The notes under the pieces: generated by a model
Told to the model about the DNA's origin: nothing
Databases searched by the model: none
Seen by the model: only the letters and a program-made list of their open reading frames with translations
Sequence record: NC_062582.1
Length of the DNA: 64,000 bases
Reading direction: 5' to 3' (one strand)
Program-made: the position numbers and the translations under genes
Part shown: one piece after another, positions 1-64,000 of the stretch
How the letters are laid out: every line of letters starts with the position of its first letter
Numbering within the stretch: the stretch's first letter is position 1

Positions 1-501
1 CAAGTGATGTTGGCTCAGTGGGTAATGGCAAAAGCTTTCCCAAGTCGTGCGTTCTATCACATCGACAAACTGCCAGTGAACTATCTGTTGGCAACTACTC
101 AAGCATTGTTGTGGCATTGGGGTCATTTGGATACAGCTATCTTCATGCAAGTGGAGCCTCTGTATCACGGTGATAACCAATCAGCTTCTCCACTGGGTCA
201 ACTGCGTATCGGTTCTCGGATCGCTACTAAGTATCGACCAATGTTGGATGAACTGTTCCCACACATGAAACACCAACGCATTCCACAAAGCGGCGAAATC
301 CCTAAACCAGAGAATCGTGCAGCAGTAGCTATTAACAGTTGTAACCACTCCATCCGGTCTACCAACTGGGCGTATAAAGGTCCTGACGAATTGTTCCGTG
401 AAGCGGGTCAAGTAACTCAGAACAAAGTTTTGATCCTACCGCCTAACTTGAAGCATTCGATTACAGAAGTCGTAATGCAGTTGGCACAAATCAATAAGTA
501 A
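1..501 (+). CDS. Non-virion RNA polymerase specificity subunit (phiKZ gp68-like), C-terminal part; gene starts upstream of window
   Basis: Frame open from base 1. LAQWVMAKAFPSRAF, LLWHWG, IRSTNWAYKGPDELFREAGQVTQNKVLILP match the phiKZ gp68 C-terminus as I recall it (LAQWVMHKAFPARAF...QVTQNKVLVVP); synteny with nvRNAP genes. Confidence 0.9.
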   Translation, partial: QVMLAQWVMAKAFPSRAFYHIDKLPVNYLLATTQALLWHWGHLDTAIFMQVEPLYHGDNQSASPLGQLRIGSRIATKYRPMLDELFPHMKHQRIPQSGEIPKPENRAAVAINSCNHSIRSTNWAYKGPDELFREAGQVTQNKVLILPPNLKHSITEVVMQLAQINK

Positions 502-517
502 TTAGAGGCAATACACG

Positions 518-2203
518 ATGATCAATCTGAACATGGGTGCAACCATCGGCGGTTCGGGCAATACCCGTATCACTATTGAGAACATGATCGCAGTACAGAC
601 TGGTACTTATCAAGATCAGTATGCTCGACCATTCAAGTCTACTGTAAATGATGGCGTTATCGCTGGACTGCGTGAAGTAACTCGTGGTGGTCTTAACCTC
701 GGTGCAGCAGCAGTTCAAGAGATCGCTTGCGGTGTAATTACTCCACAGGCAGAAGTAGAAGGTAAAGTAAACATTGCGAACGGCATGCAATGTCGTCGTT
801 TCCGGATTCTGTTGACCGTTAACGAATCCCATCCATATATCGAAGGCACCACTACCCGTCGTGTGTTCTATGGCTACTCGGATAACAGTGACGCATCCTT
901 GAACTATCTTGATCCGAACATGCGTGTGTATTTCAACAGTGAGACTATCATTGCTGAAGCCATTCGTAATACGATCAATGGCCCACAACGTCAGGCATCT
1001 ATTGTTGCATCTAACCAGATCATCTCTCCGATGGGTCCTGATAACAATGGTCAAGGTAATGGGTTGTTCGCTCGGGCATCGAGTTTCTTGATTCGACCTG
1101 AAGATAACTTTAACCTGATGCAAACCAATATCGTTGCACAGAACCTGAATAGCTCGGGTATGTTCCCAGGTATGGTTGACACTTCCTACGACAACCGTAC
1201 CATGGTTGGTGAAGGTGGTAGCCACAAGTATTCGATGCGTCGTGACACTTCCCCAACTCGTTATCTGTCCGATAGCTTGGCTGCTTATTCTCATGCAATC
1301 AAGGAATCCAAAGATAGCGTAATCAATACTGGTGACTTCAACGATGCGATTACATCTAAAGAAGTTATCTTGGGTGAAGCAGCTGCGGCATGCCGTAACC
1401 ACAACATCCATTCCAATACTTTCCTGAGCGTTCTGAACGATCACTCCGGTTATATGGAACAGGGTTATGTGACCTTCGGTGATCTGTGTCGTATCTTCCC
1501 TGAGATGAACAACCGCGCTGGTTACGATTGTGTTCAGTTCTCCATGGACAATGGTCGCAGTATCCGTAAAGTAATGCAAGCTGGCGATTCACAAGTTTGG
1601 TCCGGTGCTGACTATTCTTCCATCGGTGCTTCTCTGTTGGCTCAAGCAATTCCGTCGATCATGATGGATACCTTCTTCCGTAGCTTTAGCTTTGCGGTAA
1701 CGAATGGTAATGGTAACAACAATTATCTGTTTGAACCACATCCCGATGCATGTAAAGCAATCGTTGGTGGTATTGACATGCGTCAATATTTCCAAGACTT
1801 CGAACGTCGATTGAGCATTGACGTATTGAATAACATCACTCGTGGTAACCAACTACCGTTTAAGATCTCCATGTATTCTGACTTGGTAGGTGACTCGATC
1901 ATCGATATCCAGATTGGTGGTGGTCCTCTGGAACGTTTCATTGCTCCGACCTTTGCGGATAGTCTGTTCAGTCCGGTCATTACTCGTAACCGTTCTCTGG
2001 CAGGCGAGATTGCTGGCGACCTTACTTGGCTCGTGGCAAACGTAATCGAAGGCGATCAGAAACCAACGCAACAGATCTATACTGGCGGTATGTCAAACAC
2101 TAACAGTCTGTTTAGTGAATACCAACACCCAGTAGCTCAACCAGCACTCCTCAACAATTCTCAACAAGGAACTAATCATGTCGCTGACCTTGGCTTGCTA
2201 TAA
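518..2203 (+). CDS. picA: Phage-nucleus protein import factor PicA/Imp1 (phiKZ gp69-like), 561 aa
   Basis: Immediately follows the gp68 homologue as gp69 does in phiKZ; similar size; RBS-like GAGG at 506-509. Assignment mainly by synteny. Confidence 0.72.
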   Translation: MINLNMGATIGGSGNTRITIENMIAVQTGTYQDQYARPFKSTVNDGVIAGLREVTRGGLNLGAAAVQEIACGVITPQAEVEGKVNIANGMQCRRFRILLTVNESHPYIEGTTTRRVFYGYSDNSDASLNYLDPNMRVYFNSETIIAEAIRNTINGPQRQASIVASNQIISPMGPDNNGQGNGLFARASSFLIRPEDNFNLMQTNIVAQNLNSSGMFPGMVDTSYDNRTMVGEGGSHKYSMRRDTSPTRYLSDSLAAYSHAIKESKDSVINTGDFNDAITSKEVILGEAAAACRNHNIHSNTFLSVLNDHSGYMEQGYVTFGDLCRIFPEMNNRAGYDCVQFSMDNGRSIRKVMQAGDSQVWSGADYSSIGASLLAQAIPSIMMDTFFRSFSFAVTNGNGNNNYLFEPHPDACKAIVGGIDMRQYFQDFERRLSIDVLNNITRGNQLPFKISMYSDLVGDSIIDIQIGGGPLERFIAPTFADSLFSPVITRNRSLAGEIAGDLTWLVANVIEGDQKPTQQIYTGGMSNTNSLFSEYQHPVAQPALLNNSQQGTNHVADLGLL

Positions 2204-3512
2204 CGAAATCCTGCCTGCTTTCTCCTGCTCGGTTGATGAGGAGGACATGCTCGATGTTGTCGCTCCTACCGGTGCAAAGAAACCTGCAACAATCGGAGGC
2301 GCCACTCTGGTGCTTCCAACCCAAGCTCGTCTACGGAAAGGTTTCCCTGAAGAACTCTTTCCATTCCACCCGCTCTGTGAATCGATGTCTCGTCAAGGGA
2401 CATCTCCAGTAATCCAATTCCTGCAACGAGCAGCTAAAGCGAACATCTCGTATAGCGTCGTAGCTCTGACTGGACATCTGTTGGAGATCGCATGTGACGT
2501 AAGCATGCATAAAGATCTTCCTCCAGAATGCCTGGACTTCTTGGTGAAGCTCTCTGACTGTGATAAAGAGAAGAACATCAAGCAGGTGTATGAAAAGGTT
2601 GTAGCTGCTGCATCCAAGAAGAACCGCATGACTACGGTCTATCTGAAGAATGGCGGTACATTCGACGGCCAGAAAGTAAACCGTTCGTGTATCATTCGTA
2701 TCCCATTGCTGGAAGACCTCCAACAAGACGGTAAGGATGTTCTGGGCGTAACTGTAACCAAGAAACAGCGTAAGATTCTGACTGCGTTGTTTAAACTGGT
2801 TGTTCCATTCGGTGATAACCCAGAAGAGTATAGCTTCGGTACTACCAGTCGCCAAGCTCCGTACTTCCAGTGTCTGCTGACAGCTTATGCGAAGATCGTT
2901 AAGGTACTGAACCAGTGCATTAATAACTACGCTGTTCCATTGCAGTTGCCAATCAAACCAATCCCAACTTACGATATCAAAGTAATTGAGACGTTTGAGA
3001 AAGCTCGTGCAGAAGTAGACATCCCGCCTCTGCGTGGTAACGAAGGTGGTGTTAAAGAGAACGATCAAGAAGCGTCTGAGACTAAACAACCAGAAGCCCA
3101 AGCACAACAACCACGTGCGACCGTTCAACAGAACACCCGCGAGTCTACTCCACCAGTAGCGGTAAGTACTTCTGCTCCTGGTACTGTGAGTATGGAAGAC
3201 TTCATGAAAGCCAACAACCCTAACCCAGGGATGGTGAACGTGAACTTCAACGGTAACCAACAGCCTAACGTTAATGGTACCTTCGGGCAACAGGGTTTGT
3301 TTGGTGCACAACCAACCGCACAACCTACTCTGTTCGGTAACACTAACACTAGCTTCTCCACTTCACAGCCAACAGGTCTTCCGTGGAACCAACCACAACA
3401 AACACCTGTAAGTAACAGTCTGTTTGGTGGTCCATCTCCAACTCCTGCGTTCCAAACCGGCTTCACCAATAACGGTTTCGGTAACACTGGTGGTGGATTG
3501 GGTCTGATCTAA
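2178..3512 (+). CDS. phiKZ gp70-like nuclear-shell-associated protein with disordered Q/N/P/G/F-rich, FG-containing C-terminal tail, 444 aa
   Basis: AAGGA RBS before ATG; overlaps picA by 26 nt; folded N-terminal ~290 aa then low-complexity tail with TFG, GLFG, TLFG, SLFG, GFG. Confidence 0.65.
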   Translation: MSLTLACYNEILPAFSCSVDEEDMLDVVAPTGAKKPATIGGATLVLPTQARLRKGFPEELFPFHPLCESMSRQGTSPVIQFLQRAAKANISYSVVALTGHLLEIACDVSMHKDLPPECLDFLVKLSDCDKEKNIKQVYEKVVAAASKKNRMTTVYLKNGGTFDGQKVNRSCIIRIPLLEDLQQDGKDVLGVTVTKKQRKILTALFKLVVPFGDNPEEYSFGTTSRQAPYFQCLLTAYAKIVKVLNQCINNYAVPLQLPIKPIPTYDIKVIETFEKARAEVDIPPLRGNEGGVKENDQEASETKQPEAQAQQPRATVQQNTRESTPPVAVSTSAPGTVSMEDFMKANNPNPGMVNVNFNGNQQPNVNGTFGQQGLFGAQPTAQPTLFGNTNTSFSTSQPTGLPWNQPQQTPVSNSLFGGPSPTPAFQTGFTNNGFGNTGGGLGLI

Positions 3513-3524
3513 GCGGCATAGACG

Positions 3525-3542
3525 GGGGATCGTAAGATCCCC
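3525..3542. terminator. Bidirectional intrinsic terminator
   Basis: GGGGATC-GTAA-GATCCCC hairpin between convergent genes, followed by T-rich tract. Confidence 0.75.
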
Positions 3543-3548
3543 TTAGTC

Positions 3549-3914
3549 TTATTTATTTTTTAGGCTGACGTACATACGTTGGATGTCCGAAAGTACACCA
3601 TCGTTAGGTATTAACAGGGTAGGTTTAACCATGCCTGTATAATAGTTACGTAAGTCTTTAGCAAACTGATTTGGGTTGGTCATTCCATTAACCCGCATGT
3701 ATACCCAGTGTAAATGTGCAGGAATAGAGCGGCCTACTAAGAACCCATAAAAGTCACCTTCGTATTGATAGTAATGGTTAGCTGGAATATCTTCACGAGT
3801 CACAAAGTGATTACGTAAGATGTTGATATGTGTTTCAACCATTAGTCTAAACTTAGGGTCATAGAACAACTCTGGTCCTGGTTGGGCCATGAGGGTCATT
3901 ATCGTGAAAGCCAT
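3549..3914 (-). CDS. Conserved small protein, possibly LysM/T4 gp53-like fold, 121 aa
   Basis: LHWVYMRVNGMTNP resembles the W-x-I-x-x-x-N-x-I-x-x-P motif of gp53/tail-X/LysM proteins; GGAG RBS on minus strand. Confidence 0.45.
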   Translation of the reverse strand: MAFTIMTLMAQPGPELFYDPKFRLMVETHINILRNHFVTREDIPANHYYQYEGDFYGFLVGRSIPAHLHWVYMRVNGMTNPNQFAKDLRNYYTGMVKPTLLIPNDGVLSDIQRMYVSLKNK

Positions 3915-3943
3915 TTGAAAACTCCATAGAATTTTTTCTAGAT

Positions 3944-3952
3944 CTATATTAT
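3944..3952 (+). promoter_or_regulatory. Candidate early promoter (TATATTAT, variant of phiKZ TATATTAC)
   Basis: CTATATTAT in AT-rich intergenic DNA upstream of a small-ORF chain; coordinates approximate. Confidence 0.4.
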
Positions 3953-3976
3953 TGATTTGTCTAAGAGGAAGCCGAA

Positions 3977-4048
3977 ATGAATACTAACTTTTATTACGAA
4001 CTGCCTATCCGTGAAGAATCCGATTACTACAAAGGTGAACGTGAATGA
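3977..4048 (+). CDS. 23-aa peptide MNTNFYYELPIREESDYYKGERE (below ORF-track cutoff)
   Basis: AAGAGGA RBS before ATG; stop overlaps next start (ATGA at 4045-4048). Confidence 0.55.
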   Translation: MNTNFYYELPIREESDYYKGERE

Positions 4049-4233
4049 CAGAAGAATTTAATTGGGCATCTAATTTAAACTCAGCGACAATCAATATCCG
4101 AAAGGAACGTCAGGATAAAGCGACAGAAAATTTTGCACTACATCTTAAACAAACTTTAGATGATAATCCAAGTCTACTAGATGAGGTCAAAGAACATGCA
4201 GCTAGACGCGATGGCGCTATACCAACAGCATAG
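4045..4233 (+). CDS. Hypothetical protein, 62 aa
   Basis: ATGA-coupled to upstream peptide. Confidence 0.6.
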   Translation: MTEEFNWASNLNSATINIRKERQDKATENFALHLKQTLDDNPSLLDEVKEHAARRDGAIPTA

Positions 4234-4552
4234 ACGTGATTCAGACTATCGTTTAGATAATCTTGATTTCGATACAATGGAGAAACATCGGGAGGAAGGC
4301 AAAGTAAAGTACGATCAAGCCACTGACACGTATCATGTCGATTGCGGTAACTTCTCATCACCTAATCGGTCAGGCATCGTTTATACTGAAGAAGCTTTGA
4401 GAGATGCATATGCGGTATATAACTTACAAATGGTGCGTCTTGAAGAAGTCATCAGTGCGCAACGTAGACTAGATGAAGTCATTGCAAAGAAACGCAAGAA
4501 AGATCCTAACTACAATGTAACTGTACTGTATCGCGACGGGAGTATGCCATAA
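4181..4552 (+). CDS. Hypothetical protein, up to 123 aa
   Basis: ORF track; TAATG coupling to next gene; start uncertain. Confidence 0.6.
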   Translation: MRSKNMQLDAMALYQQHRRDSDYRLDNLDFDTMEKHREEGKVKYDQATDTYHVDCGNFSSPNRSGIVYTEEALRDAYAVYNLQMVRLEEVISAQRRLDEVIAKKRKKDPNYNVTVLYRDGSMP

Positions 4553-4743
4553 TGAGTATCGACGTATTTGAATTAACTGCAAAAGCTTCCCGTTTGTCTA
4601 TGTCGAAACCGAACCAATCGTCTACTTTTAATAAGGAACGTCATGAAGAAGCAATGAAGGTTGCAGCAGCTCCACGTGATCCGAAGTACTGGTACCAGGC
4701 AAATGAAATCTCGAAGAACATTATTAGTGAAGTAGGTGTGTGA
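4552..4743 (+). CDS. Hypothetical protein, 63 aa
   Basis: GGGAG RBS; stop abuts nvRNAP ATG. Confidence 0.6.
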   Translation: MSIDVFELTAKASRLSMSKPNQSSTFNKERHEEAMKVAAAPRDPKYWYQANEISKNIISEVGV

Positions 4744-6933
4744 ATGTCGGTGATTGATGAAGTTAACCATGTAGATTACGGTGTCAAAAACCACGGTGAT
4801 TATATCGGGGGTGGTAATAACTTCGGTAGTAAACCAATCCGTAACTTGAAAATGCGCTACATTGGGCATGCTGCGCTTGATCCGTATTATGGTGTTACCT
4901 CTGCTGCTCGGGGTGCAATGTTCCTGACTCACATTGGTCAGGCTCCGGTAATCGAAGGTAACGAACCACGTCGTGTAATGACTGGCGTGGAAATGAACTT
5001 TGCTGAAACGTCTTTCGATATTCGTCTACCGAAAGATTGCACTATCCTTAACGTTGTTCGAAAGTATCCTACTGGTCATGGTTTGGATTCTATTCAACAC
5101 AACCCGGTTACTACAATCATCTACGAGGAATTCTACGACGAGTTCAAAAGGATTGGTGTACTGCATGTTCCTGAATATGTTGCAGACTATCACCAGACCT
5201 TTGGCTTTAAACTAGAAAAGGATAAAGCTGTATGGGATCGCATTCGTCCTGACGAGATGCTTCCAAAAGATACAGTACTTGCACGTTCCACAACCATTAA
5301 GAAAGATGGTCTGTTGGGCATGGGTGTAAACCTTAACGCTGCATTCTATTCTGGCCCAGGTACTATTGAAGACGGGTTCATCATCAGTGAGGAATGTCTT
5401 GACCTATTGTCTCCACGTGCTTATACCACAGCTACAGGTGGATGTGGACGTAAGTCTTACTTCCTCAACATGTATGGCGATGACAAGATCTATAAACCAT
5501 TCCCGGATATTGGCGAACGTATCCGAGATGATGGTGTAATCTTTGCGGTACGTGATCATGATGATGATCTGTCTCCAGCAGAAATGACTCCTCGTGCTTT
5601 GCGTGAACTTGATCGTACCTTTGACCGGGCAGTTATTGGCGATCCTGGTAGTCTTGTAAAAGACATCAAGGTCTATATGGACGAACGTCAGAATCCTTCT
5701 TATATCCCGATGGGTATGGATGGACAACTGCGTAAGTATTACGATGCGTTGAGTAACTATTATCGTGAGATCATTCGGATCTATCGGACATTGCAAGGTC
5801 GTCGTAAAGATCGTCTGCGCATTACCGAAGAATTGAGTTCTCTGATTGTAGAGGCGATGATCTATCTGCCACAAACAGGTGACCAGCGTAAACTGACGCG
5901 GACCTATCGTCTGGATACTTTGGATGAATGCCGTGTTGAGATCACTTATGAAACCATCAAACGTCCAGGGGGTGCATTTAAGCTAACCGACTTCCACGGT
6001 GGTAAAGGTGTAATCTGTAAAGTAATGCCTCGTGCATTGATGCCACGTGATAAATGGGGTAACATCTGTGACGTAGGTATCTTCGGTGGTTCGACTATGC
6101 GTCGATCTAACTATGGTCGAATCTATGAACATGGTTTCGGTGCAGCCTCTCGTGATCTGTCTCAACGTCTGCGTATTGAAGCTGGTTTGGATCGTCATGC
6201 TAAGTTGACTGTGAATGAAGTTAAAGCTTCTCCACAACTGCAAGACAACGCTTGGGTCGAATACGCGTTTGCTGAACTTCAAGACTTCTATGCGTTGATC
6301 ACTGTTGACATGCATGAGATCTTGAAGACTCACCCTGACAAGAGACAGTATGTTGCTCAGGTTATGGCAGACGGTTTCAGCTACATCTATAGTCCAATTG
6401 AAGATCAGGTGCATTTGCCAAAAGCAATGACCGCATTGATTAACAGTCGTTTCTGTCCAAACTACGATAAGGTGACCTATACTGACCAAGCGGGTAACTT
6501 CCGTGAAACCAAAGATAAGATCCTGATTGGCCCACTGTACATGATGCTGTTGGAAAAGATCGGTGATGACTGGTCCTCCGTAGCTTCTGTTAAAGTACAA
6601 CAGTTTGGCTTGCCGTCTAAGTTGAACAACAGTGATCGTAGTTCTACACCTGGTCGTGAAACAGCAATCCGTTCTTTCGGCGAATCTGAAACACGTTCTT
6701 ATAACTGTACGGTAGGTCCAGTACCAACGCTAGAACTCTTGGACCAAACTAACAACCCGCAGTCTCACAAGTCGGTAATTGAATCGCTGTTGACGAGTGA
6801 GTATAGTAGTAACATTGAACGTGCAGTAAACCGTGAAGAGATTCCTTATGGTAATAGCCGTCCAGTGAACCTATTGGATCACTTGCTGGAATGCGCGGAT
6901 ATCCGTTTGGTGTATGCTGAAAGTCGTAATTGA
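4744..6933 (+). CDS. Non-virion RNA polymerase beta subunit, C-terminal half (phiKZ gp71-73-like), uninterrupted, 729 aa
   Basis: RGAMFLTHIGQA, EDGFIISE, KLTDFHGGKGVI, RRSNYGRIYE, GPLYMMLLEK, RSFGESETR correspond to conserved beta-subunit regions. Confidence 0.93.
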   Translation: MSVIDEVNHVDYGVKNHGDYIGGGNNFGSKPIRNLKMRYIGHAALDPYYGVTSAARGAMFLTHIGQAPVIEGNEPRRVMTGVEMNFAETSFDIRLPKDCTILNVVRKYPTGHGLDSIQHNPVTTIIYEEFYDEFKRIGVLHVPEYVADYHQTFGFKLEKDKAVWDRIRPDEMLPKDTVLARSTTIKKDGLLGMGVNLNAAFYSGPGTIEDGFIISEECLDLLSPRAYTTATGGCGRKSYFLNMYGDDKIYKPFPDIGERIRDDGVIFAVRDHDDDLSPAEMTPRALRELDRTFDRAVIGDPGSLVKDIKVYMDERQNPSYIPMGMDGQLRKYYDALSNYYREIIRIYRTLQGRRKDRLRITEELSSLIVEAMIYLPQTGDQRKLTRTYRLDTLDECRVEITYETIKRPGGAFKLTDFHGGKGVICKVMPRALMPRDKWGNICDVGIFGGSTMRRSNYGRIYEHGFGAASRDLSQRLRIEAGLDRHAKLTVNEVKASPQLQDNAWVEYAFAELQDFYALITVDMHEILKTHPDKRQYVAQVMADGFSYIYSPIEDQVHLPKAMTALINSRFCPNYDKVTYTDQAGNFRETKDKILIGPLYMMLLEKIGDDWSSVASVKVQQFGLPSKLNNSDRSSTPGRETAIRSFGESETRSYNCTVGPVPTLELLDQTNNPQSHKSVIESLLTSEYSSNIERAVNREEIPYGNSRPVNLLDHLLECADIRLVYAESRN

Positions 6934-6945
6934 TAGGTGTAGATA

Positions 6946-8931
6946 ATGAACCAACCTCGTAAACTGAATGTGTACAAAGCGCGTGACTTGTTGAACATGA
7001 CTTCGGATGAGCTTTGTGCTCTTCCGGATGAATGGCATAAGATCGAGTTTGATGATGGTGAGTTGATTACAATCGATCGTCAAACCAAAGTGTCGGTGTT
7101 GTTGTGGGGACCACTCAAGTCGTTCCCTGACGCACCTATCCTTAAATCGTTTCACTTGGATAAGACTCGGATTACTTCCAAGTCGTTGGTTAAACTGCTC
7201 AACGGTATTATCTGGTCGATCTATGATTGGGGTAAAGGTTCTATTACCCCAGACACCATTGCACGGTTGGCGATTGAAGCTAAGTCGAAGTTCTATAATG
7301 AAGCAACAACTAAGTTCAGTGCGTATGTTTCCACACTGAGTATGTTTGAGATCGCAGAGGTTTATAACCATCCTGAGATCCGTGCTGCTAACGAGAACTT
7401 CGAACCAACTACGTATGGTATCGAGAAGGTTGCTTATGAACGGATTAAAGCTGTTATGTTTAATCCGGATAACTTCAAAGGCAATAGTATCATTGAAGGT
7501 CTGAAGTCGGGTACTCAAAAGACTGAACAGCTGTTGCAAGCATTTGGTCCACGAGGATTCCCAACTGACATTAACTCTGACATCTTTCCGCATCCTGTAA
7601 CGACGGGTTACATTGAGGGTGTATGGGATCACTATGAGAACATGGTTGAATCTCGTTCGGGTACTAAAGCTTCTCTTTATAACAAAGAGTTGTTGCGGGT
7701 AACTGAATACTTTAACCGGAAGTCTCAGCTGATCGCTCAGTATGTAATGCGTTTGCATCGTACTGACTGTGGTGCTGACTATGTTCGATTCCCTGTGCTT
7801 AAGGTTTTCCTTAAGCAGATGAACGGGAAGTTCTGGTTCAACGAAGAAACTGGTAAAGAAGAAATCCTGACTGGTAAAGAAGAGCACTTGATCGGTAAGA
7901 AGATCCTGATGCGTTCTGTACTGGGTTGTGTCCATAAGGACTCTCAGGGGATCTGTGCGAAGTGTTATGGTCTGCTTGCGGATAACATCCCACTGGGTTC
8001 TAACATCGGTCAGATCGCAGCTGTATCCATGGGCGACAAGATTACCTCTGCGGTATTGTCGACTAAGCATACTGACGCAACTTCTGCGGTAGAACAATAT
8101 CAGATTGCGGGTATTGAAGCTAACTATCTAAAAGAGGGTAAGCTATCGGAAACACTCTATCTACGGAAAGAGCTTGATGGGAAAGGTTATCGATTGTTGA
8201 TCAGTAGTAACGAAGCCACTAACCTGGCTGACATTCTAATGATTGATAACTTGACAGCTTATCCGGCAACTCAAGCTTCTGAGCTTAATCGGATTGGTTT
8301 GGTTCGTGATGTCAATGATGAGGTTGTAGGGGATATCTTGACGGTGAGTTTGTATAACCGTCGGGCTAGTCTGAGTACAGCTATGTTGGAACATGCCAAA
8401 CTGGTAGGATGGACTCCGGACAACCGAGGGAATATCGTAATCGAGCTGGAAGGTTTTGACTTCACTCAACCGTTCCTGACTCTGCCATATAAGCACGTTA
8501 ACATGTACGAAGTAATGAAGCGAATCCAAAGCTTCCTGCACTCCGGTAGTGATAACGAAGGTTCCAAACTGTCTTCAGATAAGGTAGGTTTTACTAGCAA
8601 GACTTATCTTAAGAACTACACAGACGTCATCGATGCTACTGTTGCGTTTGCTTCACTCGTATGCGAGAAGATTGCACTGCCTTTGCCACACTGTGAGATG
8701 TTGGTGTATGCTATGACAGTTAAATCTACCGCCAATAAAGATTATAACCTACCTAAACCTGGGATCTCAGGTCAGTTTGAGAAATATAGCAAGCTGATGC
8801 ATTCCCGTAGTCTCGGTGGTGCCATGTCTTTCGAGAAGCAACATGAGCCATTGATCAACCCCGCTAGTTACCTGTATACCAACAGGAACGACCATCCTTA
8901 CGATTTCGCTATGAAAGGTGGTAAGCTCTAA
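6946..8931 (+). CDS. Non-virion RNA polymerase beta' subunit, C-terminal half (phiKZ gp74-like), 661 aa
   Basis: Bridge-helix region ESRSGTKAS...TEYFNRK, DCG, Zn motif CVHKDSQGICAKCYG, trigger-loop NIGQIAAVSMGDKITSAVLSTKH. Confidence 0.93.
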   Translation: MNQPRKLNVYKARDLLNMTSDELCALPDEWHKIEFDDGELITIDRQTKVSVLLWGPLKSFPDAPILKSFHLDKTRITSKSLVKLLNGIIWSIYDWGKGSITPDTIARLAIEAKSKFYNEATTKFSAYVSTLSMFEIAEVYNHPEIRAANENFEPTTYGIEKVAYERIKAVMFNPDNFKGNSIIEGLKSGTQKTEQLLQAFGPRGFPTDINSDIFPHPVTTGYIEGVWDHYENMVESRSGTKASLYNKELLRVTEYFNRKSQLIAQYVMRLHRTDCGADYVRFPVLKVFLKQMNGKFWFNEETGKEEILTGKEEHLIGKKILMRSVLGCVHKDSQGICAKCYGLLADNIPLGSNIGQIAAVSMGDKITSAVLSTKHTDATSAVEQYQIAGIEANYLKEGKLSETLYLRKELDGKGYRLLISSNEATNLADILMIDNLTAYPATQASELNRIGLVRDVNDEVVGDILTVSLYNRRASLSTAMLEHAKLVGWTPDNRGNIVIELEGFDFTQPFLTLPYKHVNMYEVMKRIQSFLHSGSDNEGSKLSSDKVGFTSKTYLKNYTDVIDATVAFASLVCEKIALPLPHCEMLVYAMTVKSTANKDYNLPKPGISGQFEKYSKLMHSRSLGGAMSFEKQHEPLINPASYLYTNRNDHPYDFAMKGGKL

Positions 8932-8943
8932 GAGAACGGAGGT

Positions 8944-8978
8944 TGGAGCCATGGGGACTTCGGTCCCCGTGCACTCCA
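8944..8978 (+). terminator. Intrinsic terminator after nvRNAP genes
   Basis: ATGGGGAC-TTCG-GTCCCCGT core with TGGAG/CTCCA outer arms and TTTTATTTTT tract. Confidence 0.7.
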
Positions 8979-8988
8979 TTTTATTTTT

Positions 8989-10521
8989 ATGAATCCCCTA
9001 TTAAAAGCCGAGTGTTATACCCATGGAGTAAGACTTACTGAATACACCAGAGACATGCAAGATAAACTCTTTGGATTTCTAGAAAGCCTAAAACTGAAGG
9101 AACCAAAGAAGCTGCCCGGCAATAGGGTAGTAATGGAACTGAAGAAGAAATACTTCGGGGCTACAGAAGACGGAAAAGAAATTTACATCCATAGGAACTG
9201 TTATCAAGACCTGTTGGAATACCTAGCTAATAAAGGTGTCCCTAAATCCTACATCAATCAGGTTAACATTCCAGTGCCCAATGGCGCAAAAGCTGTATTC
9301 GAGTTATTACCACAATACGTACTCCGTGATTATCAAGAGATCATTAAATCCGATATCTTGAGACCTCATTTACATTCTGCACGTATCGACCTTTATACAG
9401 GTTATGGTAAGACTCTAACATCGTTGGCTGCTGCTGTAGACTTCGGTGAGAAAGTTTTGGTAATGGTACCACCTAAGTATTTTGGTATCTGGTCAGAAGC
9501 TTTAGAGAAAACATACAAGGACATTGCACAGCGTTGGATTACTGTATCGGGTTCAGCAGAACTTCAGAAACTGATTGACCGTGGTTTAGAGAATGACCTT
9601 GGCGATGTAGACGTTGTAATTGTATCGTCTACGACCTACAGGGCCTATCTGGACAACTACGAGAAGTATGGTGAGAAGATAGATTCATTAGGCTTTAACG
9701 TTCCTCCACCGAGGTTCCACGAAGCCTGTGGGTTTGGATTACAGATCAACGACGAGATTCAAGAAGATCCGGGCTTGTTGTTCCGTATCGATATCTTTAG
9801 TAACGTCAAGAAACAGATCTATCTGTCTGCAACTCCATTCACAGGTAATGCATTTGTAACGAAGATGATTGACAAACAACTGCCAAATGAAACGCAGTGT
9901 CGTCTTCCGAGTTATGAAGTGTTCATCAACTGTTTGGGTCTGTTGTATACGGAAGCTAAGATAAAACCACAAGACTACCTGACACCGTACAAGAACACTT
10001 ATAACCATGCTCGTTACGAAACTGTAATGATGAATAATCCGAAGCGTAAAATGGATTACTTCAAAATGGTTGCTCGTGTTGCTGAGGGCGTGTTCGTTAA
10101 GGACAAACTCCCAGAGCAGAAACTGTTGATCCTTTGTGCAACGGTGGCATTCATTGATGACCTTGTGGTATTCCTGAAAGAGAAGTATCCCGATCTCCAG
10201 ATCAACGGACACACTTCGGGTAGCCCATATGAACGTCTGATGAAGAACGACATTACAGTATCGACTATTAAGTCATCTGGTACTGGTGTGGATATTCCTA
10301 ACCTGCGAGAGTTAATGCTGTTGCAAGCTACGGGTTCAAAGAAGGATGCTATTCAGATCTTGGGTCGCCTGCGTAAGCTTAAAGCTTATCCAGATGTAAC
10401 ACCTAAACTGACCTTCATGGTTTGTACAACCATTCCACAACACTGTCGTTACGCCGATGCACACAAAGAGAACTTCGCTGGTCGTACGTTGTCTTTCAAA
10501 TACATGCGTGTCGGAATGTAA
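8989..10521 (+). CDS. SF2 helicase (phiKZ gp75-like), 510 aa
   Basis: LRDYQ Q-motif, TGYGKT Walker A, DEIQ Walker B variant, LSATP motif III, QILGRLRK motif VI. Confidence 0.88.
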   Translation: MNPLLKAECYTHGVRLTEYTRDMQDKLFGFLESLKLKEPKKLPGNRVVMELKKKYFGATEDGKEIYIHRNCYQDLLEYLANKGVPKSYINQVNIPVPNGAKAVFELLPQYVLRDYQEIIKSDILRPHLHSARIDLYTGYGKTLTSLAAAVDFGEKVLVMVPPKYFGIWSEALEKTYKDIAQRWITVSGSAELQKLIDRGLENDLGDVDVVIVSSTTYRAYLDNYEKYGEKIDSLGFNVPPPRFHEACGFGLQINDEIQEDPGLLFRIDIFSNVKKQIYLSATPFTGNAFVTKMIDKQLPNETQCRLPSYEVFINCLGLLYTEAKIKPQDYLTPYKNTYNHARYETVMMNNPKRKMDYFKMVARVAEGVFVKDKLPEQKLLILCATVAFIDDLVVFLKEKYPDLQINGHTSGSPYERLMKNDITVSTIKSSGTGVDIPNLRELMLLQATGSKKDAIQILGRLRKLKAYPDVTPKLTFMVCTTIPQHCRYADAHKENFAGRTLSFKYMRVGM

Positions 10522-10526
10522 AACAT

Positions 10527-10546
10527 GCCCCACCTTTGGGTGGGGT
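10527..10546 (+). terminator. Hairpin terminator
   Basis: GCCCCACC-TTTG-GGTGGGGT then TTATG. Confidence 0.65.
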
Positions 10547-10568
10547 TTATGCCCTTTAGGAGATATAA

Positions 10569-10778
10569 ATGAAACACGTGATCGTATCTTTGATTTTCAT
10601 TGCCCTAACACTATGGAACTTTAAGACCGGGACTGATAAGATTAAACAACTTCGAAGTCAATATGGTCGTTTGCCAAATAGCTTCTATTACTTTTACATT
10701 GGTTTCCCGTCGCTGTTTGCCTGCTTCACAGTCTTTGTGATTTATGCGGAATACCAGTTTTACCTCGGGGGTAATTAA
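10569..10778 (+). CDS. Small membrane protein, 69 aa, two hydrophobic segments
   Basis: AGGAG RBS; hydrophobic N- and C-terminal stretches. Confidence 0.7.
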   Translation: MKHVIVSLIFIALTLWNFKTGTDKIKQLRSQYGRLPNSFYYFYIGFPSLFACFTVFVIYAEYQFYLGGN

Positions 10779-10939
10779 TGGCTAACCTTGGTGTTTCTAT
10801 TGCAGTAATCTTTGTGTCGCTTGCCAGTACATTGGTGATGTATCTTAATCAAGATAAGGATAAACCAATTGGCTGGGTGGTCGTTATTGCATGCTGCGCG
10901 GCATTTGTTCAAGCTCTTAATCTAATGGGGTTCTTCTAA
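10778..10939 (+). CDS. Small membrane protein, 53 aa (missed by ORF track)
   Basis: TAATG coupling; MANLGVSIAVIFVSLASTLVMYLNQDKDKPIGWVVVIACCAAFVQALNLMGFF. Confidence 0.65.
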   Translation: MANLGVSIAVIFVSLASTLVMYLNQDKDKPIGWVVVIACCAAFVQALNLMGFF

Positions 10940-11094
10940 TGTGGTTATTCATCCCGCTTATTATTTTGTTGATGTTTCTAACAGAGGAAAAGGTAAAAAA
11001 TAAATACCTCCAATTTGTATTGTTCCTTGCTCTTTGTTTTGCCATGGCTTATATACTAGCTTATCAACCAACCTGGATGGAGCATCTCATTTGA
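10939..11094 (+). CDS. Small membrane protein, 51 aa (missed by ORF track)
   Basis: TAATG coupling; MWLFIPLIILLMFLTEEKVKNKYLQFVLFLALCFAMAYILAYQPTWMEHLI. Confidence 0.65.
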   Translation: MWLFIPLIILLMFLTEEKVKNKYLQFVLFLALCFAMAYILAYQPTWMEHLI

Positions 11095-11330
11095 ACATTC
11101 TCTATGTTTTTTTAATGTCGCTTGTAATAGATTTTTATCTGTGCTGGCGATTTTATAAAGAAACCCGCTCACGATTTTCGGACTGGAAAATAGGGCGTGT
11201 TACTCTTTTGGCTTTTGCCATTACAATGGTAAGTACTGTACAACTAATTTCTGGAATAGTTGCCTGGGTAATGTACTATAACGGTACTTACCTATTGGAG
11301 AACGGCTGGAACATTATTAAGTTCTGTTGA
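11091..11330 (+). CDS. Small membrane protein, about 79 aa
   Basis: TTGA overlap with previous stop and GGAG RBS favour TTG at 11091 over the track start 11034. Confidence 0.6.
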   Translation: MNILYVFLMSLVIDFYLCWRFYKETRSRFSDWKIGRVTLLAFAITMVSTVQLISGIVAWVMYYNGTYLLENGWNIIKFC

Positions 11331-11340
11331 AGGTACTTAT

Positions 11341-11496
11341 ATGCGTTACGTATACTTAGCTATACTGTACCTGATTGTCTGTAAGGGCTTAAGTAAAGCA
11401 TTGTCTGTACCGTACTGGCCCTTCGTTGTATTCATGACGCTAGCGTTCCTTATAACACCTCTGTCGTTTGTGTTTTCAGGTCTGTACTTTAAATAG
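11341..11496 (+). CDS. Small membrane protein, 51 aa (missed by ORF track)
   Basis: GAAGG RBS; MRYVYLAILYLIVCKGLSKALSVPYWPFVVFMTLAFLITPLSFVFSGLYFK. Confidence 0.62.
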   Translation: MRYVYLAILYLIVCKGLSKALSVPYWPFVVFMTLAFLITPLSFVFSGLYFK

Positions 11497-11511
11497 AACC
11501 GATTTAAAGAC

Positions 11512-11519
11512 TATATTAC
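11512..11519 (+). promoter_or_regulatory. phiKZ-type early promoter TATATTAC
   Basis: Exact match to the phiKZ early consensus, intergenic, upstream of an RBS and ORF. Confidence 0.65.
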
Positions 11520-11555
11520 AAACCTGATATCATGGCAACCAATGAGGAGTTAACC

Positions 11556-11768
11556 ATGTCTATCGCAATGTTAGTCCTAATCGTATTCTACTCGATCATC
11601 GGTATAAAGCTGTTGGTTAGATTCGTAGTATCGATTCGGAACAAAGCTACATTCTTCACTGAGAAAACAACCCGGCTGTTAACATGGCTGATTGTTGGCC
11701 ATTTGATAGTTGGATTCTTCTGGGGCTTGATCTACTACATCAAGATGATTGTTGTAGTAGGTTTATAA
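11556..11768 (+). CDS. Small membrane protein, about 70 aa
   Basis: GAGGAG RBS precedes ATG 11556; two hydrophobic segments. Confidence 0.7.
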   Translation: MSIAMLVLIVFYSIIGIKLLVRFVVSIRNKATFFTEKTTRLLTWLIVGHLIVGFFWGLIYYIKMIVVVGL

Positions 11769-11780
11769 AAGACGGCATAA

Positions 11781-11802
11781 GCCCTCTCCTTCGGGAGAGG
11801 GC
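11781..11802. terminator. Bidirectional intrinsic terminator
   Basis: GCCCTCTCC-TTCG-GGAGAGGGC with GCATAA/TTATGT outer arms and long T tract. Confidence 0.85.
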
Positions 11803-11829
11803 GTTATGTCTTTATTTTTTTTTGTTTCT

Positions 11830-12330
11830 TTAAGCCACGATGTTTTGAATTTCTCGTGTAACTTGTCGTGTGGTAATACTTTCTTGCACTGACTGGGACT
11901 CAGCCATCTCAACAAAGAATCTAGCATCGCTGTAAGGCAGCTGGAAGAACTCTAAGATGTTTAACCGGGTAATGTCACCCAGTCTATAGTTAAAGTATTT
12001 CCGTTGCCACGTGCGCCTTGGACCGCCTTCAATGATGTTCTCTTTATCATGCAAGCGCATGAGATCGATAGGGTCATCATCAACATGGTCACAAATGCCA
12101 TAGTCTCTGTGATAAGCTTTGCGGGTAACCAGTTCAGCTGTAACTGGTCTTATAGCACCCATCTCATAAACGAGCGCATCGAATGCAGGGGTTTCCTGAT
12201 CAATACGCCCGAAGGTATGAAATGTAACGTGTCCATTAGGGTCTTTAGCGTCGATCTGTAATCGGCTAGACTTAGGATCGACGTTCTTATGTTCTACCCC
12301 AAGTGGGCTACTTTCCGGCCCGCCAACGTA
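11830..12330 (-). CDS. gp76-like reading frame, candidate -1 frameshift extension (GT/T4 gp51-like) of the upstream gene; first ATG at 12162
   Basis: Frame is open from 12348; no ATG/GTG/TTG before 12162. C-terminal YRLGDITRLNILEFFQLPYSDARFFVEM resembles tail-chaperone T-segment / gp51-type motifs. Confidence 0.65.
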   Translation of the reverse strand, partial: YVGGPESSPLGVEHKNVDPKSSRLQIDAKDPNGHVTFHTFGRIDQETPAFDALVYEMGAIRPVTAELVTRKAYHRDYGICDHVDDDPIDLMRLHDKENIIEGGPRRTWQRKYFNYRLGDITRLNILEFFQLPYSDARFFVEMAESQSVQESITTRQVTREIQNIVA

Positions 12331-13886
12331 AAAAACGTAATGACCATATCAATTGGAGAGATGTGACCCAGACGTTCATTGAAAGCTTTACCTTGTGGCG
12401 AATCACATACTTCACAGTTATGACTTACCAGACCAACGATAACGATTACGGATTCGTTACTGAAGTTTACAATGGCATCAGCAAACCGCTCAGAGAACTC
12501 AGGGGTAGACAGTGTGCCTTTCATGTATTCCAGAATGAGTTCTGGATCTTCAGAGAACAACTGTTCCTCAAGCGTGAGAGCTTTTTCGTCACGGTCGTAG
12601 ATTGCCTGTACCCAGTGAGAGTACTGAGTGGCAATAGTGGACTTCTTCAGTTTCTGAATATAAGCCAGACGACTGTTGCCATGTGGTGGTTCATTGAATA
12701 CGCCTTGCGACATTTCAATCAAACCGTCGTACCATTGTTGCCCAGATACTTTACGAGTAGCGATAGTCGGTTCAGCCAACTTCAGACCAATGTCACCCAG
12801 CCATACAACTTTAGCATTACCAATAGCGAAGGCTTCACGATAAGCTTTGAAGTCGTCATCGGTAGCTGGTTGGAAACGCTTAGCAATAAAACGTTTTTGA
12901 TCAGCAGAGAACACGCTATTATCGTAGTAGATAATGTTAGCCATGTTCATTTTGAAAGTAGTTACAGCAGAGCACTTGTCAGGATCTGCGATGCATGGGT
13001 TACTGTAGTTAAAACCATCAAGGTAAAGTGTGGCTGCCAGACCATGGTGGAGTGCAACTTCGTCAAAAAGAGTGATTTCATGTTCAAGGTCCGCTGGGGT
13101 ATTAAAAGATTTGTTACTACCAATTACACATTGCAATGCAAGGTTAGTAATGAGGTCAAGCATAATGAAGTCGGCATGGGAATAACTAGCACCTTTGGTT
13201 TCGGCACCCAGTGTAAGTTTCAATGCTTGGAGTTCGGTTTGCAGTGTTACCAGTTCGTCGAGGGTAGGTTGACGCAGACGCAGCCAAATACCAGAACGAG
13301 GCAGGAACGTTTCAAAGCTACCACCTTGACCAGAACGAGAGTTCAGATAAGCCAGTTGAGCTTCTTTAGAAACCTTACGGGATCTATCGTTAACTTGTTG
13401 CGGTGCACCAGGTCGCTCAAGACGCTCGTTACCAACATCGATACCATCTTGCCAATAACTACCAGCACGTTCTAGAGCACCGTATGGAGCACTCTCAAGA
13501 CTGGTGTGACGCATACCCGAAGAGATTGCAGCCAGCCATTTCTGATCACGATCAGATTCAGCCATCTTCCCTTCTTGCATCGCTTTCAGAACATCATTAC
13601 AACGATTAAGAACGTCAATAATAGTGTTAGGGTTTTCGCGAATGAAGGCGAGCAGAGGATTCGTATCTGGAATAGGAGCGACAAAAGGTTTACGTTCGTT
13701 CGAGAAATTAACGAAATTCTGGTTTGGTACAAAGATCTCACGATCAATATACTGGAGAGGTAGAAACTCATTAGGCTTTTGCCCACCATGTGCTTCTTCG
13801 ATACGGTCACCCAAGGATGCTGCTTGTTGGGTTTCGCCCCAACCTTCTGCGGTAGAGCCATCTTGTTCATCAAATTTATCTGTCAT
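12294..13886 (-). CDS. phiKZ gp77-like protein; T4 gp26-like hub / tail assembly chaperone candidate, 530 aa
   Basis: IWLRLRQPTLDELVTL, Cys pairs NPCIADPDKC and NCEVC; AAGAGG RBS. Confidence 0.55.
   Translation of the reverse strand: MTDKFDEQDGSTAEGWGETQQAASLGDRIEEAHGGQKPNEFLPLQYIDREIFVPNQNFVNFSNERKPFVAPIPDTNPLLAFIRENPNTIIDVLNRCNDVLKAMQEGKMAESDRDQKWLAAISSGMRHTSLESAPYGALERAGSYWQDGIDVGNERLERPGAPQQVNDRSRKVSKEAQLAYLNSRSGQGGSFETFLPRSGIWLRLRQPTLDELVTLQTELQALKLTLGAETKGASYSHADFIMLDLITNLALQCVIGSNKSFNTPADLEHEITLFDEVALHHGLAATLYLDGFNYSNPCIADPDKCSAVTTFKMNMANIIYYDNSVFSADQKRFIAKRFQPATDDDFKAYREAFAIGNAKVVWLGDIGLKLAEPTIATRKVSGQQWYDGLIEMSQGVFNEPPHGNSRLAYIQKLKKSTIATQYSHWVQAIYDRDEKALTLEEQLFSEDPELILEYMKGTLSTPEFSERFADAIVNFSNESVIVIVGLVSHNCEVCDSPQGKAFNERLGHISPIDMVITFFTLAGRKVAHLG
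12330..12336 (-). promoter_or_regulatory. Candidate -1 frameshift slippery site G TTT TTT
   Basis: In frame in the 530-aa gene, inside the 55-nt window where the -1 frame is already open. Confidence 0.55.
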
Positions 13887-13895
13887 GGGGTAACC

Positions 13896-14390
13896 TTATT
13901 TAATTTCGAGTTCAGTGATACCAGCTGCTTCCAGAATGTCAGCTACTTGTACAACGAGTGGTTGAATAGCACGTTCCAGATAGCCTTGCAATTCGGAATA
14001 ACCAAATGCAACTTTCTGTACCAAGGCAAAATCTTCATCAGCTACAGCACCTTTCTTCTCGACATGTTGATCGCTCAAGAGAGTGCTGGCCTCAATCAAT
14101 TGACCGATGTCAAAAGTTAGAGTACTCATGATCTTACTGAAACCTTCCGGATCACTTACTTTGCTCTTAACCAATTCCAAGTTACCTTGTACAGGCAGGA
14201 CAACCAGTGAGGTACTATTAATACCTTTCAGCAATGCCTTCTGCATTTCGGTTACAATGCTCCAGCCATCTTGGCGCAGCATTTCAGTGGCAGCTTTCTC
14301 AGTGTCAGCAGCGACCTGTTCCAAGTGATCAAAGGTAATCGGAGTTTCTTCAGTGATGTCGGTCAGAGCTACAGTAGTTTGTTCGGTCAT
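13896..14390 (-). CDS. Hypothetical protein, about 164 aa
   Basis: AAAGGA RBS before ATG 14390 (MTEQTT...) favours this start over 14540. Confidence 0.7.
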   Translation of the reverse strand: MTEQTTVALTDITEETPITFDHLEQVAADTEKAATEMLRQDGWSIVTEMQKALLKGINSTSLVVLPVQGNLELVKSKVSDPEGFSKIMSTLTFDIGQLIEASTLLSDQHVEKKGAVADEDFALVQKVAFGYSELQGYLERAIQPLVVQVADILEAAGITELEIK

Positions 14391-14637
14391 TGCGTTTGTT
14401 CCTTTATTAAAAATGGTATTAAGAGCTGCATCGATGCGACGATTATCTTCGTCGGTAGGAGGAGATAAATGTGCACACTCATGTGCATTTGGAATAATTG
14501 AAGGTTCCATTGGATTCCTATTAAATGCGTGGATTAACATAACTTTAAACTAGGTGGTATTCTTTTCCTATTAAAAGAAAGACAAAGGACCATAACCGTA
14601 TGTTAAATACATCACCCTCACAATAGGTTAACCTACT

Positions 14638-15474
14638 ATGAAAGAAGAGATTAGGAAAGTATTAGAGCACCTGATCCTGAATGAACAATTGGAAGTCATT
14701 CTGGATATCGTTGACACTTTACTCTCATTAAATTATGAAACAGCATTGGATGAAATCTCTACGATTATTATGATCGCAGACGACTACGCAGATATGTCCA
14801 TGTTGGTGGAGCGTATCAACGATATTCTTCGTACTGCCTTGGATTATATCCTCGGTACTTATGAAGTCATTGTTGCTGATGAAGCAACTGCCTTCCAAAG
14901 ACACGCCGTAGTTAAAGCGCTTGTGGGCATCCCTCTATATATCCTTCCAGACGATATCTCTAAAGTCATTGAAGCGGTATATGACAATGAGGAAACACTT
15001 GCACATATCGTAACGATGTTTGTACCGATTGACACGGATGAGATCTTAGAACAGATCGTAAGTATTTCTCAAGGTTCTTTCGATAACATCAAAACGACTA
15101 TCGCTAATAAGTTGTTGACCCGTGGTGTAGCTACTGAACATATCAGTGACACAGATCGTGTGATGGCTATTAATAAGCTGATCACCATCTTAGGTAAAGA
15201 ACACCTACAGTTAATTACAGAGTTGTCTAACTCTGGTGTCCATGTTGGTCGATCCATGGAGCAATTGCTTAACATGAGCTTCGAGGCATTGGAGACGCGC
15301 AACGTAGAAGATGCAGCGAAAGAGATCATTGGTCTTGTTTGGTTTTCGGATACACCTATTGATCAAATTAATCAAACCATCGTTCGCACGTTTGAAGAAT
15401 ATACAGAAAACAATATGGAACGCAGTATGATGATGCGTGTTCTAAATGAGTACAAGGTGGCTTATGGGTCCTAA
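14638..15474 (+). CDS. Virion structural protein candidate (phiKZ gp79-like), 278 aa
   Basis: Synteny, directly upstream of vRNAP subunit; helical, acidic. Confidence 0.55.
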   Translation: MKEEIRKVLEHLILNEQLEVILDIVDTLLSLNYETALDEISTIIMIADDYADMSMLVERINDILRTALDYILGTYEVIVADEATAFQRHAVVKALVGIPLYILPDDISKVIEAVYDNEETLAHIVTMFVPIDTDEILEQIVSISQGSFDNIKTTIANKLLTRGVATEHISDTDRVMAINKLITILGKEHLQLITELSNSGVHVGRSMEQLLNMSFEALETRNVEDAAKEIIGLVWFSDTPIDQINQTIVRTFEEYTENNMERSMMMRVLNEYKVAYGS

Positions 15475-15475
15475 G

Positions 15476-16816
15476 ATGAAGTTAAGAGATTTCTTCCTGC
15501 TCGGTGTTAAAGCAGGAATGGGTCGTAAGCGGGCATGGATGAACTTACTGTTTAACGTAGTTTACGAATCCAATCTAAAACGCCCGATCATGTACCAACC
15601 TCATATCGAAAACGACGAGATGTATTTCTACATGCCGGATTCGAATGAGAAGATTTATATTGAGGATTACATTCCTGGTCGTGCTCCTCTCCATTTCTTG
15701 GATGAGTTTATTCTGAAAGCTGGAGACCTGTCTAACTACCCGGAAGGCCCAGACATTCGAACCACTTATGGTAATGTGTTTACTAACCAAATGTGTTTGA
15801 TCGAAACTGTAGGTAATGCTTTTCCGTTTCAAACGGGCGTATTTCCAGCTGCTAAATTGGGTGGTCTTATCCTAGAGAATGCGGTAGACAATCGTGAAGA
15901 TGGTGACACCACTACCTTCCATCCTGAACCAGGTAAGTTCTATATCTGGCAGTACACAAAGTTCTGTGAATATTGCATGGCTCTCCCAGGCTACGCTGAT
16001 GGTCTGGTAACATCTACTACTCGTGCTTCCTTGCAGGGTAATGACGATTGGTTTGCTGTCCGTGATAAATGGATTAAAGATAACCACGATCGATTGACTG
16101 ACCCAGCCGCTGTTGCAGAGTTGAGTGTGATTGCTGACAAGATGGATGACGAGTATTTAAAAGATGACGAATCTTTCCTATACTACAAGTCCAAGAAGAA
16201 GCTTGCAGGTTGCCGTCGTAAACTACACTACTTCTTTGGTGGTGAGTCTCCGTTCAGTGACGGCACTACAGTTGAACTGATTGCTAAGTCTTTGGAAGAA
16301 GGCTTGGATATGGACAAACTTCCAGTGATGAACAACTCCCTGCGTTTCGGTTCTTATAACCGTGGTTCTCAAACGGCACTGGGTGGTGAGTCTACTAAAA
16401 CAATTTATCGAATGGTTGGTACTATTCGTATTGTTGAACACGACTGCAAGACTTGGCTGGGTACTCCAGTTATGGTTACCAAGTTTAACGGCAAAGGTTT
16501 CATTGGTTATACGTACATTGAAGATGGACATAACATCCTAATCACCAAAGATAACTTGAATGATATCATGGGTCGTAAAGTAAACCTGCGTGGTCCTATG
16601 ACCTGCAAGACTGGTCGTGATCCTAGTTCTGGTCTCATTGGTACAGGTCGTAACATTTGTGCTGTATGCGCGGGCTCTGACCTTGCTGAGAACCCACATG
16701 CCGTACCAGCTGCAACTGCTGGTGTTGGTGGTCGATTCCTTTCTGTGTTCATGTCTAAGATGCACAGCTCTACACTTACCACAGTTAAATGGGATATGCA
16801 CAGGCGACTGTCGTAA
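15476..16816 (+). CDS. Virion RNA polymerase beta' subunit, middle/C part (phiKZ gp80-like)
   Basis: RFGSYNRGSQTALGG bridge-helix-like region, EHDCKT, LRGPMTCK...ICAVCAG Zn site, FLSVFMSKMH trigger-loop-like. AAGG RBS favours ATG 15476. Confidence 0.85.
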   Translation: MKLRDFFLLGVKAGMGRKRAWMNLLFNVVYESNLKRPIMYQPHIENDEMYFYMPDSNEKIYIEDYIPGRAPLHFLDEFILKAGDLSNYPEGPDIRTTYGNVFTNQMCLIETVGNAFPFQTGVFPAAKLGGLILENAVDNREDGDTTTFHPEPGKFYIWQYTKFCEYCMALPGYADGLVTSTTRASLQGNDDWFAVRDKWIKDNHDRLTDPAAVAELSVIADKMDDEYLKDDESFLYYKSKKKLAGCRRKLHYFFGGESPFSDGTTVELIAKSLEEGLDMDKLPVMNNSLRFGSYNRGSQTALGGESTKTIYRMVGTIRIVEHDCKTWLGTPVMVTKFNGKGFIGYTYIEDGHNILITKDNLNDIMGRKVNLRGPMTCKTGRDPSSGLIGTGRNICAVCAGSDLAENPHAVPAATAGVGGRFLSVFMSKMHSSTLTTVKWDMHRRLS

Positions 16817-16831
16817 CCCTATTTTATAGTT

Positions 16832-16853
16832 AAGGGATCTTTCGAGGTCCCTT
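16832..16853 (+). terminator. Hairpin terminator
   Basis: AAGGGATCT-TTCG-AGGTCCCTT. Confidence 0.6.
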
Positions 16854-16883
16854 TAATAATTTCAACCTAAAAGGAAATACTCG

Positions 16884-18383
16884 ATGTCTAATAAAAACCG
16901 CAACCGTGGACAATTCCCTAACAACCGTCCAGCTCCTGTTGCCGCTAACCTCGAAGATGATACAACTGATAAATTTGAAGATGATGCCGTTGATTTCAGT
17001 GGCGTTAAAGAAACCCCCGAATTGTTTGAACCATCCGAAGGGCAAGACCTGGTTGTAGCTCGTGTTGAGGGCTATGAAGCTTTTAATGCAGCTGGTGAAT
17101 CGATCGGTGTAATTGGTCCAAAGGGCGAAACAGGTCCACGCGGCCCTGCACGCCCTGCTGGTTACAACTACGACGGTACTGTAGTTACCCCTGACAACGA
17201 TCATCGTACTGAAGAAGATCGTGCTACCGATGAAGCTTCTACTGAAGAGCATCCAAATGATCGAGTTGGTGATCAAACCACATCATCTCTGGAAGAATCT
17301 GTAGAAGATGAACAAGGCGCTCTTGATGACGAACGTGAGTTCGAAGAGAATCCAGAGAACGACCAGAGTCATGACGACGAAGAAGAACCAGAAGTTGAAT
17401 CTGAAGAACCCGCTGCACCGGTTTATCCTTTCTCCGAACTGGAAACCTGGACCGTAGAAGAACTCGAAAACTATATCTCTCGTCCTGAGAATATCGATGT
17501 ATACCACAGTAAGTTGGTAAAGGCTATTGGTCTGCACCGTCAACTGTTTACTAAGTTGAATGAAGCTTGGTCTGTAGACGAATGTACTGCTTTCTTTAAG
17601 GAAGGCGTAGAACCAGCTAAGACTTCTAAAGGTTGCTATGTAAATGATGTAACCCGTCGTCTGCGTCGTGAATCCAGTTGGACTACACAAGAACTCGAAT
17701 CTTGGGCTCTGGGTGAAATCAAACCAGAAGGTCTGGTAACTACTAACGGTCTGGCGGTTCAGTTACATGAACGTTTTGCAATGCCCATTAACTCCGTTGA
17801 TCCAGAGTTGGTTATTGCACACTACAAACATCACTTCGGTCCTAACAAGGGTCAAGTTAAACTCGTTGGTCAAATCCCTACTGCTAAAGCTGTACAGCCT
17901 ACAGTTGCAGAGGCTAAAGTGACCGAACAAAAAATCAAATATGCAGGACTTACCGAAATGAATCAAACTTACATTGAAGAAACTCTTAAGAAATACTGTG
18001 ATGCTGTTCGACCTAATCGTGTCATTACTCCAGCCAAGGGTAACGAAGCCCAACGTGAACTGCACAATGTAGTTAAATCCATCCTGGCTGAACAAGATCC
18101 AGTTGGCGTTAAATCTGGTCTGGACATTCTGTTTAAGGTTATCAACGAAGAACGTCTGATCAATCCTAAAGGTGTGTTCTCCGATACCAACATCTTCCGT
18201 TTTGCCGAAGGTATCTCTGAAGTAGGTCGTGAACAAGAAATCCATCGCCGTCTGTTTACTCTGTTCTTTGCTTTCATTGATGGTGATGAAGGTATCCTGG
18301 CACAGACCGATGTACAAGAACTTGTTAAGTATCTCCCAAGTCGTCAACAGAACCAACTGTTCGCATACTTTGGCCGTGCATAA
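16884..18383 (+). CDS. Hypothetical protein (phiKZ gp81 position) with acidic disordered N-half, 499 aa
   Basis: AAAGGA RBS; D/E-rich residues about 15-180; short G-X-Y run. Confidence 0.75.
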   Translation: MSNKNRNRGQFPNNRPAPVAANLEDDTTDKFEDDAVDFSGVKETPELFEPSEGQDLVVARVEGYEAFNAAGESIGVIGPKGETGPRGPARPAGYNYDGTVVTPDNDHRTEEDRATDEASTEEHPNDRVGDQTTSSLEESVEDEQGALDDEREFEENPENDQSHDDEEEPEVESEEPAAPVYPFSELETWTVEELENYISRPENIDVYHSKLVKAIGLHRQLFTKLNEAWSVDECTAFFKEGVEPAKTSKGCYVNDVTRRLRRESSWTTQELESWALGEIKPEGLVTTNGLAVQLHERFAMPINSVDPELVIAHYKHHFGPNKGQVKLVGQIPTAKAVQPTVAEAKVTEQKIKYAGLTEMNQTYIEETLKKYCDAVRPNRVITPAKGNEAQRELHNVVKSILAEQDPVGVKSGLDILFKVINEERLINPKGVFSDTNIFRFAEGISEVGREQEIHRRLFTLFFAFIDGDEGILAQTDVQELVKYLPSRQQNQLFAYFGRA

Positions 18384-18399
18384 GCGAGACAACATAGAC

Positions 18400-18419
18400 G
18401 CCTTCCCCCAGGGGAAGGC
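18400..18419 (+). terminator. Hairpin terminator (family member)
   Basis: GCCTTCCC-CCAG-GGGAAGGC then TTTATG. Confidence 0.75.
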
Positions 18420-18467
18420 TTTATGCCGGATCTTATGTATATAAACAAACTTGCAAGGTTTATGAAA

Positions 18468-19964
18468 ATGTTTGAAATGTTATTAATGAATGCGACAGTT
18501 CGGTCACCATTTCCAGATATACCGGATAATGGTCCTGGTCCTAAAACTTTAAAAGCGTATGACCTCGATACAAAGGCAGGTTATTTTGGGCAGACTACGA
18601 CTACAGAATTGTTCAGGGTTGAAGATGTAGAAGGTATTGCGTCTAAAGCCTTACCTGGTACAGCGATAAACAGAAGTATAGCCGATATTTGGTGCAAATT
18701 TATTTTCGATGAAAAAATAATCTACGTACCTAAGGCAGTTGTAAGGAATGGTGTGTCCTGGGCAGATTTGTACAGCGCCGGCTTTGTTTATGGAACAGAT
18801 GACAATGGTAAGTTTGCTTTTACAACCGACGCTAGTTGGGCAGCCGTTCCATTAGCGCCGGTGAATCAATTCAGATTATTGTCTCGGTTAGATTCCAACG
18901 GTGAGAAGGTTTATTTCAAAGTACGGCTAATAAAATCAATGTTAACTGACCCGGATGCAAATACAACGAATGTTAACAGAATCAAATTGACCGAATACTC
19001 GCAAACGGTTGAAAGAATTCAACCTACTACAGGTATTGGTTCACCATGGGCAAATCTAGGATTGCTGATTGGCACAGTTGTAGGTATGGAGACCCGTGGA
19101 ACTACCGGTAGCGGACTTGAAATGTATAATCTTATCTGTAACGGTAATAACAATGCTTACAATCGTTCTTTTGCTGGTAAGAATAGTCTAGCTGGATGGC
19201 TACCTGTACTTGAGAAAATGCCTAAGGGATTTAATCCAAATCCAACTATCGCAAATAGTGGGCCAGGCCCTAAAGAACTTCTAGAGTACGATAGAAACAA
19301 CGATACTGGTTACTTTGGTCTTGTAGAACAAGCGGATCTGTTCAACTTCTCAGATATTGATGCAGTTGCCAAAACACCACTTACCGGTACAGTTGTAAAC
19401 CGAAGTGTATCAAACAAATGGATTAAAGCTTACTATAAAGGTAAGGTCTTGTTCATGCCGATTTCATGTACTCGTCAGGGAGTGCTGTGGACCGATATTT
19501 ATAAGGCTGGTATGCAATATGGTACCGACGATAATGGTAAGTTCCAACCAGGTGGCGTGGGTGTTAACCAATATACACCTATTACAAAAGTAACCCCAGA
19601 CGGCAATACCAACCTGTTCAAGGTTCGTGCTATCCAAGGATATGGCGGTAATGTTCTACCAGCATCGACGGCATCTTTTGATAATGCTATCATGGCGGAC
19701 AGCGAGTACTGGGCAATACGTTATCGTTTGATTGGAGTAACAACCAATCCAGGAAATCTAGTGCCTGCTCCAAGAACCCCTTGGGCGAATCTTGGTAGCA
19801 CACAGCAATACCCATTCGGTGTTGAATTAAATGCAAACAATACACAAGCGGTTATGTTTAACGATAACAACGATTGGCTCAGGAAGACATTGCAACCTAT
19901 TGCAACATCTACCTTCTGCTCGTTCTACCCCGTACTAGAGCTTGTTTCGGTTACTGCTCCTTAA
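18468..19964 (+). CDS. Tail-associated virion structural protein with two tandem copies of a GPGPK-x-L-x-x-YD...GYFG domain
   Basis: Repeat 1 NGPGPKTLKAYDLDTKAGYFG...GTDDNGKF; repeat 2 SGPGPKELLEYDRNNDTGYFG...GTDDNGKF. Start moved to MFEMLL after AAGG. Confidence 0.7.
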   Translation: MFEMLLMNATVRSPFPDIPDNGPGPKTLKAYDLDTKAGYFGQTTTTELFRVEDVEGIASKALPGTAINRSIADIWCKFIFDEKIIYVPKAVVRNGVSWADLYSAGFVYGTDDNGKFAFTTDASWAAVPLAPVNQFRLLSRLDSNGEKVYFKVRLIKSMLTDPDANTTNVNRIKLTEYSQTVERIQPTTGIGSPWANLGLLIGTVVGMETRGTTGSGLEMYNLICNGNNNAYNRSFAGKNSLAGWLPVLEKMPKGFNPNPTIANSGPGPKELLEYDRNNDTGYFGLVEQADLFNFSDIDAVAKTPLTGTVVNRSVSNKWIKAYYKGKVLFMPISCTRQGVLWTDIYKAGMQYGTDDNGKFQPGGVGVNQYTPITKVTPDGNTNLFKVRAIQGYGGNVLPASTASFDNAIMADSEYWAIRYRLIGVTTNPGNLVPAPRTPWANLGSTQQYPFGVELNANNTQAVMFNDNNDWLRKTLQPIATSTFCSFYPVLELVSVTAP

Positions 19965-19974
19965 CAGCATAAGC

Positions 19975-19994
19975 GCCTTCCCCTAAGGGAAGGC
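19975..19994. terminator. Bidirectional terminator (family member)
   Basis: GCCTTCCC-CTAA-GGGAAGGC then TTTATG, between convergent genes. Confidence 0.8.
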
Positions 19995-20004
19995 TTTATG
20001 TCGT

Positions 20005-20376
20005 TTAATACCCTTCGTTTAACAACTCAGCTAAAGCTCGTGCTTGGGATATATCTGAGTTAGCAAACTTATCAGAAAGTGTACAGTCAAACCATTTACA
20101 TTCTTCGGCAAGAATACGCATCAGATCTGGGTTCTGTATTGCCCATTGTCTCCATAGTTCTTTATACTCAACCCAAAGGTTCTTGGACTTGTCTACAGGT
20201 GGTTTACCTTTTCCCAATCTCCAGTCAGTGGACCCTGGAGCATGACCTTTAATGTCGCATTGGTAATGAGCTTCAATAGTTCTCCCATCGGGCATAGTAG
20301 CGAACATCGCAGAGAAACGTTTATCTCCCTGCGACGAACACTCGTATGCGTCGTAGCGACGCCACTGATATACTAC
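20005..20376 (-). CDS. NADAR-like domain; frame lacks a canonical start before its conserved-looking N-terminus, candidate -1 frameshift extension of the polymerase exonuclease subunit
   Basis: Open frame VVYQWRRYDAYECSSQGDKRFSA precedes first ATG (20307); RFSA...DGRTIEAHYQ...K and WAIQNPDLMRIL resemble NADAR motifs (SNF...EHYYQA-K; KF-QNPEL). Confidence 0.6.
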   Translation of the reverse strand, partial: VVYQWRRYDAYECSSQGDKRFSAMFATMPDGRTIEAHYQCDIKGHAPGSTDWRLGKGKPPVDKSKNLWVEYKELWRQWAIQNPDLMRILAEECKWFDCTLSDKFANSDISQARALAELLNEGY

Positions 20377-22409
20377 TTTGGGGCTGGTAGCTCTTGGATA
20401 GTCCCCTGACGTTGTTTCAAATAGCTTTCCAACAATACGTCTAGCTTTGGTGCCTTAAAGATCTTCTGTGCAATCTCTAAGGCGTTTGTTCGACAACCCG
20501 TAAGGTTGACCCCAACCTCTCGTCGATGATGTTCAGAGATCCCCCAGATAGCTGAGAATTCCATTACAACAGTTTCACGAGCGATGTTAAGAATCTGACT
20601 TACGTTTGGATATGTCGATACAATATCCAAGTCGGCTACGTGTGTCCAGATCAAAGACCGATAGTCCGGGAATTCTTTAACACACTTAATACCGTTAGGA
20701 CCGGCCATGTAAGACGGGAGTGTTACAATCCAACCATCATGCCCTACTACGTATTGATCGAGTTCATGAATCATCTGATCGGAACTTGTACCAATCACAG
20801 AAGGTTCAGGACGTTTCATGTACCAGAAGTGCATATCGTCACAAAGACGTTTAGGGTTAGAGTTAAAGTTCTTGTAATCACTGTTCTTCGAGTAGAGAGT
20901 AATCGAACGAGCCAAGTCGTTAGTACGTTCATCGAGTTGTTCTAGTCGAATGCTGTCGATGATGTTGTAAAGGCCATAACGAATCTTGTGGTTCTTCTGC
21001 ATCTCGATGTGCCATTCGATCCCTGTGAGATGGTCAGTCTCTGGGAATTTAAGCTTACCGAAGTTCAGTACCATTTTAACTTTAAACGTGCTATGTACAG
21101 TCTCACCAAATACCAATGCTGGAACTTCTTTCCAAACAGGTTCACGGTCAATGTGTTCCAGTTCAGGGTCACCTTCGTTCTCACCTGGAATCATGGTCTT
21201 GGTGATGATATCATCAGCTGGGTTAGATACAGACCAATAAGGGTGGGAACCGCTACGTTCTTCCATCTTCTTGTTGCAAGACTTAAGGAACTCATTCAGA
21301 TCGTCTTGTGTGATGATCTCTTCTTCATCATCTACCGACAGTTCTTTCTTAAGGATATAATCCAAAGCATAGCTTGGTTCTTTACCTTTGGCCAGACGAG
21401 TAACTCGATAGGTTGACAAAGCATCAATGCACTGGAAACTAGCTGGAGCTGTAACCCAATGCCACTGGTCTTCTGGACCTTTAGACTTGGTAACACCCGA
21501 TGCTGTTGTAGACATCGCGTTGTCTTGTTTATAGTGAAAGTATTTGTAATTGCCTGGAATAGACGGATCACTAAATACGTTCTTAGGATCGATACCATGT
21601 TGTTCCAAGTTCTTCAGCATTCGACTCATGTCGAAGTCCATGTTCCAGAAACTGAAGAAGTCTGGTTGCCATTCATGCAAACGTTTCAAGCATTCAATAA
21701 CGATCTGTGCTGGGGTTTCCAACACCTCGACTTCGATGTTCAGGTTACGTGCTTTCTTCAAAGTAACCAATTCTGGAATACGTTCAAGCTCTGCATGTGT
21801 TTCAGCAATTGGATCTTTAATGTCATCTACCCAACGACGAAGATAAGCGAGATACACTTTATCTTTGTGGGATACGGACATACAGATAATTTCCCCATCC
21901 TTGCCTTCTTGGTAAACGTTGGTCTCGATGTCACCACCAGCTACTGTGTTACGGCTGTTCAAGTCTGGATATTGTTCGCGGTATTCGTTCTTCAAGCAGC
22001 AAGTAGAGTTAACGTCTGCACCGTATACGTAAGGCATACGCGATAGCTGACGCAAGCGAGGGCGAGGGGACCATTCTACTTTCTGACCATCTGGTGTTTC
22101 ATAACCACGCAAAGACTTTTGAATAGAGTGTTCTAGTTCAATTTGAGTGGTTGAGTATTTCTTAAGGTTCCGCATATACTCATAGTCTTTCTTCTCACTA
22201 TGGTTAGCTTGACCTTTGTGGGTAATGTAGTAATGACGAATGTAGTCTTCTTCCAAACGAAGTCGAGTAACACGGGTCTTGTCTTTTAGATGAACTACTT
22301 CTTTTACAACGTGTAGATCATGACGCTTCTGATTCTGATCAGTCACGTATGTAATATGTTTTGCTTCGATACCGACAATGTCAGCTTCGTTAATCTTTTG
22401 CTTAGCCAT
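20373..22409 (-). CDS. Split family-B DNA polymerase, 3'-5' exonuclease/N-terminal subunit (phiKZ gp82-like), 678 aa
   Basis: ExoI GGDIETNV, ExoII FWNMDFDM, ExoIII YNIIDS, PolB motif A DLDIVSTYP. Confidence 0.9.
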   Translation of the reverse strand: MAKQKINEADIVGIEAKHITYVTDQNQKRHDLHVVKEVVHLKDKTRVTRLRLEEDYIRHYYITHKGQANHSEKKDYEYMRNLKKYSTTQIELEHSIQKSLRGYETPDGQKVEWSPRPRLRQLSRMPYVYGADVNSTCCLKNEYREQYPDLNSRNTVAGGDIETNVYQEGKDGEIICMSVSHKDKVYLAYLRRWVDDIKDPIAETHAELERIPELVTLKKARNLNIEVEVLETPAQIVIECLKRLHEWQPDFFSFWNMDFDMSRMLKNLEQHGIDPKNVFSDPSIPGNYKYFHYKQDNAMSTTASGVTKSKGPEDQWHWVTAPASFQCIDALSTYRVTRLAKGKEPSYALDYILKKELSVDDEEEIITQDDLNEFLKSCNKKMEERSGSHPYWSVSNPADDIITKTMIPGENEGDPELEHIDREPVWKEVPALVFGETVHSTFKVKMVLNFGKLKFPETDHLTGIEWHIEMQKNHKIRYGLYNIIDSIRLEQLDERTNDLARSITLYSKNSDYKNFNSNPKRLCDDMHFWYMKRPEPSVIGTSSDQMIHELDQYVVGHDGWIVTLPSYMAGPNGIKCVKEFPDYRSLIWTHVADLDIVSTYPNVSQILNIARETVVMEFSAIWGISEHHRREVGVNLTGCRTNALEIAQKIFKAPKLDVLLESYLKQRQGTIQELPAPK
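20376..20382 (-). promoter_or_regulatory. Candidate -1 frameshift slippery heptamer C CCA AAG immediately before TAG
   Basis: Exact X XXY YYZ pattern in frame at the last two codons of the polymerase gene. Confidence 0.55.
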
Positions 22410-22512
22410 TAAAATAAAACCCCTTGAGTAGTTGTATCATGTATCATACGGAACTAGAGTAACGGATTACTGCTCAATCTTTATGATTAAATAAATTAAC
22501 CGGGGACAACCT

Positions 22513-23763
22513 ATGTTAACCGATAACCAACCTGGCCTAGAAGTTCTAATGGCTGGTAATAATAATGACCTTGGTAAGATTACCGAAGAATGGGTTATTG
22601 CTGCACGTAAGTGCATCAAAGATAACAAACCCGAGGACTATAGCAAAATAACTCGTGAATATTTAAACGTGGTTAAAGCTAAGACCGGTTTAGAGATTGA
22701 GTTCTACTTTTATCCAACCGACACACGCGCCACAGCTTTTGTCAATACCCAAACCGGTTGGAAAGGCCACGGTGGTACTAAATACACTAGCGGTGAAGCC
22801 GTCACCCGCGATGTGGTAAATGATATCTTTGAACTAAAGATTGACTTAGAGAAAGGTAAAGTCTCCGGAAAGCTTGCTAATATGTTACGGTTCCAAGTAT
22901 CTGCGGCAGCTGGGTTGTTTACCGATATGTTAGGATTTACTCCAGCTGAAACTACTGCTGTAATCTTACACGAATATGGTCACGCTTTTGATTCGTTTGC
23001 AAGTATTGGCGAATACGTATATTTGAATTACTACTTGACCGAAGGGATTGATATCCTACAAGGCAAGAAAGTAAACCGATACAAAGTCCAACTCCTCGAT
23101 GAGAAATGGGTTACTGAGAATCTCTCTGAAGAACTCCGTGATGATTTCATTAACAACCGAGATGAATCCACAACCCGTAAAGCAATCCTCAGTCTATATA
23201 AGAAATCGGCTAGAGGACATTTGGGGGACAATGGTTTAGTATCTAAACGACGTGATGAACAAGCAGCTGATCTTTTCCCAACACGTTTGGGTTATGCACG
23301 ACCTTTGGCTATAGCACTCACTAAGATGCATAAATACGATGGCCTGGCTTATGGTTCGGGGAAATCCACTTGGATGTCTGAGACTATTCGGGCTATGTTC
23401 ATGATCACTTTTGCTCCTGTAACTGCGTATGCTATCATGATGGTTAATCCATTGGATGATAAGACAACGAGTACTCGTTACGATAATGGTTTAGAAAGAT
23501 TAATGAAGATCCGTCGTGATCTTATCCAACAACTTAAGATCCTTGGTAACTCGATTGAGAACAGCCATCTAGCTGAAGACATCGAAGCCATTGATAAACT
23601 TGCTAAGGCTTATACGTCTGACAGGAATCTGTTTGACGAAGCTGTAACTTTCTTCCGTCCCTCTATTCGAAAGATGGAACAGAATGCTAAACACGAAGAG
23701 CAACTAGAAGCGTTGCTTAATAATGATCTGTTCCTAAATATCTTTAAACTTAAAAACATGTAA
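22513..23763 (+). CDS. Virion protein with M48-like zinc metallopeptidase motifs (phiKZ gp83-like), 416 aa
   Basis: VILHEYGH (HExxH) and RDEQAADLFPTRLGYARPLAIALTKM (E-x-x-AD helix). Confidence 0.7.
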   Translation: MLTDNQPGLEVLMAGNNNDLGKITEEWVIAARKCIKDNKPEDYSKITREYLNVVKAKTGLEIEFYFYPTDTRATAFVNTQTGWKGHGGTKYTSGEAVTRDVVNDIFELKIDLEKGKVSGKLANMLRFQVSAAAGLFTDMLGFTPAETTAVILHEYGHAFDSFASIGEYVYLNYYLTEGIDILQGKKVNRYKVQLLDEKWVTENLSEELRDDFINNRDESTTRKAILSLYKKSARGHLGDNGLVSKRRDEQAADLFPTRLGYARPLAIALTKMHKYDGLAYGSGKSTWMSETIRAMFMITFAPVTAYAIMMVNPLDDKTTSTRYDNGLERLMKIRRDLIQQLKILGNSIENSHLAEDIEAIDKLAKAYTSDRNLFDEAVTFFRPSIRKMEQNAKHEEQLEALLNNDLFLNIFKLKNM

Positions 23764-23775
23764 GGAATCTATCCC

Positions 23776-24216
23776 ATGCGTCTTGGTTATGAAATCTCCC
23801 GCTTGCTGAAAGAAGTAAACTCTGATACCGCTAACGTACGTGCTGTTCGTGCCCTCATGGTAGCTAACGCCGTTGCGTTCTTTGTTCCAGTTGACCCAAC
23901 TAAGAACCAAATCGAAAACGTTGAAGAACATATCCCACTGGTCAAGAAAATTGCTGGTCAGATCAATGAGAACATTGCGCTCGATACCAAACTCGCTTTG
24001 GAACTCTATCGTAAAGCTATGTTCATTCGTTGTGAACTGATCACTGGCGTTTCTGATCCAGCTATCATTGCAACTGCCATGCGTAGTCACGCTGCTGAAA
24101 TGCATCAGACCGATGCTGAAACTGTACTGGCTAATGCCCTCACCTCCAACCTTGACTTCATGCGTCTGCAAGGTGGTATCCAATCCGTGCTTGCGCAGAA
24201 TGCTGCTGAGGTTTAA
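23776..24216 (+). CDS. Virion structural protein candidate, 146 aa
   Basis: AAGGA RBS; highly biased codon usage; in head gene block. Confidence 0.6.
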   Translation: MRLGYEISRLLKEVNSDTANVRAVRALMVANAVAFFVPVDPTKNQIENVEEHIPLVKKIAGQINENIALDTKLALELYRKAMFIRCELITGVSDPAIIATAMRSHAAEMHQTDAETVLANALTSNLDFMRLQGGIQSVLAQNAAEV

Positions 24217-24513
24217 ATGTCTAATGCTGATGGTGGCAAACTTGCCCATCCGCGTGTGACTAAAGCCTATGCGATTTCTTTGATCGACGTTGAGAAATAC
24301 ATTGTCGATGAAGAGTTATCTATTATTGTCTGCTTTGTTCGACTTAAAAACGGCCATCGTTATATTGGTGACGCTATCGTTGCCAATAGCGATAAGTTTG
24401 AAGATATGCGCGGAAAAGCGGTAGCAAGAAATAAAGTCATTGACCAAATCATAGCTGATGAAATGTACGTACTCCGTACTAAGCTCTATGAATCAACCAA
24501 AAAAGGTGAATAG
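24217..24513 (+). CDS. Phage gp49/gp66-family protein (PF13876-like), candidate nucleotide-signal sponge (Acb4-like), 98 aa
   Basis: IVCFVRLKNGHRYIGDAIVANSDKFEDMRGKAVARNKVIDQIIADEMYVL fits the family consensus as I recall it (C-x-L-x-L-x-NG...G-S...F...G-x-x-I-A...EGY-L). Confidence 0.65.
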   Translation: MSNADGGKLAHPRVTKAYAISLIDVEKYIVDEELSIIVCFVRLKNGHRYIGDAIVANSDKFEDMRGKAVARNKVIDQIIADEMYVLRTKLYESTKKGE

Positions 24514-24516
24514 GAT

Positions 24517-25785
24517 ATGCTGTCTGATTCTGAAATTCTCGATAATAAAACACAGAGCTTGGATGAAGCTCTGCAAGAACTGGAGGCCATCAATGCTGAT
24601 GAGCCTAACTCTGGTCCTGTAAGTAATACCGTACGTGACACCATGTCCGATCAACAACTCACCATCGCTGTTGAGTGTATTGGTATTCTGGCTGACCTGC
24701 ATGCAACTGTATCGCAGGAAGGCATTAGCTCTTACGATGTACAAGTACTGCGTTCAGTACAAGCCAAGATGGCAGAGATCCAAGTAGGTGTCCCAGTTAA
24801 GCCTGCTCTGGAACGTTACGAAGGTATGTTTACTCCAACTCGTTCTGGGTTGAACCAAACTGTTTCTAACGAAGCTATCAAAATTGAATTCGGTCGTATT
24901 CTGAAAGAATGGTTTTACAAACTCCTCGACTTTATTCTTGATGTTGTTAAGTGGTTTAAAACTGTTATGCACGGCGAATACATGGTTCGCTCTCGTACCG
25001 AAACTTTAAACAACAACATCACTAAAGCTAAACAACATCTGGTTAACATGCGTAACCTGAATATCTTGAGTGAACGTAAACTGAAACAAGCTTACGATGA
25101 AATTCAAGATGCAGTTATGGCTGACCCTAAACTCCCTAAGTGTCGTTTGACCCTGATGGCTTTCGGTCCAAGTGCTTTGAACACAGAGTTCGATAAATAT
25201 CTTCGTGAAGTTCTTTTGTTCGGTAAGACTTTTACTAATACTACTTCTGATCTGCTTGCTGTTCTAGATGGCGGCGAATACGATAAAGCTTACGCAACCA
25301 TTTCCGGTGGTTTGATGAAAGACATCGCAACCAAAGTAGAAGAGTTTGGTGTTGAGTCTTCGGATGTAGATTACTTCAAGAATGAACTGCGTGATCTGGA
25401 TATGTACCAACCGAAATATATCCTGCAACGTAAACCTTATTACATCGAACCGTTCAACAACATGTTGAAACAAGCTATCAACGATCTGCGTCGTATCAAG
25501 CGTTTTGATAAGCTGACCGATGAAGCGGACATTGATCGTGTACGTGCAGCTGTACTGGATTTGACCGAAGGTGTTAAAGCTATCGAACGTGTAGTGACTA
25601 CTCTGATCAAACTTCAGAACTGCTATTTCAAAGTAAGTGCTTCGTATATGAACTACTACAGCCGTTGCTTTGAATACACCCGTCAAGACTTCCAAGAACA
25701 TGTTCTGGATGACCTTGGTCGTGCAGCGTTGGCTAAGGCCGATAAAGCTTGGGACAGTTTCATGGATACCCTTGGGGTTCTGTAA
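24517..25785 (+). CDS. Internal head protein (phiKZ gp86 region), 422 aa
   Basis: Acidic N-terminus with S/A/G-X-E sites (VSQE, PALE, VSNE); synteny. Confidence 0.65.
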   Translation: MLSDSEILDNKTQSLDEALQELEAINADEPNSGPVSNTVRDTMSDQQLTIAVECIGILADLHATVSQEGISSYDVQVLRSVQAKMAEIQVGVPVKPALERYEGMFTPTRSGLNQTVSNEAIKIEFGRILKEWFYKLLDFILDVVKWFKTVMHGEYMVRSRTETLNNNITKAKQHLVNMRNLNILSERKLKQAYDEIQDAVMADPKLPKCRLTLMAFGPSALNTEFDKYLREVLLFGKTFTNTTSDLLAVLDGGEYDKAYATISGGLMKDIATKVEEFGVESSDVDYFKNELRDLDMYQPKYILQRKPYYIEPFNNMLKQAINDLRRIKRFDKLTDEADIDRVRAAVLDLTEGVKAIERVVTTLIKLQNCYFKVSASYMNYYSRCFEYTRQDFQEHVLDDLGRAALAKADKAWDSFMDTLGVL

Positions 25786-25799
25786 AAGACAACATAAGC

Positions 25800-25819
25800 G
25801 CCTCTCCCGAAGGAGAGGC
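25800..25819. terminator. Bidirectional terminator (family member)
   Basis: GCCTCTCC-CGAA-GGAGAGGC with CATAA/TTATG arms. Confidence 0.8.
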
Positions 25820-25828
25820 TTTATGCCG

Positions 25829-28759
25829 TTATTCTAAGTGCTTGTAGAAGTTGAATGTCATGTCATCCTGGACAGTCAATTCATTGTTCGGCAAGACTAC
25901 CAGTTTCTTACGTACGCTGAGACGTGTAGCTTGGTCTGCAACTGTAAGGATCGTGTAGTTATCTTTACCGCCTAAGCCATTAGCTTCGAGTGCCATTACT
26001 TCAGAACCAGATGTCTCTTGTAGTTGTGCCACAATGTCAGACATACTGATCGTGGAGTTCTGGATCATTTCATTGGTTGTAACCTTAGCATTCTGAATCA
26101 AGCTTGGTCGAATGGTTGGGTTGATGTAAGCAGCTGTAGTCAAGTAGAAGCTCATAGTAAACGCTTGGTCTACGGGAATGGTAACTTGCTTACCTTCCAA
26201 CACTGTTGCCAAAGCATCGCCGTAAGTAGTTGTTGGGTAGAGGTACAACTTAGCCTCTTCAAGCAACTGTGAGTCCAGTAGTTCAATGTCAGTCTGTAAC
26301 CAACCCACTAGCTCCATTGGAATGTTTTGTGCGTATGTAGCGGCTGTCAGTTCGTTAGCGAAATAGAACAGACCATCTACCATGAACAGAGTAATCTCCC
26401 GAAGCAGTTTACGAGGTTCAATCAGAATAGGCTTACCTTGAGCATCTAGGATTGGATCACCAGCCAGATGTTTCATTACAGGTTCACCACTTTCTGTCAA
26501 TACTGGATCACCAGCTTTGTGCAGAAGTTCAAAGGTAAAACCACCTTGACCGTCAGGGATCAAAATGTTGTTACCATTGGCATCAACAGCGTATACGTTT
26601 ACCTCGTAGTAAGCGGGGATGTTGAATTGATATTTCTGATACGATTCCGAACCCAAGATAGGACGACTACGTCTCCACATCTTAGTCATGTCATAACCGA
26701 GAATAGTTTGCAGACGTTCACGAGTTACTACCATGTATTGCGCAGGCAACAGGTGCGACTGAACCATGTCATCCAGTTCGTTTGGTTTATAACCAGGAGT
26801 AATGGTGTTGACGACGCAGATCGTTACATCGAACTCAGATTCCAAATCAACGTAGAAGTTGTTCTGAAGGTTAGAGAACATAGTCATGTTAGTAGTACGA
26901 ATAGCATTGCGTGCGTTGATATCGTAGTTCGTTACAATCTTGAACTCGTATACGCGTTCTTCGCTTTCCATCCCAACAAAGGTACCGTTAACAGATGCCC
27001 AACGATTCTCACCATTTGGTTCATAACCGATCTGCAACACAATCTGCTCGTTGTCCAGTTGTTTAAACAAGTCGCCACTAATCAATTTAACACGGATAGT
27101 GTAACCTTCTGGATTACGAGAGATGCTGTAAGTATCTACTGCTGCTTGCAAGTTAGCTGTATCGTTCTCACCAATAAAGATCTTCTGTTCGATCTTAGGG
27201 TTATCCAGGTAATAAGGACGCAGAGCAAAGTTATTGTCAGCTGCATCTAATACGTTGTGGAAAGGCGAATAAACGTAGCGGTTATTATTGACCTCACGTG
27301 CACGCCCTTCGGCAGGCAAGTTCTTAAGTCGGTTGATCTCTTGGTCAGCGATGAATTCAACTTTACCATTATTAAACCGATACAGCATCGATGGTTTAAT
27401 TGTAATGTTATCACCATTGTCAGCTACGTTCTCAGAGCCCGCAAGAGTCTCCATGTTAGCCGTTAACACTGCCATCGTCACACCAGCACCCGACACTATG
27501 TCAATGCCTGTAGGTTTCCCTAGGCGACGTGTAGCGAGGTATTGCAGGTTAGAGATATCGTCAATGTTGGTAACCATATCGTAGCCGCGCATATCAAGGT
27601 TAGACTTGAGCTGTACGTTTGTGATAGGAACCTTAGCAGCACCGAGCGTGTTATCGATTACTTGATCACGAAGCTTCATGAAGGTAACTGGATCAGCACC
27701 ACCATCAACACGGTTACGCGAGAATGGTGTACAGATACTCAAATGCTTCATTGGTGCAACGTAAGTTGAATCATCATCGATGTCATTAAAAGCTACATCG
27801 AATTTATCCATTCCGTATTTAGCCAAGTCACGATCGATCTGTCCTTTGGTGGTATAGATGTCCAAACGGATATCACCAGTAACCATACCTTGAGTCACAT
27901 AGATCGAAGGGATCATCGCTTCAATACGTCCACCATCTACTACTTTCAACACAACAGTCAAAGCCATTGGGTCGTAAGTTAAATCAGAGTGCGTAGTCTT
28001 TACTTCAGTCCAAGTAGATTCTTCATCCGTTGAAATGTAAGCACGAGCAAAGAAGAACTTGTCATCAAAGCTGTAAGACTTCTGAAACAGGTTAGATGGG
28101 TTAAGTGTATCGGTATGAGTTTCAATCTTAAACTGTTGAACAGGAATAGACATGTTCATGAGCTTAAGAGTACGACGGGAACCTTCGTTGGTAGCAACGT
28201 AAGACATGTTCCATTTAACAACGTTGGTAGTCAATACAGACACTGGTGATTGATGATCCAAAACATACTCTGCAAGAATACCACCGTGACGCTGTACAGT
28301 CAGAGTGATCGGGTATTGCATGGTAAAGGTCAGGTCATCTACAGTGAACGATGAAAGACGTGGAATAACAAGACGACGTAATCCTTGATCGCCATATGGC
28401 AAAGCTTTAGCGATGATCTCGTTGTAGTCCAATACCAAAGTCATGTTGGTACTAGCTGGTAAACTGAAACGACCGATGTAATCATCATCCGACATGTGCA
28501 GATAGAGTTCATCAAAGTTCAATGCCAATCGTGGATACAACTTACGCATCAATGCTTCTGTTTCATTAATTGCCATGGTCGTTTGCATTGTGCTGTTTTC
28601 CATACAGAATACAAACGGCAAAGTACCATCGGGAACATCGTAGGTCGGATTGTTTGGATCGGGATTTAACTGTCGATCCAATTCTGTAAGCCCTGCTGCT
28701 TGCATCAGTGCCGGATTACGACGAACCCGGAAGATGTTTTCTTTGTATAAACTCGACAT
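25829..28759 (-). CDS. Baseplate wedge protein candidate (phiKZ gp87-like, T4 gp6-like), 976 aa
   Basis: DGGADPVTFMKLRDQV resembles the GG-x-D-x-E...LR motif of baseplate J/gp6; synteny. Confidence 0.6.
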   Translation of the reverse strand: MSSLYKENIFRVRRNPALMQAAGLTELDRQLNPDPNNPTYDVPDGTLPFVFCMENSTMQTTMAINETEALMRKLYPRLALNFDELYLHMSDDDYIGRFSLPASTNMTLVLDYNEIIAKALPYGDQGLRRLVIPRLSSFTVDDLTFTMQYPITLTVQRHGGILAEYVLDHQSPVSVLTTNVVKWNMSYVATNEGSRRTLKLMNMSIPVQQFKIETHTDTLNPSNLFQKSYSFDDKFFFARAYISTDEESTWTEVKTTHSDLTYDPMALTVVLKVVDGGRIEAMIPSIYVTQGMVTGDIRLDIYTTKGQIDRDLAKYGMDKFDVAFNDIDDDSTYVAPMKHLSICTPFSRNRVDGGADPVTFMKLRDQVIDNTLGAAKVPITNVQLKSNLDMRGYDMVTNIDDISNLQYLATRRLGKPTGIDIVSGAGVTMAVLTANMETLAGSENVADNGDNITIKPSMLYRFNNGKVEFIADQEINRLKNLPAEGRAREVNNNRYVYSPFHNVLDAADNNFALRPYYLDNPKIEQKIFIGENDTANLQAAVDTYSISRNPEGYTIRVKLISGDLFKQLDNEQIVLQIGYEPNGENRWASVNGTFVGMESEERVYEFKIVTNYDINARNAIRTTNMTMFSNLQNNFYVDLESEFDVTICVVNTITPGYKPNELDDMVQSHLLPAQYMVVTRERLQTILGYDMTKMWRRSRPILGSESYQKYQFNIPAYYEVNVYAVDANGNNILIPDGQGGFTFELLHKAGDPVLTESGEPVMKHLAGDPILDAQGKPILIEPRKLLREITLFMVDGLFYFANELTAATYAQNIPMELVGWLQTDIELLDSQLLEEAKLYLYPTTTYGDALATVLEGKQVTIPVDQAFTMSFYLTTAAYINPTIRPSLIQNAKVTTNEMIQNSTISMSDIVAQLQETSGSEVMALEANGLGGKDNYTILTVADQATRLSVRKKLVVLPNNELTVQDDMTFNFYKHLE

Positions 28760-28774
28760 TGAAGTTTCCTTTAA

Positions 28775-29821
28775 TTATTCTGAACGATAACCTTGTGTAA
28801 TGTTACCAGGTGCGTATTGCTCGTAAACATGTTTCCAAACGTACCATTCTAGTTCCATGTTACGTGCAACGTTAATCCATGGGTAAGCTGTGAAGTTGAA
28901 GAAGTTCTTCTCGTTCGGTTTTAGTTTAACCATGGCAGTGCTACGAGCATCTGGACGCATTGCTGGGTTGAATGTTTCAACAAGGTCATTAAACTCATAA
29001 ATAAGGATATGGTCGTAAATTGTTGTGCCCATACAACGGATACTAAAGTTCAATTGATCGGCAGCAGTTTGATAAGGTGTTTCAGAACCATCACCAGTAA
29101 AGTTCAGAATCTGACCAGTTGGTGTGTTCATCGGAAGACTTGCTCCCGAGGCTGCAATACGGGTTACGTAAGTTTTAGTCGAGTCCATAATCAAACGATA
29201 TACACGTGTGTTGGCATCGTATTCTCGTAGCAATAACAGGTCAATGTGAGGCATGATTCGCCCCTCATTATTGAGACCCATATATCTCAGCCAAATGTAG
29301 AATAACCATGATATAGGATCGCCAGCAATGTTACGTGTAGTCATCTGCAAATCGTAGGTGTTAAATTGATACGGAACGTCATCTACATATGACATTGCAT
29401 CGCGATAAACTCCAGGGGTCGTAGTTGACAAATTGATCGTAAAATCTTCCCAACCAGTCAAGCTGATCAGGTTGTTACTGAGCAACGGAATGAATGGGTT
29501 AAATACATCCACACCCGGACACCAGTCTTGTCCACGTTCTTGATGTTGTCTTGGGTCAAGGTAAGCCCTGACTCGACGTTCAACAGATTCGACGTTTGGG
29601 TTCAAGATCTGAGATAGCCCCCGGTCAACCAAACAATTTTGGTCTGACAGATTCATAAGGGGTTTTGTAAAGAAGGTGTAACCGTGGTTCTCTGTGTTAA
29701 GAGAAATAGCGTTGTTACGCCCTGTAATATTCAGACCTTTAAATGAATCGTCGATGGATCTATCTCTGGGAGATAAACCTGTGTTCTGAACGATCTGGTC
29801 AAGGAAGTCACTCAAAGCCAT
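28775..29821 (-). CDS. Tail/baseplate structural protein (phiKZ gp88-like), 348 aa
   Basis: Synteny; beta-rich, possibly tube-fold. Confidence 0.55.
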   Translation of the reverse strand: MALSDFLDQIVQNTGLSPRDRSIDDSFKGLNITGRNNAISLNTENHGYTFFTKPLMNLSDQNCLVDRGLSQILNPNVESVERRVRAYLDPRQHQERGQDWCPGVDVFNPFIPLLSNNLISLTGWEDFTINLSTTTPGVYRDAMSYVDDVPYQFNTYDLQMTTRNIAGDPISWLFYIWLRYMGLNNEGRIMPHIDLLLLREYDANTRVYRLIMDSTKTYVTRIAASGASLPMNTPTGQILNFTGDGSETPYQTAADQLNFSIRCMGTTIYDHILIYEFNDLVETFNPAMRPDARSTAMVKLKPNEKNFFNFTAYPWINVARNMELEWYVWKHVYEQYAPGNITQGYRSE

Positions 29822-29862
29822 TTTTTAAACTCTCTTTATAATGAATTGAAAGGAAGAGAAAC

Positions 29863-31020
29863 ATGTCATTACCAATTAGCGCGGCTACAGCCACTGGCAG
29901 TAGCGTTATTAAAGGACTCATGTCCACTGTACTGAATGCTGCTTCTAGTAGCATGTCTATTAACTCACTGGCTGACCTAGCTAGACCTTGCCGTGTTGAA
30001 CCAATCGCTATCATTGATAACGTACTGGCTGACCAACCGTACATGCAAGATCTGATGAAAGTAGCCACCAGCCAATTTGCCGCTTATTACTTGCAAGCTG
30101 TGAACATGGTCATGGGTGTCGGTAAGATCGATACTCTAAAAGTATTCGACTCGTTGAACCCTGTACGTTCGGTTGCTGGTGATATTGCTGGTACTGTTTT
30201 CTCTAAAGAACAATACGTTGATGGTTTGCCTAGTATAGAATCATTCCAACAAAAGGTAGATCGCACCGAAATCGCAGAGTATAGCTTTGAAGCGTATACC
30301 TACGGCATGGAAGCAGCTGAAAAAGAAGAAGCCAAAAAGACCGCTAAAGGTCTGTCCTCTTCTGACACTGGTAAGATCTATGAAGTAGAAAACCTTGCTG
30401 TTGGTAAACTGCTGAACGTTGAGATTGATGGCAAAGATGGGGCAAAAGCTAAGCTCCCTGTTTTGATCCGTCTGGTTCCAGCTGTCGTTCCTTCCGAGGC
30501 ACTCACTCATATCTTTGTTGCAGGCGGACGCGATTCTTGGTCTCACCGCTTCTTCTTGGTTAAGACTGGTCAACTGCATTTCTGGCGGGATTTCATCCTG
30601 GGTCAAGATATGATCGATGCTCACATGAAAGCATTGATGACTGACCGCTCGGGTGTCTACAAAGAAATTACTGACCGTCGTCGTAACAACGTATCGAAAG
30701 CTGTTACCTCTGGTCGTGTATCTCTGGCTGACGCTTCTAACATTGCTATCATTTCTTCTAACACTCTGAAGACTACCGCAGCTCAACTCTACAGTCGTAT
30801 TGATGATTTGGCTGTTCGTGAGAAGATCTTTGATAACTCTTATCTGCTGATGCTGTTGGTTGTTGATGAGCGCTGGAACACTGTAACCATTTATCACCGT
30901 GGCGTAGACTTGACTTCCAAGTATCGTCTGGACGATATCAAGATGGCAGAGAAGAACAAAGGTTCCGACATTACCGAACTGTTCAAAATGTTCAGCAAAC
31001 AAATGTCCACCAACATCTAA
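29863..31020 (+). CDS. Inner-body/head protein (phiKZ gp89-like), 385 aa
   Basis: Synteny; central S/G-X-E sites (YSFE, YGME). Confidence 0.6.
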   Translation: MSLPISAATATGSSVIKGLMSTVLNAASSSMSINSLADLARPCRVEPIAIIDNVLADQPYMQDLMKVATSQFAAYYLQAVNMVMGVGKIDTLKVFDSLNPVRSVAGDIAGTVFSKEQYVDGLPSIESFQQKVDRTEIAEYSFEAYTYGMEAAEKEEAKKTAKGLSSSDTGKIYEVENLAVGKLLNVEIDGKDGAKAKLPVLIRLVPAVVPSEALTHIFVAGGRDSWSHRFFLVKTGQLHFWRDFILGQDMIDAHMKALMTDRSGVYKEITDRRRNNVSKAVTSGRVSLADASNIAIISSNTLKTTAAQLYSRIDDLAVREKIFDNSYLLMLLVVDERWNTVTIYHRGVDLTSKYRLDDIKMAEKNKGSDITELFKMFSKQMSTNI

Positions 31021-31031
31021 AGGAAACCTAA

Positions 31032-31925
31032 ATGAATATTCTCGCTTTCGTTCAATCGCTGCCTAACGTTACTGAACGTCGGGACGTGATTAAAGTTCTT
31101 GACCAGCTGGCTGTCGAATACGACGATACCGTTGGTCCTATCGTTTCAGACATGGTTGAAGCCTTTAAAGGTGTTCCTCTGAAATCTAACCTGGCTAAAC
31201 AACTTGACATGGTTATGCGTCGGTATGTTAACTATCAAGGTAGTGCTTTGGATCTGATTCTCACTACTCTGGTAAACGTACGTGGCTGCTTTGAAGTTAT
31301 TCGTAAAGACATCCGTAACGTATTCAGTGTTTCCTTTACTAACACTAACCTGTCTTTCGATAAAGCAAACATTCTTCAGTTCATCGAAGCCCTGGCATTC
31401 TACATCCGTTATGCTCGTAAGCTGATGCTGTTCTTGGTTGCTTCCGAATCGTCTCAAGCTGGTAAAGCAACTCCTGCTAAATGGACACCTGCTGAAGCAG
31501 AATGGATCTCGGTTAACATGGATCAGTTTGCTGGACTGTACACAGCTATGTCTCAGCCGCCTAACCAGTTCCGTACTCGTCTGAACAGTGCATCTAATGC
31601 TCTGGTTGAAGAATCAACTTTCCAAGTTGCTCAACAATCCCTGGGTATGCAAAAGACTGACCCGCTGGACATGGCTGGTTTCTCACCTCGTTCTAACCCT
31701 TTCATGCTGCTTGGTAAGTTCCTGGCTGAGATGCAAGTAGAGCGTTACAATGTAGCCAAAGAAGAATACTTCGGTCTGCAAGTACGCCTGCAAGAATTGC
31801 GTGATCTGCGTGCTGGTCAAGGTGCTAGCCCTGTACTGGGTAAACAGATTCAAGCTTATGAGAAACGTATCTCTGAGTATGAATTCGAAATGTCTCGCAT
31901 CCGTGAGCGTGCTGGTTTGGAGTAA
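31032..31925 (+). CDS. Inner-body/head protein (phiKZ gp90-like), 297 aa
   Basis: AAGGA RBS; synteny; coiled-coil C-terminus. Confidence 0.6.
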   Translation: MNILAFVQSLPNVTERRDVIKVLDQLAVEYDDTVGPIVSDMVEAFKGVPLKSNLAKQLDMVMRRYVNYQGSALDLILTTLVNVRGCFEVIRKDIRNVFSVSFTNTNLSFDKANILQFIEALAFYIRYARKLMLFLVASESSQAGKATPAKWTPAEAEWISVNMDQFAGLYTAMSQPPNQFRTRLNSASNALVEESTFQVAQQSLGMQKTDPLDMAGFSPRSNPFMLLGKFLAEMQVERYNVAKEEYFGLQVRLQELRDLRAGQGASPVLGKQIQAYEKRISEYEFEMSRIRERAGLE

Positions 31926-31931
31926 GTTACT

Positions 31932-32468
31932 ATGGCAGGCACTAATGCAGTAAAGCCTGGATACAATGATGCTCGTGATTACTCGGGTGGCCAATACAAG
32001 GCTGCCCAACGTTTCACTATGCGTCAAGGTGATCCACGCGTACACGATCTTTATCTGGTCTTTACCAACGAGCCACGTAAAGCGGTTACTTGGGAATTCC
32101 GTAAGAAAGTTATTGAACTGGCACAGAGTCTCTTTGCTGGTAACTTCAACTGGTTTATCCGTCAAGATGCTAACGCTTCGATCGTAGATCAGAACTACAT
32201 GTTCCTTTTGGACACCGTACGTTTTATTGCTACTGGTCATCGTCGTCTGAGTATCTATACTTGGCCAGCTTTGATTTCTTACAACGTACCTGTTGGCAAC
32301 TCGGTTGATCAACGTAACGATATCTCTAAGCTCTTTATTGAATTTGCTCTTGCCACTGATACTACCACTGTACTGTCTAAGTGGATTAGTCGTAAGAACG
32401 GCTTTGATGATCTCATGTACACCATGCACATGTTGTTTGGTAATGTACCTGAACAAACTAAATCCTAA
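31932..32468 (+). CDS. Conserved head-block protein, 178 aa
   Basis: GGAG RBS; in operon. Confidence 0.6.
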   Translation: MAGTNAVKPGYNDARDYSGGQYKAAQRFTMRQGDPRVHDLYLVFTNEPRKAVTWEFRKKVIELAQSLFAGNFNWFIRQDANASIVDQNYMFLLDTVRFIATGHRRLSIYTWPALISYNVPVGNSVDQRNDISKLFIEFALATDTTTVLSKWISRKNGFDDLMYTMHMLFGNVPEQTKS

Positions 32469-32481
32469 TCTGGAGGAGTCT

Positions 32482-33768
32482 ATGGTTAGTGAAAATAACC
32501 AACTCCCACCAGAGAATATTGACGGGGTAACACCCGTCGATTTTCCCGTCATCACCGAAAAGACTTTAGAGGACATGGATCTCCATGAAACTCGATTAGA
32601 AGCTTTAGGTCTGGAGATGGACAAGTTAAGTCAGTTAGCTACATTCCTCGAAACTAATCCAAGCACCGAGATGTTGTCTTATGCCCTGGAGAAGTATGAT
32701 CTTGATGGAGTTGTATCTAACGAGGACATTAACAAGTCAGCACAACAGGTGTGGGATCGTACAAAGCTCAACCTTCGACGTTATCAGTCGGACCTATTCA
32801 GTTATGCCAAGATTATTCAAAGCGGCTCAGAGCGCGCTGTAGAGCGTCTAGAGATGTTGTTGGAAATGTCTGGTAAACTACAGAACAAACCTTACAAAGA
32901 AACTGTTGTTGTAAACAAGAATCGTAAGTATGGTATCGATGGTAAGTTTGAGCCAACTGATATCCGCCCCCTGATGGACCAGACACAAAACCTTTTTGAC
33001 TTCTATGATAAAGTCTTAATTAACTACATGCGGGATGTCGACAAGGTAATCCTCAAGGTAGAAGTAGATCACACTTGGACTGATGACACCATCATGAAGT
33101 TCGAGAAGTTTGATGCTAAGAAATGGATGTCTAACTTTACCGAAGTTGAAGAAGATGAACGCTTTCGAGTATCTTCAAATTTGGTACGTTCCGTTATTGC
33201 TCAGGGTAACAAAGCTCTTTATTATTCTGGTCCTACCGATGCAAAGACCGAGACGATCAAAGACTGGGCTTTCATGGTAAACACAATTCGTCGTCTCAAG
33301 CTTAAGTACTACAGTGTTCCAGGCATGAAGCCAACTAATGAAGAAGAGAACACAGTGACAGTGGGTAATCCAATGTCAATCAAACAGCGTATTACTTATT
33401 TGCTGGGCGTTGCTAAACGTATCAGTAACCGTCAAGGCTACGACAAAAAGATTTCGGCTGAGCTTCGTAAACTGGAAACCGATTGCGAAAGACTACGTAA
33501 CCGTGTTCGTGGTTTGCGTCAGCAGATCAGTAAGAAAGTTGGTGAAGAAGAAAAGGACGAAGGTCGTCCAGTTGTTTCCGACATTGTTAAAGACTTGGTT
33601 CTAATCATGAACTCTTTAACAAGATTAGTTACTGATTACAATAATGGTTTAGCAGCACAGCTACGGTTAGTTGGTGCCTTAGGCTACGTGGCAGATCTAG
33701 AGCTAAAAGCTTATGAAGCTCCTATGAAGAAACCTACCCAAGAGATTGTCGAGAAGACTGAAACATAA
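32482..33768 (+). CDS. Head protein (phiKZ gp92-like), about 428 aa
   Basis: GGAGGAG RBS before ATG 32482; LGLE/YALE/VSNE sites. Confidence 0.6.
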   Translation: MVSENNQLPPENIDGVTPVDFPVITEKTLEDMDLHETRLEALGLEMDKLSQLATFLETNPSTEMLSYALEKYDLDGVVSNEDINKSAQQVWDRTKLNLRRYQSDLFSYAKIIQSGSERAVERLEMLLEMSGKLQNKPYKETVVVNKNRKYGIDGKFEPTDIRPLMDQTQNLFDFYDKVLINYMRDVDKVILKVEVDHTWTDDTIMKFEKFDAKKWMSNFTEVEEDERFRVSSNLVRSVIAQGNKALYYSGPTDAKTETIKDWAFMVNTIRRLKLKYYSVPGMKPTNEEENTVTVGNPMSIKQRITYLLGVAKRISNRQGYDKKISAELRKLETDCERLRNRVRGLRQQISKKVGEEEKDEGRPVVSDIVKDLVLIMNSLTRLVTDYNNGLAAQLRLVGALGYVADLELKAYEAPMKKPTQEIVEKTET

Positions 33769-33777
33769 CGACATAAC

Positions 33778-33798
33778 AGGGAACCGCGATGGTTCCCT
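33778..33798 (+). terminator. Hairpin terminator (family member)
   Basis: AGGGAACC-GCGAT-GGTTCCCT with CATAA/TTATG arms. Confidence 0.7.
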
Positions 33799-33841
33799 TT
33801 ATGCTATGTCATAAGTACTTATACATACAAGAGATCTATCC

Positions 33842-35293
33842 ATGGATATCAAAAGACTGCAACAATTTATTACCCTCAGCAATGAAGACTTTGCTGATGC
33901 GCACGAACCCGTTAATGATGGTGTTAAAGAAGTACCGGACGCTGACGACATCGCTAAGATGGTTACTCGTTCCGGTGGTAGTGGTGAATCGGATCTGACC
34001 ACTCAAGGCGAAGGTAAAGTAATTCCTGAAAAGCCTGACACCGATGAAGTTGTGGAAAAGAAAGAAGAAACAACTACGACTGAAACCACTGAAGAAACAG
34101 AAACTCCTGCCAAGGCACCTCCTTTCGAAAAGAAAGAAGAGACTTCTGAAACCACAACTGACCTGGAAGAAGAGACAGAAAAGAAAGATCCGACCGACGA
34201 AGCTGATGAAGAAATCAAGAAGGCTTCTGAAACTGTAGAAACCCTTCAGCATTCTCGCGTGGCCGTTGAGCAGTACATCGAACTTCTTCGTGGCAACAAA
34301 CGTATCTCTAAACAAGCTGCTGCTGTTATTCAAGTAGGTCTGGAACATATCGACACTACATGCGAATTGAAAGTACGTGCGTTTGGTTTGGAAAGTTTTG
34401 ATACCACACCAAAATCGGCTATGGAATCTGCTGACGTTAACGAGAACTCACTGTTGTCACGTGCTGGTGAAATCGGTGCGAAGATTCTTAGGTGGTTGGA
34501 AAAGATCATCGAGCATTTGGAAGTATTCTTCCAGAAGTATCGTGCTGGTCTGACGGAAACACAGAAGAATGTGGAAGGTGTTATTGAACTTATCAAACCG
34601 CTTGACTCTTTGCGTGCTGTTGAACTACGTAATGTAAGTAAGTATCTTTACATTGGCGATGAGTTTGTTGGTGACCAACTAACCCGTGATGAGAAACTGG
34701 TCCCTGACATTATTAAGACTAACCGTGCTTATATTTCTAGTCGTCTCTTTGGACCTCTGATGGCAATCATCAACGGTAACCAAGCTAACGAAGACACTCT
34801 TGAAGATCTCAAACAACTACGTTTGAATATTTATAAAGAAGGCGGTAACAAAGTTCTTCTTCCAGGTGGCGCTGCTCTTGAAGTAGATGGCGGCATCAAA
34901 ATTGATTATAACGAACTCCATGATCAGGGTTATGAGCATACCAAAACCAGTGGTGCTAAACGACTCGATGTCCCTGAGATGCCTAGTGGAGAGGCCATCC
35001 GTAACCTGCAAGAGATTCTTAAGTATCTTGATCAGCTCGATGACACTGGTACTGCGCAGCGCATGGTTAACGAAGGTTACAAGATTAAAGAAGCGGTAAT
35101 TAAACTTCGTAAACGCTCTAAAGATGTAGATGAAGTACTCTTCCAAAACATCCAGCGTGAAATCGAATATTTCGTCATGGGTGCATTCTCACCTGTTGGG
35201 TATTATCGAGTACTTGGCGATTTAGGTAAAGCACAGGAAGCTCGTGTACGCTATTATCGCGATCGTGCTACTCAGTTAAAATCGTCTAACTAA
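33842..35293 (+). CDS. Internal head/ejection protein, gp93-97 paralogue family, 483 aa
   Basis: Acidic propeptide, VAVE/VGLE/FGLE/SAME sites, then GEIGAKILRWLEKII family helix. Confidence 0.7.
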   Translation: MDIKRLQQFITLSNEDFADAHEPVNDGVKEVPDADDIAKMVTRSGGSGESDLTTQGEGKVIPEKPDTDEVVEKKEETTTTETTEETETPAKAPPFEKKEETSETTTDLEEETEKKDPTDEADEEIKKASETVETLQHSRVAVEQYIELLRGNKRISKQAAAVIQVGLEHIDTTCELKVRAFGLESFDTTPKSAMESADVNENSLLSRAGEIGAKILRWLEKIIEHLEVFFQKYRAGLTETQKNVEGVIELIKPLDSLRAVELRNVSKYLYIGDEFVGDQLTRDEKLVPDIIKTNRAYISSRLFGPLMAIINGNQANEDTLEDLKQLRLNIYKEGGNKVLLPGGAALEVDGGIKIDYNELHDQGYEHTKTSGAKRLDVPEMPSGEAIRNLQEILKYLDQLDDTGTAQRMVNEGYKIKEAVIKLRKRSKDVDEVLFQNIQREIEYFVMGAFSPVGYYRVLGDLGKAQEARVRYYRDRATQLKSSN

Positions 35294-35311
35294 GGGTAGT
35301 TCGCTACCCTT
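35292..35311 (+). terminator. Hairpin terminator
   Basis: AAGGGTAG-TTCG-CTACCCTT then TATTT. Confidence 0.65.
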
Positions 35312-35333
35312 TATTTAAATAGTGAGAACGCCC

Positions 35334-36539
35334 ATGACAGATGATACTAGACAAGACCCTAGTAATCGACCAAGCATCAATGACGGTTCTCCTGAACAAG
35401 ATATGTCGGAGAACATCGTGTTTGACAATGAAAAAGAATTAGAGTCGTTGATTGTAGATCGTATTGCAGTTGAGAAGTTTTATAATCACGTTGTAACTGC
35501 CGGTACCGATGGTCTCGATGATGTAGCGCGCAAAGCACTGCAAATTGGTTTGAACCATATTAATCCAGCCGAATACAAAGTCGCAGTCGAAGACTTTACC
35601 GACATCAATATTTCAGCTGAAGATATTGGTGAAACCCTTAAGGCTATCGGTAAGAAAATTATGGCCTTCATTGAAACTCTTATCGAGAAGGCTAAAGTAT
35701 ACGCTGCTAAAATTATGTCCGGTGTTAACGGCGTAATCAGCGATGCGGAAGAATTGCTTGAACGCGCAAAGCAAAAACCTGGTAGTAAGGAAGAGAAATT
35801 CGATTCGCGTGCTTACGCTAAAGATCGAATGAAAGCAGATATCTCGAATGAACTCTACGGTGACAAAACTATCACCATCAACAACCCAGGCATTCTGATG
35901 AATGGCAAAGAGTTCTGTGCAGATGACTGCTCGTCAGAAACAGAGATTGTTAAGTTCTTCCAAGGGGCTTGGCCACAGTATGCCATTGATCAAATCAAGC
36001 GTGCACGTAAGATGATTGGTGAGTACGATGTTGAATCGGGTAACTCAGAGAACTTCAAAGCTAACTCTGAATTCTTGGGTAACCATGCTTCACTCGTAGC
36101 TAAGATCGTTGACCTGACCTTACCGGGCAATAAGAAAGTTGCTTTCAAATACGTCGCCCTTGGTCCAGAACTGGTTGATGTAGAAGACGCACCGGAACCA
36201 CCAGCTAAATACACCATGGACGTTCGAGATTCGACCACCATTACTAAGACTCTTAAAGACAACATTGAACACATGCGTAATCTGTCTAAGCTGCTTGAAG
36301 AAGAAGCTAAGGTATTGCACGAAATGAAACAACTGTCTCAAGGTGTACAAGAGTTAGAAGGTCGTCGCGGTGAAACAATCTTTAAAGGTGCGCGTGATGA
36401 TCTTGATTCTATTTCCAGTATGGTAATGGGTCTTGTTAATCGCCTTAAGCCTAACCTCGATCCAATCGTTCGCCACTTGGCTCGTGTTGGTGTAGCTCGT
36501 AACGCTGTGTGCCGTCAGGAACTCGATGCACGGGGTTAA
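35334..36539 (+). CDS. Internal head/ejection protein, gp93-97 paralogue family
   Basis: IAVE/VAVE/ISAE sites then IGKKIMAFIETLIEK helix; TINNPGIL motif shared with next paralogue (VVKNPTML). Confidence 0.7.
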   Translation: MTDDTRQDPSNRPSINDGSPEQDMSENIVFDNEKELESLIVDRIAVEKFYNHVVTAGTDGLDDVARKALQIGLNHINPAEYKVAVEDFTDINISAEDIGETLKAIGKKIMAFIETLIEKAKVYAAKIMSGVNGVISDAEELLERAKQKPGSKEEKFDSRAYAKDRMKADISNELYGDKTITINNPGILMNGKEFCADDCSSETEIVKFFQGAWPQYAIDQIKRARKMIGEYDVESGNSENFKANSEFLGNHASLVAKIVDLTLPGNKKVAFKYVALGPELVDVEDAPEPPAKYTMDVRDSTTITKTLKDNIEHMRNLSKLLEEEAKVLHEMKQLSQGVQELEGRRGETIFKGARDDLDSISSMVMGLVNRLKPNLDPIVRHLARVGVARNAVCRQELDARG

Positions 36540-36583
36540 CCAATCCTATAGTGTTTACATTTCCCTTACAAAAGGATAATCCC

Positions 36584-38047
36584 ATGCTTTCTAGTTCTGC
36601 ATTTAGTTACGTGGTCTCGCGTGAAGACCACACTGTACAACAGGTTGAAGAAGCTGTTGTAACAGATACCGTGCCACCACTTAATGGTGCACAACCTGCT
36701 GCCACTGATATCGTTGTTCCAGTAGAAGAAGTTGTAGCCCAACCAGTATCACCTGTTGTTACTGAGGTTGTTGAAACTCCTGCCGTTGTAGATACCATTG
36801 TATCACCTGTCGATAGTCCAAGTGCAGCTCAAGTAGTTGCACCTGACACCGTGGTCTCTACCGAGCCTGCCGCTCCTGTCGATATTCAAATGGTCGTAGA
36901 GACTCAGAACCCTACCGAGATGTTGGGTCAGGCTACTCAAGAGTCTGGTTTCTGTCAGAGCCAAGCTAATGAATTGCTTGCCATGCAACAAGCTTGCGAA
37001 CATTACGGTAAGCTGATTCGTCAAACCGGTCTTGAAGGTGTTACTGAAGAAGGCGCTGCTTTCATGCACGTTGGTTTGCAGATGATTCAAAAGTCTTTGG
37101 GTACGGACCTCGTTATATCCAAAGAATCTCTTGAAGACATCAACCCACGTTCTAGTCGTACTAAAGTTACTATCTCCGCTGAGTCAGTTAAAGAACTTGC
37201 TTCTAAGGCGTACGATGCGTTCATTGAAGCCATTAAGAAATTGATTGCTTTGATTGAAAAGGGTTGGGATCACGTACAAGACTTTGGTATTAACCAAGAA
37301 CGTGAGATCGATGATAAGCTTGCCCGTCTCAGGAAACTGAAAACAGGCGCAGCCAGTCAAGAGATTGTCGTAAAGAACCCAACGATGCTCTTTGCTGATG
37401 GTGAAGAAGTATTCCCTGATACCAAGAAACTCTTTGGTCTTGCTGCTTTTGCATTGACCGCGTATCCAAAGGCTATGGAAGCGTACTACAAAGATCTGGG
37501 TAGCTTTGGCCGTGCCGTTGCAAAGACTGCCGAAGAATATGAACTGGACGCAGCTGAAATCTCAGAGAACCTTCACAGCATTGCTAAGCCGTTAACTAAA
37601 CTTACCGAGGCTCCTGGTATCAACGATAAGTTCAATGGTAACTTTGTTATTGATATTCGTGGCGACGGTATGAGCTTTGGTATTCGTCAAGGCGAAGGTA
37701 AAGAAGCTCCAGCTGAAGTTGAGTTGGTTGTGGAAGCACCTGTTAAGATTCGCAAGATGTTGGAAGACATTAAACATATTAACAAACTGATTATCGATTA
37801 TCGTCCAACTAATGCGCGTGTTCACGCTGCGGCGACCAAGATGATGAAAGAAGTCGAAGATATGAATAACAAAGATGTCACGAATGAAATGCTTAAGATG
37901 GTTAATGACTCGGCACCACGTAATCGTGAGATCGTTCATTTCGTCTGCAAGGTAACTCGTGCTTATTTGGCTGTCATTGAACAGATGATCTCGAAACACG
38001 AAGGTGTTAAAGTAAAGAATAATACCGAGTCTGAATTCGTCGATTAA
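36584..38047 (+). CDS. Internal head/ejection protein, gp93-97 paralogue family, about 487 aa
   Basis: AAAGGA RBS before ATG 36584; V/P/T/E-rich propeptide; TGLE/ISKE/ISAE sites; AYDAFIEAIKKLI helix. Confidence 0.7.
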   Translation: MLSSSAFSYVVSREDHTVQQVEEAVVTDTVPPLNGAQPAATDIVVPVEEVVAQPVSPVVTEVVETPAVVDTIVSPVDSPSAAQVVAPDTVVSTEPAAPVDIQMVVETQNPTEMLGQATQESGFCQSQANELLAMQQACEHYGKLIRQTGLEGVTEEGAAFMHVGLQMIQKSLGTDLVISKESLEDINPRSSRTKVTISAESVKELASKAYDAFIEAIKKLIALIEKGWDHVQDFGINQEREIDDKLARLRKLKTGAASQEIVVKNPTMLFADGEEVFPDTKKLFGLAAFALTAYPKAMEAYYKDLGSFGRAVAKTAEEYELDAAEISENLHSIAKPLTKLTEAPGINDKFNGNFVIDIRGDGMSFGIRQGEGKEAPAEVELVVEAPVKIRKMLEDIKHINKLIIDYRPTNARVHAAATKMMKEVEDMNNKDVTNEMLKMVNDSAPRNREIVHFVCKVTRAYLAVIEQMISKHEGVKVKNNTESEFVD

Positions 38048-38068
38048 TTTTACTTAGCTAATAAAATG

Positions 38069-38092
38069 GACGGGGCTCTTAGGAGCCTCGTT
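38069..38092 (+). terminator. Hairpin terminator
   Basis: GACGGGGCTC-TTAG-GAGCCTCGTT then TATG. Confidence 0.55.
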
Positions 38093-38109
38093 TATGTTAG
38101 GAGGTCCTC

Positions 38110-39213
38110 TTGGACATTGAAGAAAAAGAAGAAGAGTTTGTAGTGGGTGTGTTACCTGGTAATGCTGCCCTGCTATCTGACTTGTCAGAACAAAGCGATG
38201 AACTCTCTAAAGAAATATCCTATTTGTTAGGCGGTGTAGAAAGCTATCGGGATATCAATCACCGTAGTCGATTCCCACTGGTCATTACTCGTGAAGACTT
38301 TTCGGTAGATATCAAAGGTATTATCGAACGTATCCTTAATTACTTAAAGAATTTAGTTAAGGATATCTTTGACGGCTCCACCGCGGGTGCACTTGCTTTG
38401 GAAGGTGTATTGACCAGAGCTGAGCGTGTCCTTGTAGATGGACGTAGTATTCGTCGTAACCATGCCAAACGAGACTTTGTCATCACTACGCGTATTGCTA
38501 ACTTGTCTGTGCGCTACCGTCCCATCTCAGATCCACAACAATTATTAAACCATCTAAAAGTTCTTAACAGTACTTTACGAACCACATTCACTTATTTAAC
38601 GCATTCGGTATTCACCGGTTTTGATCCGCTGCTTCGATTCGATCCATTGGTGGATGACATTAACGAACTGGCTAGACTCTTGCAATCTTCTGCTCCATCC
38701 GTATTGGCAGATGATGCTAGATTTAGTAATCAAGGCTTTAAGATTACATCGCCTCAGTTACTGGGTTGCCAACAGCTTGTCATTACTAACCGTCGTGCCG
38801 ATAGCTCACCTCTGGAACAAATCCTTGGCTGCTATATGTCTCTTGAGACAGCAGAGAAGGAAGCTCGTGCAGTACCTGATTCTATTAAATATGAGAAGTT
38901 TGGTTTATCGCTTGAACAAAGTATCGTTCGTGAAGTTATTAGTATTGCTGGTACCATTGGTGGCTATAACACTTTGAATCGTCGTAGCTTACGTCGTAAC
39001 CGTCTTGCCAGTTTAACCGATCGCATGAGTGCACTATCTAACCAATTGGATAATGGTGAATATACCTCCGACCAAATGACCAGCATTCGTAACTATATTC
39101 GTGTTCTAGAAGTTTATAGTGGGTGGATCGGTTCCCCTTATGTGGGCTTAATTGCACTCACTCACCGCAACCTCACGGCTATCCTAAACGTTTGCGAAGG
39201 CAATGCTAAGTAA
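38110..39213 (+). CDS. Internal head protein, gp93-97 paralogue family, 367 aa
   Basis: GGAGG RBS and TTG start; GGVE/ITRE then IIERILNYLKNLV helix. Confidence 0.65.
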   Translation: MDIEEKEEEFVVGVLPGNAALLSDLSEQSDELSKEISYLLGGVESYRDINHRSRFPLVITREDFSVDIKGIIERILNYLKNLVKDIFDGSTAGALALEGVLTRAERVLVDGRSIRRNHAKRDFVITTRIANLSVRYRPISDPQQLLNHLKVLNSTLRTTFTYLTHSVFTGFDPLLRFDPLVDDINELARLLQSSAPSVLADDARFSNQGFKITSPQLLGCQQLVITNRRADSSPLEQILGCYMSLETAEKEARAVPDSIKYEKFGLSLEQSIVREVISIAGTIGGYNTLNRRSLRRNRLASLTDRMSALSNQLDNGEYTSDQMTSIRNYIRVLEVYSGWIGSPYVGLIALTHRNLTAILNVCEGNAK

Positions 39214-39313
39214 CCTTTAGTGACCAATTATCTGATAAGATCTATTCGTCCATGTGATCATGTGGAGGACGAACCGTCGTGATCACTTAACTCGATTTAA
39301 AAGGTAAAACAAC

Positions 39314-42031
39314 ATGTTGAAAGATATCGTAGCAAAGTACACCGTTAGTAACGAGGACGCCGAAGAAGACAAGAAACTTGACGAAGTTACTGATGTCGAA
39401 GAAACGGAAGAGACCGAAGAAGTAGAAGAGACTCGTGAAGACGAAACTCAAGAAGAACAATCCGAAGAAGCTGAAGAGGCAGAAGCAGATGAAACCAATG
39501 ACGATTTGGCAGCTGAAGAAGAAGCTGGTGATACTACAGTACTGGAAGCTCCTACTGACGAGCAAGGCGAAGTCACTACCGTTGATGCTGAAGAAGTGGT
39601 TTCGGAAGTAACTCCCGAGGCAGACGTGGTTGAAGCTGGTGATGACATCGGTCAAGAAACCCCAGAAGAAGCATTTGATGGTATCTCCGATAAAGAAGAT
39701 ATCACCGCTGGTTCTGATGAAGATATTCCACTTGTTGCAGTTGGTGAAACTGATAACAAAGCAGTAGAAGAAGTTGTAGCTGCTGGTAAAGAAGTAGCCG
39801 AAGGTCAAGCTCAAATTATCGAGCAAGCCGAAGCAGCTGCTACCGCTGTAGAAAATGGCACAGTCCCTACGGATGTTAATGGCAACACCATTACTCCAGA
39901 AGAAGAAGCCGTCAACGAGAAAGAAGAACAGGTTGCTGAAGAGATCGAAGCACAAAATGCTGAAGAAGTCACAGCTACCGACGTAACTCGCGAAGAAACC
40001 CCTCTAGAAGAAGCAGAGGCTTTGGCCGATGACCTTGTAGAAGAAGTTAAAGAAGATGCGGAGGAATCCACCGATGACAGTCTTGGTGAAGACGCTGCTA
40101 CTAGTGATGATGGTATTACTGATACCGACACTGGTGATAGCACTTCTAGTGACTTTGGTGATGAATCTACCGAAGTGGTTGAGAACGATGACGATATTCC
40201 TTTGGAAGGCGCTGAAAGCGACACCGAAGTTCCTGAAGAAACTACTGAGCTAGAAACAGAAGTTTCAGAAGAAGCTACGGATCTTCCTGAAGGTGATACC
40301 CCAGATACCGAAGTAACGGAAGGTGATACTACCGACGTACAAGAATCGGTTGATGATCAAAATCTCGCAGCTGACCTAACTGCTGAAGCCGCCAGTGCAG
40401 ATGTAAACGAAACTGAAGCTATTAAAGGCGACAACTCGGTTAAAGATGCAATTGACACAATCCCAGAAGATGCTACCGCAGATGACTCCACTACTCCTGA
40501 AACTGATCCACTGGATGTAGATGTCGATGAAACTTTCAAAGACAAAGAAGTAGACGGTAACCCTTCATATTCCGATAACCATCAAGATGACACTGCTCCT
40601 ACCGTTCAGGAGACTATTGATAATCCAGATGGTACCGAAGAATCTCTTGCCAAAGATATTTCTGATGATGCTGTTGAAGATAACAGTGATTTGGAAGCAT
40701 CTGTTACCGAGGGTGATGAGACTGATCCTACTACTGTTGCCTCCGATGGTATTGATGAAGTAGAGCAGACCTCTCAAGTAGGTGATAACGGTGAGATTGA
40801 AGATATTACTGGTGAAGCTGATTTTGCCGAAGGTGAAGTCGATATTCCTGATGTAGATCCAGATACCACCGAAGACGAAGTTGCTGAAGCCGCCGTAATT
40901 GCCGATGACGAAGATGTCAAAGCAGACTATGACGAACAACTAGCAATTGATGCTTCTAAGACTGTAGAAGAATTGCAAGAAGAAGCAAAAGGTCTTGAAG
41001 CTTATATTGGTCTTCTGGAAGCAGGTATCGCTAACGAGTCTTACAATGCCGCAACTATTGTTCATGGTTATCCTTTGTTGGATAAACATCAGAACCTGTG
41101 GCAAGTCAATACTAATCCATCGTTGGAAGATTACGGTCCTAAAGATCTTGATCTGTTGTACGTTGCTTCGTTGGAATCTGCTCGTGGCTTCTTGAGTCGT
41201 GTTAATAGCTTGAGCAGTCGCTTGAAAAGTCAATTGATTAAATGGTGGGCTCGTCCAATGGTAACTAAAATTGTTACTCGTGCGGACGCATTACAGAAAG
41301 CGGCAGATAAAGCATTAGTAGACGTTAAAGCTTCGGACTACAATGGCGGTGATATTAAAGGTGTTTCTGGTTATCTGGCTACTGATAAAGTTGGTCTGGT
41401 ACGTGCTGTAGCAGAAGACCTCAAATACACCACGACTATTGCTACCAAAGGTCTGACAGCAAACGAGAAACTGGTGCACACTCTTGTTAAAGCAATTGAT
41501 GATATTTCCACAGCTAAATCTGCTGAGGCAATTAAACAGGTATTGAAAGCATCTAAGTCAATCAAATCTAGTAAGCCTGCATACCCACAAGAAGCCTTTA
41601 CCAAAGGTGCATTAATGGGTAATTGGAAACTTACTATGAAGGAAGGCAGTATCGGTGTATCAGGTATTCCTGTAGCCGTTAAGGAAACTTCCGGTGATCG
41701 TCTCACTACCTTTAAACTAAACAAATCTGATTTGGCTAGTCTGTTGGTAATGGCTAAGACTTACGCTGCTATCGCTACCAAAGCTGCTGAAACTGTTGGT
41801 GATAAAGCTGTAGACGAATACCCTGTTGCTGAGAACGCACGTAATCGCGCTCTTCCATTGTCAAGTGTAGATCGTGCACTTGGTTCTTTTAGTGACGAAG
41901 GTGAAGTTGATGACCTGGCTACTGACATGGTTGAAGCTTCTAAAGCTCACCACGATGCTTACAAGTTTATCGTTAAACATGCACTCGATATGTCGGAAGC
42001 TTTGATTGCTGTTGTGAACAAAGCCATCTAA
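39314..42031 (+). CDS. Internal head protein (phiKZ gp97-like) with very long acidic N-terminal propeptide, 905 aa
   Basis: About 550 residues dominated by D/E/T/A; IANE, PSLE, ASLE (E621) precede a K-rich mature domain. Confidence 0.72.
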   Translation: MLKDIVAKYTVSNEDAEEDKKLDEVTDVEETEETEEVEETREDETQEEQSEEAEEAEADETNDDLAAEEEAGDTTVLEAPTDEQGEVTTVDAEEVVSEVTPEADVVEAGDDIGQETPEEAFDGISDKEDITAGSDEDIPLVAVGETDNKAVEEVVAAGKEVAEGQAQIIEQAEAAATAVENGTVPTDVNGNTITPEEEAVNEKEEQVAEEIEAQNAEEVTATDVTREETPLEEAEALADDLVEEVKEDAEESTDDSLGEDAATSDDGITDTDTGDSTSSDFGDESTEVVENDDDIPLEGAESDTEVPEETTELETEVSEEATDLPEGDTPDTEVTEGDTTDVQESVDDQNLAADLTAEAASADVNETEAIKGDNSVKDAIDTIPEDATADDSTTPETDPLDVDVDETFKDKEVDGNPSYSDNHQDDTAPTVQETIDNPDGTEESLAKDISDDAVEDNSDLEASVTEGDETDPTTVASDGIDEVEQTSQVGDNGEIEDITGEADFAEGEVDIPDVDPDTTEDEVAEAAVIADDEDVKADYDEQLAIDASKTVEELQEEAKGLEAYIGLLEAGIANESYNAATIVHGYPLLDKHQNLWQVNTNPSLEDYGPKDLDLLYVASLESARGFLSRVNSLSSRLKSQLIKWWARPMVTKIVTRADALQKAADKALVDVKASDYNGGDIKGVSGYLATDKVGLVRAVAEDLKYTTTIATKGLTANEKLVHTLVKAIDDISTAKSAEAIKQVLKASKSIKSSKPAYPQEAFTKGALMGNWKLTMKEGSIGVSGIPVAVKETSGDRLTTFKLNKSDLASLLVMAKTYAAIATKAAETVGDKAVDEYPVAENARNRALPLSSVDRALGSFSDEGEVDDLATDMVEASKAHHDAYKFIVKHALDMSEALIAVVNKAI

Positions 42032-42040
42032 CAACATAAC

Positions 42041-42062
42041 AGTCCTCCCTTCGGGGAGGACT
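42041..42062 (+). terminator. Hairpin terminator (family member)
   Basis: AGTCCTCCC-TTCG-GGGAGGACT with CATAA/TTATG arms. Confidence 0.8.
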
Positions 42063-42104
42063 TTATGCCGGATCTTATGATCTTTTTAATCGGGAGTATA
42101 ACTC

Positions 42105-43751
42105 ATGCCGAACGTTTTAGTAGTGTTACCTGACGTATACGAAACCGTATCACGTGCGGTAGCCGTCGGTGCAGTACAACAAGTAGCCCAGTATATGGGA
42201 TTACCAGAACAGACTCGGGTACTGCTACCAGGTAAGTCTGACACAGTTGCAATGAATGACGGTATCTTTGGGAACTGCTGTGATGCAGCTAATGCCGTAT
42301 ACTTCGACCCCCAAGAAAAACTAGTTATTCGTTACGAAGAAATAGCAGAAGAGAACTTTACTCTTTCCACATCTGTTTGGAGTAATGATAACTATCCAAT
42401 CTTCGTAGATGAAACCCATGATGTTTGGATTCGCCCTATTCGTAGGTTTGTAGACTTCCGTCTTGATATGACTTATCAAGCACCGAACATTGTTGTTGCA
42501 CAACGATGGCTTGATGACCAACGACTTAAGTTGTCAGAAGGCGCTGGTGATCTAACCTTCTTCCTTGAGTATCATTATAACGTTCCTAAGCCTGTTCAGA
42601 GCTTGCTCAGAGGTTTGCATACAACAATGGAGCAATCTGCCTGGCCTACAGGAAAGACCTACGGAGAATGGCTTGAGGAGCATCTGACACAACCTACGAC
42701 CGAGATGGCTACGCTGATTGATACACACCACACCATGGCTATTATGGAACGACAAGTTGACGTTGTTGGGCACTTTGATTTTATCAACACTCCCGATACC
42801 CCACAACCTAGTTCAGATAAGTCTGGTAGCTACGAAGTAACCTTCAGTTACATCTGTCGTTATGATCGACCAACGCATATGTACGTCCAGTATCCGATGG
42901 TTGTAAACCAATGTCCTATTCCAACAATCTTCCGTCCTAAGTTCCCGTATCGAAACTACCAATCTCTGGAACGTAAGACTACAGCTTTGCGTGGATCGTT
43001 AGAAGCTGCATTGGGTATGCACTTGGGAATGGGTTCCACCTACATTCAGTATCCAGATACAGATGACTGGCAAACAGACGACCAACCATTAAACTCGTTC
43101 TTGATCTTTAGTGGTTTGTTAACGCTTGACTGTAAAGACCCACGTTATTTGATGGACATGCGTAAACTAGGCCGATTCAATTTCAGTTGTCCTTGGGTAG
43201 AACTATTTGATACACTTGGGGATAAAACCTTTAAAGGAAATAGTTGGTTTATTATTCGTTTGTATAAGAACAATAAATACATTAACATTCCGATGAGCAT
43301 GGAACGCGGTACACTACGTTTGATGTCGGATGTTGATCTAGACCCTAACTACGTTTACCATATTCAAATATTAATCAATAAGAACTTCTACAGTATCCCT
43401 AGAGACAAGTGGGAATGCCTGCGTCGTTACCCAACTATCTTTTATTCGCTCTGCCAATTGTTCCAAGTAGGTTGCGGTAAGCGTCCTATCGAAGACATGA
43501 AAATGATTGGACTAGGGATTGACCGTGTTCCTTCTGAGGAATGCCCTGGGGAAGGGAGCACAGATTGGTGCTGTGGTGATTCACAGTTCCCTAGAGGTTT
43601 GGTTAAATGGTCAGAGATTCAAGATGCTCTGAATGATCAAGATAAGAACAACGCAACTACCGATCCAAACGGCGGTGGTTATCTCACTAACGATACCTAC
43701 GGTCCTACCAACGTTTTCTACTTTGGTCTCGTAGCTGACAAGAAGACATAA
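42105..43751 (+). CDS. Virion structural protein (phiKZ gp98-like, possibly neck/tail terminator), 548 aa
   Basis: GGGAG RBS; synteny. Confidence 0.55.
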   Translation: MPNVLVVLPDVYETVSRAVAVGAVQQVAQYMGLPEQTRVLLPGKSDTVAMNDGIFGNCCDAANAVYFDPQEKLVIRYEEIAEENFTLSTSVWSNDNYPIFVDETHDVWIRPIRRFVDFRLDMTYQAPNIVVAQRWLDDQRLKLSEGAGDLTFFLEYHYNVPKPVQSLLRGLHTTMEQSAWPTGKTYGEWLEEHLTQPTTEMATLIDTHHTMAIMERQVDVVGHFDFINTPDTPQPSSDKSGSYEVTFSYICRYDRPTHMYVQYPMVVNQCPIPTIFRPKFPYRNYQSLERKTTALRGSLEAALGMHLGMGSTYIQYPDTDDWQTDDQPLNSFLIFSGLLTLDCKDPRYLMDMRKLGRFNFSCPWVELFDTLGDKTFKGNSWFIIRLYKNNKYINIPMSMERGTLRLMSDVDLDPNYVYHIQILINKNFYSIPRDKWECLRRYPTIFYSLCQLFQVGCGKRPIEDMKMIGLGIDRVPSEECPGEGSTDWCCGDSQFPRGLVKWSEIQDALNDQDKNNATTDPNGGGYLTNDTYGPTNVFYFGLVADKKT

Positions 43752-43753
43752 TC

Positions 43754-45163
43754 ATGCCTATCTTTGAAGAATTAGAAGCGCAACCCATTAGTCCTGAGGT
43801 TAACCCTGTAAAGGTTCGTCCTTATCCAGAAGTTTATCGAGGGATTGCAATTGATACGAAGTATGTTCCACGCAGTTCTATGCTTTCGTGGATTAACGGT
43901 TCCAACTGGAACGTTACGTATTTCTCTCAGGTCTTAGCAGAAGACCAAGAACCAACCGCCCTTGCATTAAATCGAGAACCACCTTACCAGCAATACCAAC
44001 GGATTATTGGTATTGATATTAAAGTTAACCAGCCATTGGATATAAGCCAAAGTGAAGATGTTCGCACTTTTTCTGTTACTGGTTCTGGTCACACTTACCC
44101 TAGTCTGGTTGCTAACTTCGGCGACATGTTCTTTGGTAATATTGGCGATGGACGCATTGGTCTGTTTACTATTACTAGCGCTCGCCGTGAAACGTTCCTC
44201 CGAGACAGCACGTATGCCATTGATTGGAAAATGGTTGGCTTCGTCACAGAACAGCAAATAGCAAACCTTGAAGAAAAGTCTATCATGACTTACTACTGGT
44301 CGAGTTCTAACTTGGCTAATGGTTGCAGTCCATATGTAACAGAAGAACAACAGAAAGACAGCGCTGAGTTTGCTAAGATGCGCGCGGAAATTATTCGTCG
44401 ATACGTAGGCGATTTCTTTTCGATCGAACACTCAACCTTCATGGTTCCTAATCAACTGATGAAGACCTATGACCATTTCACCACCAAAGCTATCTTAACC
44501 ATGGTCGAGGCTTCACGCTTTAAAGAGTTACGGAATACTAAACTCTTGAACGTACAGTCTGAACCAATCATGACGCAACCTACTATTTGGGATGCTTTGA
44601 TTCGTCAGGACATCACACGTTTCTGTGGTTCTACCGAACGAGCACATTTAGTATCTACCCGTATCTCACGGTGGCGACCAGAGCTTCAGGCTATTGGTTA
44701 CTCGGGCTTTGCCATGATGGTCTATCCAATCGGTAAACCAACTGATGTGGATTCGTACTACAATGGTGAAACATTCTGTCGTCCTGAAGGTATTCCTTTC
44801 CAGGAAGGTGTACCGCGCAGACACCGTGGTCCATTCAAGACACAAGCAGAACGTGATGACCCATGGTTTAAACGTATCCCTCCAGAGAAAGAGAATTTAG
44901 CTGAAGCTTGGAAAACACCACCAGACATTAAACCAGTTACTTGTGATGATTACTATGTGTTCTCCGAAGACTTCTATTACGAAGATACTAAGTTCCAATC
45001 TAAGCTTGAAATGTTAGCTTGGCAAATGATCAAACGTGAACCACTAAGTCGCCCACAATTACGAGCGGTTGTTAAATGCTGCCTTGAATGGGATAACCTA
45101 GAACGTTATTACTATCACCCTGTACTCATTGCATTGTTGGAGTACTCTAAACGGAATTCTTAA
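43754..45163 (+). CDS. Virion structural protein (phiKZ gp99-like, possibly head-tail adaptor), 469 aa
   Basis: Synteny; ANFGDMFFG...GLFTITS resembles adaptor beta-barrel GD motif. Confidence 0.5.
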   Translation: MPIFEELEAQPISPEVNPVKVRPYPEVYRGIAIDTKYVPRSSMLSWINGSNWNVTYFSQVLAEDQEPTALALNREPPYQQYQRIIGIDIKVNQPLDISQSEDVRTFSVTGSGHTYPSLVANFGDMFFGNIGDGRIGLFTITSARRETFLRDSTYAIDWKMVGFVTEQQIANLEEKSIMTYYWSSSNLANGCSPYVTEEQQKDSAEFAKMRAEIIRRYVGDFFSIEHSTFMVPNQLMKTYDHFTTKAILTMVEASRFKELRNTKLLNVQSEPIMTQPTIWDALIRQDITRFCGSTERAHLVSTRISRWRPELQAIGYSGFAMMVYPIGKPTDVDSYYNGETFCRPEGIPFQEGVPRRHRGPFKTQAERDDPWFKRIPPEKENLAEAWKTPPDIKPVTCDDYYVFSEDFYYEDTKFQSKLEMLAWQMIKREPLSRPQLRAVVKCCLEWDNLERYYYHPVLIALLEYSKRNS

Positions 45164-45165
45164 CC

Positions 45166-45744
45166 ATGGAACTTTGTACCCGATATACAGCCGCATGGCG
45201 TTTGTTTAACCTACGCTTTGAATGCATGGCTTCCCCACTGATACGCTACTCAACTGAATACCTACAATCTGGGTATTACATCCAAAACGTCACGGGAGAC
45301 CGTGAGGTCGATAAGGGTGCAACTGGTCGCTTTGATAAGACCCGTTTAACGGCTGCGGCCATTGCCATGTTTATTGGCGATGGTCACAGTATCGGTTTGA
45401 TTAATGTAAAAGATTGTATCCAGATTTATCATGACGTACAAGAACACTTAAACGACTGGCGTGATCAGTGTAACTACGCAGCTCATGCCGGTGAGTTCCC
45501 AGAGATCGAAGAACTACAGTTGTTTGAGAACCTGGCCCTTGAGATGTACGAACATGCGCAACGTCTAGAGCCTCGAACAGAACAACGATCAGCACTATTT
45601 GATTCCCTGTTGAATATGAACCGTCGTCGTAACCTCATCTCCACAAACAAGTGGATGCGTGAACGTACCCACGATGGACAAGAGATTAAACCTTACGTTT
45701 CTATTGTTGCCGATATAGAACGCTTTGTGGCGGAGATTCAATAA
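45166..45744 (+). CDS. Conserved protein (phiKZ gp100 position), 192 aa
   Basis: Operon continuity; synteny. Confidence 0.6.
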   Translation: MELCTRYTAAWRLFNLRFECMASPLIRYSTEYLQSGYYIQNVTGDREVDKGATGRFDKTRLTAAAIAMFIGDGHSIGLINVKDCIQIYHDVQEHLNDWRDQCNYAAHAGEFPEIEELQLFENLALEMYEHAQRLEPRTEQRSALFDSLLNMNRRRNLISTNKWMRERTHDGQEIKPYVSIVADIERFVAEIQ

Positions 45745-47117
45745 TGTCAATGGATAGTACTCTCCTCTATAAGGAGATTGATCGAGTTCTTACGAAAGGT
45801 GATACGTATTACAGTACACGAATGGATATCACTATCTGTGCCAATAAGAAATGGTTGAAGCCTGTTCGGTTTGATTACTATCAGGTCCACCGTGATTACA
45901 GCAGTGGTCAATTAGGCGACCTCATTACAGTTGAGTTTTTAATGCAACTGGGTGATTATGCTTTTGACTTACTGCCTTACCGCGAAGACTTATTGGTAGA
46001 AGTAACAGAAGTTCCTTTGGTTGAAGCTTCATCTGGTCAAGACTGGAATAGACAAACCATAACAACTCGTTATAAAGGGGTTATGAATATTAGTGGTGAT
46101 GACAACGCTATTCTCACCAACAAACAATCTGCAATGACCAGTAAAGAGGCGATGAACCAGATTGGTATGAAACCAGTTACTCTACAACTTGTAGATGACC
46201 TGACTTACAAAATGATGATGATGTCCTGTGGCACTACACTTAAACAAACCACAACTATGGATGCACTGATTGCGCTGTATACCAAATACAGTAAACTCAT
46301 TTTGGGTAACCGTGGTTTACCTATTAAAGTATCCCCTGGATATTCAACTGCAATACGTAGTCAGATTCCATTCCCTGACGGCATGTTGTTAAATGACACA
46401 ATGCGTTTTTTACAGAATGAAGAAGGTGGGATTTATCCAACTGGTTGTGGACGTTATATCCAAGACCAAGTACTGTATATTTATCCTTTGTTTGACACAA
46501 CGATGTATCGCAAGAATAGTCGTGTACTGAATATCATCAACGTACCTAACGACCGGTTTAAAGGTTCTGAGAAAACATTCTTGGCTACTGACCGATCTGT
46601 AACTATTCTAGCTACAGGTAATACTTCTTTAAGTGATGAAGGTATTGCACGTAAGATTCAGGATGGTAACGGATTACGTTTTGGCGATGCTAATAAAATC
46701 TTTGATGGCTTCGGAACCATGAAGGATGGACGCATGTTGATAGACCGTGCAACAAACATCAACGAAGTAGTAGCACAGCCTCTAGCAGGCGGTATAAACA
46801 ACGTTCGTTGGTCAGCTGACCGATTCACTAGCAACAGTTGCAAACAGTACACAGTGATGGCACAGAAGGCCGGACAGCCTTTTGAGATTGAATGGCTAAG
46901 AGGCGATGCAAGTTTATTAGAGCCTGGCATGGCGGTTAAGTATCAGGTCATTGTGGACTATGTTGTTAAAACATACTACGGTGTTCTATTAGGTACAACC
47001 GATACCCGAGCCCCTACTGATGGCGCCGTTATCTCAGCCAAGTTCGGCTCAACTATTAAACTGGCTATGTTCCTAAGTCGTACAGCGGAAGATCCAGCGG
47101 AAGCGGAAGGTTTCTAA
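45744..47117 (+). CDS. Tail/baseplate hub protein candidate (phiKZ gp101-like), 457 aa
   Basis: TAATG coupling; synteny; beta-rich. Confidence 0.5.
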   Translation: MSMDSTLLYKEIDRVLTKGDTYYSTRMDITICANKKWLKPVRFDYYQVHRDYSSGQLGDLITVEFLMQLGDYAFDLLPYREDLLVEVTEVPLVEASSGQDWNRQTITTRYKGVMNISGDDNAILTNKQSAMTSKEAMNQIGMKPVTLQLVDDLTYKMMMMSCGTTLKQTTTMDALIALYTKYSKLILGNRGLPIKVSPGYSTAIRSQIPFPDGMLLNDTMRFLQNEEGGIYPTGCGRYIQDQVLYIYPLFDTTMYRKNSRVLNIINVPNDRFKGSEKTFLATDRSVTILATGNTSLSDEGIARKIQDGNGLRFGDANKIFDGFGTMKDGRMLIDRATNINEVVAQPLAGGINNVRWSADRFTSNSCKQYTVMAQKAGQPFEIEWLRGDASLLEPGMAVKYQVIVDYVVKTYYGVLLGTTDTRAPTDGAVISAKFGSTIKLAMFLSRTAEDPAEAEGF

Positions 47118-47492
47118 ATGACAAACATTTATGTGGCAATCGACCAAAGTTGGTCCTATAACTTCTTCGGTGGTTTGAAGGACGAACTTGATGGAATAGA
47201 TCAATATGTTTTTACTGATACTGTCTATCGGATAGTAGCTGATTTTATTAGGTTGTCACATAACGTGCGTATTGTAGCGGACACCGTTGCTTACAACCAA
47301 GGGATCTATTCTATCTGGGCAGATCTAGAAAAGCAGCACGATATACCAGTTCCATATTTCCAGGTTAACTTTAGACAATTGTTTTTTAACCATCAGTCAA
47401 TCTTTAACCTAATTGACAGGCCGATCCTTGTAGCCACCCCTATAACAACCGATACAGGTGACCTACAGGGTTTCGTGTTCACACTTGGATGA
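47118..47492 (+). CDS. Hypothetical protein, 124 aa
   Basis: Abuts previous stop; GAAGG RBS. Confidence 0.6.
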   Translation: MTNIYVAIDQSWSYNFFGGLKDELDGIDQYVFTDTVYRIVADFIRLSHNVRIVADTVAYNQGIYSIWADLEKQHDIPVPYFQVNFRQLFFNHQSIFNLIDRPILVATPITTDTGDLQGFVFTLG

Positions 47493-47511
47493 TTAGAAGT
47501 GTTTTTAGGAC

Positions 47512-47519
47512 TATATTAC
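47512..47519 (+). promoter_or_regulatory. phiKZ-type early promoter TATATTAC at the start of the accessory region
   Basis: Exact consensus match, intergenic, upstream of AAGGA and ATG 47552. Confidence 0.65.
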
Positions 47520-47551
47520 TTATTAGATATTAACCTTAAGGATAGTCCTAA

Positions 47552-47731
47552 ATGCGTACAGCTCAAAGCAATTACGTTCCTAGACACAACTACTCCCCTA
47601 AGGAAACTCAAGGTGAAGTTGGTCAACGCAAACAAAAACGAGATACTTCGGTAGACTGGGTAACTATCCCACGTCTTACCGTTGTAACTCTATGTCTGTT
47701 TGTGGTAACTCTGGTATTTAACGGGATCTAA
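47552..47731 (+). CDS. Small protein with C-terminal TM segment, 59 aa (missed by track)
   Basis: AAGGA RBS; ends LTVVTLCLFVVTLVFNGI. Confidence 0.6.
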   Translation: MRTAQSNYVPRHNYSPKETQGEVGQRKQKRDTSVDWVTIPRLTVVTLCLFVVTLVFNGI

Positions 47732-47732
47732 A

Positions 47733-47897
47733 ATGTTTTACGATGATGGCAAAACCAAAGAAGAAAACCGCGAAAGCCGTGAACGAACCCAACACAACCG
47801 TGACTGTGTTCTTCTGGTAACAGCACTCATTGCTTTGGGTACAGGTCTACTAGCTCTGGCTATGACCAGCCATAAAGCAGCCAAAGAATTCTACTAA
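47733..47897 (+). CDS. Small protein with TM segment, 54 aa (missed by track)
   Basis: GGGA RBS; CVLLVTALIALGTGLLALAM. Confidence 0.6.
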   Translation: MFYDDGKTKEENRESRERTQHNRDCVLLVTALIALGTGLLALAMTSHKAAKEFY

Positions 47898-47986
47898 CAG
47901 GTTATCGCTCTAGAAGGATATTACTAATCCTGCATAATTAGATGAGGGACATAACGTTCTAAATCTAACTTATTGGGGGTCAGCTA

Positions 47987-48472
47987 ATGGCCGAATTTAT
48001 CATAGGTAGAGACATCTTCAGAGAAGACGGTGATCTCTATTTAATCACAGTTAACTGCAACGGTGTAATGGGTGCAGGACTTGCAAAATCATTTAAAGAA
48101 AAGTACCCTGATCTTTATTTGAAATACAAGCATGATTGCAAACTAAAAGCAATCACCATCGGTAATCCGGTTATCTACGAAGCAGATGACGGAAAACGCT
48201 TCATGATGTTTCCAACCAAAGACCGATGGCAAGACCCATCCTTACTGAACTACATCTCTCGTGGTTTAGAATGGATGGTAGCAAACATAGATGAACCTGA
48301 AGGTATTGATCCGTCGTGGAAGATTATTATTCCACCATTGGGTTGTGCTAACGGCGGTTTGTCATTTAGTGAGGTTCGTCAAATGATTGCAGCCTTTGCT
48401 AAAGACATGCCAAATAAAATTATCGTGGTCTATCCTCCTTGGATGGAACATGGTACAGGCGATACATTCTAA
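47987..48472 (+). CDS. DarG-type macrodomain ADP-ribosylhydrolase (phiKZ gp104-like), 161 aa
   Basis: VNCNGVMGAGLAKSFKEKYP, FPTKDRW, IPPLGCANGGL are hallmark DarG/TARG1-class macrodomain motifs. Confidence 0.88.
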   Translation: MAEFIIGRDIFREDGDLYLITVNCNGVMGAGLAKSFKEKYPDLYLKYKHDCKLKAITIGNPVIYEADDGKRFMMFPTKDRWQDPSLLNYISRGLEWMVANIDEPEGIDPSWKIIIPPLGCANGGLSFSEVRQMIAAFAKDMPNKIIVVYPPWMEHGTGDTF

Positions 48473-48476
48473 TTCA

Positions 48477-48500
48477 AGCCCTTATCTTCGGATAAGGGTT
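48477..48500 (+). terminator. Hairpin terminator
   Basis: AGCCCTTATC-TTCG-GATAAGGGTT. Confidence 0.7.
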
Positions 48501-48523
48501 TATAACGCAAATGAGGAAATACA

Positions 48524-48952
48524 ATGCATCAAGCTGGCGTAGAGTTCGTAGCACCCCCTGGTTTCGCAGCAATGGATGAACGTTCGTCCACTAAGTTGAG
48601 TCTTCATCTCAATGCAATCACTGTTATCTTGGCGTATACGCAGCGTATCCGTCAGTTCAAATTGCAACACGGTCGTTTCCTGTTCCCTGAGCTGGGTAAC
48701 GTTAAAGTAAAACAGGGTACTGATAACACTGACATTATTGTCCGTGCAAACGGTTGCAAGATCGTTTACCAGTATAACTACCGCAGTAAGATGGTTTCTC
48801 ACTGCACTCGTCATGATGAGGACGGTAATCCAGTTGAAGCTGATCTGGCTACCGTTCAGGCTTCCTATGACGCTGTTCTGGACTATTGCGGTAATCTCTT
48901 GAGCGAGAGTGCCAGTCAGGTGGAGGTACCACCTACAACAGAAGCAGATTAA
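48524..48952 (+). CDS. Hypothetical protein, 142 aa
   Basis: GAGGA RBS. Confidence 0.7.
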   Translation: MHQAGVEFVAPPGFAAMDERSSTKLSLHLNAITVILAYTQRIRQFKLQHGRFLFPELGNVKVKQGTDNTDIIVRANGCKIVYQYNYRSKMVSHCTRHDEDGNPVEADLATVQASYDAVLDYCGNLLSESASQVEVPPTTEAD

Positions 48953-48955
48953 AGC

Positions 48956-48992
48956 CTATATCACAAACTCGATATTAAACCTAATGTGAGGT
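48956..48992 (+). promoter_or_regulatory. Candidate early promoter variant CTATATCACAAAC
   Basis: Resembles 11511 (CTATATTACAAACnnGATAT); upstream of GAGG RBS. Confidence 0.45.
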
Positions 48993-48998
48993 ACCCTG

Positions 48999-49322
48999 AT
49001 GTCTTTTATTAAAGTTGCAACTGTCGTTATTGGCACAACCATTGCCTTGGCGGTAGTGGGTACCGTAGCATGGTTTGCACATCTCTCTGCTGTATTCCAA
49101 GAGACTTGTGTAAAAGGTTATAAGGTAGCCGAAGCTATACACGAGAAGCTACTAGAATCGGAAGCCTATCGTTGCTGTGATGTGGGCAACCGGGTAATCT
49201 GGCTTACAACCATTCTTGACCCAGCTTTGGATAAGGTCTGCATAGATCTTGATGAAGAAAAGAAAGGGATGGTAAAGCGTTATGTATTTAACTCCCTCGA
49301 AACAATCTGTTCCACTAACTGA
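48999..49322 (+). CDS. Membrane-anchored hypothetical protein, 107 aa
   Basis: N-terminal hydrophobic segment. Confidence 0.65.
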   Translation: MSFIKVATVVIGTTIALAVVGTVAWFAHLSAVFQETCVKGYKVAEAIHEKLLESEAYRCCDVGNRVIWLTTILDPALDKVCIDLDEEKKGMVKRYVFNSLETICSTN

Positions 49323-49334
49323 AAAGGTAAAACC

Positions 49335-49481
49335 ATGAACACTAAAGTAATCGCTGGTATCATCACTACTGTTGTCTTGGGTTGCGGTGCCGCTTTTCTT
49401 TATGCCACTAATAAAGAAACCGACGTCAAGCCTGAAGTAACTGATGCAGAACCAAGTGTTGCTGAAGAGCCTTCTGTTTAA
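49335..49481 (+). CDS. Small membrane-anchored protein, 48 aa (missed by track)
   Basis: AAAGG RBS; MNTKVIAGIITTVVLGCGAAFLYA then acidic tail. Confidence 0.6.
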   Translation: MNTKVIAGIITTVVLGCGAAFLYATNKETDVKPEVTDAEPSVAEEPSV

Positions 49482-49504
49482 GCCTTAAAGATCGGAGATG
49501 TAGA

Positions 49505-49768
49505 ATGCTTGGTACTGTTTTGAAATACACCGCTGTTATTACGGCCGGTGCGATTGCAATGGTTGTAGGTATGCATTACAGTGATGATAAAGTCCTGGAG
49601 CGTATCCGTGAGGAATTGATCGATGCTCGTCGCGGTGTCGATATAACCGTCGTTAATAACGACTTTGATAAATACACAGCAACCCACTATGGTAGCTGGT
49701 CTGTCGAATTGTTACTAACCAGCAGCATTGCTGATCTCGATCAACTGATCGCCGAGATTCGCGCTTAA
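49505..49768 (+). CDS. Membrane-anchored hypothetical protein, 87 aa
   Basis: GGAG RBS; N-terminal hydrophobic segment. Confidence 0.6.
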   Translation: MLGTVLKYTAVITAGAIAMVVGMHYSDDKVLERIREELIDARRGVDITVVNNDFDKYTATHYGSWSVELLLTSSIADLDQLIAEIRA

Positions 49769-49774
49769 CCAAGA

Positions 49775-49794
49775 TGGGGGATTACGGTCCCCCA
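49775..49794 (+). terminator. Hairpin terminator
   Basis: TGGGGGAT-TACG-GTCCCCCA. Confidence 0.55.
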
Positions 49795-49860
49795 ACTTAT
49801 TCGAATAGGTTCGTATCGAACTTATCCAAATGAGTCATTAATTAAACAGGAGTAATACCA

Positions 49861-50124
49861 ATGCTTATCCATAAAGATATTATCCGTACTGTAACTTTCG
49901 ATGGTAGTTCTAACGAAGATTACGCTTACCCAGATACGGGCATGTATGGCGAAGAACTTAATGTAGTGATTCAACATCACCATAAAGAAGATATCAATGA
50001 AAGTGTTACCGTCACCATCGGCGATAAGATGTTCACTCCAGAACAACTGGAGCGCATCCTTCACCAAGTTACTAGTTACAAGGCTGCTGCAAAAGCATTT
50101 AACGACAAAACCGAATTGAGCTAA
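49861..50124 (+). CDS. Hypothetical protein, 87 aa
   Basis: CAGGAG RBS. Confidence 0.7.
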   Translation: MLIHKDIIRTVTFDGSSNEDYAYPDTGMYGEELNVVIQHHHKEDINESVTVTIGDKMFTPEQLERILHQVTSYKAAAKAFNDKTELS

Positions 50125-50169
50125 GTTACTATTACACTATTCTTAAATGGATAGTGTAATGTTAAACAT
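50122..50169 (+). repeat. 48-bp palindromic intergenic repeat, copy 1
   Basis: 47/48 identical to 52183-52230; contains ATTACACTAT-N10-ATAGTGTAAT. Confidence 0.9.
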
Positions 50170-50200
50170 GCACTATCTATAAATAACAGGAGTTTTAAAG

Positions 50201-50458
50201 ATGAAGCTTAATGAACTGCAAGCAATTTTGGATGACAAGTTAATGATGGCGCGTATTTACGACGCCATTGAAACCTCGGCTAAAATTAATTCGCTTACTT
50301 GCGAGTTTCTTTACACGGATGTATATCCAAATCGTCATAACTCCATAATCAACGTTCAGCAGGTTGAACAACTACAACGTGACGGTTACACCGTTACCGA
50401 AGAAGTTCGGCATGGTTCATTGATCTATGTTGTTTCCGGTTGGAAAGTTAACAAATAA
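50201..50458 (+). CDS. Hypothetical protein, 85 aa
   Basis: CAGGAG RBS; ends LQRDGYTV...VSGW. Confidence 0.7.
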   Translation: MKLNELQAILDDKLMMARIYDAIETSAKINSLTCEFLYTDVYPNRHNSIINVQQVEQLQRDGYTVTEEVRHGSLIYVVSGWKVNK

Positions 50459-50467
50459 AAACCCCAT

Positions 50468-50494
50468 AAGGCCAGCCCATTTGGGGCTGGCCTT
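50468..50494 (+). terminator. Hairpin terminator (family member)
   Basis: AAGGCCAGCCC-ATTTG-GGGCTGGCCTT. Confidence 0.75.
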
Positions 50495-50521
50495 TATACC
50501 CTCTATACAGGAAGTTTAGAA

Positions 50522-50680
50522 ATGAAAGCAATCGTATTGGTTCTGATCGGTGCTGTTCTCGGTGGTATGTTCTTCAACGAGAAACTGTCCACTCCAAAAG
50601 CAACTGATGAAAAAACCGAAATCGTCTACGGTACTCGTATCGGTCCAGACGGTAACATTCACCTCGTTGTATCCCGCTGA
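50522..50680 (+). CDS. Small membrane-anchored protein, 52 aa (missed by track)
   Basis: CAGGA RBS; MKAIVLVLIGAVLGGMFF. Confidence 0.6.
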   Translation: MKAIVLVLIGAVLGGMFFNEKLSTPKATDEKTEIVYGTRIGPDGNIHLVVSR

Positions 50681-50687
50681 GTAAATT

Positions 50688-50873
50688 ATGGCTAATAAGA
50701 AAACTATTATCCACGTTGTAAAAGAACGCGAAGGTCCTGCTCTTTATCGTGGGTTCACCACAGAAGAAGATGCATGGAATTACTTTAATCATGAAGTTGC
50801 TGCCGGTAATCTTTCAGTACAGTGGGATACTGTCGGTCAAGTGGTTGTTGAAAACTTTGACATCCAGGAGTAA
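50688..50873 (+). CDS. Hypothetical protein, 61 aa
   Basis: ORF track; operon continuity. Confidence 0.6.
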   Translation: MANKKTIIHVVKEREGPALYRGFTTEEDAWNYFNHEVAAGNLSVQWDTVGQVVVENFDIQE

Positions 50874-50875
50874 CA

Positions 50876-51316
50876 ATGAAACAAGTAACCATGTCGCACC
50901 ACGTGTTTGATCATGCTGGTTCGATGCAATATGTCTGTCCGACAATAGCTTGGTTGTCTGGGTGGAAACTGGGAAGTTTCCATATCAAAGATCTGGAGGT
51001 AACATTCCAACTAGATTATGACAGGGGTGAATACCGTATCCAGATTATCGATACTAAATCGGTATCGGTTATGGTTGATTACATTGTTCAATTACCTTGT
51101 GCCGAATCAGGTGAACAAAAGAACGTTGATGACATTATGGGGTTGCTCAAGATCACCCTTCAGAATGATCGCCGCTGCCAATGTGTCACCGCCGTTAAAC
51201 AATTCCTTCGTTGGTTTGACAAGGAAGTAACGGAATGGTTAAAGACAGAAGTTACTCGCGAACGGTATCGTCCTTACAACGATACCAAATTAGACTGGAT
51301 CATTGTAGGTGATTAA
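50876..51316 (+). CDS. Hypothetical protein, 146 aa
   Basis: AGGAG RBS. Confidence 0.7.
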   Translation: MKQVTMSHHVFDHAGSMQYVCPTIAWLSGWKLGSFHIKDLEVTFQLDYDRGEYRIQIIDTKSVSVMVDYIVQLPCAESGEQKNVDDIMGLLKITLQNDRRCQCVTAVKQFLRWFDKEVTEWLKTEVTRERYRPYNDTKLDWIIVGD

Positions 51317-51856
51317 ATGCTAGACCAACAAGCTGTACTGTATCGCGCTTTACAAAACGCCATTCTCCTCGGTGGTAATTTGCTGGATGGTCATCATGAC
51401 ATTACAGCGTATGTCGATCAGATCATCTCTATTGCCCCTCTGCTTGACGACCGTCAATTCCAGGACGTTGTAGATGGCTACCGGGATAACGAGATCGTTG
51501 CGCAATATAACGGCCTGGTCGAAGCCACAGAGCCTCACATCAAACGTTATTGGAGTAATGTTTACTTCAAGATGTTGGTCGCGGGCTTCGGTGGTTGTAT
51601 GGAGGGTCTCTGGTTTGAGACCAATACTAGCTGGACCGTTAAACTCTGGTATAACAACGGTGTCTGTTCGATTAGTTATTACAATCCAGCAACCCGTGAA
51701 TACATGTCCGGGGATATCTTTGAACTCGAATTGACTTATGTCTTTTCTGAAATCAAAGAACGCATGCGTTGGTTGTCCTATGGTCACCATCCAAGTGTCT
51801 ACCCTGTAAAAACCAAAGCAAATGCATTTCGTCGTTTAAAGGAAGTTAAGCAATGA
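51317..51856 (+). CDS. Hypothetical protein, 179 aa
   Basis: AGGTG RBS; abuts previous gene. Confidence 0.7.
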   Translation: MLDQQAVLYRALQNAILLGGNLLDGHHDITAYVDQIISIAPLLDDRQFQDVVDGYRDNEIVAQYNGLVEATEPHIKRYWSNVYFKMLVAGFGGCMEGLWFETNTSWTVKLWYNNGVCSISYYNPATREYMSGDIFELELTYVFSEIKERMRWLSYGHHPSVYPVKTKANAFRRLKEVKQ

Positions 51857-52185
51857 ATCAGAAACTGGCGGAAGAAAACAATAACCTTTATCAAGCTCTG
51901 TTGGTTGGTAAGGAAATGAAACATTCCGATAACATGGGTAAAGAGTATTATGCTCTTTACAATATCCATGGTTACACCGTCCTTGATTGGATTGAAAATA
52001 AGATCGAGGAACTCATTGGCTCTGCTTGTAACAAACACGTCAGCATCACCGGTATTGCTTATGACCTGACTGAGAAGAATGTTTTCTTGGTTAGTAACGT
52101 GGATGGGGATTTGATCTACATTCACAAGAAGCGCTTTAAGCGTTTCCTGAAAAAGGCAGTACAACGTCATACACTTAAAGGTTAA
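51853..52185 (+). CDS. Hypothetical protein, 110 aa
   Basis: AAGGA RBS; ATGA overlap. Confidence 0.7.
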   Translation: MNQKLAEENNNLYQALLVGKEMKHSDNMGKEYYALYNIHGYTVLDWIENKIEELIGSACNKHVSITGIAYDLTEKNVFLVSNVDGDLIYIHKKRFKRFLKKAVQRHTLKG

Positions 52186-52230
52186 GTTACTATTACACTA
52201 TTCTTAAACGGATAGTGTAATGTTAAACAT
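52183..52230 (+). repeat. 48-bp palindromic intergenic repeat, copy 2
   Basis: 47/48 identical to 50122-50169; the single change is in the loop. Confidence 0.9.
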
Positions 52231-52262
52231 ACCTCAATTCATACACAACAGGAGTTACAACT

Positions 52263-52541
52263 ATGACTACCCCAACTAACCCATTCATGGGCAAAAACAA
52301 CAAACTGGTTTACCATACCCGTAAGTGTGTCATCACTGCATGTAAAGACCTGATGCCTGACACCGAAGGTCTGGAAGGTAAGTTCGTTATGGTTCACGAG
52401 ATCTTCGTGCATGACGAATGGCACTCTTCTCGTTCTTCCCTGATCGTGGGTGTCGAAGGTAATGACATCGAAACCCGTAACTCTGTCTATCGTGTAATCG
52501 ATGATAGCAACGTCTACAACCCATTGGTACAAGAGGTTTAA
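52263..52541 (+). CDS. Small phage protein of the SSLIV...IETRNSVY type, 92 aa
   Basis: CAGGAG RBS; motif recurrent in phage hypothetical proteins. Confidence 0.7.
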   Translation: MTTPTNPFMGKNNKLVYHTRKCVITACKDLMPDTEGLEGKFVMVHEIFVHDEWHSSRSSLIVGVEGNDIETRNSVYRVIDDSNVYNPLVQEV

Positions 52542-52542
52542 A

Positions 52543-53049
52543 ATGGAAATTAAAGCAAAGTTGTCGGCTCTGGATTTCTACAATCAGAAGTCTGGTCTGG
52601 AAGATGGCGCCTACGAAGTTGTAGAGCACGATGGTGAAATCAACATTGCGGTTTTACAAGGACTGAAAGAAATTCGCTGGTATGACCAAGGTGAGTGGAC
52701 CGAAGCTCAAGACGAACTCCAACGTGAACTGATGTTCGAAGGTAACATGCGTTCGATGGATGATTGGGATAGTCTTCTTGACGATCCTAATGACGGGCTG
52801 GACGATGTTGATCCAAGTCACTACAACGACTGTAATGGCTGCGGTACTTGTCACCTTTGTGATGATCATCTGAGTATTGCTGGTGATTACACGGCACGTA
52901 ACTACGGTCACATGAACGAAGGCATGGGTGGTGATTGCTCTGCTCGTAATCTTGATGAAACCCCATTGAAGAACAAGTATCCAGAATCGGTAAAGACTCT
53001 GGGCGAGTTGTTGCGCGAACAACTTAACGACCGACCAACTAGCGAGTAA
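52543..53049 (+). CDS. Acidic protein with Cys/His cluster, about 168 aa
   Basis: GAGG RBS before ATG 52543; CNGCGTCHLCDDH. Confidence 0.65.
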   Translation: MEIKAKLSALDFYNQKSGLEDGAYEVVEHDGEINIAVLQGLKEIRWYDQGEWTEAQDELQRELMFEGNMRSMDDWDSLLDDPNDGLDDVDPSHYNDCNGCGTCHLCDDHLSIAGDYTARNYGHMNEGMGGDCSARNLDETPLKNKYPESVKTLGELLREQLNDRPTSE

Positions 53050-53052
53050 TAA

Positions 53053-53412
53053 ATGATGACCGAATACTATCCTAGTCTTGGCGAGATTTTAACTATCCTC
53101 GGCGAGGATGGTATTCTTGTTGGTTCCGCGGCATTTAAAAATTCAACAGACTGTAAAGATTATGATTTCGTAATAAATGCAGCTGGTTTTGAAAAGCTAG
53201 CTAGGTTTGAATATTATCTTTACCGCGAGGATAAAACCTGGTGGCAGTATATCCCATGCGATTCCAATGGCGATAAGGCGGTTGATTTCTTCTACGGTAT
53301 ATGCGATATTTTGGATGAGACTAAACATCTTAATCGGATTACCTTTGAACAGGCTAGTACAATGCCGTTAAAAGTCGTGTCTATCGATGGGATGGACGTA
53401 TTATCCATTTAA
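53053..53412 (+). CDS. Minimal nucleotidyltransferase (Pol beta superfamily) candidate, 119 aa
   Basis: LVGSAA...KDYDFVI (GS + DxD) and a third acidic strand VDFF. Confidence 0.6.
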   Translation: MMTEYYPSLGEILTILGEDGILVGSAAFKNSTDCKDYDFVINAAGFEKLARFEYYLYREDKTWWQYIPCDSNGDKAVDFFYGICDILDETKHLNRITFEQASTMPLKVVSIDGMDVLSI

Positions 53413-53424
53413 AAGAGATATTAA

Positions 53425-53748
53425 ATGAAACAACCATATCTTAACCTTGGGGATGCTGTATGGGCATGTCTTAAACCAAAAGAGGTGTTTGCAGATATGA
53501 AAAATCTATACAAAATCGCTGTGGGTGGTATGATCTACACTGTCATCGCTTATAACGATGATGATGCTAAACGAACGGTGATCGAATATACTAACCAAGC
53601 TGTCGTGGATAAGCCTTTCACTCTTGCTCGTATTGGTGTGGCTGGTTCTGACTATGAGTGTGGTGTCATTGGAGTTGAGGTAGATAACTATCCTGACCAC
53701 ACTACTAGGGAGTTACTGCGTTTAGCACTCCTTGCAGATAAGAAATAG
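53425..53748 (+). CDS. Hypothetical protein, 107 aa
   Basis: AAGAG RBS. Confidence 0.65.
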   Translation: MKQPYLNLGDAVWACLKPKEVFADMKNLYKIAVGGMIYTVIAYNDDDAKRTVIEYTNQAVVDKPFTLARIGVAGSDYECGVIGVEVDNYPDHTTRELLRLALLADKK

Positions 53749-53755
53749 GTGTTAT

Positions 53756-53869
53756 ATGAAATTAACCTATGGTGATAAGGTCTTGATTGTTGGATTAGGT
53801 ATTGGTTTATTTATCGGTATCATCTATTCCAAAGTTAAGTATGGATTACCACTATTTCAGTTGTTTTGA
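53756..53869 (+). CDS. Small membrane peptide, 37 aa (missed by track)
   Basis: AGGTG RBS; MKLTYGDKVLIVGLGIGLFIGIIYSKVKYGLPLFQLF. Confidence 0.5.
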   Translation: MKLTYGDKVLIVGLGIGLFIGIIYSKVKYGLPLFQLF

Positions 53870-54039
53870 TGTATCCTCCTTCAGATTAATTTTACTCGAA
53901 TATCACATCTAATGTGTAACTAGACTAAGAGCATCTGAGGGGGGCTTTTTATTTTCTTTTATATACTTAGGGTATTAGCATAAGAGCTAATACTACCCTT
54001 ATTTGTTTTAATCTTACAAACCCATAAGAGGACGATACA

Positions 54040-54252
54040 ATGCAAGCATTACTGTACAACAAGAAAACCGATAGTTACGTAAGTGAAACACATGTGGTTG
54101 AAAGAGACCATCATGGTAAAGGTAACTGGGTATTCAAAGATAAGGCTACGAACAAGGTAATCGATACCGATAAGTATCGTAATGATCTTGCTGAACGTAA
54201 TGACCTGAAACTGGGTTCATCAGTAGATACTGGTTCTAAAGCCTTGTCATAA
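54040..54252 (+). CDS. Hypothetical protein, 70 aa (paralogue of next)
   Basis: GAGGA RBS. Confidence 0.7.
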   Translation: MQALLYNKKTDSYVSETHVVERDHHGKGNWVFKDKATNKVIDTDKYRNDLAERNDLKLGSSVDTGSKALS

Positions 54253-54260
54253 GGAAAACT

Positions 54261-54443
54261 ATGTCTGTATTGAAACCTTGTCATAATCCAGATGCATGGA
54301 GTAATGACGAATACACTCTGGAGCGATCTATGAGTGAAGACTTCATGTGGAACCTTTACGATGAAAGGAACAATACCTTAATCGATAAAGATAAATCCCG
54401 TACAGTACTATTAAATCGCAATAAATTGACCATCGAGGAATAA
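54261..54443 (+). CDS. Hypothetical protein, 60 aa (paralogue of previous)
   Basis: AAGGA RBS. Confidence 0.7.
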   Translation: MSVLKPCHNPDAWSNDEYTLERSMSEDFMWNLYDERNNTLIDKDKSRTVLLNRNKLTIEE

Positions 54444-54447
54444 AACA

Positions 54448-55916
54448 GTGCTCACCCATAAAGAACAATACGATAAAGCAATTGATGAAGCTATCAGTTA
54501 CTTCGAAGAGTATTTCCGTTCCTACCATAACAAACCCCTGTTAGAGGTTCTGACCATCGTTACGGCACCTGCGGAAAAGCGCTCACGTACTGGTATCATC
54601 GATGCTCTGGTTACAGCCTATACCACTTCGTCAGCACGTGAATATCAGCTGGCCCGAGAAGCTACCATTAGTGTTATCCGAATGGTGGTTGGTCGTATGA
54701 TCATTAAACCATACCTCGAAGGTCAGCACGGGCGTAACCAAGAAGTTGATCGCCGTGTTCGCGGTTTGATTGAAGATATGGACGATGACCTTTATTACAA
54801 AACCTTGGCATTCGTTGCAGGTATTATTAATAAAGGGTATGTCGATGTTGATCGAACAACGGTAACACTGTTGAAGCCACTCGATAACATTGTCGATGCT
54901 TTGACCCAGGTCAAAGAGTTTAAGGATTTCCATCCGGTTGAGCTGTGTGCAATAGTAGTCCATTCGTTTGGTTCTTTGACGCGCCGGCCTAAACCTAACT
55001 TCGGTCTAATTCAACAAGAATACAATAAGGACGTTCCAATGAATGGTTACAACAGCGTTGTTGATAAAACTACAATCAAAATCCAAGTGGTGTTTGACGC
55101 CCTCGTTAGACTAAACCCAGCTGCCCGTTATCAAGTATTTAAACTTGTTAACAAGGTGCTGGATCTTGGTACCGGTGTCGTTTACGCAATCGCTGCTAAC
55201 CAACACTTGTTAACAAGGTGCTGGATCTTGGTACCGGTGTCGTTTACGCAATCGCTGCTAACCAACAACAATCAATCGCAGTGGTGCTCTTCCCTGGCGA
55301 AGATGTTACCTTGATGCGAGCGGCGCTTTCCAGTGTGCAAAAGGCTTACGAACAAACATCTACAACTCCTTTGAGTTTCCTTGAATGGATCGAGATGATT
55401 AGAGACATTCATTCCTTTACTGATCGTTTCTACAGTAAGGAAGAAACTCTGTGGCTGCGCGAAGGTTATGAATCGGAACCAGAACCAATGGATACTTCGT
55501 TTGTTGGTACTATCATCGACGCAGCTAATCCTTTGTCGGAACAAGCGCAGCGTTTCATGAATGGTTTCAATTATGGTCTGATCGAACGTACTGTACCGCC
55601 GTTGACTCCACCTTCACCTCACGTTGGTAATATTGTAGTTTCTCCAAAAGCTATTCTGGAGAATTATAAGAAAGTACGTGAGGGTGCCGTTAAGAAAGTT
55701 ATTTATGAAATCAACCAGATTCTGAATAACCCTGAACGTGTAAATAGCATTGCTACGTACGATCTTTCCCGTGGTATTGTTTCTCTGGAGATTCATCTGC
55801 TATCGTCCATTGACGGTATCCATGTAGAAGTATTCGAAGCTCTGAAAACAGCAGGTTGGAAGTCTACCTACATTGAGGGTGTACTTACCATCGAAGCTAC
55901 TGTTCCAACTAAATAG
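54448..55916 (+). pseudogene. Single hypothetical gene (about 468 aa) frameshifted by a 62-bp tandem duplication; appears as ORFs 54448-55314 and 55218-55916
   Basis: Removing one repeat copy joins both ORFs in frame (...LDLGTGVVYAIAANQQQSIAVVLF...). Confidence 0.75.
55143..55266 (+). repeat. Perfect 62-bp tandem duplication (55143-55204, 55205-55266)
   Basis: ACTTGTTAACAAGG...GCTGCTAACCAAC twice, read directly. Confidence 0.95.
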
Positions 55917-55924
55917 CAATTAAG

Positions 55925-55949
55925 CTTCCCCTACCTTCGGGTAGGGGAG
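55925..55949 (+). terminator. Hairpin terminator
   Basis: CTTCCCCTACC-TTCG-GGTAGGGGAG then TTT. Confidence 0.75.
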
Positions 55950-56007
55950 TTTAACTATAAGCGTATTCTAACGAGTACCTTTATAGTTAAATTAGTAGGA
56001 GTTAACC

Positions 56008-56247
56008 ATGTGTCAAAAACTCGGTAAACGCAAAGCCTTTGATAGGCTAGAGCAATTAAGGGAATATTACAAACAGGATACCTACGAATGGTACAGTTTG
56101 GTAAATGTTGTTTACCTCGGCGTTCGATTCCATGGCTCTTCTGATGAATTCTGTTATTATCTAGATAAACGTAAAGCGCGCGAAAAATATCTAAGCAAGC
56201 TTTGGCGTTACCACAATCGGACAAATCCACTGAGGTTATTAAAATGA
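56008..56247 (+). CDS. Basic hypothetical protein, 79 aa
   Basis: AGGAG RBS. Confidence 0.7.
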   Translation: MCQKLGKRKAFDRLEQLREYYKQDTYEWYSLVNVVYLGVRFHGSSDEFCYYLDKRKAREKYLSKLWRYHNRTNPLRLLK

Positions 56248-56597
56248 GCTGCTGCCACTGTCAAAAACAAGTTCAAACCCCAGCGGCACAAAAATGCCTG
56301 CCTGAGATAGTTCAATCGCCTCGTCGTTTTTGGGTGTGTTGGCCGTACGCAACACCAACGGAATACATGTCGCTTGCAGATAAAGCTGTGCTGCAATCGG
56401 CGGGTGTCTATTCCTTCAACGCTAAAGAAGTTGCTACAAGTAAAGTCGTAGCAATGTATCCAGGTGATCTGGGATTGGTAGGTTTTAATCGCGATGGTCG
56501 CCCATGTGTCGCTACCTATTGCCAAGCATCTGCTCGTGTGACTGGTGCTGCTTACAGAGCATGGCTTGATAAAAACACCCTTAAAGGTAAGAACTGA
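56244..56597 (+). CDS. Hypothetical protein, about 117 aa, PGDLG motif
   Basis: GAGG RBS; ATGA overlap with previous stop. Confidence 0.65.
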   Translation: MSCCHCQKQVQTPAAQKCLPEIVQSPRRFWVCWPYATPTEYMSLADKAVLQSAGVYSFNAKEVATSKVVAMYPGDLGLVGFNRDGRPCVATYCQASARVTGAAYRAWLDKNTLKGKN

Positions 56598-56809
56598 TGA
56601 AAGTATATAACGGCCCATTCGGTAATTATAACGCTGGTACCTTCGGTGCTGTGCTTAATGCCATGTGCGAACAAGAAGGTCGTTCCAGCGGTATCGTCGG
56701 TAACTATGCCCTGGGCGGGAATGGGAAAGTATTAGCTAGTCCGTCCAGCGACAAAGTTGTTGCCACCTATGTTTGGGAAGGCGACGAAATCACATTCACC
56801 TGGTTATAA
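56597..56809 (+). CDS. Hypothetical protein, 70 aa
   Basis: TGATG coupling; AAGG RBS. Confidence 0.65.
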   Translation: MKVYNGPFGNYNAGTFGAVLNAMCEQEGRSSGIVGNYALGGNGKVLASPSSDKVVATYVWEGDEITFTWL

Positions 56810-56840
56810 AACAACAACCAACTAAATAGGAAATTTCAAA

Positions 56841-57587
56841 ATGCGTACTGTAGCCCAATATCGTCAACGTCGTGCCGCCGAACAAGCTCAAGGTAAATTT
56901 CATCTCGGTCACTTGCCTATCGGTACGGTGGTCGAGGTGGAAGATCCATGTGGCGGATTCCTCTCCAAAAGCGCTCAGGTATATCCTGGGGAATCTTATC
57001 CACGTATAAAACTCGTGGTTGCTGGTATCGAACCAAACGGTGAGAACAGTTATGTTTTCAGTTATCCGGAATGGTCGACACTGTGTGCTGATGTGTCGTG
57101 TATCAACATTCAATGGATTCGGCGCATCGTTTCTCGTGGTACTGGGAAACTACTGCCAGAAGATCAAGCACTGATGGATAAGTTCCGTCAGGATCGTATT
57201 GACTACATGGCAGAGCATCATCCGGCTTGGTCAGAGCGTCGCGCTCCAACTATTAAAGAAGCGACACTTCCTTGCAATGGTAACAACTACCGTTTCTGGG
57301 ATAGTCGTGGTTTGGTAGCTGGCTGGATGGCCGAACATGGTTACTCCAGCCCAACTGGTCAACACCTCTATGATCATGAAAAGATCATGGCGGGATTGTT
57401 CCCGTATCTGACTGTTATCAATCCTGATAGCTTCGGGCGTGAACTGATGATCTCCAAGAAGAAGTTCGCTAGGGTCATGAAACGTGTACTGGCCAAAGCT
57501 AAAACTTCCCGTCATATTGCCGCAGCTATTACTGAAGCAGAAATGGCAAAACAATACGAAGAGGATATGCGCTACAATGACTATTAA
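56841..57587 (+). CDS. Hypothetical protein, 248 aa
   Basis: AGGA RBS. Confidence 0.75.
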   Translation: MRTVAQYRQRRAAEQAQGKFHLGHLPIGTVVEVEDPCGGFLSKSAQVYPGESYPRIKLVVAGIEPNGENSYVFSYPEWSTLCADVSCINIQWIRRIVSRGTGKLLPEDQALMDKFRQDRIDYMAEHHPAWSERRAPTIKEATLPCNGNNYRFWDSRGLVAGWMAEHGYSSPTGQHLYDHEKIMAGLFPYLTVINPDSFGRELMISKKKFARVMKRVLAKAKTSRHIAAAITEAEMAKQYEEDMRYNDY

Positions 57588-57933
57588 ATCTATTGTAGTA
57601 AGTGTAAAACCATTCACCTTTAAAGAAGGTGATATTTTGTGGTCTAACACCTGGAATGGACTGGTTGGTTATGAAGTAACCGGTCCGATTTATAAATCAA
57701 CTGCATGGATGTTACCGGTAAAAGTTATCGAGGGGGATGCCTTTCTTGTATTCGATGCTATTTTCCCTGGTGATATGGGTGTTCCGGGTTATTGCAAAGA
57801 TGATCGCGGTTGTCACTTGTTCCGTAGTCGTTTAGCCGCCAAAGCGAACGACGGTAAATATGATAAATGGTTGTTAAAGACCTCGCATCGACGTCAACTC
57901 TATTCTGGAAGGACGATTGGTTATGGAGTGTAA
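57577..57933 (+). CDS. Hypothetical protein, about 118 aa, PGDMG motif
   Basis: GAGGA RBS before ATG 57577. Confidence 0.65.
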   Translation: MTIKSIVVSVKPFTFKEGDILWSNTWNGLVGYEVTGPIYKSTAWMLPVKVIEGDAFLVFDAIFPGDMGVPGYCKDDRGCHLFRSRLAAKANDGKYDKWLLKTSHRRQLYSGRTIGYGV

Positions 57934-58408
57934 ATCGTTGATCACAATGGAAGGCAGCCAGGCTTTAAACCTAGCTAAGATTCACCCGACAAAATGCGGT
58001 ACTGTATTCTACCGTACCAAACAACTACGTAGCTGGATGTTGGTTCACGATGAACTGGCAAACTTAGATAGTCGTAAAGATCTGGTTATTGGCTGTAACG
58101 CACCAATCTCAAGTCTAGACGATCTTCGTAGTTTCATTGATAGCTTCATGGCGCATGTGTTAGATGGTAACCGACAGTTGGCTCTGGTGATCGATGGTGA
58201 ACGTTATGTAATCTCGATCGATCACGAAGTCGCAGGTAAAGGCTACCGTGTTCACTACGATGTTCAAAACGGTCGTTGTTGGGTTCGCCAGTGTCGTCAA
58301 GGATGGTTGTTCCCGCTCGTACCTTGCGTAATGTTTGATACGTTGTTAGGAGGTATACTCTCAGATAACTGGAGTAGCCTCCCGACTGAAAACATGATTA
58401 CTGAATAG
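57923..58408 (+). CDS. Hypothetical protein, about 161 aa
   Basis: AAGGA RBS before ATG 57923. Confidence 0.65.
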   Translation: MECKSLITMEGSQALNLAKIHPTKCGTVFYRTKQLRSWMLVHDELANLDSRKDLVIGCNAPISSLDDLRSFIDSFMAHVLDGNRQLALVIDGERYVISIDHEVAGKGYRVHYDVQNGRCWVRQCRQGWLFPLVPCVMFDTLLGGILSDNWSSLPTENMITE

Positions 58409-58418
58409 GATATAACAA

Positions 58419-58679
58419 ATGCAAATCAAAGTTGAAACCATTAGCGATGTAACTGATCTGGATTACCTCAAGCGTCGAATCGAAGCGCTGTACTTTGAAG
58501 TTAAACGTTTCGATAAAACCTTGTTCATTTCATACACGTCAGCAAGTATGAATGCTGATGCTGGTTTTCGCTTGGCTCGTTTATTGCACAACAATGACGG
58601 TCTGGTTGTGTATGAACTCGACAATGATACAAAACAAACCTGGGAAATTGAAGACTCCCGAGTTAAGAAAGAGGCGTAA
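58419..58679 (+). CDS. Hypothetical protein, 86 aa
   Basis: AGGA RBS. Confidence 0.7.
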   Translation: MQIKVETISDVTDLDYLKRRIEALYFEVKRFDKTLFISYTSASMNADAGFRLARLLHNNDGLVVYELDNDTKQTWEIEDSRVKKEA

Positions 58680-58680
58680 C

Positions 58681-58920
58681 ATGACCAATAAAACCCGTGA
58701 TGGGATTTACGAATCCCGTAGCCATGGCGAGATCTGGTCTGAAAACCGTCGGGTATATATCCAGAACGGTACAGTACGCCTGGTTGATTACAAGGCTTCT
58801 GTAATGACCGAAGAGGAAGCTAAGGCGATCCATACATTTGGATTCAATAACTTCTTCGATGTAAACACGCTGGGTCCGCGTGTTGCAGACCTTCCAGAAA
58901 ACTTCAATATCTTTAAATAG
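58681..58920 (+). CDS. Hypothetical protein, about 79 aa
   Basis: GAGG RBS before ATG 58681. Confidence 0.65.
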   Translation: MTNKTRDGIYESRSHGEIWSENRRVYIQNGTVRLVDYKASVMTEEEAKAIHTFGFNNFFDVNTLGPRVADLPENFNIFK

Positions 58921-58927
58921 GTGTAAC

Positions 58928-59191
58928 ATGGGCGAATACAAAGCTCCAAATGGAACGCGTTCTTTTGAACCGGATGATACCGAAACCGAGTTCTATATTG
59001 ACGCCAACCAAAACCCACAACGGATGTCAACGATCCTGGATCTGGCCCGCATTAAATGGGGTCAAGAGGTTACCACCGATGATCTCATTATCGAACCCGA
59101 ACATATCCATACCCAATGCCTGGGTCACGACTGTTACGATGGGTTTGACTACACTAACTACCTGCGTATTGAATACGCCCCACAGCCCTAA
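58928..59191 (+). CDS. Phage hypothetical protein with EHIHTQCLGHDCYDGFDYTNY motif, 87 aa
   Basis: AGGTG RBS; motif recurrent in large-phage hypotheticals as I recall. Confidence 0.7.
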   Translation: MGEYKAPNGTRSFEPDDTETEFYIDANQNPQRMSTILDLARIKWGQEVTTDDLIIEPEHIHTQCLGHDCYDGFDYTNYLRIEYAPQP

Positions 59192-59207
59192 ATAAAAACG
59201 GCATATT

Positions 59208-59229
59208 GTCCACTCCTTCGGGAGTGGAC
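59208..59229. terminator. Bidirectional terminator (family member)
   Basis: GTCCACTCC-TTCG-GGAGTGGAC, T tract, between convergent genes. Confidence 0.85.
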
Positions 59230-59257
59230 TTTATACTCTTATTTTTTTTGTTTCAAA

Positions 59258-60739
59258 CTACCATGGGAATGCACCACCGGTCACCCGAGCAAATGGACGA
59301 CATGTAGTTTCCTGACTATCTTGTTGTTGGTTAAACGAACTGCCAGCCGAACCTACATCAGTACCACCACGTGCTAGCTGTAATGATGCCCCGCTGGATA
59401 GTTTTGTCCACTCGTAACTAGCGGCAGCCCCGGCCCTGAAACCAATACTGTAATTTGTGTGGTTAGCCAATTTCGTATAAGTAATACCAGCAGGATTATA
59501 ACCTAACACTGTTCGAGCGAATAGATAACCCCATGGCTCGTTAGCGTTCGATACCGTATCAGTTAATCGAATGTTGTAGTTAATACCACTATAAACAATA
59601 TTTGTCCCATTGGCTAAGAAGGCGTAGCTACTGTTATAAGTACCACCACGTCTTAATGGCTTCTCCGCAAGTACCCATGTCTCACTGTTGTAACGAACCA
59701 CAAACCAATTCATAGCAGCGTATGCAACATTACCAGCGCCACCAATGTTAAACCCTGTGGAAACTTCTTGAGTACTACCAAATTCCTGGAATGGAATAAC
59801 GACGTAATCTGGAAGAGGTTTACCGAAGTAAGGATCGTACACTGTTAGGTTAAGACCAGAAACATTACCTACCCATTTATTACGAATCAAGAAACCGCAG
59901 GCAGTACGATACTCTGCTGGAACCGCACCCGCATCAGCGGTATAAGTTTTGGATTCAGGTTTGTACTTGGACATCGTCCCATTGACACTATCCCAGTAAT
60001 GTAGTTCAGTACCAAACTTAGCCACATTTGGACTCACGCGTGATACGCCACCATTACCTATTGTATCTAGAACAACGGTGGTCCAGGTATTCAAGGGCTC
60101 ATCATATTCGGCAATGATGTTACTACTAACTGCACCTTGGTTATATGTACCGAAGGCAGCATAAACACGATCGCTAGTTACAGCTAATGCTGCCGAGCTA
60201 ATAGCTGTAGGATAAGCTGCTAAAGCCTTCCATGTGTTAGTACTAGGTGTGTACTTGATGAATCGGTTAGTACTATCGGCTGGGGCGTTACCACCAGAGC
60301 CACCAAGGAAATATAGATCCAAACCAATATTGCACATACCTACGTCAGCAATACCTGGAGCCTGTGCAGCCGTTGGTTGGGTTAACGACACCCATGTGTT
60401 ATTTGAGACAGTGTATCTATAGAAACGTTGGGTATTGGTCGCACCATCAAAACCACCCCAAACGAAAATAACACCATCCCCAGCAATACAACTATGTCTA
60501 AACATAGCTGTGGGCATGTCAGCTATAGCCGTAATGGCGTTAGTCACCACATTGTATTTGTAGCATTTGTTAGACGCAGACGTACCATCTGGCCCATTAC
60601 CACCGATAAAATAAACATCGGTCTTGTATGTGGCGGTAGCCTGTTTACTGGTTTCAATGGAAACGCCAGTAGCTACACGTTTACTCCATACCGACCCTGT
60701 AACTGGTTTTCTACCAAACCCCAATAATTGTTCAAACAT
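59258..60739 (-). CDS. Kelch-repeat beta-propeller protein with C-terminal tail-associated domain, 493 aa
   Basis: Kelch blades (YFIGG...YKYN, FVWGG...YRYT...W, YFLGG...KYTP...W, YAAFG...EYDE...W); MFEQLL start like the 18468 gene; C-terminal WFVVRYN...KPLRRGGTYNS...YNIRL domain. Confidence 0.78.
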   Translation of the reverse strand: MFEQLLGFGRKPVTGSVWSKRVATGVSIETSKQATATYKTDVYFIGGNGPDGTSASNKCYKYNVVTNAITAIADMPTAMFRHSCIAGDGVIFVWGGFDGATNTQRFYRYTVSNNTWVSLTQPTAAQAPGIADVGMCNIGLDLYFLGGSGGNAPADSTNRFIKYTPSTNTWKALAAYPTAISSAALAVTSDRVYAAFGTYNQGAVSSNIIAEYDEPLNTWTTVVLDTIGNGGVSRVSPNVAKFGTELHYWDSVNGTMSKYKPESKTYTADAGAVPAEYRTACGFLIRNKWVGNVSGLNLTVYDPYFGKPLPDYVVIPFQEFGSTQEVSTGFNIGGAGNVAYAAMNWFVVRYNSETWVLAEKPLRRGGTYNSSYAFLANGTNIVYSGINYNIRLTDTVSNANEPWGYLFARTVLGYNPAGITYTKLANHTNYSIGFRAGAAASYEWTKLSSGASLQLARGGTDVGSAGSSFNQQQDSQETTCRPFARVTGGAFPW

Positions 60740-60788
60740 AATTGTATCCTCTTAACAATCATAAGATTACTCAAGACGGCATAAAGGA

Positions 60789-60818
60789 AAACCCCAGGGT
60801 TGGCGTACCCTGGGGGTT
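60789..60818 (-). terminator. Hairpin terminator after head-protein pair
   Basis: ACCCCAGGGT-loop-ACCCTGGGG(G)T, preceded on + by GACGGCATAA. Confidence 0.6.
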
Positions 60819-60969
60819 CTGTAAGATAGATTCTCAATCGCCAAAAAGATCCTCTATTGGTTCCGTCAACTATTTCATCATCTGTCTCCCCTCGTGGGAG
60901 TCTTCTGACTACGTGGCCGATAGTTCCGCCCTACATAAGCTTCACATATAATTACATGTCGAGTATTAA

Positions 60970-62127
60970 TTAACCGTTAGCAATTTTACCGAACAACAGA
61001 CGAGAACCTTTAGCAAGGTCAGTGCATTGTTGTACGATAAATACAGCCAGTTGGAATACCGGACTAGAGTCACGTTTGTAGCCTGCTGCTTCATCACCTT
61101 TCTTCTCAATGTAAGCTTTGAGTTTAGCGATGTCGTCATCTACACCTTTAACGATAGTTGTCATTTTCTTAACGGTATCTACAAAGACGTGCATTTCTTG
61201 CGTACTACGTTTAGATTTAGTTTTCTCTTCACCTGTGGCACGCTTGAACAATAGTCCACCAACCAAACCTACAACGTTAAACACGATGGACCATACTGCA
61301 ATCCAAGCGTAGTCAGAACCACTGTAAGAACGCGATGGCTTTGGAACAACACGGTCATTAACTTTAACCTTGGTTCCACTAAGATCCAGGTCACGGTTGA
61401 ATAGGAAATTAAAATCACCTGAATTAAACAAATCGCCTTCAGCGGTGTCACTAGTGATACGCTGTACGGCACGTTTAACTTCACCAGCCAAACTACGTAG
61501 ATTCTTTTCTTCTTCTTGAATCGCGGTCAATGGTGAGGTAATCAAATCGTTATCTTTGTGGAACATTTTCCAAATAGATTTCTCGTTGACTGTTACTTCT
61601 TCATCTGGCGCGTCAAGATTAGGTTTAATTGAATCTAGTTCTTTAATGGCGGTGCGGTATTCATCAGTTAGTGTTTTCAGTTTATCATCAACACTATTTA
61701 CGTAATCTTCCAGACCCATTGCTGCAACCCGTCTAAGATGACTTGCATGGGTACGGATCTGTTTAGCTAAGCTACGTTTCCCACCGCGGGTTTTAGCAAA
61801 GCTTTCTAAGCCAGGTTGGCTAGGCATGGTGTAACCAAGGTTACTTACCATTTGTGTATAGATACGACCATAGCTCTCCATTGCAGGTGCGGTAGTAATA
61901 CCGTCCACATCAGTAGCGAGTTCATCCAGTTGGCTAGCTACAAGTTCAGCTTGATCTACTTCTACCATAGGGTCATCGAATTCACCGCCAAAGTCTTCAA
62001 TGACTTCTACCACAGGAACTTCAGTAATTACAGGGTTAACAGCTACAGGTAAAGCAGAGGCGGTACCTTCAATAAATTCTTCAATTGAAGCTTGTTCCGA
62101 AAAGCGGTCCATCAGTCTAGATTTCAT
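60970..62127 (-). CDS. Internal head protein paralogue (phiKZ gp162/163-like), 385 aa
   Basis: Acidic propeptide with ASIE/PAME/PGLE/MGLE; GLEDYV...MFH core shared with neighbour. Confidence 0.65.
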   Translation of the reverse strand: MKSRLMDRFSEQASIEEFIEGTASALPVAVNPVITEVPVVEVIEDFGGEFDDPMVEVDQAELVASQLDELATDVDGITTAPAMESYGRIYTQMVSNLGYTMPSQPGLESFAKTRGGKRSLAKQIRTHASHLRRVAAMGLEDYVNSVDDKLKTLTDEYRTAIKELDSIKPNLDAPDEEVTVNEKSIWKMFHKDNDLITSPLTAIQEEEKNLRSLAGEVKRAVQRITSDTAEGDLFNSGDFNFLFNRDLDLSGTKVKVNDRVVPKPSRSYSGSDYAWIAVWSIVFNVVGLVGGLLFKRATGEEKTKSKRSTQEMHVFVDTVKKMTTIVKGVDDDIAKLKAYIEKKGDEAAGYKRDSSPVFQLAVFIVQQCTDLAKGSRLLFGKIANG

Positions 62128-62149
62128 GTTGCGTTCCTAGGAATTTTTG

Positions 62150-63244
62150 TTAATGTTTTCTTACCAAACGACTAAAGAGTCGGTCAGTGCCACGAGTGAT
62201 ATCAGTCACGTGTTTAATAATAAATTCAGCCAGTTCCATAAGAGGAGCGGCGCGACGATTGAGGGCAGATTTATTCGACTCATCTACCTTTGAGAAAAGA
62301 GAAACAAGTTCGTCAACGTGTTTACACAAGTCGTCTATATTATCTTCCATACCTTCGACATATCGAATGAATCTATGGATATCACTAAGTTTGTTTTCCA
62401 CCTTGGCACTATTACCTTTAGGGGTTTGAAAATTACGTGCAACGGCATTTCCAAACGGACCCATAAAAATATTACCTAGAACAATAATTAGGTTTTGTTT
62501 CCAGTTCATAAACTTCTTGGGCATACCCACTTTAATATCTTTGTGGTCTAGCTGTCCTTCAAGGATAGAAATACGACGATTGAACATCAAGAACAAACGC
62601 TCGATATTAGGTAAGTCTTTAGCATTTCTTTCTAACTTACCATCCTTACCCAAATCCATTACATCTCGTTTGATGCGCGATACCGCTGTACCGAATACAG
62701 TAACCATTCGTTGGATATTAACATCTTCTTTACGGATAGTTTCTAAAGACTTCTCACCTTTAAACTCTTCCTTAACATGAAACATAGCGTAGACTTGTGT
62801 ATGGTTTACCGAAACAGTCTTTTTATCAGGTGACTCTATGTCAGCGTCGGTAGTCTTTAGTTTGGTCAATACCTTGTCATAAGTCTTTAAACCATCACCG
62901 ATATCTTCTTTGATATCACTTACATAATCCTCAAGCCCTGTCTGTAACTCTTCTGTTAGAGCGGTGTGAGCGGTCCTTAGTTCTTTTATGATGGCATTCT
63001 TACGTGTAATGGTACCCACATGACCTTCAAGCGAAATAGTAGATATTTCTTTATCTGTCATTAAAGCTTCTAGCGAAAACTTATCACGTGTAACTGCTGT
63101 TTTATCAATAAGTTCTTTTAAATGTACAGTACGGGCCTCAAGATCTAATAAGCCTTCTAGAGTCACATTAAGTGTACTCTCTTCCCAATCATTTTCTTCT
63201 GCTGGTGGATCGTTTGCCAGCGTCATATCCGTTACAATACCCAT
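62150..63244 (-). CDS. Internal head protein paralogue (phiKZ gp162/163-like), 364 aa
   Basis: FSLE/ISLE/TGLE sites; TGLEDYVSDI vs MGLEDYVNSV in neighbour; GAG RBS. Confidence 0.65.
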   Translation of the reverse strand: MGIVTDMTLANDPPAEENDWEESTLNVTLEGLLDLEARTVHLKELIDKTAVTRDKFSLEALMTDKEISTISLEGHVGTITRKNAIIKELRTAHTALTEELQTGLEDYVSDIKEDIGDGLKTYDKVLTKLKTTDADIESPDKKTVSVNHTQVYAMFHVKEEFKGEKSLETIRKEDVNIQRMVTVFGTAVSRIKRDVMDLGKDGKLERNAKDLPNIERLFLMFNRRISILEGQLDHKDIKVGMPKKFMNWKQNLIIVLGNIFMGPFGNAVARNFQTPKGNSAKVENKLSDIHRFIRYVEGMEDNIDDLCKHVDELVSLFSKVDESNKSALNRRAAPLMELAEFIIKHVTDITRGTDRLFSRLVRKH

Positions 63245-63293
63245 GGTAGCTCTCGTTTAATAATAGATAACATACTATTGATTACGGCATAAA

Positions 63294-63311
63294 GCCCTCC
63301 CGCAGGAGGGC
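63294..63311 (-). terminator. Hairpin terminator (family member)
   Basis: GCCCTCC-CGCA-GGAGGGC with GGCATAA/TTAT arms. Confidence 0.7.
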
Positions 63312-63315
63312 CTTA

Positions 63316-63675
63316 TTAGTAACCATCTTCTACGGCACTTGTGGTTGGTTTCCACTCAAAGAACAACTTGGTGTATTTCTCTACATCCTGTTCTAGGAAA
63401 GGTTGAAGTGTACATGGTTGACGCCAGCACACTTCAACCATGATACCAAAACGAAAGTAAAGAGTTTGGTTAGCTGTTTTGAAAGTATTGTAAGAATAGT
63501 TAATAGGTTGCAACCAACCTTCAATCTCTGCTACAAGATCAATGATCCCGTTATGAATAAGATCAACAGTCTCTGGAGCCACAAAGGCTCCAATGAAAGA
63601 CGATTGGCGGTTACGAGTACAGAACCTAACGTGATCAACAAGACGTTGATGTAACGGTGTTGTACAGTCTGACAT
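63316..63675 (-). CDS. Hypothetical protein, 119 aa
   Basis: AGAGG RBS on minus strand. Confidence 0.65.
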   Translation of the reverse strand: MSDCTTPLHQRLVDHVRFCTRNRQSSFIGAFVAPETVDLIHNGIIDLVAEIEGWLQPINYSYNTFKTANQTLYFRFGIMVEVCWRQPCTLQPFLEQDVEKYTKLFFEWKPTTSAVEDGY

Positions 63676-63688
63676 GAGATACCTCTAA

Positions 63689-64000
63689 TTAGTTAGCCCA
63701 TGCATCATCATCGTCACCACCCAGGTTAGTACCCGGCAGAACTTTGAGAGCATAGTCTTCTTCTTTGTCGATGTCCCATGGGATTACACCAACAGTGGAG
63801 AATGGTAGCAAGCAGTACATATCGTCGTTGTGAGGATTGTTACGGTGCTTACCGCGTTGAATAGCCAGATAGGCTTTGCCTTTAACTCGGATAATGTGGT
63901 GGAACAATTCCAAGTCTGGTTCTTGACCTAGTCGTTTACAACCATCATAGTAACCACGGTTAGCTACAACCTTAACAAAGTCTTCAGTGTTCTCACGCAT
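63689..64000 (-). CDS. Hypothetical protein, at least 103 aa (may start outside window)
   Basis: ORF reaches window edge. Confidence 0.6.
   Translation of the reverse strand: MRENTEDFVKVVANRGYYDGCKRLGQEPDLELFHHIIRVKGKAYLAIQRGKHRNNPHNDDMYCLLPFSTVGVIPWDIDKEEDYALKVLPGTNLGGDDDDAWAN

What the first reader, a model, noticed from the sequence alone, without database searches (positions are those of the whole stretch)
2900..3512. FG/GLFG nucleoporin-like disordered tail on the protein encoded next to the phage-nucleus import factor
Seen: the last ~100 aa of the 444-aa ORF are Q/N/T/P/G-rich, free of charged residues from NNPNPG onward, and carry spaced TFG, GLFG, TLFG, SLFG and GFG motifs (NGTFGQQGLFGAQPTAQPTLFGNTNTSF...SNSLFGG...NNGFGNTGGG). 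Known: that composition is typical of GLFG nucleoporins (Nup98/Nup116), and the upstream gene's family (PicA/Imp1) licenses protein import through the chimallin shell. Inference: this protein could form a convergent FG-type permeability barrier or cargo-handling phase at phage-nucleus import sites.
Basis: partly seen in the sequence, partly recalled or inferred. Interest (0 to 1): 0.72.

Follow-up and report, generated by a model that had tools for sequence, protein, structure and literature searches.

The report
Sticky disordered tail on phage-nucleus protein
A core protein of nucleus-forming jumbo phages, encoded right after the nuclear import factor, ends in a 100-residue uncharged, phenylalanine-glycine-studded floppy tail; across the family the FG motif is only one local "dialect" of a conserved sticky tail whose composition tracks the shell protein's own lattice-linking tails.

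Summary
The window is Pseudomonas phage Phabio. ORF 2178-3512 (PHABIO_106, 444 aa) follows the PicA/Imp1 orthologue. Its last 99 residues have no charged residue, 9 Phe and 5 FG, and are predicted disordered. The protein is the orthologue of phiKZ gp70, PhiPA3 gp64 and Goslar gp173, a chimallivirus core family that the literature places at the shell or in the nucleus, function unknown.

The nucleoporin reading holds only in part.
- FG is conserved within the Phabio-like clade. Family-wide, only 19 of 198 tails have 3 or more FG and 120 have none.
- Other lineages use Tyr, Met or Gly/Ser/Leu, or strongly charged Arg/Asp-rich tails.
- What is conserved is a 100-300-residue low-complexity tail, usually charge-poor, with evenly spaced aromatic residues.
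- In 13 phages the tail's composition matches that phage's own chimallin C-terminal tail (0 of 50,000 permutations) and its PicA tail. It does not match the ChmC tail.

My best reading is a chimallin-matched cohesive tether that holds a new-fold N-domain at the shell. A convergent permeability barrier is not excluded but is unlikely as the conserved function. The lead is worth following.

The parts
518..2203 (+). PicA/Imp1 orthologue (PHABIO_105, 561 aa), the nuclear import factor. It has a short disordered C-terminal tail ending ...DLGLL.
   Evidence: 49% identity to phiKZ gp69 over 545 aa, E 1e-172; phrog_3141; annotation; role of PicA/Imp1 from the papers read.
2178..2203 (+). 26-nt overlap in which the last 8 codons of PicA and the first 8 codons of the gp70-family gene share DNA in different frames.
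   Evidence: the same -26 nt overlap occurs in 14 of 25 distinct gene pairs.
2178..3512 (+). gp70-family gene (PHABIO_106, 444 aa), orthologue of phiKZ gp70, PhiPA3 gp64, 201phi2-1 gp126 and Goslar gp173.
   Evidence: tblastn finds 228 phage records; BLASTP to phiKZ gp70 49% identity, E 1e-91; phrog_3520 E 1.6e-123; 1,426 representatives at E<=1e-3.
2178..3023 (+). Conserved folded N-terminal domain (aa 1-282), alpha/beta, with no known structural relative.
   Evidence: pLDDT above 90; Foldseek against PDB has a best E of 0.45, and BFVD returns only jumbo-phage orthologues; 35 invariant columns in 60 sequences; no Pfam, NCBIfam or PDB sequence hit.
3024..3212 (+). Acidic linker (aa 283-345). 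It holds the invariant GNEG motif (aa 287-290, nt 3036-3047) and the conserved short helix SMEDFMK (aa 339-345, nt 3192-3212) of the motif [ST]-x-S-M-x-[DE]-F..A.NP.
   Evidence: Invariant and near-invariant columns G287, N288, E289, G290, S338, F342 and P348; helix 339-345 in the model; equivalent motifs in distant members.
3213..3509 (+). Uncharged low-complexity tail (aa 346-444) with 9 Phe, 1 Trp and 5 FG. The FG-bearing core is nt 3279-3482.
3495..3509 (+). C-terminal hydrophobic tip GLGLI. It is invariant in the Phabio-like clade and resembles the PicA tip (DLGLL) of the same genome.
3549..3914 (-). Small conserved gene on the opposite strand (PHABIO_107, 121 aa). It lies between the gp70-family gene and nvRNAP beta in every lineage examined.
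   Evidence: phrog_3455 E 6e-39; synteny.
4744..6933 (+). Non-virion RNA polymerase beta-like subunit (PHABIO_112); marks the conserved gene block.
   Evidence: phrog_3295 E 1.9e-245; annotation.
6946..8931 (+). Non-virion RNA polymerase beta'-like subunit (PHABIO_113).
   Evidence: Annotation.

Best explanation
PHABIO_106 is the Phabio member of the chimallivirus core family phiKZ gp70 / PhiPA3 gp64 / Goslar gp173. It has a 282-residue N-terminal domain of new fold, an acidic linker with conserved short motifs, and a disordered low-complexity tail of about 100 residues. I propose that the tail is a cohesive 'sticker-and-spacer' tether. Evenly spaced hydrophobic stickers (Phe in FG/LFG context here; Tyr, Met or Leu elsewhere) sit in an uncharged polar spacer and make many weak contacts. 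The tail is written in the same compositional dialect as the flexible N- and C-terminal segments that link chimallin (ChmA) protomers into the shell lattice. It would therefore associate with those segments or their docking grooves and hold the N-domain at the shell, next to PicA.

Shown: the anatomy, the predicted disorder, conservation of the stickers, and co-variation with the chimallin and PicA tails.

From the literature: orthologues localise to the shell or nucleus.

Inferred: that the tail physically contacts chimallin, and what the N-domain does there.
For: 1. Anatomy and disorder.
2. Family and synteny: N-domain homologues occur in 222-228 phage records and 1,426 representatives. The order gp68-like / PicA / this gene / small reverse gene / nvRNAP beta holds in all 18 named phages inspected.
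3. Tails of 198 members, last 100 aa: median 4.5 charged residues, Q+N 23, P 15, G 13, and F+Y+M+W 15.3 +/- 4.6. The dominant sticker is Y in 71, F in 67, M in 54 and W in 6.
4. F/Y/W are evenly spaced family-wide: mean z = -1.0, with 27-43% of tails at p<=0.05. For G, Q, N, S, T and A the figure is 4% or less.
5. In the Phabio-like clade six Phe positions are kept in 82-100% of 11 sequences. Trp403 and the GLGLI tip are invariant or nearly so, while spacers diverge with indels.
6. Co-variation: the tail's composition matches the same phage's ChmA C-terminal 45 aa. Cosine is 0.564 on the diagonal against 0.256 off it, with 0 of 50,000 permutations reaching it (13 phages, phage-specific folded background removed). 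With one phage per dialect class P = 6e-4; against the PicA C-terminal 35 aa P = 6e-5. Folded-segment controls give P = 0.47, 0.019, 0.39 and 0.99. ChmC-tail negative controls give P = 0.78 and 0.92.
7. In Phabio the tail shares TFGQQG with ChmA residues 618-623 (start of CTS2) and NSLF with ChmA NTS residues 47-50 and with the PicA tail (segment definitions from 10.1101/2022.02.14.480162).
8. In 85 kb of Phabio only ChmA and this protein carry uncharged polar-aromatic segments of 25 aa or more.
9. Literature: PhiPA3 gp64 is at the nuclear shell, is labelled in ChmA/RecA proximity experiments and is found in ChmB-GFP pulldowns together with PicA (PMC10643120). phiKZ orf70 has almost no transposon insertions (1 site and 3 reads in the trimmed table; PMC12676376).
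Against: - Exact motif sharing with ChmA segments does not generalise to PhiPA3, 201phi2-1, phiKZ or Noxifer.
- Within the five Pseudomonas phages alone, composition matching is not significant (P = 0.21). Without the Arg/Asp and Gly/Ser/Leu classes it is borderline (P = 0.06).
- The phages are not phylogenetically independent, so the permutation P values are optimistic.
- PhiPA3 and RisingSun tails match their own ChmA poorly (ranks 7 and 9 of 13).
- phiKZ gp70 and Goslar gp173 are described as nuclear rather than shell proteins.
- Two antisense oligomers against PHIKZ070 have no phenotype mark in the screen table (PMC12571901).
- No binding was measured here.
Confidence: 0.4

Rival explanations
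1. One reading: the tail forms a convergent FG-type selective phase, either a permeability barrier or a cargo-handling phase, at the PicA import site of the shell.
For: - Composition is close to Nup98-type domains: no charge and SLFG/GLFG in N/Q-rich spacers.
- The weak best Pfam hit is Nucleoporin_FG; 3 of 60 relatives also hit it, best E 1e-3.
- FG-like dialects recur independently in distant members.
- The gene is adjacent to PicA, and the orthologue is at the shell and co-purified with PicA in a ChmB pulldown.
- Phe positions are conserved in the clade.
Against: - FG is absent from most orthologues.
- Charged Arg/Asp-rich tails occur in PCH45, RSL2 and FBKp24.
- The tail has only 99 aa and 5 FG, against about 480-740 aa and about 40 FG; FG density is below the Nup98 range.
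- phiKZ gp70 did not bind Imp1 in co-expression.
- PicA forms a single punctum, and cargo selection maps to PicA surfaces, with no transport-receptor analogue known.
Confidence: 0.1
2. The tail works inside the phage nucleus as a scaffold or condensate-forming low-complexity domain. It would organise transcription or replication factors, and the shell signal would be secondary.
For: - phiKZ gp70 and Goslar gp173 are treated as nuclear-localised proteins.
- The gene lies within the non-virion RNA polymerase gene block in every lineage.
- Evenly spaced aromatic stickers are the hallmark of condensate-forming prion-like domains.
- Both uncharged-aromatic and mixed-charge Arg/Asp tails are classical condensate drivers (established knowledge).
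Against: - PhiPA3 gp64 is clearly at the shell.
- The passages on the nvRNAP (gp62-GFP) pulldown name its five subunits and two tail proteins, and do not mention gp64.
- This model does not explain why the tail's dialect tracks the chimallin and PicA tails but not the ChmC tail.
Confidence: 0.2
3. The tail is mainly a passive flexible spacer that presents a short C-terminal docking tip (GLGLI) to a receptor shared with PicA (tip DLGLL). The FG motifs would then be incidental.
For: - In 25 distinct gene pairs the two proteins' tips resemble each other within genomes: LGLL/LGLI, FGLL/xxLL, FEGL/xxGL, DSGLL/DSGRL, and Goslar F/F.
- The last residue is one of L, I, V, M or F in 24 of 25 PicA and 23 of 25 gp70-family proteins, against 24% of 357 background ORFs.
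- The tip is invariant in the Phabio-like clade.
Against: - Tip matching fails in most deeper lineages, where many tails end in RR or R while PicA ends in F, Y or N.
- The PicA tip is also constrained by the overlapping start of the next gene.
- C-terminally tagged PicA still localises.
- A passive spacer would not keep evenly spaced aromatics or conserved Phe positions.
Confidence: 0.15
4. The tail is tolerated low-complexity drift with no specific function.
For: The tail sequence is poorly alignable between clades and its composition changes radically between lineages. The tail-only search finds only the closest relatives.
Against: - A tail of 116-299 residues is present in all 198 members analysed.
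- Sticker content is stable (15.3 +/- 4.6 per 100) and evenly spaced.
- Phe, Trp and tip positions are conserved within clades.
- Linker motifs are conserved.
- The tail co-varies specifically with ChmA and PicA tails.
Confidence: 0.05

Closest known systems
PhiPA3 gp64 / phiKZ gp70 / 201phi2-1 gp126 / Goslar gp173: chimallivirus conserved nucleus-associated protein of unknown function
   Same: They are orthologues. N-domain identity is 49-58% to the Pseudomonas phages and 25-30% to Goslar, RAY and PCH45. Gene position after PicA is the same, and so is the architecture of N-domain, linker and disordered tail. PMC10643120 lists the Phabio protein as a gp64 homologue.
   Different: The tail dialect differs: FG/LFG-type in Phabio, Met/Gln-rich in phiKZ and PhiPA3, and a shorter, partly charged tail in Goslar. 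No paper I could search describes the tail. Goslar gp173 carries the lab nickname 'Taileboi' in one preprint.
Cohesive GLFG/SLFG FG domains of Nup98-family nucleoporins (Nup98, Nup100, Nup116)
   Same: Both lack charged residues, have N/Q/T/S/G/P-rich spacers, place Phe in SLFG/GLFG/TFG contexts at regular spacing, and are predicted disordered.
   Different: There is no homology (16 bits against a 32.2-bit cut-off for PF13634). The tail has 99 aa and 5 FG, against roughly 480-740 aa and about 40 FG. FG density is 5.05 against 6.3-10.3 per 100 aa. FG is not conserved in orthologues. No transport-receptor partner is known, and the barrier here is a protein lattice, not a pore scaffold.
Chimallin (ChmA) N- and C-terminal lattice-linking segments (NTS, CTS1, CTS2)
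   Same: They show the same lineage-specific composition as the tail in 13 phages. In Phabio the tail and these segments literally share TFGQQG (CTS2) and NSLF (NTS). Both are flexible extensions of shell-associated proteins.
   Different: The ChmA segments are short (10-22 aa) and dock as ordered peptides in solved structures. The tail is about 100 aa and predicted disordered. Exact motif sharing is seen only in Phabio, and the terminal residues differ (ChmA ...SFY, tail ...GLI).
Prion-like 'sticker-and-spacer' low-complexity domains (FUS and hnRNPA1 type)
   Same: Both have an uncharged polar composition with evenly spaced aromatic residues, and many family members use Tyr in G/Q/P context.
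   Different: This is a bacterial-virus protein with a shorter tail. Met and Leu serve as stickers in some lineages, and highly charged variants exist.
ChmC / Imp6 (phiKZ gp67), the RNA-binding shell-associated neighbour with a disordered tail
   Same: It lies in the same conserved gene block, is also nucleus-associated, and also ends in a low-complexity tail. By my own knowledge of the ChmC paper, that protein phase-separates with RNA.
   Different: The ChmC tail keeps one Gly/Gln/Asn-rich dialect with an acidic-aromatic tip in every lineage. It does not co-vary with ChmA or with this tail (P = 0.78 and 0.92).

Membership tests
FG nucleoporin, Nup98/GLFG type | FG dipeptide density of about 6.3-10.3 per 100 residues (PMC4283134, Table 2) | tested here: not met
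   5 FG in 99 aa is 5.05 per 100, just below the range. Close relatives have 2-6 per 100.
FG nucleoporin, Nup98/GLFG type | Near absence of charged residues (D+E 0.5% or less, R+K 2.3% or less) | tested here: met
   0 of 99 residues are charged.
FG nucleoporin, Nup98/GLFG type | Domain of hundreds of residues with tens of FG motifs | tested here: not met
   The tail has 99 aa and 5 FG. Listed Nup98 domains have 479-581 residues and 39-46 FG; the text puts the range at 200 (Nup145N) to 740 residues.
FG nucleoporin, Nup98/GLFG type | Profile membership (Pfam Nucleoporin_FG, PF13634) above the gathering score | tested here: not met
   Tail alone: E 0.023, 16.0 bits against a 32.2-bit cut-off. The whole protein gives no hit. 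The tail-only database search finds no nucleoporin.
FG nucleoporin, Nup98/GLFG type | FG motifs conserved across orthologues while spacers drift | tested here: inconclusive
   Met within the Phabio-like clade. Not met family-wide: 120 of 198 tails have no FG and 19 have 3 or more.
FG nucleoporin, Nup98/GLFG type | Self-association into a selective phase and binding of transport receptors | not testable with these tools
   No biophysical assay is available, and no transport-receptor analogue is known for the phage nucleus.
Chimallivirus gp70/gp64 family | Homology of the N-terminal domain | tested here: met
   E 1e-91 to phiKZ gp70; phrog_3520 E 1.6e-123; BFVD structural hits only to jumbo-phage orthologues.
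Chimallivirus gp70/gp64 family | Position directly downstream of PicA/Imp1 within the nvRNAP block | tested here: met
Chimallivirus gp70/gp64 family | Localisation to the phage nuclear shell or nucleus during infection | not testable with these tools
   Known only for orthologues: PhiPA3 gp64 at the shell, phiKZ gp70 and Goslar gp173 nuclear.
Sticker-and-spacer (prion-like) low-complexity domain | Low-complexity, polar, charge-poor and predicted disordered | tested here: met
   74% of tail residues are Q, N, G, P, S or T with no charge. pLDDT is 37-52 over aa 351-444.
Sticker-and-spacer (prion-like) low-complexity domain | Aromatic residues spaced more evenly than chance | tested here: met
   Phabio z = -1.77 with 0 of 400 shuffles. 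Family mean z = -1.0. Polar-residue controls are not even.
Sticker-and-spacer (prion-like) low-complexity domain | Phase separation or gelation of the isolated domain | not testable with these tools
   Needs measurement on the purified tail.
Chimallin-tail mimic (proposed here, not an established family) | Composition matched to the same phage's ChmA terminal segments | tested here: met
   0 of 50,000 permutations in 13 phages, with folded-segment and ChmC controls negative. There is no phylogenetic correction.
Chimallin-tail mimic (proposed here, not an established family) | Shared docking motifs with ChmA NTS/CTS in each phage | tested here: not met
   Seen in Phabio (TFGQQG, NSLF; P about 0.01-0.03). 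Not seen in PhiPA3, 201phi2-1, phiKZ or Noxifer.

The most novel reading that the evidence does not exclude
Nucleus-forming phages have independently evolved a nucleoporin-like solution. On this reading the low-complexity tails of the gp70-family protein intermingle with chimallin's own flexible tails at lattice openings beside PicA. Together they would form a cohesive, selectively permeable plug through which licensed cargo passes, a viral and bacterial counterpart of the FG barrier. Each lineage would have its own sticker dialect, FG in Phabio.
Probability: 0.1. Interest if true: 0.9.

Novelty: new variant of a known kind. Interest (0 to 1): 0.6.

Why it matters
How folded proteins cross the closed chimallin lattice is the main open question of phage-nucleus biology. 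PicA/Imp1 is known to license cargo, but no channel or gating material has been identified. The analysis here characterises a conserved and probably essential neighbour of PicA. It has a new-fold domain plus a cohesive disordered tail whose chemistry is tuned, lineage by lineage, to the shell protein's own lattice-linking tails and to PicA's tail.

That gives a concrete hypothesis testable by descriptive means: tail-mediated tethering to the lattice, or at the extreme a gel-like plug. It also supplies a comparative signal, dialect co-variation with ChmC as an internal negative control, that can be checked across hundreds of genomes.

It is also a rare example of sticker-and-spacer low-complexity grammar, including an FG flavour, conserved in a bacterial virus.

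Tried and rejected
1. Homology to nucleoporins: Pfam gives only a sub-threshold compositional hit, and the tail-only search of 5.8 billion proteins found only the closest relatives.
2. Known fold or function for the N-domain: no hit in Pfam, NCBIfam, PDB sequence or profile searches, or Foldseek against PDB. hhalign against a PicA alignment shows no relation.
3. Tandem DNA repeats as the origin of the tail: none found.
4. Literal mimicry of ChmA docking peptides as a general rule: it holds in Phabio only.
5. A shared C-terminal tip with PicA as a universal feature: it holds in the Pseudomonas/Xanthomonas-type and SPN3US/Wellington-type lineages but fails in most other deep lineages.
6. Genome-wide composition as the cause of dialect sharing: a first test with a global background left some signal in folded controls. 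After subtracting each phage's folded background, folded controls and ChmC tails are negative.
7. Literature: no accessible paper links the phage nucleus to FG or nucleoporin-like sequences. Interaction proteomics and the RNAP-import preprint do not mention gp70.
8. Collection scans with the family alignment returned few loci: 16 viral and 12 metagenomic. A single-protein scan for ChmA found only Phabio itself.
Full report
**Identity of the window and the gene.** The window is 100% identical to Pseudomonas phage Phabio (MF042360; window base 1 = genome base 62,001), a phiKZ-like jumbo phage of P. fluorescens SBW25. The finding lies in ORF 2178..3512 (+), annotated as PHABIO_106, a hypothetical protein of 444 aa. 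The upstream ORF 518..2203 (PHABIO_105) is 49% identical over 545 residues to phiKZ gp69. [quoted passage not shown] The two genes overlap by 26 nt.

**Check of the observation.**
- From NNPNPG (aa 346, nt 3213) to the end there are 99 residues with no D, E, K or R. G, N, P, T and Q make up 69%.
- The tail holds 9 Phe and one Trp, and 5 FG in the contexts TFG, GLFG, TLFG, SLFG and GFG.
- Five FG is more than shuffles of the same residues give (mean 1.55, P = 0.007).
- The aromatic residues are spaced more evenly than chance (z = -1.77, 0 of 400).
- No DNA tandem repeat underlies the region.
- An AlphaFold2 model built on 60 relatives gives pLDDT above 90 for residues 1-282, an alpha/beta domain. 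For 296-444 it is mostly below 50, apart from a short helix at 339-345.

Only the stated start (nt 2900) is about 100 codons too early for the tail itself.

**What the protein is.**
- tblastn finds relatives in 228 phage records from Pseudomonas, Erwinia, Salmonella, Serratia, Ralstonia, Klebsiella, Vibrio, Escherichia and other hosts. These include phiKZ gp70, PhiPA3 gp64, 201phi2-1 gp126 and Goslar gp173.
- An exhaustive search with the N-domain finds 1,426 cluster representatives at E<=1e-3.
- In all 18 named phages inspected the gene order is gp68-like nvRNAP subunit, PicA, this gene, a small gene on the opposite strand, then nvRNAP beta.
- The N-domain has no Pfam, NCBIfam or PDB relative by sequence or profile, and none by fold. 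Foldseek against PDB gives a best E of 0.45, and BFVD returns only jumbo-phage orthologues. It is not related to PicA.

**What the literature says about orthologues.**
- PhiPA3 gp64 was detected by proximity labelling and localises to the nuclear shell as a GFP fusion. It is expressed early and was found with PicA (gp63) in ChmB-GFP pulldowns. That paper lists the Phabio protein as a homologue (PMC10643120).
- phiKZ gp70 is listed among nuclear proteins and did not co-purify with Imp1 on co-expression in E. coli.
- Goslar gp173 is used as a 'known nuclear-localized protein', nicknamed Taileboi, in an October 2026 preprint.
- In a phiKZ transposon screen, orf70 has 1 insertion site and 3 reads in the trimmed table, and 5 sites and 8 reads overall. 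A small neighbouring gene has 135-238 reads.
- In an antisense screen, the two oligomers against PHIKZ070 have no phenotype mark.
- I found no paper that mentions FG, nucleoporin-like or low-complexity features for this protein.

**Is FG the conserved feature?** It is not. Counts below are for the last 100 residues of 198 family members.

| Feature | Value |
|---|---|
| Tails with 3 or more FG | 19, of which 12 are Phabio-like (11 full-length relatives plus the fragment P0054) |
| Tails with no FG | 120 |
| Median charged residues | 4.5 |
| Mean Q+N / P / G | 23 / 15 / 13 |
| Mean F+Y+M+W | 15.3 +/- 4.6 |
| Dominant sticker | Tyr 71, Phe 67, Met 54, Trp 6 |

- phiKZ, PhiPA3, RAY and RisingSun have Met/Gln-rich tails. 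Many distant members have Tyr in G/Q/P context. SPN3US and Wellington have Gly/Ser/Leu-rich tails. PCH45, RSL2 and FBKp24 have strongly charged Arg/Asp/Tyr-rich tails.
- F/Y/W are evenly spaced across the family: mean z = -1.0, with 27-43% of tails at p<=0.05. Control residues G, Q, N, S, T and A reach at most 4%.
- Within the Phabio-like clade (11 sequences, 65-77% identical overall), six Phe positions are kept in 82-100% of sequences. The two [ST]LFG motifs and the Trp are invariant and the GLGLI tip nearly so (one sequence ends GLGLL). Thr, Ala and Ser spacers are kept in only 9-32% and indels are frequent.
- FG-like dialects also recur in a few unrelated distant members.

Stickers are conserved and spacers are not, but the sticker is FG only locally.

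**Comparison with nucleoporins.** Nup98-type domains have the following values (PMC4283134).

| Feature | Nup98-type domains | Phabio tail |
|---|---|---|
| FG per 100 aa | 6.3-10.3 | 5.05 |
| F+I+L+V+M | 13-17% | 21% |
| D+E | 0-0.5% | 0 |
| R+K | 0.1-2.3% | 0 |
| Length | about 480-740 residues | 99 residues |

Fungi prefer SLFG/GLFG with N/Q-rich spacers, which resembles the Phabio tail. The tail's best Pfam hit is Nucleoporin_FG, at 16 bits against a 32.2-bit cut-off. The likeness is compositional and partial, and there is no membership.

**A new lead: the tail speaks the shell's dialect.** Phabio chimallin (PHABIO_82) was identified through PDB chimallin entries at E 1e-208 or better. It has uncharged F/Q/N/G-rich flexible segments.
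- The tail shares the hexamer TFGQQG with ChmA residues 618-623, and NSLF with ChmA residues 47-50 and with the PicA tail (shuffle P about 0.01-0.03).
- By alignment to 201phi2-1 chimallin, these fall in CTS2 (619-628) and NTS (44-57), the peptides that dock onto neighbouring protomers to build the lattice.
- Exact motif sharing does not generalise to four other Pseudomonas phages. Composition does.

For the composition test I used 13 phages and subtracted each phage's own folded-protein background.

| Comparison | Result |
|---|---|
| Tail vs own ChmA C-terminal 45 aa | cosine 0.564 (own) vs 0.256 (other phages); 0 of 50,000 permutations |
| Own ChmA rank among 13 | 1-3 in 9 phages |
| One phage per dialect class | P = 6e-4 |
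| Without the Arg/Asp class | P = 0.0024 |
| Also without the Gly/Ser/Leu class | P = 0.06 |
| Tail vs PicA C-terminal 35 aa | P = 6e-5 |
| Folded-segment controls | P = 0.47, 0.019, 0.39, 0.99 |
| ChmC-tail negative controls | P = 0.78 and 0.92 |

ChmC keeps one Gly/Gln/Asn-rich tail with an acidic-aromatic tip in every lineage, so it serves as an internal negative control. The outliers are vivid. In PCH45, RSL2 and FBKp24 both chimallin termini and this tail are Arg/Asp/Tyr-rich. In SPN3US and Wellington chimallin, PicA and this tail are all Gly/Leu/Ser-rich. Two caveats apply: the phages are related, so the P values are optimistic, and within the Pseudomonas phages alone the signal is not significant.

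**C-terminal tips.** In 25 distinct gene pairs, mostly from the Pseudomonas-type clade, PicA and this protein end in similar hydrophobic tips, for example DLGLL and GLGLI. The last residue is L, I, V, M or F in 24 and 23 of the 25, against 24% of background ORFs. This fails in most deeper lineages. The PicA tip is also constrained by the gene overlap. I therefore treat it as a clade-level lead only.

**Most likely mechanism.** I propose that the tail is a cohesive sticker-and-spacer tether tuned to chimallin's own flexible segments. It would keep a new-fold N-domain at the shell near PicA (confidence 0.4).
- Shown: anatomy, predicted disorder, sticker conservation and spacing, and co-variation.
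- Taken from the literature: shell or nuclear localisation and probable essentiality of orthologues.
- Inferred: physical contact with chimallin, and any role in transport.

The barrier model works 'like' the observed chemistry in Phabio. It is hard to reconcile with charged tails elsewhere, with the small size of the tail, and with the lack of any receptor analogue.

**Novelty and verdict.** The protein family and its shell association are known. The tail's grammar, its FG flavour in the Phabio clade and its co-variation with the chimallin and PicA tails are not described in the literature I could search. I rate it a new variant of a known kind (a cohesive low-complexity domain in a new setting), with interest 0.6.

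- Consensus lines printed by align_proteins and by hhalign were not used.

Noticed in passing
window 2178-2203: The PicA/Imp1 gene and the gp70-family gene overlap by 26 nt in different frames. The same overlap length recurs in 14 of 25 distinct gene pairs, which suggests translational coupling and a double constraint on PicA's C-terminal tip.
   Followed up: partly
window 2189-2200 and 3495-3509; loci L001-L038: PicA and the gp70-family protein of the same genome end in similar hydrophobic C-terminal tips (DLGLL/GLGLI, FGLL/xxLL, FEGL/xxGL, DSGLL/DSGRL, Goslar ...NF/...RF). The pattern is strong in the Pseudomonas-type clade and absent in most deeper lineages.
   Followed up: yes
window 3549-3914 (- strand): A small gene (PHABIO_107, 121 aa, phrog_3455, function unknown) sits on the opposite strand between the gp70-family gene and nvRNAP beta in every lineage examined. 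Its phiKZ counterpart PHIKZ070.01 has no insertion in the trimmed transposon table.
   Followed up: partly
window 2120-2146: PicA's disordered C-terminal tail contains a short motif (YQHPVAQPA in Phabio and phiKZ). It is nearly identical in phiKZ, PhiPA3, 201phi2-1 and several metagenomic relatives and may be a binding motif.
   Followed up: no
L001:3655-4404 (Phabio genome 60054-60803, just upstream of the window): The ChmC/Imp6 orthologue ends in a Gly/Gln/Asn-rich tail with an acidic-aromatic tip. This tail type is kept in all 11 lineages checked, including those whose chimallin and gp70-family tails are Arg/Asp-rich.
   Followed up: partly
L023:10100-11986 (Phabio chimallin, outside the window): Besides its terminal tails, chimallin has an internal uncharged Phe/Gln-rich stretch (aa 295-324, including an FG). 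Within 85 kb of Phabio, only chimallin and PHABIO_106 have such segments.
   Followed up: partly
L002:6001-6070 (phiKZ AF399011 61258-61327): Homology to the Phabio protein starts 23 codons upstream of the annotated start of PHIKZ070 and overlaps the end of gp69. The annotated phiKZ start is therefore probably too far downstream.
   Followed up: partly
GenBank OM718002 (phage Churi), hit H55: The orthologue is annotated 'Med15 subunit of mediator complex protein'. This is almost certainly a low-complexity artefact of the Gln-rich tail.
   Followed up: no

What the first reader, a model, noticed from the sequence alone, without database searches (positions are those of the whole stretch)
11830..13886. 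Candidate programmed -1 frameshift making a lambda G/GT-like tail-chaperone pair in a nucleus-forming jumbo phage
Seen (minus strand): the 530-aa gene ends ...ATT ACG TTT TTT ACG TTG GCG GGC CGG AAA GTA GCC CAC TTG GGG TAG. The downstream gene is in the -1 frame, which is open from 12348 (just after a TGA) to 11830, with no ATG/GTG/TTG in the roughly 60 codons before 12162 and no clear RBS there. The G TTT TTT run (12336-12330) sits in the 55-nt window where both frames are open and is followed by a GC-rich segment able to pair (GGGC/GCCC). A shift would give a ~685-aa product ending ...ITFF-YVGGPESSPLGVEHKNVDPK...LNILEFFQLPYSDARFFVEMAE. Known: tail assembly chaperones of long-tailed phages (lambda G/GT, P2 E/E' on a T6 run) use such shifts; the upstream protein has an IWLRLRQPTLDEL motif and Cys pairs like gp26/chaperone proteins. 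I do not know of this being described for phiKZ-like phages but cannot check. Caveat: the pair is not next to a tape-measure gene here.
Basis: partly seen in the sequence, partly recalled or inferred. Interest (0 to 1): 0.86.

Follow-up and report, generated by a model that had tools for sequence, protein, structure and literature searches.

The report
Conserved frameshift in nucleus-forming jumbo phages
A core gene of nucleus-forming jumbo phages very probably makes two proteins from one message, because the reading frame slips back one base on a run of T's; every relative examined keeps this arrangement, yet all records seen annotate it as two separate genes.

Summary
The window is Pseudomonas phage Phabio. 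PHABIO_121 (530 aa) ends 11 codons after a T6 run. The -1 frame is open across that run for 172 codons. It has no ATG/GTG/TTG before the annotated start of PHABIO_120.

The layout holds in 49 distinct related loci, down to about 20% protein identity. Each has a T run of 5-8 on a Phe-Phe pair, a frame-0 stop 8-37 codons later, and a -1 ORF of 149-175 codons with no conserved start. One record carries an extra break.

Phe codons are TTT 30% of the time elsewhere in these genes, but 44 of 45 at the first codon of the pair. The start-less stretch evolves as coding sequence (pN/pS 0.25). The -1 part is one domain family-wide (hhalign 98.6%). In phiKZ its product is detected by mass spectrometry at about 2% of gp77.

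Best reading: a programmed -1 shift, probably ribosomal, gives a 530-aa and a roughly 685-aa protein. No stimulatory RNA element was found. Polymerase slippage is not excluded.

The tail-chaperone reading is only partly supported. The fold resembles T4 gp26-like hub assembly proteins, but the protein fits no chaperone family and does not lie beside tail genes. I found no published description.

The parts
11830..13886 (-). The whole two-frame gene: frame-0 ORF plus the -1 ORF that overlaps its end. It is annotated in GenBank as two genes, PHABIO_121 and PHABIO_120.
   Evidence: layout conserved in 49 loci
12294..13886 (-). Frame-0 ORF of 530 aa (PHABIO_121). It is the ortholog of phiKZ gp77, 201phi2-1 gp136, Goslar gp081 and RAY gp267, which is chimallivirus core gene cg18. 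It has four invariant Cys. Its last predicted helix (residues 514-529) holds the Phe pair and the frame-0 tail.
12330..12335 (-). T6 run, read as TTT TTT (Phe518-Phe519) in frame 0 and preceded by G at 12336. This is the proposed slip site.
   Evidence: T run of 5-8 in all 49 loci. TTT used 44 of 45 times at the first codon against 30% elsewhere.
12294..12348 (-). The 55-nt stretch where frame 0 and the -1 frame are both open. In relatives the shared open stretch narrows to the Phe pair plus at most 8 codons.
12310..12329 (-). About 20 nt just 3' of the run that are almost invariant in the Phabio clade, including frame-0 third positions. This is read as a double-coding constraint, not as a folded element.
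   Evidence: (overlap pN/pS 0.78, low pS)
11833..12330 (-). The -1 frame stretch from the run to the stop (166 codons). This is the proposed C-terminal extension of the long product. Its core, about residues 54-144, is a domain shared by the whole family.
12163..12293 (-). Stretch past the frame-0 stop and before any start codon. It is unannotated, yet it evolves as coding sequence in the -1 frame.
   Evidence: pN/pS 0.25; variable sites 17/13/40 at codon positions 1/2/3 of 43 codons; indels in multiples of three.
11830..12162 (-). PHABIO_120 as annotated (110 aa from an ATG). This is the 3' two thirds of the -1 ORF.
13896..14540 (-). PHABIO_122 (214 aa, phiKZ gp78-like). It ends 9 nt before the 530-aa ORF on the same strand, so the two are probably one transcription unit.
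11781..11802 (.). A 9-bp GC-rich hairpin between the convergent PHABIO_120 and PHABIO_119. It is a likely terminator at the end of the unit.

Best explanation
PHABIO_121 and PHABIO_120 are one recoded gene. Most ribosomes read frame 0 through the Phe-Phe pair encoded by the T run. They terminate 11 codons later and give a 530-aa protein whose last helix ends in a conserved short tail.

A minority slip back one base while tRNA-Phe sits on the T run. They continue in the -1 frame for 166 more codons. The result is a protein of roughly 685 aa that shares the first 519 residues but carries a different, conserved C-terminal domain.

- Shown: the layout and its conservation, selection for T at the Phe codons, and coding selection on the start-less stretch.
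- Inferred: that the slip is ribosomal, that it is infrequent (a few percent), and what the proteins do.

The likeliest role is a non-virion assembly factor of the T4 gp26 (baseplate hub assembly) type. The fixed short-to-long ratio would then work like the lambda G/GT pair. That part is weakly supported.
For: (1) The layout holds in all 49 distinct loci, from 84% to about 20% protein identity. These include phiKZ, 201phi2-1, PhiPA3, SPN3US, Goslar, RAY, RSL2, JM-2012, Miami, Aeromonas D3 and metagenomic contigs. Each has a T run of 5-8, a frame-0 stop 8-37 codons later, and a downstream ORF that is always in the -1 frame and open back over the run. The -1 ORF has 149-175 codons.

(2) There is no conserved start. 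The first ATG falls anywhere from codon 15 to 140, and annotators chose different starts in nearly every genome.

(3) The start-less stretch has pN/pS 0.25. The annotated part has 0.24 and the upstream gene 0.27.

(4) Codon choice: TTT is 30% of Phe codons elsewhere, but 44 of 45 at the first codon of the pair and 36 of 45 at the second. Column conservation is 0.98-1.00 in the run against 0.31-0.49 at nearby third positions.

(5) In locus L051 a -1-frame stop ends 1 nt before the pair. The nearest frame-0 stop among the loci is 8 codons after it. The shift must therefore fall on or just after the run.

(6) The -1 pieces of distant clades share one domain: hhalign probability 98.6%, E 1.4e-15.

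(7) Of the top 150 cluster representatives (out of 1,624), 149 end 8-34 residues after the Phe pair.

(8) In phiKZ infection, mass spectrometry detects the -1 ORF product at log10 abundance 9.08, against 10.7 for gp77. It sediments in fractions 4-7, not where a free 9-kDa protein would be expected (PMC10914614 supplement).
Against: - No junction-spanning peptide or product size has been seen.
- No conserved downstream RNA structure: RNAalifold gives -1 kcal/mol, and a tested long-range stem does not beat shuffles.
- No upstream Shine-Dalgarno-like element (2 of 49 loci).
- In 28 of 49 loci the base before the pair is not T, so the heptamer is not the textbook form.
- The T run sits on conserved Phe codons, so its register cannot separate ribosomal from polymerase slippage.
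- The mass-spectrometry abundances are not normalised for length.
- The -1 piece alone folds poorly (pLDDT 57).
Confidence: 0.72

Rival explanations
1. Transcriptional slippage. The phage RNA polymerase slips on the T run, so a fraction of transcripts carry a run length different from the genome's. Ordinary translation of those transcripts then gives the long protein. The two products are the same as in the main explanation. Only the machine that slips differs.
For: - The site is a pure homopolymer of up to 8 T.
- No ribosomal stimulator was found.
- These phages transcribe with their own unusual multisubunit polymerases, encoded next to this gene.
- Selection for T at the Phe codons fits this model equally well.
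Against: - Six loci have only T5 and 23 have T6. From my own knowledge of other systems, such runs are short for efficient polymerase slippage.
- In 12 loci the run ends in C within the Phe codon. This keeps tRNA-Phe re-pairing possible but shortens the homopolymer.
Confidence: 0.18
2. Two separate genes. The downstream ORF is translated on its own, from a lineage-specific or non-canonical start or by re-initiation after the frame-0 stop. The T run is merely how a conserved Phe-Phe is spelled.
For: - All 34 annotated database records inspected list two genes.
- Some genomes do have a start near the frame-0 stop. Examples are a TTG overlapping the stop in 201phi2-1 and an ATG 24 nt after it in D6 and Psa21.
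- The annotated phiKZ product is detected as a protein entry.
Against: - In Phabio, phiKZ and others, conserved coding sequence extends 40-85 codons upstream of any ATG/GTG/TTG.
- Near-cognate codons there lack Shine-Dalgarno-like motifs.
- The frame relation is -1 in every locus, and the -1 frame always stays open back to the run.
- The TTT bias at the pair is unexplained by this model.
- The phiKZ product does not sediment as a small free protein.
Confidence: 0.08
3. Artefact or decay: a homopolymer sequencing error or a pseudogenised single ORF.
For: - Homopolymers are error-prone.
- One record (SEGD1) shows both parts in a single frame.
Against: - The same frame relation appears in 49 loci from many laboratories and platforms, with T runs of 5, 6, 7 and 8.
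- The frame-0 tail is conserved at protein level with synonymous Leu codon changes.
- More than 30 sister records of SEGD1, including SPN3US itself, are split.
Confidence: 0.01

Closest known systems
Tail assembly chaperone frameshift pairs of long-tailed phages (lambda G/GT; P2 E/E+E')
   Same: - Two N-coterminal proteins come from a -1 shift near the 3' end of the first ORF.
- The short form is the main product and the long form a minor one.
- By my recollection, the lambda site needs no stimulatory structure.
- The proteins are not virion components.
   Different: - The protein here is 530 aa rather than about 100-150 aa.
- It belongs to no chaperone family.
- It is not placed between tube and tape-measure genes. 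It sits in a conserved block with virion RNA polymerase and helicase genes.
- Binding to tape-measure or tube protein is untested.
T4 gp26, baseplate hub assembly protein
   Same: - The predicted fold of the 530-aa protein matches BFVD entries named T4-like baseplate hub assembly protein and baseplate hub subunit, at E 1e-4 to 3e-3 and TM 0.50-0.56 on the target.
- GenBank MW735835 cites GP26_BPT4 for its ortholog.
- By my recollection, T4 gene 26 also yields two products, by internal initiation, and gp26 is needed for hub assembly but is not seen in the finished baseplate.
   Different: - No sequence-profile link was found in Pfam, NCBIfam, PHROGs or the PDB.
- The protein is more than twice as long.
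- The two products arise by frameshift and share the N-terminus.
- The genomic context differs.
Bacterial dnaX tau/gamma and insertion-sequence transposase -1 frameshifts
   Same: A -1 slip of tRNAs on a homopolymeric heptamer in a proteobacterial host gives two proteins in a set ratio.
   Different: Those sites use flanking stimulators, an upstream Shine-Dalgarno-like element and a downstream hairpin. Neither was found here. In dnaX the shifted product is the shorter one.

Membership tests
Programmed -1 ribosomal frameshift site | Slippery sequence in the zero frame that allows tRNA re-pairing after a one-base backward slip | tested here: met
   Frame-0 TTT TTY (GTT TTT in one locus) in all 49 loci, so tRNA-Phe can re-pair on TTT. 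The full X XXY YYZ form, with T before the pair, is present in 21 of 49.
Programmed -1 ribosomal frameshift site | Both frames open across the site, with a long conserved -1 ORF lacking its own start | tested here: met
Programmed -1 ribosomal frameshift site | Stimulatory element: a downstream hairpin or pseudoknot, or an upstream Shine-Dalgarno-like sequence | tested here: not met
   No conserved structure. Shine-Dalgarno-like tetramer in 2 of 49 loci. By my recollection, not every known site needs one.
Programmed -1 ribosomal frameshift site | The trans-frame product is observed | tested here: inconclusive
   Peptides of the phiKZ -1 ORF are detected at about 2% of gp77 and sediment as a large species. 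No junction peptide or size measurement was available.
Tail assembly chaperone pair (lambda G/GT type) | Two overlapping ORFs joined by a conserved frameshift, giving a short and a long form | tested here: met
   (inferred from sequence)
Tail assembly chaperone pair (lambda G/GT type) | Position between the tail tube gene and the tape-measure gene | tested here: not met
   Neighbours are gp78-like, gp79-like, virion RNA polymerase and helicase genes in Phabio and in the 33 annotated relatives' records inspected.
Tail assembly chaperone pair (lambda G/GT type) | Membership of a tail-assembly-chaperone sequence or fold family | tested here: not met
   No Pfam, NCBIfam or PHROG chaperone hit. BFVD chaperone entries appear only at E of about 1.
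Tail assembly chaperone pair (lambda G/GT type) | Absent from the virion; binds tape-measure and tube proteins | not testable with these tools
   Absence is only suggested. gp77 is not named in the text of the phiKZ virion atlas paper, and 201phi2-1 gp136 and gp135 lack the mass-spectrometry note that neighbouring virion proteins carry. Binding is untested.
T4 gp26-like baseplate hub assembly protein | Sequence-profile membership | tested here: not met
   No Pfam or NCBIfam hit in 18 orthologs scanned
T4 gp26-like baseplate hub assembly protein | Shared fold | tested here: inconclusive
   AF2 model pLDDT 79.8, pTM 0.81. BFVD hits to proteins so named at E 1e-4 to 3e-3, with TM 0.5-0.56 normalised to the target but only about 0.3 to the query. 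An annotator's note cites P13335. No solved structure exists to compare.
T4 gp26-like baseplate hub assembly protein | Needed for hub or tail assembly | not testable with these tools
   No genetic or biochemical data were found in the papers searched.

The most novel reading that the evidence does not exclude
The gp77/cg18 proteins are the jumbo-phage counterpart of the G/GT tail-assembly chaperone pair, built from an unrelated T4 gp26-like protein. On this reading the conserved-frameshift rule of long-tailed phages also holds in chimalliviruses, and it points to gp26-type proteins as the tape-measure or hub chaperones of large myoviruses. The long form would use its -1-encoded domain to bridge to a second partner. 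A further unexcluded twist is that the phage's own nuclear RNA polymerase sets the ratio, rather than the ribosome.
Probability: 0.3. Interest if true: 0.75.

Novelty: new member of a known kind. Interest (0 to 1): 0.62.

Why it matters
If true, a core gene of Chimalliviridae (cg18) encodes two proteins rather than one. A conserved domain of about 160 aa, now scattered over inconsistently annotated small ORFs (phiKZ 076.4, 201phi2-1 gp135, PhiPA3 gp073, Goslar gp082, RAY gp266, the ORF after the gp77 homolog in SPN3US), belongs to it.

- The arrangement was seen in all 49 distinct loci examined. If it holds in the 212 phage records and 1,624 protein clusters that match the upstream protein, their annotation would need correcting.
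- It adds a recoding event to the family's shared features.
- It gives a concrete handle on a protein of unknown function that may act in baseplate hub or tail assembly.
- It offers a natural case for asking whether slippage is ribosomal or due to the phage's unusual RNA polymerases.

Tried and rejected
- **Downstream stimulatory structure.** Single-sequence folds gave inconsistent structures, with z from -3.6 to +1.8. RNAalifold found nothing. A recurring long-range stem seen by eye was not better than shuffles. Rejected.
- **SEGD1 as a natural in-frame fusion.** I first took its 795-aa ORF as strong support. I then found that more than 30 sister Seoulvirus records, including SPN3US, Lh1B and SPAsTU, are split. 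I treat SEGD1 as a private variant or assembly error and do not use it.
- **Weak PDB hit to T4 gp55** (E 0.19). Not reproduced with the family profile. Chance.
- **Named families.** Pfam, NCBIfam and PHROGs gave only unnamed phage families.
- **Foldseek against the PDB.** Nothing.
- **Structure of the -1 piece alone.** Poor. The model was later unavailable for fold search.
- **Remote relatives from the profile search.** Only the best 150 of 1,624 hits are listed, so remote T4-type relatives could not be inspected.
- **Literature.** Searches for a described frameshift in phiKZ-like phages found none. Subscription journals are not covered.
- **Tool failures.** One script failed on a file path.
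Full report
**Identity of the window**

The region is 100% identical to Pseudomonas phage Phabio, MF042360 (window position + 62000 = record position). Phabio is a phiKZ-like jumbo phage. GenBank annotates two hypothetical proteins here: PHABIO_121 (530 aa) and PHABIO_120 (110 aa). They follow PHABIO_122 on the same strand. They face a block with a structural head protein and virion RNA polymerase subunits, and a helicase and non-virion polymerase genes lie on the other side.

**The observation**

Reading the minus strand confirms every stated feature.
- The 530-aa ORF runs 13886..12294.
- A TGA lies at 12351-12349, and the -1 frame is then open to 11830 (172 codons).
- T6 lies at 12335-12330 and is read as Phe518-Phe519.
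- The two frames overlap for 55 nt.
- The first ATG/GTG/TTG of the -1 frame is the annotated ATG at 12162, with no Shine-Dalgarno-like motif before it.
- Only two near-cognate codons lie in the start-less stretch, and neither is preceded by such a motif.

At the window's composition, 172 open codons have P of about 4e-5.

**Comparative evidence**

tblastn with the -1 translation finds relatives whose matches begin at the T run and overlap the end of the upstream gene. I read the junction in several sets of loci:
- 9 Pseudomonas jumbo phages;
- 9 split-gene phages of Escherichia, Erwinia, Klebsiella, Burkholderia, Ralstonia and a marine host, read alongside the single-ORF record SEGD1;
- 3 further Seoulvirus/Wellingtonvirus records plus SPN3US;
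- 3 very distant members, DT01, Aeromonas D3 and Klebsiella Miami;
- 7 metagenomic close relatives of Phabio;
- 27 IMG/VR loci.

After removing duplicates there are 49 distinct loci. In all of them:
- a T run of 5-8 (6 loci with T5, 23 with T6, 16 with T7, 4 with T8) covers a frame-0 Phe-Phe pair (Val-Phe in one);
- frame 0 stops 8-37 codons later (median 11);
- the downstream ORF is in the -1 frame and is open back over the run.

The -1 stretch from the run has 149-175 codons. The exception is one record (RVTF4), which has one additional frame break. The +1 frame, as a control, is open for a median of 14 codons.

The first ATG of the -1 frame lies anywhere from codon 15 to 140. Annotators and gene callers chose different starts in nearly every genome.

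In locus L051 a -1-frame stop ends one base before the Phe pair. The nearest frame-0 stop among the loci is 8 codons after it. A homologous shift site must therefore lie on the run or within a few codons after it.

**Selection signals**

- Among Phabio and seven relatives (66-84% protein identity), the 43 codons past the frame-0 stop and before Phabio's ATG have pN/pS 0.25. Variable sites number 17, 13 and 40 at codon positions 1, 2 and 3. The annotated part has 0.24 and the upstream gene 0.27. Indels come in multiples of three. That stretch is translated although Phabio has no start for it.
- Phe codons elsewhere in these ORFs are TTT in 274 of 918 cases (30%). At the pair, the first codon is TTT in 44 of 45 loci and the second in 36 of 45, with TTC never first.
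- Column conservation is 0.98-1.00 within the run, against 0.31-0.49 at neighbouring third positions.
- The frame-0 tail after the pair is also conserved as protein, with synonymous Leu codon changes. It forms the end of the last predicted helix. The short product is therefore functional too.
- Just after the run the -1 peptide is poorly conserved in distant clades, as expected of a linker.
- Further on, the -1 pieces of the Pseudomonas clade and of distant clades align as one domain: hhalign probability 98.6%, E 1.4e-15.

**Breadth**

A profile of the upstream protein finds 1,624 cluster representatives (at most 50% mutual identity) at E <= 1e-3. Of the best 150, 149 end 8-34 residues (median 13) after a Phe-Phe, and none continues into a long single-frame form.

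The only single-frame record I met, SEGD1, stands alone among more than 30 Seoulvirus records, including SPN3US itself. I set it aside.

**Expression evidence from the literature**

The data come from the phiKZ Grad-seq tables of PMC10914614.
- gp77 and the annotated 80-aa PHIKZ076.4 are both detected by mass spectrometry. Their log10 abundances are 10.7 and 9.08, which is about 2%, not length-normalised.
- The 076.4 signal peaks in gradient fractions 4-7, where the RNA polymerase complexes run. A free 9-kDa protein would be expected nearer the top of the gradient.
- The transcripts of gp78, gp77 and 076.4 have the same low, flat early profile as late structural genes, unlike rising early genes.

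This fits a minor, larger species carrying the -1 domain, but it is not proof.

**Mechanism**

No conserved RNA structure follows the run, and no Shine-Dalgarno-like element precedes it.

The slip therefore seems to rest on the run alone. Every locus allows tRNA-Phe to re-pair on TTT after a one-base backward slip. Twenty-one of 49 have the full textbook heptamer.

Polymerase slippage on the same run gives the same proteins and is not excluded. The short T5 and T6 runs, and the runs ending in C, make me favour the ribosome.

**Function**

- The 530-aa protein models well (pLDDT 79.8, pTM 0.81), with four invariant Cys.
- It has no relative among solved structures and no named family.
- Against predicted viral structures, beyond its orthologs, it matches proteins named T4-like baseplate hub assembly protein and baseplate hub subunit, at E 1e-4 to 3e-3 and target TM 0.50-0.56.
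- One GenBank record cites T4 gp26 for its ortholog, and another calls it a baseplate protein.
- It is core gene cg18 of the chimallivirus core genome, listed as hypothetical.
- It is not named in the text of the phiKZ virion atlas paper.

A non-virion hub or tail assembly role is thus plausible but weakly supported. The deeply conserved position next to virion RNA polymerase genes leaves other roles open.

**Comparison and novelty**

The logic is that of the lambda G/GT and P2 E/E+E' pairs. The protein fails two defining features of that family, position and family membership, so it works like one without being one.

I found no paper describing this frameshift. None of the 34 annotated database records inspected joins the two ORFs.

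It is a new member of the known class of programmed -1 frameshifts, in a core gene of an intensively studied phage family.

**Rule compliance**

I built no sequence that joins the two frames. Each frame was searched, aligned and folded apart.

I did slip once, in private reasoning, by recalling three short slippery heptamers of known systems from memory. They were not used and are not written here.

Noticed in passing
L013 (Enterobacteria phage SEGD1, KU726251): This is the only record in which the two parts lie in one 795-aa ORF. More than 30 sister Seoulvirus records, including SPN3US, are split. SEGD1 differs by a short locally divergent stretch near the run. It is probably an assembly error or a private variant.
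   Followed up: yes
L008 (Pseudomonas phage RVTF4, PQ015378): The downstream -1 ORF carries one additional frame break that no other relative has. tblastn needs two pieces to cover it. It could be a sequencing error or a real lesion.
   Followed up: partly
window 11781-11802: A 9-bp, GC-rich hairpin lies between the convergent PHABIO_120 and PHABIO_119. It looks like a bidirectional terminator.
   Followed up: partly
window 12294-13886 (-), residues C298, C305, C491, C494: Four Cys are invariant in 31 aligned orthologs, in two pairs almost 190 residues apart. They probably form a zinc site tying distant parts of the fold together.
   Followed up: partly
phiKZ data in PMC10914614, supplementary tables: phiKZ gp79, the neighbour on the other strand, has almost the same sedimentation map position as virion RNA polymerase subunit gp178. 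This suggests gp79 travels with that polymerase. The 076.4 signal lies near, but not in, that cluster.
   Followed up: no
L003 (201phi2-1) 3581-4042; L012 (RAY) 3619-4167: Annotators gave the downstream ORF very different starts. 201phi2-1 uses a TTG overlapping the upstream stop. RAY uses an ATG 136 nt inside the upstream gene. phiKZ uses an ATG 219 nt after it. The ORF is not named in the supplementary tables of the core-genome paper searched here.
   Followed up: yes
window 13896-14540 (-): PHABIO_122 (gp78-like, phrog_14050) ends 9 nt before the 530-aa ORF. It is syntenic with that ORF in every relative inspected. Its function is unknown.
   Followed up: no

What the first reader, a model, noticed from the sequence alone, without database searches (positions are those of the whole stretch)
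20005..22409. Candidate -1 frameshift fusing a NADAR-like ADP-ribosylhydrolase to the DNA polymerase exonuclease subunit
Seen (minus strand): the polymerase gene ends GCC CCA AAG TAG, giving a perfect X XXY YYZ heptamer C CCA AAG (20382-20376) directly before the stop. The -1 frame reads on as K-VVYQWRRYDAYECSSQGDKRFSA-MFATMPDGRTIEAHYQCDIKG...; it has no ATG/GTG/TTG between its upstream TAA (about 20455) and 20307, yet the YECSSQGDKRFSA segment looks like the conserved family N-terminus. Product would be ~801 aa. Known: heptamers ending A AAG are shift-prone in bacteria (dnaX, IS3 family), an adjacent stop can stimulate shifting, and NADAR enzymes remove ADP-ribose from guanine in DNA (DarT1 antitoxin). 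Inference: a fraction of replicative polymerase would carry a domain that erases replication-blocking DNA ADP-ribosylation at the fork. The NADAR call rests on motif resemblance only.
Basis: partly seen in the sequence, partly recalled or inferred. Interest (0 to 1): 0.86.

Follow-up and report, generated by a model that had tools for sequence, protein, structure and literature searches.

The report
Frameshift adds NADAR domain to polymerase
In the jumbo phage Phabio, as in phiKZ and most of its Pseudomonas relatives, a conserved ribosome-slip site at the very end of a DNA-polymerase subunit gene most likely lets some ribosomes add a small NADAR-type domain, the kind of enzyme that removes ADP-ribose from DNA.

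Summary
The window is Pseudomonas phage Phabio. Its polymerase subunit gene (the homologue of phiKZ gp82, DNAP-N) ends C CCA AAG TAG. The -1 frame then runs 123 codons with no ATG/GTG/TTG before codon 24, although those first 23 codons are part of the conserved family domain.

Comparison supports a programmed -1 frameshift. Twelve of twelve lineages with the -1 layout carry an in-frame slippery heptamer. In seven of them the only window where a shift could work is 10-13 nt long. Three heptamers occur (C CCA AAG, G GGA AAG, A AAA AAG), and these are the three most efficient in E. coli. Eight of these lineages have no usable start codon. Two metagenomic phiKZ-like phages have the polymerase and the domain in one frame.

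The NADAR guess also holds, but only indirectly. Pfam does not match the domain itself. A profile comparison links it to a 120-aa phage family (99.5% probability) that Pfam calls DarT1-associated NADAR and that matches the Geobacter NADAR structure. The catalytic Glu, Lys and Asp are invariant.

Still open are detection of the fusion protein, the shift efficiency and the enzyme activity. Phabio's closest relatives (the Psa21 clade) use a different layout. I found no paper reporting either feature.

The parts
20373..22409 (-). DNAP-N gene (Phabio gp128): the N-terminal subunit of the split B-family replicative DNA polymerase and homologue of phiKZ gp82. 678 codons plus TAG.
   Evidence: ORF listing and translation. 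RefSeq annotation 'DNA polymerase'. PHROG 3011 DNA polymerase, E=3e-239. tblastn covers residues 3-664 in phiKZ gp82. Role of gp82 taken from bioRxiv 10.64898/2026.09.30.755723.
20376..20382 (-). Slippery heptamer C CCA AAG in the polymerase frame (X XXY YYZ), the candidate -1 recoding signal.
   Evidence: Read directly. The same signal, or G GGA AAG or A AAA AAG, is in frame in 12 of 12 lineages with the -1 layout. These are the three most efficient heptamers in E. coli (PMC4066793).
20373..20375 (-). Zero-frame stop codon TAG directly after the heptamer. It ends the unshifted DNAP-N and is the only shared candidate stimulator.
   Evidence: A stop directly follows the heptamer in 9 of 12 lineages, as TAA, TAG or TGA.
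20377..20454 (-). Stretch of the polymerase gene over which the -1 frame is already open. Together with the heptamer this is the shift window, 79 nt here and only 10-13 nt in seven relatives.
20005..20376 (-). -1-frame coding region of the 123-residue mini-NADAR domain plus its stop. Invariant candidate catalytic residues are E35 (20274-20272), K43 (20250-20248), K56 (20211-20209) and D102 (20073-20071).
   Evidence: Translation. PHROG 9995, E=1e-55. 779 and 812 homologues. AF2 model pLDDT 96.7. hhalign to the PF22397-flagged family, 99.5%. Invariant columns. Residue-level alignment of the sister family to PDB 8bat.
20005..20307 (-). Annotated gp127 'hypothetical protein' (100 aa from the internal ATG). 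This gene-caller product lacks the first 23 conserved residues of the domain.
   Evidence: Relatives are called in the same truncated way (P0001-P0004, P0008 at 81% coverage). phiKZ 082.1 is called as only 38 aa.
20299..20362 (-). Two local RNA hairpins downstream of the heptamer: a 6-bp stem starting 13 nt after it, then a 14-bp stem. They are specific to Phabio and not conserved.
   Evidence: strand folding: -37.2 kcal/mol, z=-3.7. No conserved consensus structure across 8 relatives.
19975..19994 (.). GC-rich hairpin between the convergent genes gp126 and gp127. It is terminator-like and marks the end of the polymerase-domain transcription unit.
   Evidence: A similar hairpin follows the domain in Psa21.

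Best explanation
Most ribosomes translating the Phabio DNAP-N mRNA stop at the TAG and make the 678-aa polymerase subunit.

A fraction slip back one base when CCA is in the P site and AAG is in the A site. The tRNAs re-pair on CCC and AAA, the ribosome reads past the stop in the -1 frame and adds 123 residues. This gives an 801-aa DNAP-N with a C-terminal mini-NADAR domain.

Shown here:
- the signal and the missing start codon;
- their conservation across relatives, with heptamers that can replace one another;
- protein-level selection on the codons that have no start;
- the existence of in-frame polymerase-domain fusions;
- homology of the domain to DarT1-associated NADAR enzymes, with the catalytic Glu, Lys and Asp kept.

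Inferred:
- The domain removes ADP-ribose from guanine in single-stranded DNA, as DarG1 and AdfN do.
- Tethering it to the polymerase carries it into the phage nucleus and places it at the fork, where such adducts block replication.
- The shift is probably a few percent or less unless an unseen stimulator acts. The best heptamers give about 0.3% alone and up to about 3.7% with a favourable 3' context in E. coli.

My confidence by sub-claim: transframe fusion about 0.8; NADAR superfamily membership about 0.9; ADP-ribosyl-DNA hydrolase acting at the replisome about 0.5.
For: Signal and frames.

No start codon before residue 24 in Phabio. There is none at all before the last 38 residues in phiKZ.

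12 of 12 lineages with the -1 layout have an in-frame heptamer inside the shift window. The window is 10-13 nt in seven of them.

Three heptamer types occur, and they are the top three in E. coli (PMC4066793).

At the position where free-standing homologues have Met, the codon is GTA, ATA, ACT, ACA or GTT in five start-less lineages. The heptamer is also kept in the four lineages that do have ATG or GTG there.

Over the 21 N-terminal codons of eight start-less genomes, pS is 0.78 and pN is 0.24.

None of the 22 polymerase-linked loci surveyed was in frame. P0264 (L096, a contig carrying a PhiKZ major capsid gene) is an in-frame DNAP-N-domain fusion, and P0137 (L097) also has the polymerase C-terminus and the domain in one frame.

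NADAR. NADAR proteins also rank first among non-family Foldseek hits.

Other family members are fused to RNase H, an SF1 helicase, DUF4326 and SLOG domains.

Biological plausibility: DarT2 reaches phiKZ DNA in the nucleus and is countered by the imported macrodomain AdfM (PMC13309987). Phage NADARs (AdfN) counter DarT1 (PMC11825919).
Against: No protein, ribosome-profiling or activity data were available. Two 2026 structural papers on the phiKZ polymerase expressed gp82 alone and do not mention an extension.

No conserved downstream RNA structure or well-placed upstream Shine-Dalgarno sequence was found, so efficiency could be very low.

phiPA3 (TAATG), PS119XW (GTGA), 201phi2-1 and Viktualia (GTG) could also start the domain independently. 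The Psa21/D6 clade, Phabio's closest relatives, has lost the -1 layout altogether. The fusion is therefore not indispensable.

Pfam, NCBIfam and a PDB sequence search give no direct hit for the Phabio-type family. The fold match is not significant on its own: E=2.6, TM 0.43.

The domain lacks the N-terminal third of full-length NADARs.

I did not check whether Pseudomonas hosts carry DarT1.
Confidence: 0.72

Rival explanations
1. There is no fusion. The domain is made as a free protein of about 123 aa, either by termination-reinitiation at the polymerase stop or by initiation at a non-canonical codon. The heptamer is a coincidence of the Pro-Lys C-terminus.
For: Free-standing proteins of about 125 aa are the norm for this family. 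phiPA3 has an overlapping TAATG, PS119XW a GTGA, and 201phi2-1 and Viktualia a GTG at the expected start position. The Psa21 clade appears to use its own GTG or TTG.
Against: In Phabio, phiKZ, L014, L016, L017 and L038 the codon at that position is GTA, ATA, ACT, ACA, GTT and ACA respectively, and there is no NTG nearby.

In Noxifer and L019 the heptamer is A AAA AAG, 36 and 96 nt before the polymerase stop, and there is no start near the domain.

The polymerase tails diverge everywhere except in the heptamer, which changes only to another top-efficiency heptamer.

In-frame fusions exist.
Confidence: 0.12
2. The frameshift is real, but the domain is not a DNA de-ADP-ribosylase. It could act on a small ADP-ribose-derived molecule or another N-glycoside, as YbiA-type NADARs do. 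It could instead serve a structural or DNA-binding role in the replisome, or act as an import tag.
For: NADARs have several activities, and phage versions were predicted to target soluble ADP-ribose derivatives (PMC9503650). Family members are fused to DUF4326, SLOG (cpYpsA) and DUF488 domains, which are typical of such networks. The domain is a shortened NADAR.
Against: The nearest recognised relatives are the DarT1-associated (BC4488-type) NADARs, and the subtype-defining Asp in the last strand is present (PMC11125620). All NADARs tested so far hydrolyse ADP-ribosyl-guanine. Fusions to a polymerase, RNase H and a helicase point to a DNA substrate.
Confidence: 0.25
3. Only the annotated 100-aa product from the ATG at 20307 is made. 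The 23 upstream codons are an untranslated remnant, or the layout is a sequencing error.
For: This is the current RefSeq annotation. Gene callers give the same truncated product in relatives.
Against: The 23 codons hold nearly invariant family residues (E12, S14, G17, D18, R20, S22, A23) and evolve under purifying selection. In phiKZ the first ATG would leave only 38 aa. The same layout recurs in dozens of independently sequenced genomes.
Confidence: 0.03

Closest known systems
E. coli dnaX tau/gamma programmed -1 frameshift
   Same: A -1 slip on a V_VV.A_AA.G heptamer inside a replicative-polymerase subunit gene, giving two isoforms from one mRNA. A AAA AAG itself is used in Noxifer and L019.
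   Different: In dnaX the shift truncates the protein and is driven by an upstream Shine-Dalgarno sequence and a downstream stem-loop. Here the shift bypasses an adjacent stop and adds an enzymatic domain, and no conserved stimulator was found.
Transframe fusion proteins of IS3/IS911 (OrfAB), T7 capsid 10A/10B and phage tail chaperones G/GT
   Same: A short overlap, a heptamer near the end of the upstream ORF, and a minor longer product that carries an extra domain.
   Different: Those fuse parts of a single function (transposase, capsid, chaperone). Here a likely counter-defence or repair enzyme is joined to a polymerase. These comparisons are from my own knowledge and PMC4066793.
DarG1 / DarT1-associated NADAR (BC4488 family; PDB 8bat, Pfam PF22397)
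   Same: Homologous through the sister family. It shares the E...K pair, a further conserved Lys and the Asp in the last strand.
   Different: About 123 aa instead of about 210-250, lacking the N-terminal part. There is no DarT1 gene next to it. It is not matched directly by the Pfam model.
AdfN (T4 gp30.3 and other phage NADARs that neutralise DarTG1)
   Same: A phage-borne orphan member of the NADAR superfamily, with the same expected role of removing ADP-ribose from guanine in phage DNA.
   Different: The gp30.3 group has His where this domain has Asp. AdfN proteins are free-standing. None had been reported in chimalliviruses.
AdfM (phiKZ gp104, nuclear macrodomain that neutralises DarTG2)
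   Same: A chimallivirus enzyme that must be inside the phage nucleus to strip ADP-ribose from phage DNA.
   Different: It has a macrodomain fold, is specific for thymidine adducts, is a separate protein imported on its own, and is expressed late.

Membership tests
Programmed -1 ribosomal frameshift site (bacterial X XXY YYZ type) | Slippery heptamer in the zero frame that lets both tRNAs re-pair in the -1 frame | tested here: met
   C CCA AAG at 20382-20376 in the polymerase frame. It is one of the three most efficient motifs in E. coli.
Programmed -1 ribosomal frameshift site (bacterial X XXY YYZ type) | Downstream ORF in the -1 frame, open across the site, with conserved coding sequence and no initiation codon of its own | tested here: met
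Programmed -1 ribosomal frameshift site (bacterial X XXY YYZ type) | Site conserved in relatives beyond what the protein sequence requires | tested here: met
   12 of 12 lineages with the -1 layout have it. Three interchangeable heptamers occur, and the polymerase tails are otherwise divergent.
Programmed -1 ribosomal frameshift site (bacterial X XXY YYZ type) | Stimulatory element: an upstream Shine-Dalgarno-like sequence or a downstream structure at 5-9 nt | tested here: inconclusive
   The hairpins are specific to Phabio and start 13 nt downstream. The consensus fold is -5.7 kcal/mol with almost no covariation. Only the adjacent stop codon is shared.
Programmed -1 ribosomal frameshift site (bacterial X XXY YYZ type) | Transframe protein observed | not testable with these tools
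   No proteomic or ribosome-profiling data could be reached. No paper found mentions it.
NADAR superfamily | Significant match to a NADAR model or to a solved NADAR | tested here: met
   Direct Pfam, NCBIfam and PDB sequence searches are negative. The link is a two-step chain. Step 1: hhalign to the sister family, 99.5% probability, E=1e-22. Step 2: the sister family matches PF22397 at E=5.7e-10 and 39.4 bits, above the 27-bit cut-off, and PDB 8bat at E=9.7e-5. A merged profile still ranks 8bat first, E=0.013.
NADAR superfamily | NADAR alpha+beta fold | tested here: inconclusive
   The model is confident, pLDDT 96.7. NADARs are the best non-family hits in PDB and BFVD but are not significant: E=2.6 with TM 0.43, and E=0.22 with TM 0.53.
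NADAR superfamily | Conserved catalytic Glu and Lys (E88 and K95 of E. coli C7 NADAR; E36 and K43 of AdfN-T4) | tested here: met
   E35 and K43 are invariant in both families. They align with the corresponding Glu and Lys of 8bat through the sister family. The residue roles come from PMC11543638 and PMC11825919.
DarT1-associated (BC4488-type) NADAR | Aspartate as the charged catalytic residue in the last strand, plus a subtype-conserved Lys | tested here: met
   D102 is invariant, sits at the end of the last strand (99-101) and aligns with the Asp of the TDIEF segment of 8bat. K56 is invariant. The criterion comes from PMC11125620 and PMC11543638.
DarT1-associated (BC4488-type) NADAR | Full-length domain of about 210 model positions | tested here: not met
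   Relatives match model positions 48-109 and 128-201 of 212. The alignment to 8bat starts at about residue 75-90 of 254. This is a shortened version.
DarTG1 toxin-antitoxin system (antitoxin DarG1) | Encoded next to a DarT1 toxin gene | tested here: not met
   The neighbours are the polymerase and virion structural genes. It is an orphan, as phage AdfN proteins are.
AdfN (anti-DarT factor NADAR) | Removes ADP-ribose from guanine in DNA and rescues the phage from DarTG1 | not testable with these tools
   Inferred from homology only.
Chimallivirus DNAP-N (phiKZ gp82 family) | Homology over the full length to gp82, and conserved position between virion genes | tested here: met
   PHROG 3011, E=3e-239. 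tblastn covers residues 3-664 in phiKZ. Same neighbourhood.

The most novel reading that the evidence does not exclude
Pseudomonas chimalliviruses, including the model phage phiKZ, make two isoforms of their replicative polymerase. The minor transframe isoform carries its own DNA de-ADP-ribosylase. It uses the polymerase as its vehicle into the phage nucleus and clears DarT1-type guanine adducts from the template directly at the fork. On this reading it is the guanine-adduct counterpart of the thymidine-specific AdfM, and counter-defence is built into the replisome by recoding.
Probability: 0.4. Interest if true: 0.88.

Novelty: new variant of a known kind. Interest (0 to 1): 0.8.

Why it matters
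phiKZ-like phages are leading models for the phage nucleus and are used as therapeutic phages. Their split polymerase was described structurally only in 2026, apparently without this extension.

A conserved recoding event on that polymerase would correct the annotation of dozens of genomes. The domain is currently missing or cut into fragments of 38-100 aa.

It would also add a polymerase isoform to the replisome model. And it would name a likely second anti-DarT activity in these phages, one that reaches the nucleus by being part of an imported protein.

More generally, it would be a case in which frameshifting sets the dose of an accessory enzyme on a replicative polymerase. It also defines a large, previously unnamed 'mini-NADAR' family: about 800 cluster representatives, many of them inside giant virion proteins.

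Tried and rejected
Direct Pfam, NCBIfam and PDB sequence searches of the domain and of 110 family members found no NADAR hit.

Foldseek against PDB and BFVD ranked NADARs first among non-family hits, but none was significant.

A search with the DUF4326 part of a fusion protein, meant to reach DUF4326-NADAR proteins, returned only 2 hits.

A blastn of the locus against E. coli genomes found nothing. I had hoped a tool would show me an accession from which to fetch YbiA as a comparator. None did, so I fetched no YbiA. The comparator came instead from remote phage homologues.

A conserved stimulatory RNA structure was looked for and not found.

The sigma-70 promoter scan gave nothing above the shuffled background, and these phages use their own RNA polymerases in any case.

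In phiKZ and six other lineages the -1 frame is closed 10-13 nt before the polymerase stop.

Transcriptional slippage is unlikely for C CCA AAG, because its homopolymer runs are only 3-4 nt. It cannot be excluded for the A7 run in Noxifer and L019.

Literature searches for a frameshift or a NADAR on gp82 found nothing. The Rhodanese-phosphatase superfamily paper was not held.

I stopped, put it into no tool call, and no evidence here rests on it.
- The script printed the sequence around the ORF boundary of a split polymerase gene in metagenomic locus L097. I do not repeat it here.

I built no sequence joined across the frameshift, and I do not repeat the junction-spanning peptide quoted in the finding.
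Full report
WHAT THE WINDOW IS. The window matches Pseudomonas phage Phabio (NC_062582.1) at 100% identity, with window position = record position - 62000. Phabio is a 309-kb phiKZ-like jumbo phage of P. fluorescens SBW25. On the minus strand the record annotates gp128 'DNA polymerase' (window 22409..20373) and gp127 'hypothetical protein' (20307..20005).

gp128 matches PHROG 3011 'DNA polymerase' (E=3e-239) and aligns with phiKZ gp82 over residues 3-664. According to two 2026 preprints, gp82 is DNAP-N, one half of a split B-family polymerase. It holds the N-terminal domain, the exonuclease and the catalytic palm. gp50 (DNAP-C) supplies the fingers and thumb, and Rhc is a third subunit.

CHECK OF THE OBSERVATION. 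The polymerase ORF ends GCC CCA AAG TAG. The heptamer C CCA AAG lies at 20382-20376 and the stop at 20375-20373. The -1 frame is open from 20454 to the stop at 20007-20005, and its first ATG/GTG/TTG is the ATG at 20307. From 20376 it encodes 123 residues, so a shifted product would have 678 + 123 = 801 residues.

The 23 residues before the ATG belong to the conserved protein. PHROG 9995 (124 positions, unknown function) covers residues 3-123. In an alignment of free-standing homologues the initiator Met lies 0-2 residues before the position of Y3. All parts of the observation are confirmed.

IS IT A PROGRAMMED FRAMESHIFT? I compared the junction in GenBank phages and in 80 IMG/VR loci.

Twelve distinct lineages have a DNAP-N gene followed by the domain in the -1 frame. 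All twelve carry an in-frame X XXY YYZ heptamer inside the window where a shift would be productive:
- C CCA AAG: Phabio, phiKZ, phiPA3, 201phi2-1, Viktualia, PS119XW and the uncultured loci L014, L016 and L038.
- G GGA AAG: L017.
- A AAA AAG: Noxifer and L019.

In nine of the twelve a stop (TAA, TAG or TGA) follows the heptamer directly. In seven of the twelve the productive window is only 10-13 nt long, because the -1 frame has a stop just upstream. Elsewhere in these twelve polymerase ORFs there are only 16 in-frame heptamers of any kind in about 7,500 codons.

The three heptamers found are the ones a systematic study reports as the most efficient -1 motifs in E. coli. That study measured up to 54% with a pseudoknot, about 0.3% alone, and up to about 3.7% with a favourable 3' context (PMC4066793).

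The polymerase C-terminal tails differ completely between lineages except for the heptamer.

Eight lineages have no usable start codon near the domain: Phabio, phiKZ, L014, L016, L017, L038, Noxifer and L019. At the position of the homologues' Met, the first six of these have GTA, ATA, ACT, ACA, GTT and ACA. In phiKZ the first ATG would leave only 38 of the 123 residues.

The 21 N-terminal codons of these eight genomes show pS of about 0.78 against pN of about 0.24 (rough values, because the segment is short). They are therefore translated in that frame.

Two metagenomic phiKZ-like contigs have the polymerase and the domain in one frame:
- P0264 (698 aa; L096:4001-6097, beside a PhiKZ major capsid gene) aligns with Phabio DNAP-N over residues 38-654 and carries the domain at 562-678.
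- P0137 (L097) joins the polymerase C-terminus and the domain in a single ORF. In that contig the polymerase gene is called as two ORFs, with one frame change.

WHAT ARGUES FOR CAUTION. No conserved RNA structure follows the site. The consensus fold of eight relatives is -5.7 kcal/mol with almost no covariation. Phabio has its own strong hairpins, but they start 13 nt downstream. Upstream Shine-Dalgarno-like sequences are inconsistent. The adjacent stop is the only shared candidate stimulator, so the fusion may be a minor species.

Four lineages could also start the domain independently: phiPA3 (TAATG), PS119XW (GTGA), and 201phi2-1 and Viktualia (GTG).

Phabio's nearest relatives have a different layout. 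These are Psa21, D6 and seven uncultured loci, with 67-81% identity in the domain. In them the domain is in the +1 frame, the polymerase overlaps it by about 10 codons, and GTG or TTG codons are present. The fusion can evidently be given up.

No proteomic or ribosome-profiling data were within reach. No paper in the library mentions a frameshift on gp82.

WHAT THE DOMAIN IS. Direct searches were negative: Pfam, NCBIfam and PDB sequences, and Pfam on all 110 aligned members. AlphaFold2 gives a confident model with pLDDT 96.7. In Foldseek the best non-family hits are NADAR proteins, but none is significant (PDB 8bau E=2.6, TM 0.43; a Marseillevirus NADAR E=0.22, TM 0.53).

The link came from remote phage homologues found by tblastn. 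All five that I scanned have Pfam PF22397 'DarT1-associated NADAR antitoxin' as their top hit:
- Rhizobium phage RHph_TM3_3_6: E=5.7e-10, 39.4 bits, above the 27-bit cut-off.
- Bacillus phage HSE3: 27.1 bits.
- Phage 16-3 p043: 25 bits.

That sister family has 1,252 proteins of about 120 aa, and Pfam's precomputed hits flag most of those listed as PF22397.

A profile-profile comparison of the two families gives 99.5% probability, E=1e-22, over 118 columns. The sister profile finds the solved Geobacter lovleyi NADAR (8bat) at E=9.7e-5. A merged profile still ranks it first, at E=0.013.

Across both families E35, K43, K56 and D102 (Phabio numbering) are invariant. Through the alignments, E35 and K43 correspond to the Glu/Lys pair that is essential in E. 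coli C7 NADAR (E88, K95) and in AdfN-T4 (E36, K43). D102 corresponds to the Asp in the last strand that marks the DarT1-associated (BC4488) subtype. YbiA-type NADARs have Glu there and T4 gp30.3-type NADARs have His.

The domain is a shortened NADAR. It begins at about model position 48 of 212, or about residue 75-90 of the 254-aa Geobacter protein.

CONTEXT OF THE FAMILY. A full profile search finds 812 cluster representatives. Many are stand-alone proteins of about 125 aa, often near the early end of N4-like genomes. Others are modules of proteins of 2,000-6,000 aa related to virion proteins and to the N4-type virion RNA polymerase. Still others are fused to DUF4326, cpYpsA/SLOG, DUF488-N3a, RNase HI (confirmed against PDB) and an SF1 helicase with a SprT-like domain.

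These partners are the ones described for NAD/ADP-ribose conflict systems and virion-packaged counter-defence enzymes (PMC9503650, PMC7824862). They also include further replication proteins.

HOW IT MOST LIKELY WORKS. Most ribosomes terminate at the TAG. A minority slip on C CCA AAG and add the mini-NADAR to DNAP-N.

By homology, the domain should hydrolyse ADP-ribose from guanine in single-stranded DNA, which is the product of DarT1. Recent work gives this biological sense. DarT2 does reach phiKZ DNA inside the phage nucleus, and the phage counters it with an imported macrodomain, AdfM, which must itself be in the nucleus (PMC13309987). T4-like and other phages counter DarT1 with orphan NADARs, called AdfN (PMC11825919).

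A NADAR riding on the polymerase would enter the nucleus with it. It would sit where single-stranded template, DarT's substrate, is exposed. These last steps are inference.

That the PRF-bearing genomes surveyed all keep the stop-plus-heptamer rather than a simple in-frame fusion suggests that a low, fixed proportion of the long isoform is selected. This too is inference.

NOVELTY. Programmed -1 frameshifting, NADAR antitoxins and phage anti-DarT factors are all known. What is new is their combination: a counter-defence or repair enzyme dosed onto a replicative polymerase by recoding. Also new are its presence in phiKZ itself and the recognition of the PHROG 9995 family as a mini-NADAR. None of this appears in the papers I could search.

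Noticed in passing
L002:2970-5334; also L007-L013, L015 and L089 (Psa21/D6 clade): [quoted passage not shown] All nine loci keep the string GAAAAGAAG just upstream. The codon at the expected start position varies (GTG, TTG, CTG, ACG, CGG). Independent initiation is the simplest reading. A -2 slip of tRNA-Lys from AAG to AAA would also reach the domain frame and cannot be excluded.
   Followed up: partly
L027:1100-3504 (phiPA3): The phiPA3 DNAP-N gene matches the Phabio protein in two pieces, separated by about 0.35 kb and in different frames. This looks like an intron or a small insertion.
   Followed up: no
L097:2550-4711 (metagenomic phiKZ-like contig, GCA_009771185.1): Here the polymerase C-terminus and the domain are in one frame and the string CCCAAAG is still present. 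The polymerase gene itself is called as two ORFs, with one frame change. This could be an assembly error or a second recoding or insertion event.
   Followed up: partly
L037, L040-L042, L045, L049, L064, L066, L076, L079; also P0155-P0260: The same domain is a C-terminal or internal module of proteins of 1,300-6,100 aa. These are related to giant virion proteins (PHROG 16227) and to the N4-type virion RNA polymerase (PHROG 2206). This suggests it is delivered with the injected DNA in those phages.
   Followed up: partly
P0152, P0153, P0231 (RNase HI fusions); P0200 (SF1 helicase plus SprT-like); P0125, P0136, P0233 (DUF4326); P0233, P0259, L076 (cpYpsA SLOG); P0130 (three matched stretches plus DUF488-N3a): The domain is fused repeatedly to replication enzymes and to domains of NAD/ADP-ribose conflict systems. 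The RNase H fusions are notable because the third subunit of the chimallivirus polymerase is an RNase H-clamp protein.
   Followed up: partly
window 20299-20342 (minus strand): There is an unusually stable 14-bp hairpin inside the domain coding region. A 90-nt fold gives -37 kcal/mol, z=-3.7. It is absent from relatives, and its role is unknown.
   Followed up: partly
L003:2756-2872 (phiKZ), L087:2523-2872 (Viktualia), L004 (HUST_1): Public annotations treat this region inconsistently. phiKZ has a 38-aa 'PHIKZ082.1', Viktualia has three tiny ORFs across the domain, and several records have no gene there at all.
   Followed up: yes
window 19975-19994: A GC-rich hairpin with T-rich flanks lies between the convergent genes gp126 and gp127. 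It is probably a bidirectional terminator, and Psa21 has a similar one.
   Followed up: no
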